Shown: positions 1-32,000 of the stretch, piece after piece
Layout: each line of letters begins with the position of its first letter
Numbering within the stretch: the stretch's first letter is position 1
Source of the DNA: Ureaplasma parvum serovar 3 str. ATCC 27815
Lineage (GTDB): Bacteria; Bacillota_I; Bacilli_A; Mycoplasmatales; Mycoplasmoidaceae
Assembly: GCF_000019345.1 (NCBI RefSeq)
Contig: NC_010503.1
Span: 420,001-452,000, forward strand
Length of the DNA: 32,000 bases
Reading direction: 5' to 3'
Translations under genes and position numbers: made by a program
The notes under the pieces: model-generated
The model's database searches: none
Told to the model about the DNA's origin: nothing
The model's input: the letters and a program-made list of their open reading frames with translations, nothing else

Positions 1-92
1 ATGATGAAGTTGTTAATAAATACCATAACAATGTAGTTTATTTAAAAACACCAAAACAAATTGCACCATCAATTATTAAAGTAATGCGTTAA
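1..92 (+). CDS. 3' end of an upstream CDS (partial; product not identifiable)
   Basis: Frame open from the window edge, reads ...DEVVNKYHNNVVYLKTPKQIAPSIIKVMR then TAA at 90-92; alaS starts 30 nt downstream. Confidence 0.35.
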   Translation, partial: DEVVNKYHNNVVYLKTPKQIAPSIIKVMR

Positions 93-122
93 ATAATAAA
101 AAAGTAAGGAAGAATATTTATT

Positions 123-2835
<2,713 letters not shown>

Positions 2836-2843
<8 letters not shown>

Positions 2844-3279
2844 ATTAGCACTTGATTTAGGAACAAAATCATGTGGTTTTGCAATTAGTGATTTATTAGG
2901 AATAATTGCTAGCGGACTTGATAATTTTATTTATGAAGAAAATGATTTTACAGCTGTTTTAGCTAAAATTGATGAAATCATGATTAATTATCATCATGAA
3001 ATTGACACAATTGTTTTAGGTTATCCAACTAATGTTTATGATGGATCAAAAAATGAACGAACATATTTAATCGAATCATTTTATGCATTATTAAAACAAC
3101 ACTTTTTAAACCATGAAAAAATTAAAATTGTTTATGAGGATGAACGTTTTAGCACTAAAATTGCAACTCAACGTTTAAAAAATAGTTGTGTTAAAGCAGC
3201 TAAAATCAAAAAAGTTAAAGATAAAATGAGTGCTGTTGTTATTTTAGAAAGTTATTTAAGTAAAAATCATTTTAATTAA
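2836..3279 (+). CDS. ruvX: YqgF/RuvX-type putative Holliday junction resolvase / pre-16S rRNA nuclease
   Basis: 147-aa ORF. N-terminus [19 protein letters not shown] matches the YqgF D-x-G-x-x-x-G-x-A signature. Overlaps the alaS stop by 8 nt. The position after alaS is a common arrangement. Confidence 0.85.
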
Positions 3280-3294
3280 AGAAAGGTAAGACTT

Positions 3295-5715
3295 ATGTAT
3301 AATCACAATAAAATTGAAAAAAAATGACAAAAGTATTGACTAGATAATAAGACTTTTAAATTTGTTGATAATCCTAACAATCCTAAGAAATTTTATGTAT
3401 TAGACATGTTTCCATATCCTAGTGGAAAAGGATTGCATGTTGGTCATCCCAAAGGTTATACAGCAACTGATGTAATTAGTCGTTTTAAACGTTTGAATGG
3501 TTATGATGTTTTACATCCAATTGGTTGAGATGCTTTCGGTTTACCAGCAGAACAGTATGCATTAGAAACAAATAATCACCCTCATACTTTTACGCAACAA
3601 AATATTAAAATTTTTCGTAAACAATTACAAATGATTGGTTTTGATTTTGACTATGATAAAGAAGTTGATACAACCGATCCTCAATTTTATCAATGAACGC
3701 AATGGATTTTTGTGCAATTATATAAACATAATTTAGCTGAAATTCAAGATATTGATGTTAATTGATGCGAAAATTTAGGAACTGTTTTAAGTAATGAAGA
3801 AGTTGTTTTAAATGATAAAAACGAACGGGTAAGTGAGCGAGGTGGTCATCCTGTTGTTCGTAAACCAATGAAACAATGAGTTTTAAAAATTGTAGATTAT
3901 GCTGATAAATTATTAGATGGTTTAAATGAAGTTGAATTTAGTGAATCATTAAAATCGTTGCAACGTAATTGAATTGGTAAATCAATCGGTACTAGTGTGC
4001 AATTTAAGATTAAAGATTCACTTTTAACACTTGATGTGTTCACTACACGAATTGATACTATTTATGGGGTACAATACTTAGTAGTTGCACCAGAACATCC
4101 AATTCTTAAATCTATTACTAGTGAGCAACAAATTAATGTTGTTCAATCATATATTGAACAAACAAAGAAAATAAGCGATTTAGATCGCATTGCTGATACT
4201 AATAAAACTGGTGTTTTTAGTGGTGCATATGCTATTAATCCAATCAATCAAGAAATCATTCCAATTTGAGTAAGTGATTATGTTTTAATGAATTTTGCAA
4301 CTGGAGCTGTTATGGGTGTACCAGCACATGATGAACGTGATTATGCTTTTGCTAAAAAATATGCATTACCAATTAAAAGTGTAATTGATACAAAACAAAA
4401 ATTACCATATGCAGGTGATGGTTTACATATTAACTCAGCAATGATTAATGGTTTAAATATTAAACAATCTCAAAATGTTTTAAATGATTATTTAATTAAA
4501 AATCATCTAGGAAAAAAAGTTGCAAACTATAAATTGCGTAATTGAATTTTTAGTCGTCAACGTTATTGAGGTGAACCATTCCCAGTTTTATTCGATGAAA
4601 ATAATCAAATAAAGATTATCGAAGACTTACCTGTTTTATTACCAAATTTAAATGAATTTAAACCTTCTAAAACTGGTGAATCTCCCCTTGCAAATGCCCA
4701 AGAATGATTATATGTAGAAATTGATGGTAAAAAATATCGTCGCGAAACAAATACAATGCCACAATGAGCAGGCTCATCATGATATTTTTTAGCTTATATT
4801 TTAAAAAATGAAGATGGTTCATACACACCATTAAATAGTGAAGAAGCTAAAAAGCGTTTTGCTAAATGATTGCCAGTTGATGTTTATATTGGTGGACAAG
4901 AACATGCTGTTTTACATTTACTATATTCGCGTTTTTGACATCGTTTTTTGTATGATATTGGTGTAGTGCCAACAAAAGAACCATTTTATAAAGTAATTAA
5001 TCAGGGAATGATTTTAGGCGAAAATAATGAAAAAATGTCTAAATCAAAAGGGAATGTTATTAATCCTGATGATATTATTGCTTCGCATGGTGCTGATACA
5101 TTAAGAATTTATGAAATGTTTATGGGACCATTAACAGCTTCATTACCATGAAATCCGGATGGGTTAGATGCGATGCGAAAATGATTAGATCGCGTTTATC
5201 GTTTATATCATAATTTAAGTGAACTAGAAGTTGTCGAAGATCTTAATAAACTAAATGAAGAAATAATTATTGCCTATCATACTTTAATTAAAAATTACAC
5301 AAAAGCAATTAATGAACAAGCATTTAATATTGCGATTAGTGAAATGATGGTTTTTGTTAATGTTTTATACAAAAATAAAGTTATTAATTATGAATTATTA
5401 GATAATTTTTTAATTTTACTTTCATGCTATGCACCACATTTAGCGGAGGAATTATATAGTTTAAACCATTCAGAATCTGTTTGTTTACAAAAAATGCCTA
5501 TTTATGATGAACAAAAAATTATTGCTCAAAATATTACAATTCCAATTCAAATTAATGGTAAATTAAAGCACACAATCAATGTTTTAAGAGATACAAATGC
5601 TGAAGAGTTAGTTAATTTAGCATTGGCTTGTGAACAAGTTAAACAAGAAATTGGGGATCAACCAATTAAAAAACAAATCGTTGTTGTTAATAAAATTATT
5701 AATTTTGTTATTTAA
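3295..5715 (+). CDS. leuS: leucine--tRNA ligase (806 aa)
   Basis: [15 protein letters not shown]...[14 protein letters not shown] (HIGH motif) and KMSKSKGN (KMSKS) at about 5035-5058. Fragments 3997, 4288, 4948 and 5344 are all in the frame of the ATG at 3295, joined by TGA. GAAAGG 10 nt upstream of the start. Confidence 0.95.
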
Positions 5716-5914
5716 TGTTTTTTACTATGTAAAAAGACACTAATATTGATTTTTATTTACAATAAAAAAATAATTAACAAAACCCCAGTATTTTTTTCAA
5801 TAGGCTCATTTTAATGATAGATTAAACCTATTGTTATAAATATTTATAGCTTGTTAAAGCAATTACTAACAAAATAAAAAACCACCATTGTAAACTAGGA
5901 CAAAAAATTTAGAC

Positions 5915-6532
5915 TCAAATAGATTTATTGTTCATATAAACATCCCACATTTGTTGGGGTGTTTTTAAATCAAATTTTTTGATAAATCTTTCATTATTAT
6001 ACAAATTAATAAATTTGTCTATTTCTATTTGCAATTCATTAAATGTTAAACTTTTTGCTTTTTGAAAAAAATTTGAAAATATTTCAGTTTTTAGAATAGA
6101 AAAGAAATATTCTACTTCTCTATTATCCAAAGAATTTCCAACTCTTGACATAGAAATAGTGCCATTAATTGAATCTATGTAATCAAGGAATTCCTTAGAG
6201 GAATATTGATATCCGTGATCTGAATGTACAATGAATTTTTTAGGAAATTTAGTTAGTTTAAAATGTTTTAAAACAAGATTAGTATCATTATATTTTGATA
6301 AATTCCAGCTCACAATTTTCTTTGTTTTATGATGCAATAAAACCGATAAATATACATGATTTTCTATAACATCAGTGGGTGAAGGAATATATGTCACATC
6401 GGTAGCATATATATCATTCATTTGGCCATCATAATCTCTATTGGCTAAGTTTTTGAATGTTGCATTAACATTCTTTATTTCTCTTTTTCTTTTGCTTCTT
6501 CTTATTTCGCATAGCAAACCCAATTTATTCAT
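5915..6532 (-). CDS. IS3-family transposase OrfB fragment (rve/DDE integrase core, N-terminally truncated ORF)
   Basis: ORF-track protein contains YATDVTYIPSP (D), HSDHGYQYSS (D) and GNSLDNREVEYFFSILKTE (E), the IS3-type DDE triad context. Confidence 0.8.
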   Translation of the reverse strand: MNKLGLLCEIRRSKRKREIKNVNATFKNLANRDYDGQMNDIYATDVTYIPSPTDVIENHVYLSVLLHHKTKKIVSWNLSKYNDTNLVLKHFKLTKFPKKFIVHSDHGYQYSSKEFLDYIDSINGTISMSRVGNSLDNREVEYFFSILKTEIFSNFFQKAKSLTFNELQIEIDKFINLYNNERFIKKFDLKTPQQMWDVYMNNKSI

Positions 6533-7153
6533 AATTCTGCCCAGAGTCCTTGGATTTATATCGATTTGGTACTTTTTCTTTTAAAAAAAGTGAAAGTCTT
6601 TCCCTTCCAAATCTTCCTTTGCATTCAATAAAAGCCTCTTTTATTTGTTTTTCATATTGAATTGCCTTGTTTTTGGCTGGCAATTTAAATTTTTTAATTC
6701 CTAAAATAGTGATAATTTTGCTTTATTGATATTGAAAAATTATGCTTCTTTTTAATTTTTTTCAACAACTTCTTCTAAATTTTTGCTATTGTTGCGTTTT
6801 AAAATTTCTTCATAAAAAATATCAGTAATGAGATATTCAAGTTGTTCTCTTGACATTTCTTTTAAAGTTTTTTCACGAAGTTTTTTTCTTGTTCAATATC
6901 TCTTTTTCTCGTGCGACTTGAGCCCTTACCTTTTTTTGGTAGCCTTGCCTGTTTGCGAATTTATATTCATACCTAAATTATAGAGTTTATATTTGGTTTT
7001 AATTAGTTTTAAACTATATTTATTTAGTTGCCTTCCATTACTAATTTCACAATATTTATATGATAAAAATTCTTTAGAAATATCATAATTTAAATATTGT
7101 TCATATCAAAAAAATATTGATAATCATTCATCTTCTCTTAATTGTCTTCCCAT
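5915..7153 (-). pseudogene. IS3-family transposase orfAB, apparently disrupted (in-frame TAA stops and frame changes even under code 4)
   Basis: Minus-strand ATG at 7153 gives MGRQLREDEWLSIFFWYEQYL...SQTGKATKKR, then TAA directly after an A7G slippery-type run (about 6929-6937). Sensible sequence continues as ...KLREKTLKEMSREQLEYLITDIF...EKN stop, then ...SKIITILGIKKFKLPAKNKAIQYEKQIKEAFIECKGRFGRERLSLFLKEK in another frame with an internal TAA. A further shift is needed to reach YQIDINPRTLGRIMNKLGLL of the 5915-6532 ORF. Confidence 0.5.
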
Positions 7154-7230
7154 AATAATTTAACCTTTCAATAATAAAAATAAAGACTCGCTTTTTTTCA
7201 TTACGAGTCTAATTTTTTTGTTCAGGTTTA

Positions 7231-7298
7231 AAAAATGGGCTTTTTTTATTTACTAAAATTTAAATTCTGAAAATTATCAGTTTTAAAATAATAAAAAA
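7231..7298 (+). repeat. R1: about 68-bp direct-repeat copy between the IS end and the 3' end of the repeat cassette
   Basis: aaaaatgggctttttttatttactaaaatttaaattctgaaaattatcagttttaaaataataaaaaa matches 9624-9691 with about 4 mismatches. Confidence 0.8.
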
Positions 7299-7319
7299 TA
7301 GCTCAATTTTTTGAGCTAT
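7292..7319 (-). terminator. rho-independent terminator of the expressed lipoprotein gene
   Basis: Minus-strand hairpin atagctcaa/ttgagctat (7298-7306 pairs with 7311-7319) followed by a T-run, about 35 nt past the stop at 7352. Confidence 0.6.
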
Positions 7320-7351
7320 TTAATTTAAATTTTATTTTTTAACTAAAGTAA

Positions 7352-8545
7352 TTATTTTCCAGTAGTTTCTTTACCTGCTGGTTGTTCTTTACCTGCTGGT
7401 TGTTCTTTACCTGCTGGTTGTTCTTTACCTGCTGGTTGTTCTTTACCTGCTGGTTGTTCTTTACCTGCTGGTTGTTCTTTACCTGCTGGTTGTTCTTTAC
7501 CTGCTGGTTGTTCTTTACCTGCTGGTTGTTCTTTACCTGCTGGTTGTTCTTTACCTGCTGGTTGTTCTTTACCTGCTGGTTGTTCTTTACCTGCTGGTTG
7601 TTCTTTACCTGCTGGTTGTTCTTTACCTGCTGGTTGTTCTTTACCTGCTGGTTGTTCTTTACCTGCTGGTTGTTCTTTACCTGCTGGTTGTTCTTTACCT
7701 GCTGGTTGTTCTTTACCTGCTGGTTGTTCTTTACCTGCTGGTTGTTCTTTACCTGCTGGTTGTTCTTTACCTGCTGGTTGTTCTTTACCTGCTGGTTGTT
7801 CTTTACCTGCTGGTTGTTCTTTACCTGCTGGTTGTTCTTTACCTGCTGGTTGTTCTTTACCTGCTGGTTGTTCTTTACCTGCTGGTTGTTCTTTACCTGC
7901 TGGTTGTTCTTTACCTGCTGGTTGTTCTTTACCTGCTGGTTGTTCTTTACCTGCTGGTTGTTCTTTACCTGCTGGTTGTTCTTTACCTGCTGGTTGTTCT
8001 TTACCTGCTGGTTGTTCTTTACCTGCTGGTTGTTCTTTACCTGCTGGTTGTTCTTTACCTGCTGGTTGTTCTTTACCTGCTGGTTGTTCTTTACCTGGTT
8101 GTGTAGTTTCAAAGTTCACTTTTTCTGTTTGATAATTCAAATTATCAGATATTAACAAACCTGAAGTCTTGATTAATCCACTTTTACTAATAATAGTTAA
8201 TTGTTCATTAGGTTTTGGTTCACGAGGTAATTTAACGTAAATTTTTTCACCAACTAAATGACCTTTTTCAAGTGTACTTTCTGTTTTGTTTTCAGCTGAT
8301 GTAAGTGCAGCATTAAATTCAATGTTACTTAATGATTTTTTATCATCATTACTTAGATCTTTAAAGTTTTCAATTTCGTAAACCGCATAAAAACTTTTAC
8401 CGTCTGTTGATTTAGCAAATTGGTTACTTAACTTAGATTTAACAGTTGAATTAGAACATGAAGCTGCTATAGCAACTATTCCAGCTCCAACTAAGGTAAC
8501 ACCTAATGTCATAGCTCAGAATTTTTTATTTTTTAATAATTTCAT
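7352..8545 (-). CDS. surface lipoprotein, currently assembled expression copy: signal peptide, constant N-terminal module, NLNYQTEKVNFE junction, then (KEQPAG)n repeat tail
   Basis: ATG at 8545 with AGGAG 8 nt upstream. MKLLKNKKFWAMTLGVTLVGAGIVAIAASC has a lipobox (IAAS-C). It joins ORF 7352..8512 in frame through one TGA. The C-terminal part is about 40 KEQPAG units ending GKETTGK, then TAA. Confidence 0.85.
7367..8097 (-). repeat. perfect 18-bp tandem repeat array, about 40.6 copies (unit ggtaaagaacaaccagca on the coding strand = GKEQPA)
   Basis: Sequence lines repeat exactly with the 180-nt period expected for an 18-bp unit on 60-nt lines. No variant unit seen by eye. Span 731 bp. Confidence 0.95.
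8108..8142 (-). repeat. site A: 35-bp in-frame junction element (encodes NLNYQTEKVNFE), inverted relative to site B
   Basis: The reverse complement of 8108-8142 is atttgaattatcaaacagaaaaagtgaactttgaa, identical to 8854-8888. It lies exactly between the constant N-terminal module and the repeat cassette. Confidence 0.85.
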
Positions 8546-8853
8546 TTATGATTCTCCTAATATAAAAAATATGTCATTTTATTGTTTTTATTTAATATAT
8601 GTAAAAAATATGAACACTAAGATTTGGTAATCTTACATAATTTCTACAGTAATTAATTTTTAATTTTAACGAAAACATATAAAGATTGCAAATACTTTTT
8701 ATTTAGCACTTGCACTTTTAATTATATAATTTTTACTATTTTTTTTATTTTTTTATTTTTCTGCATTATCGATAACATTATTAGATATTTTTTATTATAA
8801 ATTATGATTAAAAATTTAATTATATATCTATATTATTTTTAATAAGTTTTATT

Positions 8854-8888
8854 ATTTGAATTATCAAACAGAAAAAGTGAACTTTGAA
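8854..8888 (+). repeat. site B: 35-bp junction element heading the silent plus-strand cassette
   Basis: atttgaattatcaaacagaaaaagtgaactttgaa on the plus strand, in the same reading frame (LNYQTEKVNFE) as the following 249-codon ORF. Confidence 0.85.
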
Positions 8889-9605
8889 GCAGCTTCAGCT
8901 CCAAGCCAACAACCATCTCCGACTCCAGCTCCAAAAACTGAAGAACCAAAAGAAAATGGTGGTAGCGAACAGCAAGCTGATCAACCAGAAAATTCTAAAA
9001 AAGATGATGTTGTAGCTAGTGGTGTAAAAATTAGTGAAGTCAAAAATAATACTGCTACTATTGAAGTTACATTTAGTAAATTTGAATTAGCAGATGCTAA
9101 TAAAAAAGATTTTGTTTTAGAAGTTATTAAGAAAGCTGATACAAATCCAATTCAAGCAAGTGATTTAAAATATGATGAAGCATCTAAAACATTAAGCGGT
9201 AAACTAAGTGGTTTAAATTCAAATGTTGACTATGAAATTTCAAAACTAACTTTAAATGGTAAAGAAGTCAAATTTAATGAAGAAGAGTTGTTAAAATCAT
9301 ATGTTAAAAATGCAAAATTATTTATGACATTCAACAAAGAAAATAAGAAAATTAATGTTAAATTACAAAATTTTGATATTTTAAATTCTTTAGAAGAAAA
9401 TCAACCTATATTAACATTTGATATTGAAATTAAAAAAGATAGTAGTTTACAAGTAGTTCATAAATCATTAACAAAGAATCAATTATCAAATCTTAATGGT
9501 TTAGAAATTGATTTAAAAGATAAAATGAATGGAAATAATGCAAATTATGATGTTAAATTAACCAATGCTAAATTGTTAAATGTTAACATAGAAACACAAA
9601 AATAA
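8856..9605 (+). CDS. promoterless, signal-peptide-less lipoprotein 3' cassette 2 (Pro/Gln-rich linker plus about 200-aa domain)
   Basis: The ORF opens only at a TTG that is the Leu codon of the junction element. It reads LNYQTEKVNFEAASAPSQQPSPTPAPKTEEPKENGG.... No Met, SD or lipobox. The upstream region is the divergent 5' region of the 7352-8545 gene. Confidence 0.6.
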   Translation: MNYQTEKVNFEAASAPSQQPSPTPAPKTEEPKENGGSEQQADQPENSKKDDVVASGVKISEVKNNTATIEVTFSKFELADANKKDFVLEVIKKADTNPIQASDLKYDEASKTLSGKLSGLNSNVDYEISKLTLNGKEVKFNEEELLKSYVKNAKLFMTFNKENKKINVKLQNFDILNSLEENQPILTFDIEIKKDSSLQVVHKSLTKNQLSNLNGLEIDLKDKMNGNNANYDVKLTNAKLLNVNIETQK

Positions 9606-9618
9606 TATAAATAAAAAT

Positions 9619-9640
9619 AGCTCAAAAATGGGCTTTTTTT
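9619..9640 (+). terminator. weak rho-independent terminator after cassette 2
   Basis: agctca aaaa tgggct hairpin (6 bp with one G-U pair) followed by T7, 14 nt after the TAA at 9603-9605. Confidence 0.45.
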
Positions 9641-9691
9641 ATTTATTAAAATTCAAATTCTAAAAATTATCAGTTTTAAAGTAATAAAAAA
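9624..9691 (+). repeat. R2: about 68-bp direct-repeat copy between convergent cassettes 2 and 3
   Basis: aaaaatgggctttttttatttattaaaattcaaattctaaaaattatcagttttaaagtaataaaaaa; same orientation as R1. Confidence 0.8.
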
Positions 9692-9746
9692 ACCAATCAA
9701 TAGATCTTGTTTTTAAGATTTTTGAGTGGTATTTATTAATAAATTT

Positions 9747-9963
9747 TTATTTTTTAGCTTCTTCTAATTCTTCTTTAGCTTTATCAACTGCTTCTTGTTT
9801 TGTTGTTTGATTAGTTTTAGCTGTTTCTAATAATTGATTTGCGTTTTTTGATTCTTTAGTTGCTTCATCTAATTTTGTTTTAGCAGCATCAGCAACTTTT
9901 TGTTTGCTTTCAACATCAGTTTTAGCAGTTGTTAATTCTTTTTCTGTTTGATAATTCAAATTA
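9747..9963 (-). CDS. promoterless lipoprotein 3' cassette 3 (short Lys/Glu/Ala-rich, coiled-coil-like tail)
   Basis: Minus-strand frame reads NLNYQTEK ELTTAKTDVESKQKVADAAKTKLDEATKESKNANQLLETAKTNQTTKQEAVDKAKEELEEAKK then stop. The track start (MIFYIF, TTG at 9980) has no SD or signal peptide. Confidence 0.55.
9938..9963 (-). repeat. site C: 26-bp copy of the junction element (taatttgaattatcaaacagaaaaag)
   Basis: The reverse complement of 9938-9963 equals the minus-strand sequence of 8119-8144 (site A). A 24-bp core is shared by A, B and C. Same orientation as A, inverted relative to B. Confidence 0.8.
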
Positions 9964-10128
9964 AAAATATAAAATATCAAGTAATTTATATTTTAAAACA
10001 TTTTTGAAACAAAATTTTGTTATATAAATACTTATATATTATAAAATAATAAAAATAAGATTATTCAAGTAATAAATGCAACTTAATATTATTGGTCTGC
10101 ATTTATTTTTATAAATATAGGTGTTAAA

Positions 10129-13100
10129 ATGGAAACAAAGAATGCATTATTTAAAAAGATTGTAAAAATTTCTGATCAATTATTAAATAAAATTAGTATC
10201 AAAAAATTAACTAAAGATAAAAAAAATAATTTATTTGTTTATTTTGACGAATTTGTTGATGTAACAATTATTGATGAATTACATCAATTATCAAAAACAA
10301 CATTAATGCATGATTTACAAATTTGATATATTAATAATTTAAAAGAAGTTGATCATAAAAAAATATTAACTTTTTTTAAAAAAATTAGTGAACAAAATGC
10401 TAATTTAATCTTTTTAGAACAAATAAATGATTTAAATACAAAAATAGAATATAACTCTAATTTAAATTCATTAATTTTAAAAATTAATGATAAATTAATT
10501 TATGATCATTTTATAGCAAATAAATTAGAAATTTTAAACATCTTAAAAGTTTGATCACTACCTTATAGTAATTTTGAAATTCATTTTGAAAATCTTAGTT
10601 CATTATTAAATGAAAAGCATGAACAAGCAGTAAATGAAATTATTAGTCATCATATTCAACAACAAAAACATTTAGAACAACAAATTAGTCAGCAGCAAAA
10701 TTTTTATAATAATCAAAAGGCAAATTTTAATTATTATAAAAATCCTTCAAATAAAACAATTACAAAATTAATTGATATTAATCCTTTAATGAATAATGCA
10801 AAAATTCGAGCTTATGTTTTTTTAAAAAAGATTGATATATTAAAAAGTGGAGCAATAGCTTATAAACTAAATGTTATTGATGATAGTGAAACCTTAACAA
10901 TTATGACTTATTTACCAAGCGGTGAACATCCTTTAAAAAAGTTTTTAGATGAACTGAAAATTGATCAATTAATCGAGGCTGAAATTGATATTGTTTTAGA
11001 TAATATGAGTAAGAGTGGTCAAGTTCCTATTGGTAAAATTAAAAAAATTTGTTGCGTTGAAGATAAACATGTAAAAAAACAAATCACACCTCGTTTAGAA
11101 CTAAATTTTCATACAAAAATGTCATCACTTGATGCAATTATTTCGACACAAGAATTAATTGATTTTGCGGTTAAGAATCAATTAAAAACAATTGGCATCA
11201 CTGATCGAAATGTTGTACAAGCATATCCTGAAATCGCTAAATTTTCTAAAAAACAAGATTTAAAAATTATTTATGGTTTAGAAACAGAAGAATTAGAAGA
11301 TCAAATCCCATTAGTTTTAAATGTTCGGGATCAAAATTTAGATAATGCTACATATGTTATTTTTGATATTGAAACAACAGGATTATTTCCTAATTTTGAT
11401 GAAATTATTGAATTTGGGGCCGTGATTATGCAAAATAATAAGCAAATTGGGGAAAAAATTCAATTTTTTATAAAACCTATTCAACAAATTAATGAGAATG
11501 TTACTAATCTAACTAATATTAGTCAAGAAATGGTCAATAATGCAATTGATGAAAAAACAGCATTATTAAAAATTAAAGAAATTTTTGATGACCATATTTT
11601 AGTTGCACATAATGGAATTAATTTTGATATTAATTTTATTAATCAGAGACTGTTAAAATGAGGATTAGAACCTCTTAAAAATCCTAGTATTGATACATTA
11701 ATGATATCACGAGCAATAAATCCATTTAAAAGTCATCGATTAGGAGCGATTTGTAAAAAATATGAAGTTGATTATAATGATGAAAGTGCACACCGTGCAG
11801 ACTATGATGCCATAGTTTTAGCTGATGTTTTTAAAGTTATGAAAAATAACTTATTTAATGATTTTGGAATTACTAATTTAAGTGAAATTAATACTAAATT
11901 ACAAACAACAATGTTAAAAAATCGTAGTTTTGGTAATTGAATTAATCTTTATATTAAAAATCAAGCAAATGTTAAAGATATGTATGAATTAGTGTCTATA
12001 TCTCATACTGATATGTATTATACAAGACCAACAATTACGACAAGCTTTTTAGCAAATAAAAAAGATAAATTAATTATTTCTAACTCGATTCACGAATCAG
12101 ATTTAATCAATGCTTTATATTCAAAAAACGATGAAGAAATTAAAAGGTTAATTCAACGTTATGATTTTATAACATTACCATCATTAGGTTCACAAAAACA
12201 CTTAGTATATGCTAAAAAAATTACAATTGAAAATGTACAAAAAGCTTTTAAAAAATTGATCTATTTAGCTTTAGAATTAAACAAGATTATTATTTATTCA
12301 AGCTCGCCTTATTATTTCTTTAAAGATGATAAAAAATTTTATGATGTTTATGTTAATACGAAAGGTCTCGAAGGTAAAGCACACCGATTTGCTAATGAAG
12401 TTTATGTTCCTGATTTAGAATATATTGATCAAAAAAATGCCATTGATGAATTAGCTTATTTAGAAGATGAAAAGTTAATTAACTTGATTATTAATGAGAA
12501 TCCTGTGCATATTAATAGTTGATTTGATGATAGCATACAACCTTTAAAAGAAGGATTGTATGCTCCAAAAATGGAAGGTGTTGATCAAAAAACAATCGAT
12601 TATGTTTATCATACTGCTAAAAAAATATATGGAGAGAATTTACCAACAATTGTTGAACAGCGCATTAAAAAAGAATTAAATTCAATTATTAAACATGGTT
12701 TTAGTGTTGTTTATTGAATTTCACATTTATTAGTAGAAAAATCAATGCAAGATGGTTATGGTGTTGGTAGTCGTGGTTCGGTTGGCTCATCACTTGTCGC
12801 AACGTTTTTAAATATTACTGACGTTAATCCGCTTACACCACATTATTTATGTCCTAATTGTAAAAAATGTGAATTTATAACAAACGCTGATGATGGATTT
12901 GATTTAGCTCCTAAAAGTTGTGAGCAGTGTCAAACTCCAATGTTAACTGATGGACATAATATTCCTTTTGAAACTTTTTTAGGTTTTGATGGGGATAAAG
13001 TACCAGATATTGATCTTAATTTTTCTGGAGTTTATCAAGCAGTTGCACATAATTTTATTAAAAGTATTTTTGGAGAAACACATTCTTATCGTGCTGGTAC

Positions 13101-14457
13101 AATTGGTACTATGGCCCAAACAAGCGCTGAAAATACGGTTAAGAAGTATTTTGAAAACCGTTTTAATGAAAATAAAATTATTCGTGATTCAACGGTTAGT
13201 TTATATGTACAAAAGTGCATTGATTCTAAACGCACAACTGGTCAACATCCTGGGGGTATTATTATTGTTCCTAAAGAATATAGTATTTGGGATTTTTCAC
13301 CTTATAATTTTCCAGCTAATGATATTAATGAAACTTGAAAAACAACTCATTTTGCGTTTGAATATCTACATGATAGTTTATTAAAATTTGATATTTTAGG
13401 ACATGATAATCCAACAATTTTAAAACTTTTAAAAGATTATACGGGGATTGATGAACGTGATGTACCAATGTATGATCCATTAGTTATGAAATCATTTAGC
13501 GATATTAGTGCGCTAAATATTAAACCGTCTGATGTTTTAAATGAAACAACAGGAGCAATTTCTATTCCTGAATTTGGGACACGCTTTGTACGTGGTATGC
13601 TAGTGGATACTAAACCAAAATCATTTGCTGACTTAATTCGTATTTCAGGATTATCACATGGAGAAAGTGTTTGATTAGGAAATGCACAGTCATTAATTAA
13701 ATCTGGTAAATTGCTAAAGGATGTTATTGCTTGTCGTGATGATATTATGACATATTTAATTCGTCAAAATGTTGAACCAAAAACTGCCTTTTTAATTATG
13801 GAAGATGTTAGAAAAGGTAAAAAGATCAAACCAGAACACCAAATCATTTTAAAAGAATTAAAGGTTCCTGAATGATACATTGAATCAGCTAATAAAATTA
13901 AATATATGTTTCCCAAAGCACATGCCACAGCTTATGTTATGCATGCATGAAAATTTGCTTGATATAAAATTTATTATCCACTAGAATACTATGCAGCATT
14001 TTTTAGTGTTCGTGCTGATAATTTTGATTTATTTGTAATTAATCAAGGTAAAGAATTTATTGAAAAAACTTATAATGATATCGAACAACGTTCTAAATCA
14101 CGCGATCCACAAAAAAAAGTTAGTTCACGTGAACTTGCTTTACAACCAATTTATGAAATTGTGATTGAATTATTAGCTCGAGGTTTTAAAATTTCAAATA
14201 TTAGTATTGAACAATCACAGGCGACTAGTTATGTAATTGATAAAGAAAACAATGCTATTATTCCACCATTTATTGCGATTCAAGGATTGGGTGAAACAGT
14301 AGCTAATTCAATCATTGAAGCTCGTAATCAAAAAGTTTTTTCAACAATTGAGGATTTAAAAAACCGTACAAAAATTTCGCGTACAGATTTAAAAAATTTA
14401 CGAGTATTAGGCGTTTTAGATCATTTAAGTGAAACTGAACAACTAACATTATTTTAA
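10129..14457 (+). CDS. polC: DNA polymerase III PolC-type alpha subunit (1442 aa)
   Basis: Seven track fragments (10129, 10789, 11701, 11980, 12745, 13468, 14161) share one frame and are joined by TGA. Exonuclease motifs [19 protein letters not shown] and HRADYDA. Zn-finger CPNCKKCEF...CEQC. Polymerase motif [10 protein letters not shown]-terminal HhH region. Confidence 0.95.
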
Positions 14458-14571
14458 TTTTTTTGTTATATAAAAACCCTTTCTTTATTTTTTTAGTAGT
14501 ATAAATTTAACTGTGTTTATTTTTTAAACCAAATTATTTTCATTAAGGATAAATAAGAAAGTAGATATAAA

Positions 14572-16212
14572 ATGAAAAAAATAAATAAAAAGATTTTGTT
14601 TTCTTCATTGTTATTTGGAACTGTAGCTATTGGAACTGTTGCAGTTGCAACTGCATGTAGTGACAATAAGAAAACTAAAAAAACAATCAACACAGGCACT
14701 ACTCAACCCGGAAGTAGTACAGGAACAACAAGTAAATCATTAACGCAAGAAAAAGTGTTAAGAAATGAAATCATTTCTGAAATTTTGAATGCTAAATCTA
14801 AAAAACCAGATCGTGATAAGATGTGAGTTAATTGATGAAATAGTTCTTTTGAACAAGCACGAAAACTAGCAAGGGAAATGGATAAAGCAGTTGATTTAAC
14901 AAAATCTTCAAATTTTAAAAAATTAATTGCTGATGGAAAATACAAATCTACATTTAGTGCACAAATTGAAGATATTATTACTAAAGTTAAACATGATATT
15001 AAAATGTATGCAGAATCACCATTTTGAAAAAAATGACGTGATGAAAAAAAGACTGTTATTACATTAGTAAATAACAACGCTCCTCGTGAAGATTTAGGAG
15101 CTATGAATGTAACATCAATTGATTTACCTGCTGATTTTCCAATTATTTATTCAAAACCTGATTATGATGGTATTCCTGGATTAGGTGCACGTTTTCCAAC
15201 ACCTAAATCAAAAGTAGCTCCTGAAAAATTATTAGATGATGGTTTCTCATTTGGAGATATTATTGTTGAAGATGGTTCAGATACTCAAAAAGCAAATCTA
15301 CCTGGTCAATTAATTGAATCATTTGAAAAGACAGCTGATAAAGTAATTTACTTATACTATGATTCAGGTTTACCAGAAGCGTTTAAAAACAATCAACGTC
15401 AACCTGAAAAAATTAAACAATTTGAAGACTGAATGAAGAGTCAAAATGCTAATGATTTCGTTGCAAAACGCATGTTAAAAAATCCAAATAATAAGGACGA
15501 TTTAATTGTTATGCCAATGAGTAGTTTATGATATGCAAGTTATGGTATTTTAGGAGTTAATTATTCATTACATGCCCTTTCAGAAGCATTTGGTATGCCA
15601 AAATCTGAATTAGATGCTTTAAAAGCTAAAGAAGAATTTAAAGTGCCAAAACAATTAGTTACATTAGTTAACCAAGCTACAGATTTAAAAGAAGATAAAC
15701 AAACAATTAAAGATGAATGCGATCCTTTTAAATCACACCGTGATCCAAATCATAAAATTGACTGAAAAGTTTGAGCAACAAATTCACAAGTTTTAGATAT
15801 TGCTATTACTTTAGGACTAAAACCTGATTTATTAGTAAATGGTGAATTATCAACAAGTGGACATGAAGAAAATCAATTAGCTTTATATTTATCAGATTAT
15901 ATTAATGGACAACTAAAAGATTGTAGAACAATTACTCCAAATGATGGAATTCGTTGAGAAACAACATCATTAACTAAAATTAAAGATTTAAATGTTAATT
16001 TGATTCTAGCTGGAATTCATGGGGAAGCTGCAACAAAAATGTTTGGTGCATTAATGAAAGAACATAAAGAAATTGCCAATTTTGCAATTACTAACCGCCG
16101 ATTTAATGATGAAACAAGAAAAGTAGTTGCTCCTCAAGATCGCGATAAATACTCTCAAAATGCAGCTCTTGTTGATTGAGAAGATTACTTAAAAACAAAA
16201 GATTTACATTAA
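14572..16212 (+). CDS. lipoprotein of unknown function (546 aa)
   Basis: MKKINKKILFSSLLFGTVAIGTVAVATAC has a signal peptide and lipobox (VATA-C), followed by a Ser/Thr/Lys-rich linker. Fragments 14572 and 15103 are in the same frame through several TGA codons (KMWVNWWNSS...). TAA at 16210-16212. Confidence 0.8.
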
Positions 16213-16247
16213 TTTTTAATTAATAAAGATAAAGATTATAATACAAT

Positions 16248-16290
16248 AAAAAATCCGTCTTATTATGTTTATAACAAAGATGGATTTTTT
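16248..16290. terminator. bidirectional hairpin terminator between convergent genes
   Basis: aaaaaatccgtctt ... aagatggatttttt: about 9-bp stem with one mismatch, flanked by A-run and T-run. It lies between the stop at 16212 (+) and the stop at 16292 (-). Confidence 0.55.
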
Positions 16291-16291
16291 A

Positions 16292-17095
16292 TTATTTATT
16301 TAATTTTTGTAAATAAAAATCAGCTTTTTGATAAGCATTTTCGCCATATATCTTAATTTTTAATTCATTAGTTTTTAAAAAAGCGTTTGTAGCTCATAAA
16401 AAACCATAATATGATGTTAAAAATAAGTATTTATAAATCAAGCATTCGTCATATCCTAATTTTTCTTTTATAAAAGAAATTCCAAAATTTAATTGGACAT
16501 CATTGAGATCTCTTAAAAAATTAAATAAATCTCAATCTTTTAAATTTCTACTACTATATTCAAAATCAATTAATATAAAAAGATTTTCGCATTCATTTGC
16601 TAAAATGTTATTAATTGAAAAATCATTGTGAGCCAAAACAAGTTTAGTTCTTTTTACTTCTTGTTCATAAATAGATTTAAAATATGAAGCTAATGGATCA
16701 TCTTTTACCAAAGGTAAATAAGATAAGTAATCAAAATCTTTAATTTTAATTTTTTTGTTAATGGTTAACGTTTGTAATTCTTTGATATTATGAATCACGT
16801 TAGCCATAAATCATTCATTAATTACATAAGGTTTTTTGACATTTATTTTTTGACTAATTAGGTGATGAGATTGTTGATCATAATAAAAATAACCTTTGAA
16901 AAATTTAGTAAACAAATAATGCTCTAAAGTATTTCCCTTTTTGATTTTAATTCTAATATATCAACTTAAATTGATTATGTCTACAACTTCAAATACCTGA
17001 TTAGTTCAAGCATCTAAAACAATTTGAATCGATTTAAAATTATGAAAATCAATATTGATAAAATCAATTAATAATGATTTTGCTCAATTTTTCAT
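16292..17095 (-). CDS. choline/ethanolamine-kinase-fold (APH family) phosphotransferase, LicA-like (267 aa)
   Basis: Catalytic loop LAHNDFSINNIL (HxDxxxxN) and IDFEYS (metal-binding D-F-E). ATG at 17095. Same frame as track ORF 16532..16807, extended through TGA on both sides. Confidence 0.7.
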
Positions 17096-17601
17096 TAATT
17101 TTGATTTTTAAAATATTTTATTAATTCATTAACAAATTGATTTAAACGCATTTGATCTTGATTAATTGCACCATAATAATAAAAACTTTTTTGAATACTT
17201 GCTCGTAATTTTTTCAGCATTCCATTTACATTATTCAAATATTCTTCAACTGAAATATTATTAATATTAGGATCTTTTTTTTCATAAAAATCTTGATTAG
17301 CTCCAGTTGTGATGATTTTATAAACTTCTTTATTTTCTAAACTAAAAGGAAAAGTTCTTCAAACTTCAATAAAATAACGTGATAATGATCAAGGAATGTT
17401 ATATCAATTTAGCGTAAACAATAAAATAATTCGATCAAACCCTAAAATAAATTCTTGTTCTTTTGAAACATCAAAAGGTTGATTTGCATCAAGATTAACA
17501 CAAACAAAATTTGTTTGTTTTTGAAAAGCTTCAAAAATTTGTTGTGTATGAAACGATTTAGTTGGACAAACGCGTGCGTATAAAACTAATGTTTTTTTCA
17601 T
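17095..17601 (-). CDS. flavodoxin-like fold NAD(P)H oxidoreductase (Flavodoxin_2 / MdaB-KefF-like, 168 aa)
   Basis: MKKTLVLYARVCPTKSF...DRIILLFTLNWYNIPWSLSRYFIEVW matches the Flavodoxin_2 pattern (D-x-hydrophobic run-P/T-x-x-W-x-x-x-P). AAGGAG 9 nt upstream of the ATG at 17601. The stop overlaps the downstream ATG (TAATG). Total length is in frame; see the rejected note about an apparent internal shift. Confidence 0.6.
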
Positions 17602-17768
17602 GTTATTTAACTCCTTAAATTTATTTATTAAATTAAAACATAATTTAATAAAAATTAATATCATTAATTATTAATAATGATGAAAAAAACTATATAAAAT
17701 ATTTATCTTATCTTCTAAAGAAAACTCTTTTTGATAAGGGATTTGAAGGAATAATATATAAAAAAGAA

Positions 17769-19523
17769 TTATATTTTATTTAGTTTTTCACGTAAATTAA
17801 CTAAGACATTTTTAGGTAAAAATTGTAATAATTCTTGATCAGATGCACTTTTTAAATCATTAATGCTATCATAATATTTTAAAAGTTCATTAAAACGTTT
17901 TTTACCTAGACCTTGAACATTATCTAATAAAGAATTAAAAATAGATTTTGTGTGTTTATCTCTTAAAAACGAAATTGCATAATTGTGAACATCATTTTGC
18001 ATATTTGCTAAGAATTTATATAAAATACTTTTACGATCTAAAACAATTTCATCGCCATTAGTTAAAACAATGGCATCAGTTTTGTGTTTTTGATCTTTTT
18101 TTAGTCCTATTAATGGAATGTTTATTTGTAACTGTGCTAACGCATATAAAGCTGCATTAACTTGTAACTTTCCCCCATCTACTACAATTAGATTAGGTAA
18201 TTTTTGATGTTGTGAAACTAATCGTTGATAACGTCGTGTGATAACTTCAATCATAAAATGATAATCAGAAGCATTTTTAGTTGTCATTAAATTATATTTA
18301 CGATTTAATTTGTTATTTAATTTACCGTTTTGATAAACAATCATCCCAGCAATTGGTAAACTTAAATTAATATTAGAATTATCAAAACACTCAATGATAT
18401 TTAAATCTGGTAATTTTAAAATTTGTTTTAATTGATTTAAAGCATCATCTAATTCATTTTGTTTATTAATTACATTTTTAATATTAGATTCAAAATACAA
18501 AATAGCATTATCAAGAGCTAATTTAAGAATTCGTTTATGAAATTTTGTTTGCGCATTAATAAATTTTGTGTGAAAACGTTGTGATAAAGCTAATAAATTA
18601 TCATCATCTAAACTTACAATAATTTTTGAACTAATTTTATTTTGTGAATAGTATTGCATTAAAAATGAGGTTATTAATTCATTAATTTCATAATCATAAA
18701 TGGCAAATGTATCAGCACTTTTATTTAATAATTTGCCTTTAACATAATTAAAAATTATAATTACTAAATAATTATTTTTTTCATAAAAACCGATGATATC
18801 GAAACTTTCATTATTATCCAATTGCACTAATCCTGAATTAATAATTGAAGTAAGTGCTTTTTGTTGCTCAGCGTATTTTTGAGCATTTTCAAAATCTAAT
18901 TTAGTAACTGCATGTTGTTCTTTAGTTTGTAGAATCATTAAAATGTGATCTAAATTACCTTTAAAGATTTCTTTAACTTCACTGATTGCTTCTTGATATG
19001 TTGATTGTTGAACTTGATTAATACATTGATGCAGGTCATAATAAATACATTTTTTATATGGTTGATGATTACATTTATTAAATGGAAAAATACTATTTAA
19101 TAAATTAAATAATTGATATTTATTTGTGCTATCAGCTAATGGCCCAAAATAAATTCCTTTATTTTTATCATAAGTACGAACATATTTTAAACGGGGATAT
19201 TGTTCATTTGTAATCATGATATAAGGATAGTTTGAACCATCTTTTAATAAAATATTATATTTTGGAAGATGTGTTTTAATTAAATTGTTTTCTAAGATTA
19301 AAGCTTCGTTAACATTATTAACGACAATATATTCAAGATCATTAATGTTATTAACTAATTTACTTGTTTTATTGTCTTTACAACCATTAAAATATGAATG
19401 GGTTCGATTATATAAATCTTTCGCTTTACCAATGTAAATAATTTGATTGAATTGATCTTTTCATAAATAACAACCAGGTTTGTGAGGAATCAGTTTTAGT
19501 TTATTTTTTAATAAATCATTCAT
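17769..19523 (-). CDS. uvrC: excinuclease ABC subunit C (584 aa)
   Basis: ATG at 19523 gives [45 protein letters not shown] (GIY-YIG domain), in frame with track ORF 17769..19217 through TGA. C-terminal HhH ([14 protein letters not shown]). Confidence 0.9.
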
Positions 19524-20497
19524 TAACAAAAACTTTTATCAAATAAATCCTGGGGATTTAAGGCGTTAATAATTACCTTATATAAATTTTGGAAAAGTGG
19601 AGCACTAATTTGATTTGTTTTAATAATTTCATAAATAACTTTGATGTTATTTAAACCTTCAATAGTCTGTTGTTTATTTACTAAAGCTTCTTGTACGCCT
19701 TGTTGTGCAATCAGTAAACCAAAACTAAAATTACGTGATTTTTGATCAGTACAAGTTAAAATTGTATCACCAATAAAAAAGTATTCTAACGGATTGACTT
19801 TTTTGTGAAAAATTTTCTCTAAAATTAGTTGCATTTCATTGATTCCTTTAGTTAAAAAAGCTACTAAAGAATTATTTGAATTTTGTAATCCATAAATGAT
19901 ACCACAACCTATTGCTAATGCATTTTTAAAACAAGAAATATAATTAGCAGCATCAAACTGTTTAGATAAAATGCATTTAAATCAATTGTTTTCAAATTCT
20001 TCTTTAACTTTTATAAGGGCGTTTGAATTATTGCCTACTAAATTAACGACTGTTGGTTTTTTTAAAAAAACATCAATTGCAAATGAAGGGCCAACTAATC
20101 CAACTAAGGCTTTAATTTTTAAATTTTGTTTAATATAATCACACCATGATGATTTTGTTTCAAGATTTAATCCTTTCGCTGCATTAACAACAATAGTTTT
20201 TGATAAATTAAAAATTTTGATATTATCAACAAAGTTTTTAATAGCAAATGAAGGAATAGCAATGATGATAAAATCATATTGATTCTGAAGTGCTAAATTA
20301 ATATCCAAATATGTATTATTAATTGGTAAATCTAATTTTTGATCCTGAAAATATTTCTTATTTTTTTGATTTTCTTTCAAATCATTAAGCTCATTTTCAT
20401 TAATTCCATAAACATCAACAATATGAGAATTTGAAACTAAAACTTGTGTTAAAGCACTTCCAAAAGCTCCGCTTCCAACAATTAAAATTTTACTCAT
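19523..20497 (-). CDS. gpsA: NAD(P)H-dependent glycerol-3-phosphate dehydrogenase (324 aa)
   Basis: MSKILIVGSGAFGSALT Rossmann GxGxxG. Fragments 19982..20497 and 19523..19834 are in the same frame, joined by TGA. The stop overlaps the uvrC ATG (TAATG). Confidence 0.9.
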
Positions 20498-20504
20498 TAT
20501 TATT

Positions 20505-21833
20505 TTATTCTCCTCGTAATTTTTTATTTTTATCTTGTCAATATAATGTTATTGGTACACTATCAAATCCAAAAGCTTTACGAATTTCATTTTCAATATA
20601 TCGAGCATAGCTAAAGTGCAAAAATTTAGGGTTATTACATTTTAAAACAAAAGTAGGGATTTGTGATTGTACTTGAACGATATATGAAATACTGATTCTC
20701 CCTCCTTTAAATGGTGGTGGTTCTTGAAAAGCATTTGCTTTAATAACAACATCATTTAATAATGAAGTTGCAATTTTGCGCATTGCTTGCTCACGAACGA
20801 ATTCAATTGCTTCAAAAATAGTGTGAATTCTTTTATTGTCTAAAGCACTAACAAAAACAATTGGTGCTCATGATAAATACTTAAATTGTGAACGAATCTG
20901 TTTTTTTACCATTTCCATTGTATGACTATTTTTGTTAATAATATTATCTCATTTATTAACAATAATAATTGTTGGAATATTTGCATTATATGCTAAACCA
21001 CCAACAACTTCATCTTGTTCTTTAAAAGGTTCAGATCCATCAAGTACTAATAAAATTAATTGGGATCTTTCAATTGCTTTTTTAGTTCGTAATACAGCAT
21101 ATTTTTCAACAGATTCGACAATTTTACCTTTTCGTCGTATTCCTGCAGTGTCAATGATTGTATATTTTTTATTATAGTAATTAAAATCATTATCGATTGA
21201 ATCACGTGTTGAACCTGCTTCAGCATTAACAATTACTCTTTGCTCACCTAAGATGGTATTTGTTAGTGAACTTTTACCAACATTTGGTCTTCCAATAATG
21301 CAAAATTTAAAGCGTTCTTGTTTTTCTAAATTATTTTGTATAGGCATATCTTTTACTAATTCATCTAAAAGATCACCCATTCCTATTCCATGCTCAGCTG
21401 AGATTTTAAAAAATTTACCAAACCCAAACGAATATAGTTCTCCTTCATTAAGATAATATTTTTCTGATTCGATCTTATTTATAACTAAAATAATTTTTTT
21501 ATCTTTAGCTTTTTCTTTTAACATTTTAGCTATTTTTTTATCATCATTATTAATTCCATCTTTTGCTGAGACTAAAAAAATAATTGTATTTGCTTCATTA
21601 ATCGCAAATAAAACTTGTTCATTGATGTTATCTTGATAAGTATCTTTTGAGCTAATTATACCTCCTGTATCAATCAACATAAAGCTTCGCGTTAATCAAT
21701 TACCAATATCATATATTCGATCTCTTGTTACTCCTGGCTGATCGTCAACAATTGATTTACGGCGCATTAAAATACGATTAAATAATGATGATTTACCAAC
21801 ATTTGGCTTTCCGACAATAGCAATAGTTCGCAT
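20505..21833 (-). CDS. der: ribosome-associated GTPase Der/EngA (442 aa)
   Basis: Two tandem GTPase domains: [12 protein letters not shown]...DTGG and [12 protein letters not shown]...DTAG...NKWD-type, then a KH-like C-terminus. ATG at 21833. Fragments 20949..21680 and 20538..20783 are in frame. Confidence 0.9.
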
Positions 21834-21968
21834 AGATTATTCCTTTTTAATCACAAACATTATATGTAATTATAATAAAAAACAATTTAATAATGTTTGA
21901 TTAAGCTTTCATATTTTGAATATAAATTATTTCTTTATTTGGCAAACATTTAAATAAAGGGTGGTTTT

Positions 21969-23066
21969 GTGATTAATAATTTATTTAAAACTAAAAATTA
22001 TTATATTAGTTTTTTAATTTTAGCAACTAGTATTGCTTGCTGTTTCTATTATAATAATTTTTGAATTTTAATAGTTAATATTTGTCAATTTTATTGATTA
22101 TATTCAATTAAATTTAATTATAAAATTATCATTTTAATCATTATATTCAGCGCTTTATGTATTATTTTGTGTTTATTAATTCACAAAGATTTTAATATAC
22201 ATTTTTTAGTTATAAATATCGAAAAAAAATATAATTACTCGTTACGAACACAAATTTTAATATATCTTAGTAAAAAGTACTCAAATGAAAATACTTTAAT
22301 GTTAATTAAATTAATGATTTTTAATGAAAAGATTAACAGTGATTTTAAGCAAATTTTATATGATCTTAATATCGCTCATTTATTTATTGTTTCAGGATTG
22401 CACTTGAATTTATTTATTCTAATCATTAATAAGATTTTTTCTAAACGATGACCCAAAACAAGTTTTTTAATAGGAATATTATTTTTACTTTTTTATGGAT
22501 ATTTACTTGAATTTTCAATTGGTTTTATTCGAGTTTTTATTATGCATATTTTATCAATTAAATTTTTTCAAAAAATTTCTAAAATGGATAAATTGGCAAT
22601 TAGCGGAATGTTAATTGGTTGTTTAAGTATTTATAATTTATCGATTTTGAGTTTTATTTTTGCATATTTAGCTTTATTTTGCATTTACCTTATTAATATT
22701 TTTATAAAGAACAATTCGGTATTAAAAAATATTTACATAAATTTGTATATTTTATCAATCACTTTTGTCATTTCAATCAATTTAAACCAAAAAATCAATT
22801 TTTTAAGTATTGTTTTTGGTTATGTAATGAATTTACCAATTCTTTTTGTATATCAAATACTTTTTTGATTAATGTTTATTCCTCATTTTGAATTAATTTT
22901 AGATTTATTTACTAATACATTAGTAAAATCTATTTATTTTATTAGTGAAATTGATGCGAGTATTCTAATTAAAGCTTACGTAAAAATTGTTACGATTTTT
23001 TATACGACTATTTGAATAACAACTTCTCTTTGAATTTATTATAAAAAAATATTAAAAAAAGTATAA
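21969..23066 (+). CDS. ComEC/Rec2-related polytopic membrane protein (competence-domain core only, 365 aa)
   Basis: GTG at 21969 is the first start after an in-frame TAA at 21951, with GGGTGG just upstream. Highly hydrophobic, with the ComEC-type motif NIAHLFIVSGLHL. Fragments 22167 and 22542 are in frame through TGA. Confidence 0.6.
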
Positions 23067-23089
23067 GAGTATACTATTTTTCAAATTCG

Positions 23090-23145
23090 TGATATATAAT
23101 ATAGTTGCCAAGTGTAAAAAAGTGGGGAAAAATGTATAAAAATGT
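23090..23145 (+). promoter_or_regulatory. mraZ promoter (-10 region) followed by four 10-bp-phased MraZ-box-like repeats
   Basis: TGATATATAAT at 23090-23100, then CAAGTGT (23109-15), AAAGTGG (23119-25), AAAATGT (23129-35) and AAAATGT (23139-45). These are 7-mers with 3-nt spacers. The last overlaps the mraZ ATG at 23142. Confidence 0.55.
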
Positions 23146-23579
23146 TTATTGGTACTTATAATCATTCAATTGATTCAAAGAATCGTATGTTAGTTCCATC
23201 AAAAGTTAAAGCAACATTAGGTGAAGCCATTTTTGTTTATTTATCACTTGGTTTTGATGGAAATATAGATATGAGATTAGAGAGTGAATTTAATCAATTC
23301 GTTAACAATATTAATAATTTATTAATTGGTTCAAAAGAAGCGCGAAATCTTACAAGATTAATATTAAGCCAAACTTATAAAATAGAAATCGATAGTGCGT
23401 CAAGAATTTTAATACCTCAAAACCTTATTGATAAAGCTAAAATTAAAAAAGATATTTATATTATTGGAACAAATGATCGATATGAAATTTGGGCTAAAGA
23501 AGTTTATGATGATTTTAGCTTAAATCAAGAAAGTACGCTAAGTGATTTAGCTGAAAAATTATTAATTAATGGAATTTAA
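23142..23579 (+). CDS. mraZ: transcriptional regulator MraZ
   Basis: 145 aa with the two SpoVT/AbrB-like halves carrying DxxxR motifs (DSKNRMLVPSK and DSASRILIPQ). First gene of the dcw cluster. Confidence 0.9.
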   Translation: MFIGTYNHSIDSKNRMLVPSKVKATLGEAIFVYLSLGFDGNIDMRLESEFNQFVNNINNLLIGSKEARNLTRLILSQTYKIEIDSASRILIPQNLIDKAKIKKDIYIIGTNDRYEIWAKEVYDDFSLNQESTLSDLAEKLLINGI

Positions 23580-24495
23580 TCAACACATTACCGTTTTATT
23601 AAACGAAACAATCGAATTATTAAATATTAAACCAGATGGCATTTATGTTGATTGTACATTTGGTCGTGGCGGACATTCACAACTCATCTTAAAAAAACTC
23701 TCAAAAAAAGGTAAATTAATTTGTTTAGATCAAGATCAAGAAGCAATTAATTTTGCAAATAATTTATTTAAAAATAATACAAATGTAATTGTTATTAAAA
23801 CAAACTTTAAAAATTTAAAATCAGCATTAAGTGCACATAAAATTTTTTATGTTGATGGCTTTATCTTTGATTTAGGTTTATCAAGTCCACAACTTGATGA
23901 TCCAAAAAGAGGTTTTAGTTATCATAAGAATGCTTGATTAGATATGCGAATGGATCAATCGCAAAACTTAAATGCTCACTATATTGTTAATAATTATTCT
24001 TTTGCAAAATTAGTAAGTATTTTTAAACGATATGGAGAAATAAAATATCCAAAAATTATTGCTGATGCAATTGTTAAAGAACGCAGTATTAAAGAGATTA
24101 ATACAACATTGGAATTAGTTGAAATCATTAAAAAATATTCTCCTAAAAAAAATTTATTTGAAAAAAAACATCCTGCACGTTTATTTTTTCAAGCAATTAG
24201 AATAGAAGTTAATGATGAATTAAACATTTTAGAAAAAGCATTTAATGATGCTATTTCAATGTTAAATCCCTTAGGTGTTGTGGCAATTATTAGCTTTCAT
24301 AGTCTTGAAGATAAAATTGTTAAAAAGGTCTTTAATAATTATGCAAAAATTAAATTACCTAAAGAAGTCCCAATAAATAATTATGTAAATAAATATAGTT
24401 TATTGAATCAAAAAATTATGCCAAGCACCCAGGAACTAAATGATAACAATCGTTCACGATCATCTATTTTAAGGGGATTAATTAGAAATTATTAA
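23569..24495 (+). CDS. rsmH: 16S rRNA (cytosine1402-N4)-methyltransferase RsmH/MraW (308 aa)
   Basis: YVDCTFGRGGHS SAM-binding motif and FDLGLSSPQLD. Fragments 23569 and 23944 are in the same frame, joined by TGA. Overlaps mraZ by 11 nt. Confidence 0.9.
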
Positions 24496-24513
24496 AAATG
24501 GAGGATTTTATTT

Positions 24514-25695
24514 ATGAACAAACCAATGTGTTTGCTTCGTTTAGATAATTATTATTTTACATTGTTGGTATTTATTTATAATGATGTAACTAAAGTTAAT
24601 GATTTAATTTTTATAAAATCTATTCCAAACAATAATCAAAATAATTATGAATCATCAAATTTTTTGCAAACAGATTTAAAAATCCAACTTAATACATTGA
24701 TTAACTGTTTTAAAAAAGAATTGCACATTAATTTTATTGATGAAATTATTGTTAGTTATGGTTTTAGTAGCTTTCAAACTACACATACTACTTTTTATAA
24801 CTATAATGAATTTATGAAATTAAGATCAAATTTTAATAATGAACACAGTGAATTATTAAGTTCAGATCAAAAAAGTTATATAGCAGTTGATTTTGGAATA
24901 AGCCACTATTCTAAAGAAAATAGTTATAAGTTGATTTCATATTATATTTTGAAATATGATTATCAATTAATAATTGATTTGTGCCAATCATTTAATTTAA
25001 AAATTAAGCAATTTATAGTTTCACAAGCTCATTTAAACGGTTTAAAATTTGATAATGAAGATAATAAAACTTCATTATTATTAGAATTAGAAAATTTTAA
25101 AATAAATTTTAGAACTTATAATGAATATAATTTAATTAGTAATGTTATTAGTGAGACAAAAAACCACTTTTGCCTGGCTGATATCATTACTCAAACAGCA
25201 CAATCATTAAATATTAATCCTAAAAAGATTGAGAGCTACTTTAATGATATTAATTATAATAATAAAAAAGTTATTGAAATTAATATTGATCCTAAAGAGT
25301 TGTTTACTTATAGTTTTATTTGTGGTGCGGATATTGAAAATACTTTTTTAAAAATTTTTAAAGAACATTTTGAAAAAAGTATTTTATCTCAATTTGATCA
25401 TCCATTACTAGATTTTAATCCAAAGAATTTAGCCTTTCTTTTTATTAACACTCCTTTCAATAATTTAAATAAGATATTTTATTATTTTTTTAGTTCATAT
25501 TTTAAAGAAGTTAAAATTGAAGTTTTTCAAAATAAATTTTTTATTTATTCAAATTGTTATGAATATAGTAATAGTCAAGCCCTAGCTAAGCAAGATTTTT
25601 ACAATGTACATAACATGAAAAATTTTGATAGCTTTAGCAATGAAAATATCCTAACAAAGATGCATGATCAAACAATAAACATAAAAAATTTTTAA
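24514..25695 (+). CDS. hypothetical protein occupying the FtsA/MG223-like third position of the mollicute dcw cluster (393 aa)
   Basis: Uninterrupted ORF with GGAGG 8 nt upstream of the ATG. No motif I can assign confidently; the call is positional only. Confidence 0.5.
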   Translation: MNKPMCLLRLDNYYFTLLVFIYNDVTKVNDLIFIKSIPNNNQNNYESSNFLQTDLKIQLNTLINCFKKELHINFIDEIIVSYGFSSFQTTHTTFYNYNEFMKLRSNFNNEHSELLSSDQKSYIAVDFGISHYSKENSYKLISYYILKYDYQLIIDLCQSFNLKIKQFIVSQAHLNGLKFDNEDNKTSLLLELENFKINFRTYNEYNLISNVISETKNHFCLADIITQTAQSLNINPKKIESYFNDINYNNKKVIEINIDPKELFTYSFICGADIENTFLKIFKEHFEKSILSQFDHPLLDFNPKNLAFLFINTPFNNLNKIFYYFFSSYFKEVKIEVFQNKFFIYSNCYEYSNSQALAKQDFYNVHNMKNFDSFSNENILTKMHDQTINIKNF

Positions 25696-25722
25696 TAGAA
25701 ATATAAAAAGTATACAATTATT

Positions 25723-25755
25723 AAAAAAACTCATTTTTATGAGTTTTTTGTTTTT
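25723..25755 (+). terminator. rho-independent terminator closing the dcw operon
   Basis: aaaaaaactcat tttt atgagtttttt: perfect stem extended by A/T pairing, followed by a T-run, 28 nt after the stop at 25695. Confidence 0.7.
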
Positions 25756-25790
25756 ATAATATATGAAAGATAGGATGTGATTTTGTTTAT

Positions 25791-26666
25791 ATGGCGTTAA
25801 GTAAACACAGTATTGGTTTGATTAAAAATTTAAAGAATAAAGGATTGACTATTAAAAATAAAGAAAAATTCATTAGTTTCTTGTTTAATTATGGAGTCAT
25901 AAGAGTTATAGATGGTTATTCATTTTTTTTAAAAAAAGATAATCAATATGTAAAAGGCTTAAAAAGTAAGGATTTAATTAATTTTGTTTTATTAGATCGT
26001 AAAATTGCTAATTTAATGGGTGATTGTATTATGCTATTTGAACAACAATTAAATGCTATTGTTGTTCAAAATTTTTTAAAGATCAATAATTTAAATTCAA
26101 AATATGTTATAGATATGCGAACAGATCCTTTTATAAAATTTGAATCACCAAAACATTATGAAATATTATCAGAAAATATTTACACATATGCTAATTCTTC
26201 TAATTTGTTAAGTCAATTTAATACTAACGCACAAGAAATTCCTTTAATTAATTTAGCATTATCATGAACATTAAATACCACTATTGGCTTTTATCGTGCA
26301 GTTGATAATAATGTTCAAATTAGTGTTTTAGAGTATTTTCAATTAAATCATATTACACCATTAGAATTTATTGATATTTTACATATCATAAAACATTTTC
26401 GTAATAGTATTTCTCATAACGATATGGTAATTACTAATAGTTTCAATGATAACGTAGGTGCATTTGCTAAATCATTAAAATTAAAAAGTATTAAAAAAGT
26501 AGTGGGATTTTTAGATGTTGCGGCTTTTTTAACGGCGTTTACAAACGATAAATTTCATGTTTTAAATGGTAATTTACACATCAAAATTTTACAAGCAATT
26601 AAAAAAGCAAAATTCAAAGGCGTTGTTTTAGAACATATTAATAATTTATTAGGAGTTGAAGATTAA
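25791..26666 (+). CDS. Abi_2 family (AbiD/AbiF-like) abortive-infection protein (291 aa)
   Basis: Fragments 25791 and 26424 are in the same frame, joined by one TGA. Abi_2-like landmarks: LKNKGLTI...FNYGVIRVIDGYSFF, LLDRKIANLM...FEQQLNAIV, LSWTLNTTIGFY and the C-terminal FRNSISHND (RN-x-x-x-H). TATAAT at 25755-25760 upstream. Confidence 0.7.
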
Positions 26667-26670
26667 AATT

Positions 26671-29600
26671 ATGCAAGATCAAGGAGTAAATAACAAGGCA
26701 ATTAAGCAAAAAGTCTTAAATTTACTATCAACTGATACGCGTGATAGTTGTATAAGAACACGCTTAACAAAATACCATTTAGATATTAGTCACACTTTTA
26801 ATAAATATGAACTTCAAGATTTTATTGAAGGTAAAATTAACATTCTTAAAATTAGAAATTTTATTAACATCAATACGTTTGAAAATGATGTTAAAAATAT
26901 AAATTCAATGGATGAATTGATTGATTATTTACAGGATTTCAATTTAAAACTAAAAGATCTTTTATCGACACGTAAAATTAATGAATGGAGCCAAGACTTT
27001 GTATTTTATAAAAATGAACGAATTGCTGATATGATTAAAGCGATTGAAAGTCAACCAAAAAAATTTGAATATTTAAGTCGTGAAGCACGCAATATTTATG
27101 CGCAAACAGGTGTTTGACCTTTATATATAGCTAAAAATTTTTTGATTGGTACAACACCTAAAGCTTCAAATATTAACGCGCCCTTAATTTTTGTTGATGT
27201 TGAGATTAAAAAATATAATGGTGAAATTTTTTTAAAACGAAAAAATACTAATTTTATTGTTAACGAAAAAATACTATCTTTTTTAAAAAATGATTATAAA
27301 AATAATATCGTTTCTTTAAATGAAATTAAAAACTTTAGTTATTTAGAAATTCAAACTCTAATTAAAAAAATAATACTAAAAGATCATTTAGAATCGATTA
27401 TTAATAATAATGAATTTCTAAACTTAAAACAAAATGAAATTAATGAGCAATTTAATAACTTTTTTTTATATGATGCATATGTTTTAGGAATTTTTGAGCC
27501 CCATGGAGGAGCGATTAAAAATGACTTAGAAGTGATTATTAGTAATAATATTGATCCTTTTGACGAAGAAATAAATAATGTTAATCAACAAATTTATTAT
27601 AAAAACTATCATTTTTTAGCAGAAGAAAATAAGCTTCCTTTAATCCAAATTAATCGTCCTTTAAATATTTTTCAAAAGTATGCTATTCATTCAGGATTAG
27701 TTAAAAATACTTTAATATATGGACCGCCTGGAACGGGAAAATCAGAGGTGATTGCAAGTATTATTGCAAACGTAATTAATGATTTAAAATCGATTTTAAT
27801 TATTTCGGAGAAAAAAGCTGCTTTAGATGTATTACATGAAAGATTAGCTAAAATTAATTTTTTCACACTTTTTATTTATGATACAAATAATGATGATCAA
27901 TTTTATAATAACATTTTTAATTTAATTGAAAAAATAGGAGGATTGCGTTTTATTGAGAATCAAGATTTAAACCAATTCAATGATTTTAAATATAAAAATA
28001 ATATTATTTCAAACATTTATTATAAAAAGATTCATGAATTAAAAAAAGAAATTATTAATATTACATCTTTAATTAAAAATTTACATAATGAAAAAGATAA
28101 TAATGATAATAATTTTGCTAATTATTTGTATTGATTATCACGCTTTAATGAAGTAGAAATTAGATTTATTAACGATCCATTATTGATCAATGAAATTAAT
28201 AATTTAATTGAGAATTATTCTTATAATTTTGATGAAATTATTACACACGTTAAAGCTAGTTATGATTTTTTTAAAAAATATAATTATGAATTTTCTAAAA
28301 ATAATTTTTTAAAATTTAAAGAAGAAAGCGAACAATTAAATAAATTACAAATTGATTTTAATTTAATTACAAAATCTTTATATCAATCACAAACTTTTCT
28401 ACCACGTATTAAGTTGTTAGAAAGCTTTTTAGTTAAAAATAATATGACTTTAACAAGTCTTATATATGATGATGTTAACTTGTTAAGTAATACATATGTT
28501 GAAGCTAATGAGTTTTATACAAACTTTAATCATCTTTTAAAAGATGATTTTAAAAAATTTATTGAAGATAATATAAAAAGTCATTCATTGTTTTTTAGTC
28601 ATTTAAATACTTTAAAAAATAATGAATGAACTTATGCTTTTGAGCAATATTTATTAATAAATAATCCATTTGCTAAAAAAGGTTTATTTAAAAAAATTAA
28701 AGGTGATGAAAAAAAATTATGAAAACAACTTGATCTACTTAAAATATATATTAATAATCCTTTTTTATCAAAATTTAGCTTTGATTTTTTAGAAGATTTA
28801 ATCAAACAACCAATAGAGATTTTCAATGTTGAAAATCTTGTTTATTTAAATAACAAACATTTATTAAATAAAGCATACGTTAAAGATTTATATGAGAATG
28901 CTTTTGATAAGAATTTATCATATGAACTAATTTATGGCCTTAAAGATTTAAAATTAAATAGTGAGCAATATGATATTATTAAAAATTTAATTAAATATCA
29001 AAACGAAGTTTTAGTTAATTATCAATTCATTAAAAATACTGATTTTTTTAATTTGTGTAAAAAATTAAGAGATGCAAATATTCAATTTTCTAAAAATGCT
29101 GATGAAATTATTTACAATAACTATTTAGATTATTTGCAAATTAAATTAGTTACTGCTCCTAAACAAATCCAAACAAAAATTAAAGAAATTGCGCAAATTT
29201 GTCGTTTAGCAAAAAAACCTAATATTGTGAAATTTATTTTAAAATATTATGAAATTTTACGTTTTCTTTTCCCTATTTGAATTAGTAAACCAGAACTTGT
29301 TAGTGAGATGTTACCATTAATAAGTAAGAGTTTTGATTATGGAATTTTTGATGAGGCTTCTCAGATGTTTTTAGAACGTTCTTATCCTTCAATCTATCGT
29401 TGTAATATTAATATTGTTGCAGGCGATGATAAACAATTATGCCCTACTAATTTTTTTATTAATCGTCAAGAAAATGAAAACGATGAGTTTGAATTAGCAG
29501 ATGTAGATGTTGCAGAAAGTTTATTAGATCGTGCTAAAACTGCTCTATGGTCAGAATATTTATTAAAAAACCACTATCGTTCTAATCGAGAAGATTTAAT

Positions 29601-30525
29601 TAGTTTTAGTAACGATAATATTTATAATGGCGATTTACATTTTGCATCTAAAAATGGGTTATTTGATCCAGGAATGGAAATTATAGATGTTGAAGGTGTA
29701 TTTGAAAATGAAAATGTTATTGAAGCACAAAAAATTATGGAGGTTTTAAAAGAACGAGCAGCCAATTATCAAAAAATTATTGTTATAACTTTTAATATCA
29801 AACAAAGTGAATTAATTGAAAATTTAATACTACAAACTTTTAGTTTTAATGATGTTGTTTATCAACGTTTTGAGAATGATGAAATTATTGTTACTAATTT
29901 AGAAAACGTTCAAGGTAATGAAGCTGATTTAGTAATTTTATCGGTTACTTATGCCAAAAATAAAGAAGGAATTTTACGCAATAATTATGGCCCATTAATG
30001 AAAAAAGGTGGTGCTAATCGGTTAAATGTAGCGATTACAAGAGCAGCAGATAAAATGATTGTTGTTAAATCAATTAAAGCTGTGGATATGATGGTTAATA
30101 TTAATAATGATAATATTAGGACTTTTAAAAATTTTATTGGTTATTGTGATGAAATTGTTCATTTGACTAATCAAAATAAATTTAATGATTGTAGTCATTT
30201 TGATGAAGAATTTTTAACAAGTTTAGAAAAAACCATATTGAAAATTTTAAAAGATTATAAAAAAACAAATCAACAAATTTTATATAAACTAAAAATTGGT
30301 AATTTTAAAATCACTTTTGCTTTATATAATGAAGAAAAACAAAAAATCGATTTACTTATTTTTATAGAAGAGTTTAATGAATGAAAATCATATAATCTTT
30401 TAGAAATTTATGATCAATTTAACTTCTTAATGGATCGTGGTTATAAAACAATCGTTATTAATGATTATGAAATTTGTTTAAACTATAATCAAGTTAAAAA
30501 TAATATTATTAAATTAATTGATTAA
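26671..30525 (+). CDS. DUF4011-type SF1 (Upf1/DNA2-like, AAA_11/AAA_12) helicase with C-terminal Vsr/DUF559-like endonuclease-fold domain (1284 aa; alternative TTG start at 26656)
   Basis: Five track fragments (26656, 27142, 28183, 29053, 29308) and the untracked stretch 28627-29052 form one frame broken only by TGA. DUF4011-like GVWPLYIAKNFLIG...NAPLIFVDVEI. Walker A GPPGTGKS (27721-27744). DEASQ (29350-29364). GDDKQLCPT. HYRS. VQGNEADLVILS. NRLNVAITRA. The tail KITFALYNEEKQKIDLLIFIEEFNEW...DQFNFLMDRGYKTIVIND resembles the DUF559 pattern. Confidence 0.8.
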
Positions 30526-30585
30526 TATATATTATTAAATTGTTAAAATTTATGAAATATTTATTATCTTTTCTGGAGGTTTAAT

Positions 30586-31401
30586 TTGAATTTAAAGTCA
30601 TTTGAATTTTTAAAAGGTGATGCAATTGTTGATAACCAAATAAAAAAAGCTATTAATACTAGTTTGATTAAAGCATCATTTTCATGTGCAATTATGTGTA
30701 TATTAGTTCTTATTTTTGGTTTTTTAATGCGAAAATATTTATTTTATTTTTCAGATGCATCTAGTTTAATTATTAGCTCTCGTTTGATTTTTCAAATAAT
30801 TACAATCATTGTTGCTACTTTATCAATTGTCTATTTTATTGTTCATTTAATCATTTACTTTAGACAAAGAAATAATTTTTTAGCTCCTAAATTTGCATGA
30901 TCAATCATATTGTATCTATTGGATGGTATTACAATGTGTTTTATGATTAGTTATGTAGCGGCGATTGTAGGATTAGATTTGACGTTAATAGCCATTGGAA
31001 TTAGTTTATCAATCATTGTCGCAATGGGAATACTAGGTTTTATTATGAATCATAAAATTGCTTTTAAATTAGGCATTGCTAATATCGTTTTATTTACTAT
31101 TGCTACAATTGGTTCAATTATTTTATTGATTGTATTTTTTACAACGAGATATAACCATACTGGTTTTAACAAAGGTGTTATTATTGCTGACATTGTATTA
31201 AGTATTATTTGATTGCTCGCTTTAAGTATTGGTTTTGCTTCGACGATTTACATTATTAAAGTAATGGCCGAACATCATAATTTAGATAATAAAAAAATAA
31301 TGCGTGATTTTACAACTTGAAATAGTTATTTACTATTTGCTTCATTCAATCGTATTTTATTATATGTAATTCGTTTGTTTTTATTGTTTAAAAGAGTATA
31401 A
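30586..31401 (+). CDS. multi-pass membrane protein, possibly BAX-inhibitor-1/YccA family (271 aa)
   Basis: TTG start with GGAGG 6 nt upstream. Fragments 30586 and 30910 are in the same frame through TGA. About 7 hydrophobic spans. The C-terminal NSYLLFASFNRILLYVIRLFLLF loosely resembles the BI-1 C-terminal motif. Confidence 0.5.
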
Positions 31402-31405
31402 ATAT

Positions 31406-31432
31406 AACAGGTTTGTTTAAACCTGTTTTTTT
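31406..31432 (+). terminator. rho-independent terminator
   Basis: aacaggttt gttt aaacctgtt: perfect 9-bp stem followed by T7, 5 nt after the stop. Confidence 0.75.
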
Positions 31433-31507
31433 ATGACAATACATTTATTTTTTAGCACTCATTATTTTAAAGTGCTAAAATTATAATAGTAAAGTAGGTG
31501 ATTATTT

Positions 31508-32000
31508 ATGGAATTTAAACAAAAAAACTCAAACAATCCATTAGAGGAATTTGGACGTAATTTAAATAAGGAAATTTTAGATAATAAAATTGACCCCATT
31601 ATCGGTCGAGATGAAGAAATTAGAAGAACCATTGAAATTCTAAGTCGTAAAACTAAGAATAATCCTGTCTTAATTGGTGAACCTGGTGTTGGTAAAACAG
31701 CAATTGTTGAGGGGCTTGCATACCGAATTGTTCATAAAGATGTTCCTTCAAACTTATTAGATAAAACAATTATTGAATTATCATTATCATCTTTAATTGC
31801 AGGCGCTAGTTATCAAGGCCAGTTTGAGGAACGAATTAATAGTATTTTAAAAGAAGTCAAAAAAGCAGATGGTAATATCATTTTGTTTATTGATGAAATA
31901 CATCAAATTGTTGGTATGGGTAGAAATCAAGGTTCAAATATGGATGTTGCTAATATTTTAAAACCAATGATGGCAAGAGGAGAAATCAAATTAATTGGCG
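31508..32000 (+). CDS. clpB: ATP-dependent chaperone ClpB, 5' part (continues beyond the window)
   Basis: [74 protein letters not shown] (first AAA+ Walker A). AGGTG 7 nt upstream. Short N-terminus, as in mollicute ClpB. Confidence 0.9.

Follow-up and report, generated by a model that had tools for sequence, protein, structure and literature searches.

Phase variation at the mba locus of Ureaplasma parvum serovar 3: inversion of two segments at three recombination sites, and a possible third C-terminal cassette

We analysed a 32-kb stretch of DNA from Ureaplasma parvum serovar 3 (hereafter the window, within which all coordinates are positions) and describe a locus at which a single expression module and three C-terminal cassettes are arranged around three copies of a 24-bp sequence (Table 1). 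The ORF expressed in the window configuration (7352-8545, minus strand) encodes 397 amino acids when TGA is read as Trp, and runs from an N-terminal module of 133 residues through NLNYQTEKVNFE into KEQPAG repeats; it is preceded by the Shine-Dalgarno sequence AGGAGA and begins with a lipobox-type signal peptide ending in …AIAASC. The N-terminal module matches the NCBIfam equivalog model NF045872 (urea_MBA) with 323.4 bits against a cutoff of 305 and covers positions 1-146 of 147, so that the conserved N-terminal domain and lipoprotein signal peptide of mba loci are both found here; apart from Ureaplasma MBA profiles, it matched only a generic profile for lipoprotein signal peptides of mollicutes. 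Tandem Repeats Finder resolved the KEQPAG repeat as 40.6 copies of an 18-nt period with 100% matches, which is the serovar-3-type repeat listed as mba18bp.2, with 40.6 copies for serovar 3, in Table 5 of PMC3511179. The polC gene adjoins the locus, in agreement with the published setting of mba (PMC3511179). Four features together identify this as UU375/UU376, the locus for phase variation of the multiple banded antigen (mba) in U. parvum serovar 3: the MBA equivalog match, the 40.6-copy repeat, the polC neighbour, and recombination sites with the sequence of the published IRmba. Database searches with the protein itself returned little: the MBA product translated with table 11 gave no exact record, and a homology search with the N-terminal module alone returned only 7 proteins, without the full-length serovar 3 MBA among them, so that little weight can be put on what this search did not return.

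The 24-bp core, ATTTGAATTATCAAACAGAAAAAG, occurs in three exact copies (sites A, B and C), all of which translate in frame to LNYQTEK, and the window holds no fourth copy even when 3 mismatches are allowed. A chance repeat is ruled out by the absence of any match to the core in 100 dinucleotide-preserving shuffles, for a chance expectation of none. Beyond the core, sites A and B form inverted arms of 38 nt with 97% identity (8108-8145 and 8851-8888), B and C form inverted arms of 30 nt with 93% identity, and A and C have an exact stretch of 26 nt in common (8119-8144 and 9938-9963). Letter for letter, this core is the IRmba sequence given in PMC3599477 (5'-ATTTGAATTATCAAACAGAAAAAG-3'), and it fits the 25-nt site ACTTT(T/C)TCT(G/C)TTTGATAATT(C/A)AAAT of PMC3511179, whose consensus site A matches exactly; every cassette in the window has an IRmba site beside it. 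A 68-nt direct repeat with 94% identity (7231-7298 and 9624-9691) is also present at the locus, and no assembly examined gave any sign of recombination at it.

Behind site A lies the repeat region of MBA, and behind B and C lie two tails of other kinds. The open frame past site B extends for 249 codons, to a stop at 9605, and the exact cassette 2 protein is present in U. parvum serovar 3 genomes, including AP014584 (SV3F4) and AP018561 (OMC-P162); database and literature sources name it UU376 or DUF1410, and no Pfam family matched it at E ≤ 0.01. Cassette 3, with peptide stretches such as ELTTAKTDVESKQK… and ELTTAKTDVESKQKVADAAK…, is the one open frame behind site C, the other two being full of stops; its tail is short and of low complexity, and profile searches returned no family match above cutoff. 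An intact orthologue, 86% identical, occurs in a contig labelled U. urealyticum, where 26 of 186 nt differ, the frame and the position of the stop are kept, and dN/dS is 0.46. Neither B nor C has an ATG, Shine-Dalgarno sequence or signal peptide of its own, and upstream of neither is there a remnant of a 5' end. Each of the three cassettes is followed by a terminator-like hairpin of its own.

Table 1. Features of the mba locus and its borders, by position in the 32-kb window.
Feature	Position	Strand	Remarks
IS remnant	5909..7153	-	rve-type DDE transposase in several broken ORFs; borders the locus on the leuS side; not the inversion recombinase
Terminator-like hairpin, then U-run	7296..7321	-	11-bp stem AAATAGCTCAA…TTGAGCTATTT, just past the MBA stop codon; z = -2.6
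Cassette 1, mba C-terminal region	7352..8118	-	VNFETTQPG, 40.6 × 18-nt KEQPAG repeat, ETTGK, stop; expressed in the window configuration
Site A	8119..8142	-	IRmba core within the expressed ORF, (N)LNYQTEK; identity to B spans 8108-8145
MBA conserved N-terminal module	8143..8545	-	ATG 8543-8545; internal TGA = Trp; lipoprotein signal peptide AIAASC; 133 aa ahead of the core
5' UTR and promoter region, on invertible segment	8546..8853	-	Shine-Dalgarno 8553-8558; best -35/-10-like match (candidate promoter) TTTACA-18-TAAAAT at 8605-8576
Site B	8854..8877	+	IRmba core heading cassette 2; opposite orientation to A and C
Cassette 2, UU376 / 'Ureaplasma phase-variable membrane protein' 3' cassette	8878..9605	+	VNFE, Pro/Gln-rich linker, ~200-aa domain; silent in the window configuration
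Terminator-like hairpin, then U-run	9619..9634	+	AGCUCA…UGGGCU, past the cassette 2 stop; z = -6.5
Terminator-like hairpin, then U7 run	9682..9738	-	Past the cassette 3 stop; z = -3.2
Cassette 3	9747..9937	-	Tail of 63 codons rich in Lys/Glu/Ala/Thr, in the frame of site C; silent in the window
Site C	9938..9961	-	Third IRmba core, oriented like A
polC (DNA polymerase III alpha)	10129..14457	+	Follows site C directly on the right; conserved on this side of mba loci

The preliminary description of this DNA, made from the letters alone, had reported the same element three times in frame, with a start codon, Shine-Dalgarno sequence, signal peptide and N-terminal module ahead of A only, and had predicted that inversion between A and B would fuse that module to cassette 2, while inversion between B and C would bring cassette 3 into the acceptor position. 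The description of the sites is borne out by the exact cores and by the bare upstream regions of B and C, and its proposal that the locus be compared between strains could be followed in public isolate and metagenome assemblies, where all four predicted arrangements are present and its predictions on the mechanism are borne out. Junctions were classed by their left flank (N, P or R) and right flank (T, 2 or 3), and the exchange was confined to the 24-bp core in every classified assembly. The window and five assemblies show state I (N-T/P-2/R-3). The segment between B and C is inverted in three assemblies (state II, R-2/P-3/N-T), placing cassette 3 in the predicted position, and this state is common among assemblies. 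Five others carry the segment between A and B inverted (state III, P-T/N-2/R-3). The fusion of the mba 5' region to UU376 is thus seen both as P-T/N-2 swaps and as the predicted 384-aa N::cassette 2 chimera, identical to the database entry 'ureaplasma phase variable protein 376' (CAR85679.1).

State IV, defined by the N-3 junction that joins the N-terminal module to cassette 3, is supported by one short-read Logan contig of 916 bp from one sequencing run (SRR28295874), and the predicted N::cassette 3 chimera exists as P0055. Its origin as an assembly chimera seems unlikely, because N-T and R-3 have a repeat of only 26 bp in common, and de Bruijn assemblers work with longer k-mers (k=31 for Logan). 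In states III and IV the 5' UTR and promoter region travels together with the N-terminal module. Two further assemblies combine P-3 with N-2, which is impossible as the state of a single molecule; we rejected these as a new arrangement and read them as mosaic paths through a mixed population. Other searches added little: a 22-nt part of the core found two short contigs of other serovars in a metagenome scan, both in a window-like arrangement, and a 37-nt pattern spanning N-terminal module and core found none; megablast of the locus against plasmids gave no match; and a 20-nt part of the core gave six single chance matches in unrelated taxa, with no Ureaplasma, in a genome contig collection that apparently lacks or masks the source species.

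The preliminary description was also right that the window holds no tyrosine recombinase gene. Domain searches of ORFs without an obvious housekeeping role found only the rve-type IS transposase remnant, Abi_2, Competence and helicase domains, and the remaining ORFs are alaS, ruvX, leuS, polC, uvrC and similar genes. What it did not recognise was the mba locus itself, already studied in depth, for which experiments have identified XerC (UU222) as the recombinase (PMC3599477). The inversion switch is already known (Zimmerman et al. 2011, 2013; Paralanov et al. 2012; and Zimmerman et al. 2009 as represented in papers that cite it), and the locus is not new. Published work has demonstrated that expression of MBA and UU376 alternates through DNA inversion (PMC3047005) and depends on XerC, which is encoded elsewhere in the genome and binds IRmba in EMSA (PMC3599477). 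When an mba locus was placed in M. pneumoniae it remained fixed for 8 passages and inverted only once xerC was introduced; xerC did not integrate and subclones were phase-locked (PMC3599477), and therefore continuous switching was not reconstituted in that host. The same site consensus flanks cassettes in 14 of 14 serovars (PMC3511179). In the available text of PMC3599477 a third IRmba, corresponding to site C, is placed 'in the intergenic region 3' of UU376' and two coding sequences are described.

Taken with this literature, the arrangement is almost certainly a two-segment inversion switch with three 24-bp IRmba sites, one expression module and four states, driven by XerC. Segment S1 (8143-8853) carries the only Shine-Dalgarno sequence, lipoprotein signal peptide and conserved MBA N-terminal domain, with what is probably the sole promoter, and segment S2 (8878-9937) carries two convergent promoterless 3' cassettes, UU376 and the short Lys/Glu/Ala-rich tail, leaving the KEQPAG repeat cassette outside both segments, to the left of site A. 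The exact position of the promoter is a candidate, called by consensus match only in a very AT-rich region with 22 promoter-like sites against 14.9 expected. XerC, acting from elsewhere in the genome, would invert S1 through A and B or S2 through B and C, and every inversion gives an in-frame fusion because the site sits inside the reading frame (LNYQTEK). State I yields N::repeats, that is MBA, and UU376 is then turned toward the promoter-distal end; in state II MBA is still produced but cassette 3 has moved into the acceptor position; state III gives N::UU376 (384 aa), and state IV would give N::cassette 3. Slipped-strand events changing the copy number of the 18-nt repeat would add variation in size, and the outcome would be a switch in the surface-exposed part of the major lipoprotein antigen, from which a benefit in immune evasion may follow.

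The preliminary description named as its alternative that cassettes 2 and 3 are decayed paralogues sharing 24-38 bp through ordinary paralogous conservation, with no rearrangement. MBA N-terminal paralogues and UU376-like (DUF1410) genes do occur elsewhere in Ureaplasma genomes, and cassette 2 is similar to UU171 (PMC3047005). This alternative is refuted, and left with next to no probability, by the configurations in assemblies, where reciprocal inversions at the same locus have their breakpoints exactly in the core; the fused ORFs in databases, the lack of any 5'-end remnant upstream of B or C and the experimental demonstration of inversion (PMC3599477) all run against it as well. It is very improbable, too, that the inversions are real but proceed by general RecA-type recombination at short inverted repeats with no dedicated recombinase. 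Arms sharing 24-38 bp of near-perfect to perfect identity might permit this, and in serovar 3 the locus has no recombinase gene linked to it, but the eight passages of stability in M. pneumoniae until xerC was supplied and the specificity of XerC binding to IRmba (PMC3599477) argue otherwise, as do a site consensus kept beside cassettes in all 14 serovars (PMC3511179) and the 68-nt, 94% identical direct repeat at which the assemblies examined show no sign of recombination.

The status of cassette 3 within the XerC-driven switch is a closer matter. Only the two-way switch between MBA and UU376 might be functional, with site C and the 63-codon frame a by-product, UU376 merely parked by inversion of S2, and N::cassette 3 a non-functional off state. 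We consider this unlikely, though by no means negligible: the available text of PMC3599477 calls the third IRmba intergenic and describes two coding sequences, the N-3 junction is seen in one contig only, and the tail is short, of low complexity and without a family match above cutoff. Against it, the frame that continues the core stays open for 63 codons and the other two are filled with stops, for which the estimated chance is about 1% at this base composition; the cassette has its own terminator-like hairpin; its orthologue in the U. urealyticum-labelled contig keeps frame and stop despite 26 of 186 differing nucleotides, with dN/dS at 0.46; the state that presents it is common; and the fused gene exists in SRR28295874. 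One tentative reading, which we consider somewhat less likely than not, is that cassette 3 may be a genuine third C-terminus, giving a 205-aa lipoprotein isoform in which the MBA N-terminus is joined to a Lys/Glu/Ala-rich tail, so that the switch would have three antigens and not two; the protein would be expressed in state IV. No evidence for this isoform at the protein level was found, nor any description of it in the available text of the mba literature. Relative to the published U. parvum serovar 3 locus (UU375 mba / UU376 upvmp), which is identical in IRmba, N-terminal domain, 18-nt × 40.6 repeat, UU376, polC and inversion, nothing substantive differs; here the 63-codon frame behind the third IRmba is fused to the MBA N-terminus in one assembly and is conserved in a U. 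urealyticum-labelled contig. That the 'intergenic' cassette 3 is a usable third cassette would be the sole, and small, increment over that literature as far as its available text goes.

Among known systems, M. agalactiae vpma and M. bovis vsp (Xer1) resemble mba in that tyrosine-recombinase inversions switch surface lipoproteins, but there complete genes, each with a signal peptide, are set behind one promoter through 5' UTR sites, whereas mba cassettes 2 and 3 lack an ATG, Shine-Dalgarno sequence and signal peptide and recombination takes place at a site within the coding frame, unlike a promoter flip. The plasmid R64 shufflon (Rci, pilV) also exchanges C-terminal segments in frame behind an unchanging N-terminus, through several inversions at short repeats. 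The R64 N-terminal part is fixed and only the cassettes invert, whereas the mba N-terminal module and promoter are themselves invertible, and the R64 site and recombinase are unrelated to those of mba. A likeness in mechanism, not homology, links mba to M. pulmonis vsa/HvsR, where inversion at sites within the ORF connects a single expression site (promoter and 5' coding region) with one or another silent 3' cassette and a tyrosine recombinase likewise does the work. The hvsR gene lies within the vsa locus, whereas for mba the 32-kb window holds no tyrosine recombinase gene, only the rve transposase remnant; the site sequence and proteins probably differ too, the mba N-terminal module has no Vsa family match, and mba has only three cassettes. 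The preliminary description had likewise preferred vsa-like logic to a vsp- or vpma-like promoter flip, an analogy already drawn by the original authors (PMC3047005). A paralogous system lies in the same genome, outside the window: in the UU172 element (UU172/UU171/UU144) a paralogue of the MBA N-terminus is joined to one or another of the cassettes beside it, and its inverted repeats share TTATCAAACAG… with IRmba and are also bound by XerC (PMC3599477, PMC3047005), but its repeat differs (…AATTTAAATTATCAAACAGTAACTTTTGAAC…) and it has no tandem-repeat cassette.

Altogether, a real shufflon could be reconstructed from raw sequence alone, and all four of its states are already present in public isolate and metagenome assemblies, and at least one sample has the short third cassette fused to the MBA N-terminus. 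Ureaplasma causes chorioamnionitis and lung disease in newborns; MBA is its immunodominant surface antigen, used as a target for serotyping and diagnosis, and the inversion switch explains MBA-negative escape variants and the unreliability of mba for typing, all of which is published. Our findings are an increment and not a discovery, of relevance to those who design MBA-based serology or vaccines.

The switch examined here is already known, and all we add is evidence for a third C-terminal cassette, formed by the sequence behind its third site. The locus is mba, with UU375 being the multiple banded antigen (MBA) and UU376 the 'Ureaplasma phase-variable membrane protein', because the following all match: i) the cassette 2 protein (the 3' part of UU376) is encoded residue for residue in, among other genomes, AP014584 and AP018561 (in the literature, U. 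parvum serovar 3 strains SV3F4 and OMC-P162); ii) the N-terminal module scores 323 bits with the NCBI equivalog NF045872, 'multiple banded antigen', above its cutoff of 305; iii) the 18-nt x 40.6 repeat is mba18bp.2, which Paralanov et al. 2012 (PMC3511179) list in their Table 5 under serovar 3; iv) the 24-bp core, ATTTGAATTATCAAACAGAAAAAG, is identical in every base to IRmba as published by Zimmerman et al. 2013 (PMC3599477); and v) polC lies directly right of the locus, as described for mba loci (PMC3511179). Among phase-variable mba loci of Ureaplasma it is the type example.

Translated with table 4 (TGA is Trp in this genome), the MBA ORF comprises, in order, a lipoprotein signal peptide (…AIAASC), a 133-aa N-terminal module, NLNYQTEKVNFE and KEQPAG repeats, the 40.6 copies of whose unit are perfect, and the Shine-Dalgarno AGGAGA lies 7 nt 5' of its ATG. 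The three cores, A, B and C, were found where the preliminary description had placed them; the 32-kb window has no further copy, even at up to three mismatches, and no match arose in 100 dinucleotide-preserving shuffles. A and C are exactly alike over 26 nt, and B and C form inverted arms of 30 nt. An own start, Shine-Dalgarno and signal peptide are absent at both B and C, and the other two frames behind C are full of stops. Cassettes 2 and 3 are separated by a spacer similar, terminator region included, to the sequence 3' of the KEQPAG cassette, and a 68-nt direct repeat suggests that the locus may have grown via duplication of a cassette-plus-spacer unit.

Features of the mba locus and other genes, in window coordinates
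Feature	Position	Strand	Remark
IS transposase remnants	5909-7153	-	rve-type; only integrase-like ORFs of the window
Direct repeat	7231-7298 / 9624-9691		68 nt, 94%
MBA ORF	7352-8545	-	397 aa
Core A	8119-8142	-
Core B	8854-8877	+
Core C	9938-9961	-
A/B inverted arms	8108-8145 / 8851-8888		38 nt, 97%
Cassette 2 frame	behind B, end at 9605	+	249 codons
Cassette 3 frame	behind C, end at 9747	-	63 codons, Lys/Glu/Ala-rich
Abi_2 protein	25791-26666		PF07751
Helicase-like protein	26671-30525		1284 aa; DUF4011/AAA_11/AAA_12; directly after Abi_2

MBA and UU376 are expressed alternately: DNA inversion at short repeats fuses one ORF or the other to the 5' part of mba, the part encoding the membrane anchor, and three inverted repeats have been located in the locus (PMC3047005). 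A later paper places the third IRmba 'in the intergenic region 3' of UU376' (PMC3599477). XerC (UU222), one of the genome's three tyrosine recombinases, binds IRmba in EMSA; when the mba locus was integrated in M. pneumoniae, MBA alone was expressed over eight passages, and later introduction of xerC yielded clones with an inverted locus expressing UU376 (PMC3599477). As first noted from the sequence, the 32-kb window encodes no tyrosine recombinase. The mba authors put the switch in one class with M. pulmonis vsa and set it apart from vsp/vpma promoter flips, from which it does differ (PMC3047005); the preliminary description had reached the same comparison. As in vsa, it is the expression site that moves to silent 3' cassettes, through sites inside the ORF, yet mba probably lies outside the vsa family, since its sites and proteins appear to differ, as anticipated, and its recombinase is unlinked. 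Its likeness to the R64 shufflon is in principle only.

We mapped the locus parts in 20 related contigs and classed every core copy by its left flank (N, N-terminal module; P, promoter-distal end; R, polC side) and right flank (T, repeat cassette; 2, cassette 2; 3, cassette 3). All four states of this three-site, two-segment switch are present in public data, states I to III in several contigs each and state IV in L023.

Arrangements of the locus in the contigs compared
State	Junctions	Meaning	Contigs
I	N-T, P-2, R-3	window's arrangement, MBA expressed	window, L007, L008, L009, L011, L014
II	N-T, P-3, R-2	BxC segment flipped, MBA expressed as in I, acceptor position taken by cassette 3	L010 (CP086127), L012, L013
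III	P-T, N-2, R-3	AxB inverted, N::UU376 expressed	L021 (GCA_037405295.1), L024, L025, L027, L028
IV	N-3	N::cassette 3	L023 (Logan, SRR28295874)

The exchange of flanks is clean across the 24-bp core in every contig compared. Two contigs (L015, L016), with R-2 as their sole junction, must be in state II or IV, and the N-2 junction, the only one in L030, is consistent with state III. The 384-aa N::UU376 predicted from the window is, verbatim, the database 'ureaplasma phase variable protein 376' (CAR85679.1), and a variant with one substitution is present in an isolate genome. Exact look-up of the predicted N::cassette 3 fusion returned P0055, whose 916-bp contig, L023, matches state IV exactly: promoter/Shine-Dalgarno, N-terminal module (400/400 nt), core, cassette 3 (191/191 nt), spacer and the convergent 3' end of cassette 2. 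Comparison between strains, as the preliminary description had proposed, thus upheld every step of its mechanism, including in-frame fusion to cassette 2 by AxB inversion (state III, CAR85679.1) and a two-step route to cassette 3 (states II and IV).

Two metagenome contigs, L026 (1-2000, ERZ27231055) and L029 (1-1960, ERZ27230850), show P-3, N-2 and R-3 together, impossible on a single three-site molecule because two cassette 3 ends are needed. Most likely the assembly path of each is a mosaic, drawn from a sample in which cells of states II and III were both present; that would mean within-sample switching.

Strains vary in other respects. At window ~7153, between the IS and the mba locus, some serovar 3 strains, represented by L007 (CP021991, 4207-8298) and L008 (AP018561, 4323-8412), carry an insertion, absent from the window, with a second IS remnant copy, a DNA cytosine methylase (PF00145) and a ~233-aa ORF. 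The insertion resembles a composite transposon in its arrangement, and probably corresponds to the type II restriction-modification system that was reported for OMC-P162 (PMC6191088). As called, the MBA ORF has 397, 289 or 229 aa by strain, and it is uncalled in L010 (regions compared: L008 8626-9252, L009 8836-9252, L010 11853-12679, window 7367-8097). Repeat arrays vary in copy number, imperfect units breaking the frame in some, and the length differences could be true size/phase variation or long-read indel errors. L019 and L020 (1-490) come from another U. parvum lineage; in them a variant core, ATTTGAATTATAAAACAGAAAAGG, joins the N-terminal module to a UU376-like cassette, and the product is cut short at 157 aa by a CAA->TAA change. 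Database protein P0010 (368 aa, ENA contig of 1468 bp) joins a UU172-type N-terminus and UU171-like linker to the C-terminal 200 aa of UU376 at 100%, and is either a UU172 element/mba inter-locus hybrid or a metagenome assembly chimera. Elsewhere in the window, the Abi_2 and helicase-like genes may be an abortive-infection or defence pair in this ~0.75 Mb genome.

That cassettes 2 and 3 are decayed paralogues sharing ordinary conservation, which the preliminary description had named as the reading that would overturn its own, is refuted by the reciprocal junctions in public assemblies. General homologous recombination is an unlikely source of the inversions, because inversion in M. pneumoniae depended on xerC (PMC3599477), the same recombination site is conserved across serovars (PMC3511179), and the longer 68-nt direct repeat has not recombined in any assembly examined.

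Cassette 3 might instead be merely an off or parking state, given its short, low-complexity tail, the single contig in which state IV is seen and the fact that no evidence of an N::cassette 3 protein was found. We consider this rather improbable, since the 63-codon frame is in phase with the core, cassette 3 has its own terminator-like hairpin and U-run (z = -3.2), as do cassettes 1 and 2, state II is common among the contigs compared, and L023 contains the fused gene. Further, the orthologue in L022 (QPHJ01000057.1, labelled U. urealyticum) differs at 26/186 nt, keeping frame and stop, and its dN/dS is 0.46, lower than the 0.71 and 1.21 obtained for the shifted frames. L022 has the same architecture in the state II arrangement, with nucleotide identities of 88% for cassette 2 and 86% for cassette 3; on this sequence comparison, the three-cassette design would be common to both human Ureaplasma species.

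What the first reader, a model, noticed from the sequence alone, without database searches (positions are those of the whole stretch)
25696..30525. Abi_2 (AbiD/F-like) gene coupled to a giant DUF4011 helicase-nuclease: candidate undescribed two-gene defence module
After a strong terminator (25723-25755) and a TATAAT (25755-25760), two genes form a tight unit. The first is a 291-aa Abi_2-like protein (25791-26666). The second is a 1284-aa SF1 helicase whose ATG lies 4 nt after the Abi stop, or overlaps it by 11 nt if the TTG at 26656 is used. Abi_2 proteins are known as stand-alone abortive-infection genes in Lactococcus (AbiD, AbiD1, AbiF). Upf1/DNA2-like helicase-nuclease fusions are recurrent effectors or sensors in defence systems; Nhi-like and Mokosh-like helicases are precedents by analogy only. 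I know of no described system pairing these two families. The pair sits between conserved housekeeping blocks (dcw cluster and clpB), looks even more AT-rich by eye than its neighbours, and is not flanked by obvious mobility genes.
Basis: partly seen in the sequence, partly recalled or inferred. Interest (0 to 1): 0.8.

Follow-up and report, generated by a model that had tools for sequence, protein, structure and literature searches.

The report
AbiF-like RNase plus nuclease-dead helicase operon
In Ureaplasma parvum a toxin-type RNase gene (AbiF family) sits in a tight, genus-conserved operon with a giant DUF4011 helicase whose nuclease domain has decayed; it is probably a new two-part variant of known anti-phage gene families, but this is untested and it could still be housekeeping.

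Summary
A 291-aa Abi_2 protein (25791-26666) is followed 4 nt later by a 1284-aa DUF4011/SF1 helicase (26671-30525). The Abi protein has an invariant RNxxxH HEPN motif, and its model matches only the solved PbAbiF structure. The helicase motifs are intact. The "helicase-nuclease" label fails: the C-terminal Vsr/MTES_1575 domain is an unrecognisable relic that has lost its conserved acidic residues. Abi sits directly upstream of the helicase in 9 Ureaplasma lineages. Gaps are -7 to 33 nt in all but one, and the left-hand flanks differ. A third gene, a membrane protein at 30586-31401, travels with the pair in U. parvum, U. urealyticum and U. diversum. Against a simple defence-island reading: the pairing occurs only in Ureaplasma, each partner also occurs alone in close relatives, and the genes show strong purifying selection (dN/dS 0.08-0.15) with host-like GC3. 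They have no viral relatives, and no Ureaplasma phage has been isolated. No abiF antitoxin RNA is present. Best reading (about 0.45): a protein-partnered AbiF-type toxin module in which the helicase senses or regulates. This is a new variant of known kinds and of moderate interest.

The parts
25724..25755 (+). Intrinsic-terminator-like hairpin (11-bp stem, T tail) that closes the upstream dcw-type genes and marks the left edge of the unit
   Evidence: Fold -10.3 kcal/mol, z = -4.2, 0 of 200 shuffles as stable. The consensus scan missed it because it has fewer than 3 G-C pairs.
25755..25760 (+). TATAAT hexamer, candidate -10 box for the operon
   Evidence: Read directly from the sequence. Promoter-like sites are not enriched over shuffles in this AT-rich DNA, so this is only suggestive.
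25791..26666 (+). abi gene: 291-aa AbiF/AbiD-family (Pfam Abi_2) HEPN protein, the predicted RNase toxin or effector
   Evidence: Pfam Abi_2 1.3e-21, PADLOC AbiD 9e-13. AF2 model pLDDT 84; its only significant PDB match is PbAbiF 8vz6 (TM 0.70). dN/dS 0.077.
26400..26417 (+). HEPN catalytic motif R204-N-S-I-S-H209 (followed by N210-D211)
   Evidence: R204, N205, H209, N210 and D211 are invariant in all 13 aligned helicase-linked Abi proteins down to 29% identity.
26671..30525 (+). 1284-aa DUF4011 / Upf1-like SF1 helicase; its start lies 4 nt after the abi stop
   Evidence: DUF4011, AAA_11 and AAA_12. PDC-S37 2.4e-89, Hhe 1.4e-41, ProA 1.8e-91, all far below the equivalog cutoffs. dN/dS 0.135.
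26719..27285 (+). DUF4011 N-terminal domain (aa 17-205), fold of unknown function
   Evidence: Pfam 2.2e-16. AF2 model of aa 1-335 has pLDDT 80 but no PDB structural match (best E 0.35).
27721..27744 (+). Walker A motif GPPGTGKS (aa 351-358)
   Evidence: Sequence and coordinates. Lies within the AAA_11 match.
29347..30045 (+). Remaining helicase motifs: DEAS (aa 894-897), GDDKQL (918-923), VQGNE (1080-1084), ITRA (1122-1125); all intact
   Evidence: Conserved across the family alignment.
30226..30522 (+). Relic of the MTES_1575 / Vsr-like endonuclease domain (aa about 1186-1284), predicted catalytically dead
   Evidence: No PF18741 or DUF559 hit at E <= 10, while paralogues score 44.6-61.5 bits. 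Positions conserved in PF18741-positive clades are replaced here: K1212F, D1215T, W1235F, R1249Q, Q1250F, E1254M, W1268I.
30586..31401 (+). Third gene: 271-aa polytopic membrane protein (UU390), GGAGG 6 nt before its TTG start. It travels with the pair in U. parvum, U. urealyticum and U. diversum.
   Evidence: Homologous to the U. diversum 265-aa protein, which also directly follows the helicase in a different context (E 1.6e-19). Weak full-length match to the NCBIfam MAG0110 membrane family and weak Bax1-I match. dN/dS 0.152.
31406..31427 (.). Bidirectional terminator-like hairpin that closes the three-gene unit before clpB
   Evidence: 9-bp stem with a T tail on both strands. No terminator-like site lies between the helicase and the membrane gene.

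Best explanation
This is a Ureaplasma-specific operon. It couples an AbiF-type HEPN ribonuclease (the toxin or effector) to a paralogue of the Mollicutes-wide DUF4011 SF1 helicase. That paralogue kept its ATPase motor and DUF4011 domain but let its Vsr-like DNA nuclease decay. In the human and bovine ureaplasmas a polytopic membrane protein is added.

Proposed mechanism (inferred, not shown). Canonical AbiF is held inactive by a cis-encoded ncRNA, which is absent here. Instead, the HEPN dimer would be restrained or licensed by the helicase. The helicase would load on or translocate along foreign or aberrant nucleic acid, such as a phage, ICE or transforming DNA, or its transcripts. It would then release or activate the RNase, which cuts RNA non-specifically and arrests the cell or the invader. 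That is an abortive-infection or conflict module.

Shown: gene structure, family membership, fold, motif integrity or loss, conserved adjacency, purifying selection, absence of the abiF RNA motif. Inferred: physical or functional coupling, direction of regulation, trigger, defence role.
For: Family and fold. Abi_2 scores 78 bits; the RNxxxH motif is invariant; the only PDB match is PbAbiF. AbiF is an ssRNA-specific HEPN toxin neutralised by its ncRNA (PMC12373285, PMC12737573). No abiF-motif RNA is found at E <= 10 around the U. parvum gene, nor at the gathering threshold in 10 related loci.

Helicase. The motifs are intact. The best hits are defence families: PDC-S37, ProA, Hhe, MkoA. The nuclease domain has decayed, and Hhe defence requires that nuclease (E1731A is dead). 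So this helicase cannot act as a stand-alone Hhe-type nuclease.

Linkage. Abi lies directly upstream on the same strand in 9 Ureaplasma lineages at 27-45% Abi identity. Gaps are 4, 5, 8, 8, -7, 12, 14, 29 and 33 nt, plus one of 181 nt. The pair survives changes of left flank: rsmH/orf393, tsaD, or an IS transposase. Pairwise identities of Abi and helicase run in parallel. In U. diversum the cassette sits between IS genes next to a GmrSD type IV restriction gene. All three genes are under purifying selection. U. parvum also keeps a second DUF4011 paralogue with an intact MTES_1575 domain beside RNase J, which fits duplication followed by specialisation.
Against: There is no experimental evidence, and no Ureaplasma phage has ever been isolated (PMC13375369).

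The coupling is not obligate. The helicase stands alone in ES3154-GEN at the same locus with no Abi remnant. It also stands alone in the P0021 and P0027 lineages. In Ureaplasma sp. Hg2 the two genes lie on different contigs. Close Abi relatives stand alone in Malacoplasma and other Mollicutes.

The pairing is confined to one genus, so adjacency could simply be inherited. Shared right-flank genes (aldehyde dehydrogenase, clpB) in L043 and L046 suggest that some of the 'different contexts' are local rearrangements.

The genes behave like core genes: host-like GC3, dS like their neighbours, dN/dS 0.08-0.15, and presence in tens of U. parvum and U. urealyticum assemblies. They have no relatives on viral contigs. 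Decay of the nuclease domain also occurs in unlinked clade members (P0005, P0021, P0027), so it does not track Abi linkage cleanly.
Confidence: 0.45

Rival explanations
1. Two independent single-gene systems are adjacent by descent. An AbiF-like toxin and an Hhe/PDC-S37-like helicase sit side by side (a mini defence island, or simply neighbours) without working together. The arrangement would be inherited from the Ureaplasma ancestor.
For: Both families are described as single-gene systems: AbiD/F, Hhe and PDC-S37. Each partner occurs alone in close relatives. The pairing is limited to one genus, and partly shared flanks suggest inheritance rather than repeated assembly.
Against: Spacing of 33 nt or less (once overlapping) is kept in 9 of 10 loci, although the proteins have diverged to 27-45% identity. 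The helicase lacks the nuclease that Hhe needs for defence. The AbiF-like toxin lacks the ncRNA antitoxin that stand-alone AbiF systems use. The pair stays together when the left flank changes.
Confidence: 0.25
2. It is a housekeeping RNA-metabolism module. An Upf1-like helicase and a HEPN endoribonuclease would act together on cellular RNA (surveillance, decay or processing) and not on invaders.
For: The genes recur in tens of U. parvum and U. urealyticum assemblies and show housekeeping-like purifying selection and composition. DUF4011 helicases are near-universal in Mycoplasmatales-type Mollicutes, and paralogues sit next to RNase J in at least two clades. The helicase core resembles Upf1, IGHMBP2 and DNA2. 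The locus lies between the dcw genes and clpB. No Ureaplasma phage is known.
Against: Abi is missing or unlinked in several Ureaplasma species that keep the helicase, which is unlike an essential partnership. Characterised Abi_2 members are toxins or defence genes. A DUF4011 gene is disrupted by an ICE in a viable M. hominis strain (PMC12228374). The U. diversum copy lies among IS elements and a GmrSD gene.
Confidence: 0.2
3. It is a pure toxin-antitoxin (addiction) cassette. The helicase, or the membrane protein, would be a protein antitoxin that stabilises the locus, with no sensing of invaders.
For: AbiF-type proteins are type III-like toxins. No RNA antitoxin is detectable here. The toxin-first, tightly coupled gene order is compatible with some TA classes.
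Against: A 1284-aa ATPase with intact helicase motifs under purifying selection is far more than an antitoxin needs. The helicase persists without Abi in several lineages. Abi persists without the helicase in others, so some other restraint on the toxin must exist.
Confidence: 0.1

Closest known systems
AbiF / AbiD (Pfam Abi_2) HEPN toxins, including C. difficile AbiFCd-RCd22 and PbAbiF-AbiFr (PDB 8vz6)
   Same: The Abi_2 domain scores well above cutoff. The RNxxxH HEPN motif is invariant. Size is about 290 aa. The predicted fold matches PbAbiF (TM 0.70).
   Different: No abiF-motif ncRNA is detectable upstream. The gene is the first in an operon with a giant helicase, and is neither stand-alone nor prophage-borne. 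It is chromosomal, recurs in tens of assemblies and is vertically inherited. Only 9 cluster representatives in 1.84 billion match the subfamily at E <= 1e-30.
Hhe (Gao et al. 2020; NCBIfam NF042953 'DUF4011 domain-containing anti-phage protein Hhe')
   Same: It has an N-terminal DUF4011 plus an SF1 AAA_11/AAA_12 helicase. There is a significant HMM match (PADLOC 1.4e-41; NCBIfam 198 bits).
   Different: The score is a tenth of the equivalog cutoff (198 against 2000). The protein is about 500 aa shorter than the profile. The Vsr/MTES_1575 nuclease that Hhe needs (E1731A abolishes defence) is a decayed relic. No DUF3320 is detected. It is operonic with a HEPN gene and is not a single-gene system.
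PADLOC candidate PDC-S37 and NCBIfam anti-phage protein ProA (NF058533)
   Same: These are the best-scoring named relatives of the helicase (299 and 307.5 bits). The matches are centred on the second RecA domain (aa about 770-1190).
   Different: Coverage is partial. The ProA score is 307 against a cutoff of 1500. I found no paper describing either family in the searchable library, so their partners and mechanism could not be compared.
MTES_1575-type giant fusion proteins (Anantharaman et al. 2013, PMC3710099): HEPN (Swt1/Abi2 clade) + transglutaminase + SF-I helicase + Vsr-like REase + wHTH
   Same: They combine a HEPN of the broad Abi2/Swt1 group with an SF-I helicase carrying an MTES_1575-type REase domain. 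This is the same set of modules, so the functional pairing has a precedent.
   Different: Here the HEPN is a separate gene of the AbiF type. None of the 150 closest Abi relatives exceeds 513 aa, so no fusions occur nearby. There is no transglutaminase or wHTH, and the REase domain is dead. I could not verify that the helicase of MTES_1575 is DUF4011-type.
RNase J-linked DUF4011 helicase paralogues of Mollicutes (for example the U. parvum 1367-aa protein P0018; the M. genitalium MG140 type, the latter from memory)
   Same: They belong to the same protein family (34% identity over the full length) in the same genome, with DUF4011 and helicase motifs.
   Different: The paralogue keeps a recognisable MTES_1575 domain (44.6 bits), sits beside RNase J and has no Abi partner.

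Membership tests
Abi_2 / AbiD-AbiF (PF07751) | Abi_2 domain above Pfam's gathering score | tested here: met
   78.2 bits against a cutoff of 25.6, covering profile positions 2-183 of 184. PADLOC AbiD 9.4e-13.
Abi_2 / AbiD-AbiF (PF07751) | HEPN Rx4-6H catalytic motif | tested here: met
   R204-N-S-I-S-H209, invariant in 13 helicase-linked homologues.
Abi_2 / AbiD-AbiF (PF07751) | AbiF fold | tested here: met
   AF2 model pLDDT 83.9. Foldseek finds only 8vz6_A PbAbiF: E 9.5e-7, TM 0.70, probability 1.00.
AbiF as a type III-like toxin-antitoxin system | Cis-encoded ncRNA antitoxin carrying abiF motifs (an Rfam family) | tested here: not met
   No abiF-motif hit in window 24500-31600 at E <= 10, nor at the gathering score in 10 related loci. 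Only 28 nt separate the upstream stop codon from the terminator hairpin. A divergent, unmodelled RNA cannot be excluded.
AbiF as a type III-like toxin-antitoxin system | RNase activity, toxicity, phage exclusion | not testable with these tools
   Needs expression and challenge experiments.
Hhe (Gao 2020; NF042953) | DUF4011 plus SF1 helicase core | tested here: met
   DUF4011 60.7 bits, AAA_11 48.8, AAA_12 54.3. Walker A, DEAS, GDDKQL, VQGNE and ITRA are present.
Hhe (Gao 2020; NF042953) | Functional Vsr/MTES_1575 endonuclease domain (its catalytic Glu is required for defence) | tested here: not met
   No PF18741 or DUF559 hit at E <= 10 on the isolated C-terminus. The conserved D and E positions are replaced by T and M.
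Hhe (Gao 2020; NF042953) | NCBIfam equivalog score | tested here: not met
   198 bits against a cutoff of 2000.
ProA (NF058533) | NCBIfam equivalog score | tested here: not met
   307.5 bits against a cutoff of 1500. The best stretch covers profile positions 1209-1614 of 1903.
PDC-S37 (PADLOC candidate) | Match to the PDC-S37 HMM over most of its length | tested here: inconclusive
   E 2.4e-89 (298.7 bits), but in 3 stretches. The best covers profile positions 815-1252 of 1550. PADLOC's coverage rules and the family definition were not available.
Mokosh (MkoA helicase + PLD nuclease) | Strong MkoA match and a PLD-nuclease partner or domain | tested here: not met
   MkoA scores only 66 bits, over the C-terminal helicase lobe. 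No PLD domain occurs in the three operon genes.
MTES_1575-type HEPN-helicase-REase fusions (PMC3710099) | HEPN fused in one polypeptide with the SF-I helicase, Vsr REase, transglutaminase and wHTH | tested here: not met
   The genes are separate. No transglutaminase or DUF3320 is detected. The top 150 Abi relatives are 61-513 aa.

The most novel reading that the evidence does not exclude
A nuclease-dead DUF4011 helicase has taken over the role of the ncRNA antitoxin as the regulator and sensor of an AbiF-type HEPN toxin. That would make it a protein-gated AbiF system, with an accessory membrane protein in some species. It would be retained as a core gene set in a minimal-genome human pathogen with no known phages, where it may police ICEs, transforming DNA or aberrant transcripts.
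Probability: 0.2. Interest if true: 0.7.

Novelty: new variant of a known kind. Interest (0 to 1): 0.45.

Why it matters
AbiF-type HEPN toxins have recently been proposed as evolutionary ancestors of Cas13 and are thought to be controlled by a cis ncRNA. A lineage in which that RNA is missing and a large ATP-driven helicase is the conserved partner would be a different way of gating a HEPN RNase. It would also give a function to the widespread but uncharacterised DUF4011 helicases of Mollicutes.

It matters for Ureaplasma biology too. Either there is unseen pressure from mobile elements, or these 'defence-type' proteins have been recruited for RNA housekeeping. Either outcome would be informative, and it is testable with a handful of point mutants.

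Tried and rejected
- **Table-11 ORF calls.** They fragment both genes, so I switched to table 4.
- **Recent horizontal acquisition.** Rejected: GC3 and dS are like the neighbours and there are no relatives on viral contigs.
- **abiF-motif RNA antitoxin.** Not found in the window or in related loci, whether linked or stand-alone, so this test could not separate the two kinds of Abi.
- **Intragenic terminator-like hairpin in abi (26037-26070) as a regulatory RNA.** It is strong only in U. parvum and is not conserved; rejected.
- **'Split version of a fused protein' among close relatives.** Exhaustive HMMER found no long fusions in the top 150 hits. Only the distant literature precedent remains.
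- **Clean correlation between Abi linkage and nuclease decay.** Not found. Decay is clade-wide and includes unlinked members.
- **Abi remnant beside the lone helicases of ES3154-GEN and P0021.** None found.
- **Literature on ProA, PDC-S37, MG140 and Ureaplasma Abi.** Nothing usable. The first literature query was swamped by eukaryotic ABI2 papers.
- **The membrane protein as a known defence effector.** No PADLOC match; only weak similarity to MAG0110 and Bax1-I.

Full report
**1. Observation**

The window has 24.9% GC and uses TGA as Trp. The table-11 ORF tool splits both genes at TGA.
- a 291-aa ORF at 25791-26666;
- a 1284-aa ORF at 26671-30525, or 1289 aa from the TTG at 26656.

The stop-to-ATG gap is 4 nt. 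In U. urealyticum the first available start in this frame is the ATG, which favours ATG 26671 here. Exact-sequence look-up identifies the organism as Ureaplasma parvum. The three proteins are AAF30798, AAF30799 and AAF30800 (UU390), and they recur in tens of U. parvum and U. urealyticum assemblies.

The upstream hairpin is real: an 11-bp stem at 25724-25749, -10.3 kcal/mol, z = -4.2. TATAAT follows at 25755-25760. A bidirectional terminator-like hairpin lies at 31406-31427, after the next gene. No such site lies between the helicase and that gene. The transcription unit is therefore probably three genes long.

**2. What the proteins are**

*Gene 1* is a bona fide Abi_2 protein.
- It scores 78.2 bits against a Pfam cutoff of 25.6, and PADLOC AbiD gives 9e-13.
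- R204-N-x3-H209-N-D is invariant in 13 homologues down to 29% identity.
- An AlphaFold model (pLDDT 84, pTM 0.81) has exactly one significant PDB match: PbAbiF bound to its ncRNA (8vz6, TM 0.70).
- Published work shows AbiF to be a HEPN dimer with non-specific ssRNA nuclease activity, neutralised by a cis ncRNA that carries abiF motifs (PMC12373285, PMC12737573).
- No such RNA is detectable here at E <= 10, nor at the gathering threshold in ten related loci.

*Gene 2* carries DUF4011 (aa 17-205), AAA_11 and AAA_12.
- Walker A, DEAS, GDDKQL, VQGNE and ITRA are all intact.
- Its best named relatives are PADLOC PDC-S37 (299 bits), NCBIfam ProA (307 bits, cutoff 1500) and Hhe (198 bits, cutoff 2000). 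It is a relative of these families, not a member.
- PDB sequence matches are limited to the helicase cores of Upf1, IGHMBP2 and DNA2.
- A good model of the DUF4011 region (pLDDT 80) has no structural match in the PDB.

**3. The 'nuclease' is a relic**

The last ~100 residues align with the MTES_1575/Vsr-like domain of paralogues. Pfam scores on the isolated C-termini fall in steps:

| Protein | PF18741 score |
|---|---|
| M. penetrans | 61.5 bits |
| U. parvum paralogue (P0018) | 44.6 bits |
| Ca. U. intestinipullorum | 28.5 bits (below the 38.2-bit cutoff) |
| U. ceti | 26.2 bits (below cutoff) |
| Window protein, U. diversum, ES3154-GEN | no hit |

Of the positions conserved at 80% or more in the PF18741-positive clades, the window protein has replaced K1212, D1215, W1235, R1249, Q1250, E1254 and W1268. 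Hhe defence requires its Vsr active site, since E1731A abolishes it. So this helicase very probably cannot act as an Hhe-type nuclease. That last step is an inference.

**4. Is the pairing real?**

Gene neighbourhoods were read for 17 helicase lineages.

*Linked.* Abi_2 lies directly upstream, on the same strand, in 9 Ureaplasma lineages:
- U. parvum;
- U. urealyticum;
- U. diversum (two strains);
- U. ceti;
- Ca. U. intestinipullorum;
- three uncultured Ureaplasma (L012, L015, L019);
- one Logan assembly (L043).

The gaps are 4, 5, 8, 8, -7, 12, 14, 29 and 33 nt, with one outlier of 181 nt in U. ceti. The left flank differs between lineages: rsmH/orf393, tsaD, or a DDE transposase. In U. diversum a GmrSD gene lies nearby. 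Abi and helicase identities run in parallel across species.

*Third gene.* A 271-aa membrane protein follows the helicase in U. parvum and U. urealyticum. Its homologue (E 1.6e-19) does the same in U. diversum despite the different context. It is a weak, full-length match to the MAG0110 and Bax1-I membrane families and matches no known defence component.

**5. Limits of the linkage**

The helicase stands alone in several lineages:
- Ureaplasma sp. ES3154-GEN, at the same rsmH locus with no Abi remnant;
- the P0021 and P0027 lineages;
- Malacoplasma;
- the RNase J-linked paralogue that U. parvum also carries.

In Ureaplasma sp. Hg2 the two genes lie on different contigs. Abi relatives at 30-35% identity stand alone next to tsaD in other Mollicutes. 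Shared right-flank genes (aldehyde dehydrogenase, clpB) in L043 and L046 suggest that some context differences are local rearrangements of one ancestral locus.

The Abi subfamily is tiny. Of 1.84 billion representatives, 491 match at E <= 1e-3 and 9 at E <= 1e-30. None of the top 150 is longer than 513 aa, so there are no fusions among close relatives.

**6. Mode of evolution**

Between U. parvum and U. urealyticum, dN/dS is 0.077 for Abi, 0.135 for the helicase and 0.152 for the membrane gene. Neighbouring genes range from 0.03 to 0.19, with similar dS. GC3 equals that of the neighbours. Neither protein has relatives on viral contigs. These are maintained, vertically inherited genes and not a recent mobile insertion. 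No Ureaplasma phage has been isolated (PMC13375369).

**7. Interpretation**

The best-supported reading (about 0.45) is a Ureaplasma-specific, protein-partnered AbiF-type module. A duplicated DUF4011 helicase lost its own nuclease and became operonically coupled to a HEPN RNase that lacks the usual RNA antitoxin. The helicase would then be the sensor or regulator and the RNase the effector.

Three rivals remain:
- Two independent neighbours inherited by descent (0.25).
- A housekeeping RNA-surveillance pair (0.20). This is supported by the core-gene behaviour and by RNase J-linked paralogues. Against it are the patchy presence of Abi and an ICE-disrupted DUF4011 gene in viable M. hominis.
- A pure addiction cassette (0.10).

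**8. Comparison with what is known, and novelty**

I found no paper describing an Abi_2 + DUF4011 gene pair. The module combination does have a precedent as a fusion. Anantharaman et al. 2013 describe giant proteins that join an Abi2/Swt1-clade HEPN to an SF-I helicase, the MTES_1575 Vsr-like REase and wHTH domains. Both components belong to known defence families. The new elements are:
- the split-gene arrangement;
- the dead nuclease;
- the missing RNA antitoxin;
- the core-gene status in a minimal pathogen.

I rate it a new variant of a known kind, with interest 0.45.

Noticed in passing
window 7352-8545 (- strand); repeat 7367-8097: A lipoprotein-like gene holds a perfect 18-nt tandem repeat of 40.6 copies (100% matches), encoding PAGKEQ units. 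From memory this looks like the Ureaplasma multiple-banded antigen, a phase- and size-variable surface protein.
   Followed up: partly
window 26037-26070 (+), inside abi: A 13-bp terminator-like hairpin with a T run lies inside the Abi coding region (-14.4 kcal/mol). It is weak in U. urealyticum (-6.0) and absent in other species, so it is probably incidental.
   Followed up: yes
window 30586-31401 (+): A 271-aa polytopic membrane protein (UU390) is co-conserved with the Abi-helicase pair in U. diversum despite a different genomic context. It gives a weak full-length match to the MAG0110 membrane family and to Bax1-I. Its role is unknown.
   Followed up: partly
L007 6001-10104 (U. parvum, other locus): U. 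parvum carries a second DUF4011 helicase paralogue (1367 aa, 34% identity) with an intact MTES_1575 nuclease domain, directly upstream of RNase J. Another clade member (L045) also abuts RNase J. The helicase-RNase J adjacency recurs and is unexplained.
   Followed up: partly
window 23142-25695: The dcw-type cluster here is mraZ, rsmH and an uncharacterised 393-aa ORF with no Pfam, NCBIfam or PADLOC match. The Abi-helicase unit then begins where other Mollicutes carry ftsZ (gene order from memory). In Ureaplasma sp. ES3154-GEN (L004) the helicase follows rsmH directly.
   Followed up: no
L003 3268-13987 (U. diversum CP009770): The cassette is bracketed by a DDE_Tnp_1 transposase and an HTH_21 (IS3-type) fragment, with DUF5378 and a GmrSD type IV restriction gene alongside. 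This is an island-like, IS-rich context, unlike that of U. parvum.
   Followed up: partly
L011, L014, L020 (Mollicutes MAGs): Stand-alone Abi_2 genes sit divergently next to tsaD (tsaD | abi | arcA in L014 and L020). In U. ceti, Ca. U. intestinipullorum and L043 the Abi-helicase pair occupies the same spot. This suggests an ancestral Abi locus at tsaD, with the helicase gained or lost beside it.
   Followed up: partly
L005 6001-10263, L006 6001-10128: The helicases of the U. ceti / U. intestinipullorum group carry an extra N-terminal extension of about 90-135 aa that is absent from the U. parvum protein. U. ceti also has an unusual 181-nt spacer between abi and the helicase.
   Followed up: no
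window 26671-27675 (helicase aa 1-335): The DUF4011 region models confidently (pLDDT 80) as a mixed alpha/beta domain with invariant G160, P171, N198 (plus nearly invariant E199-K200) and P277-x-G279. It has no detectable structural relative in the PDB.
   Followed up: partly
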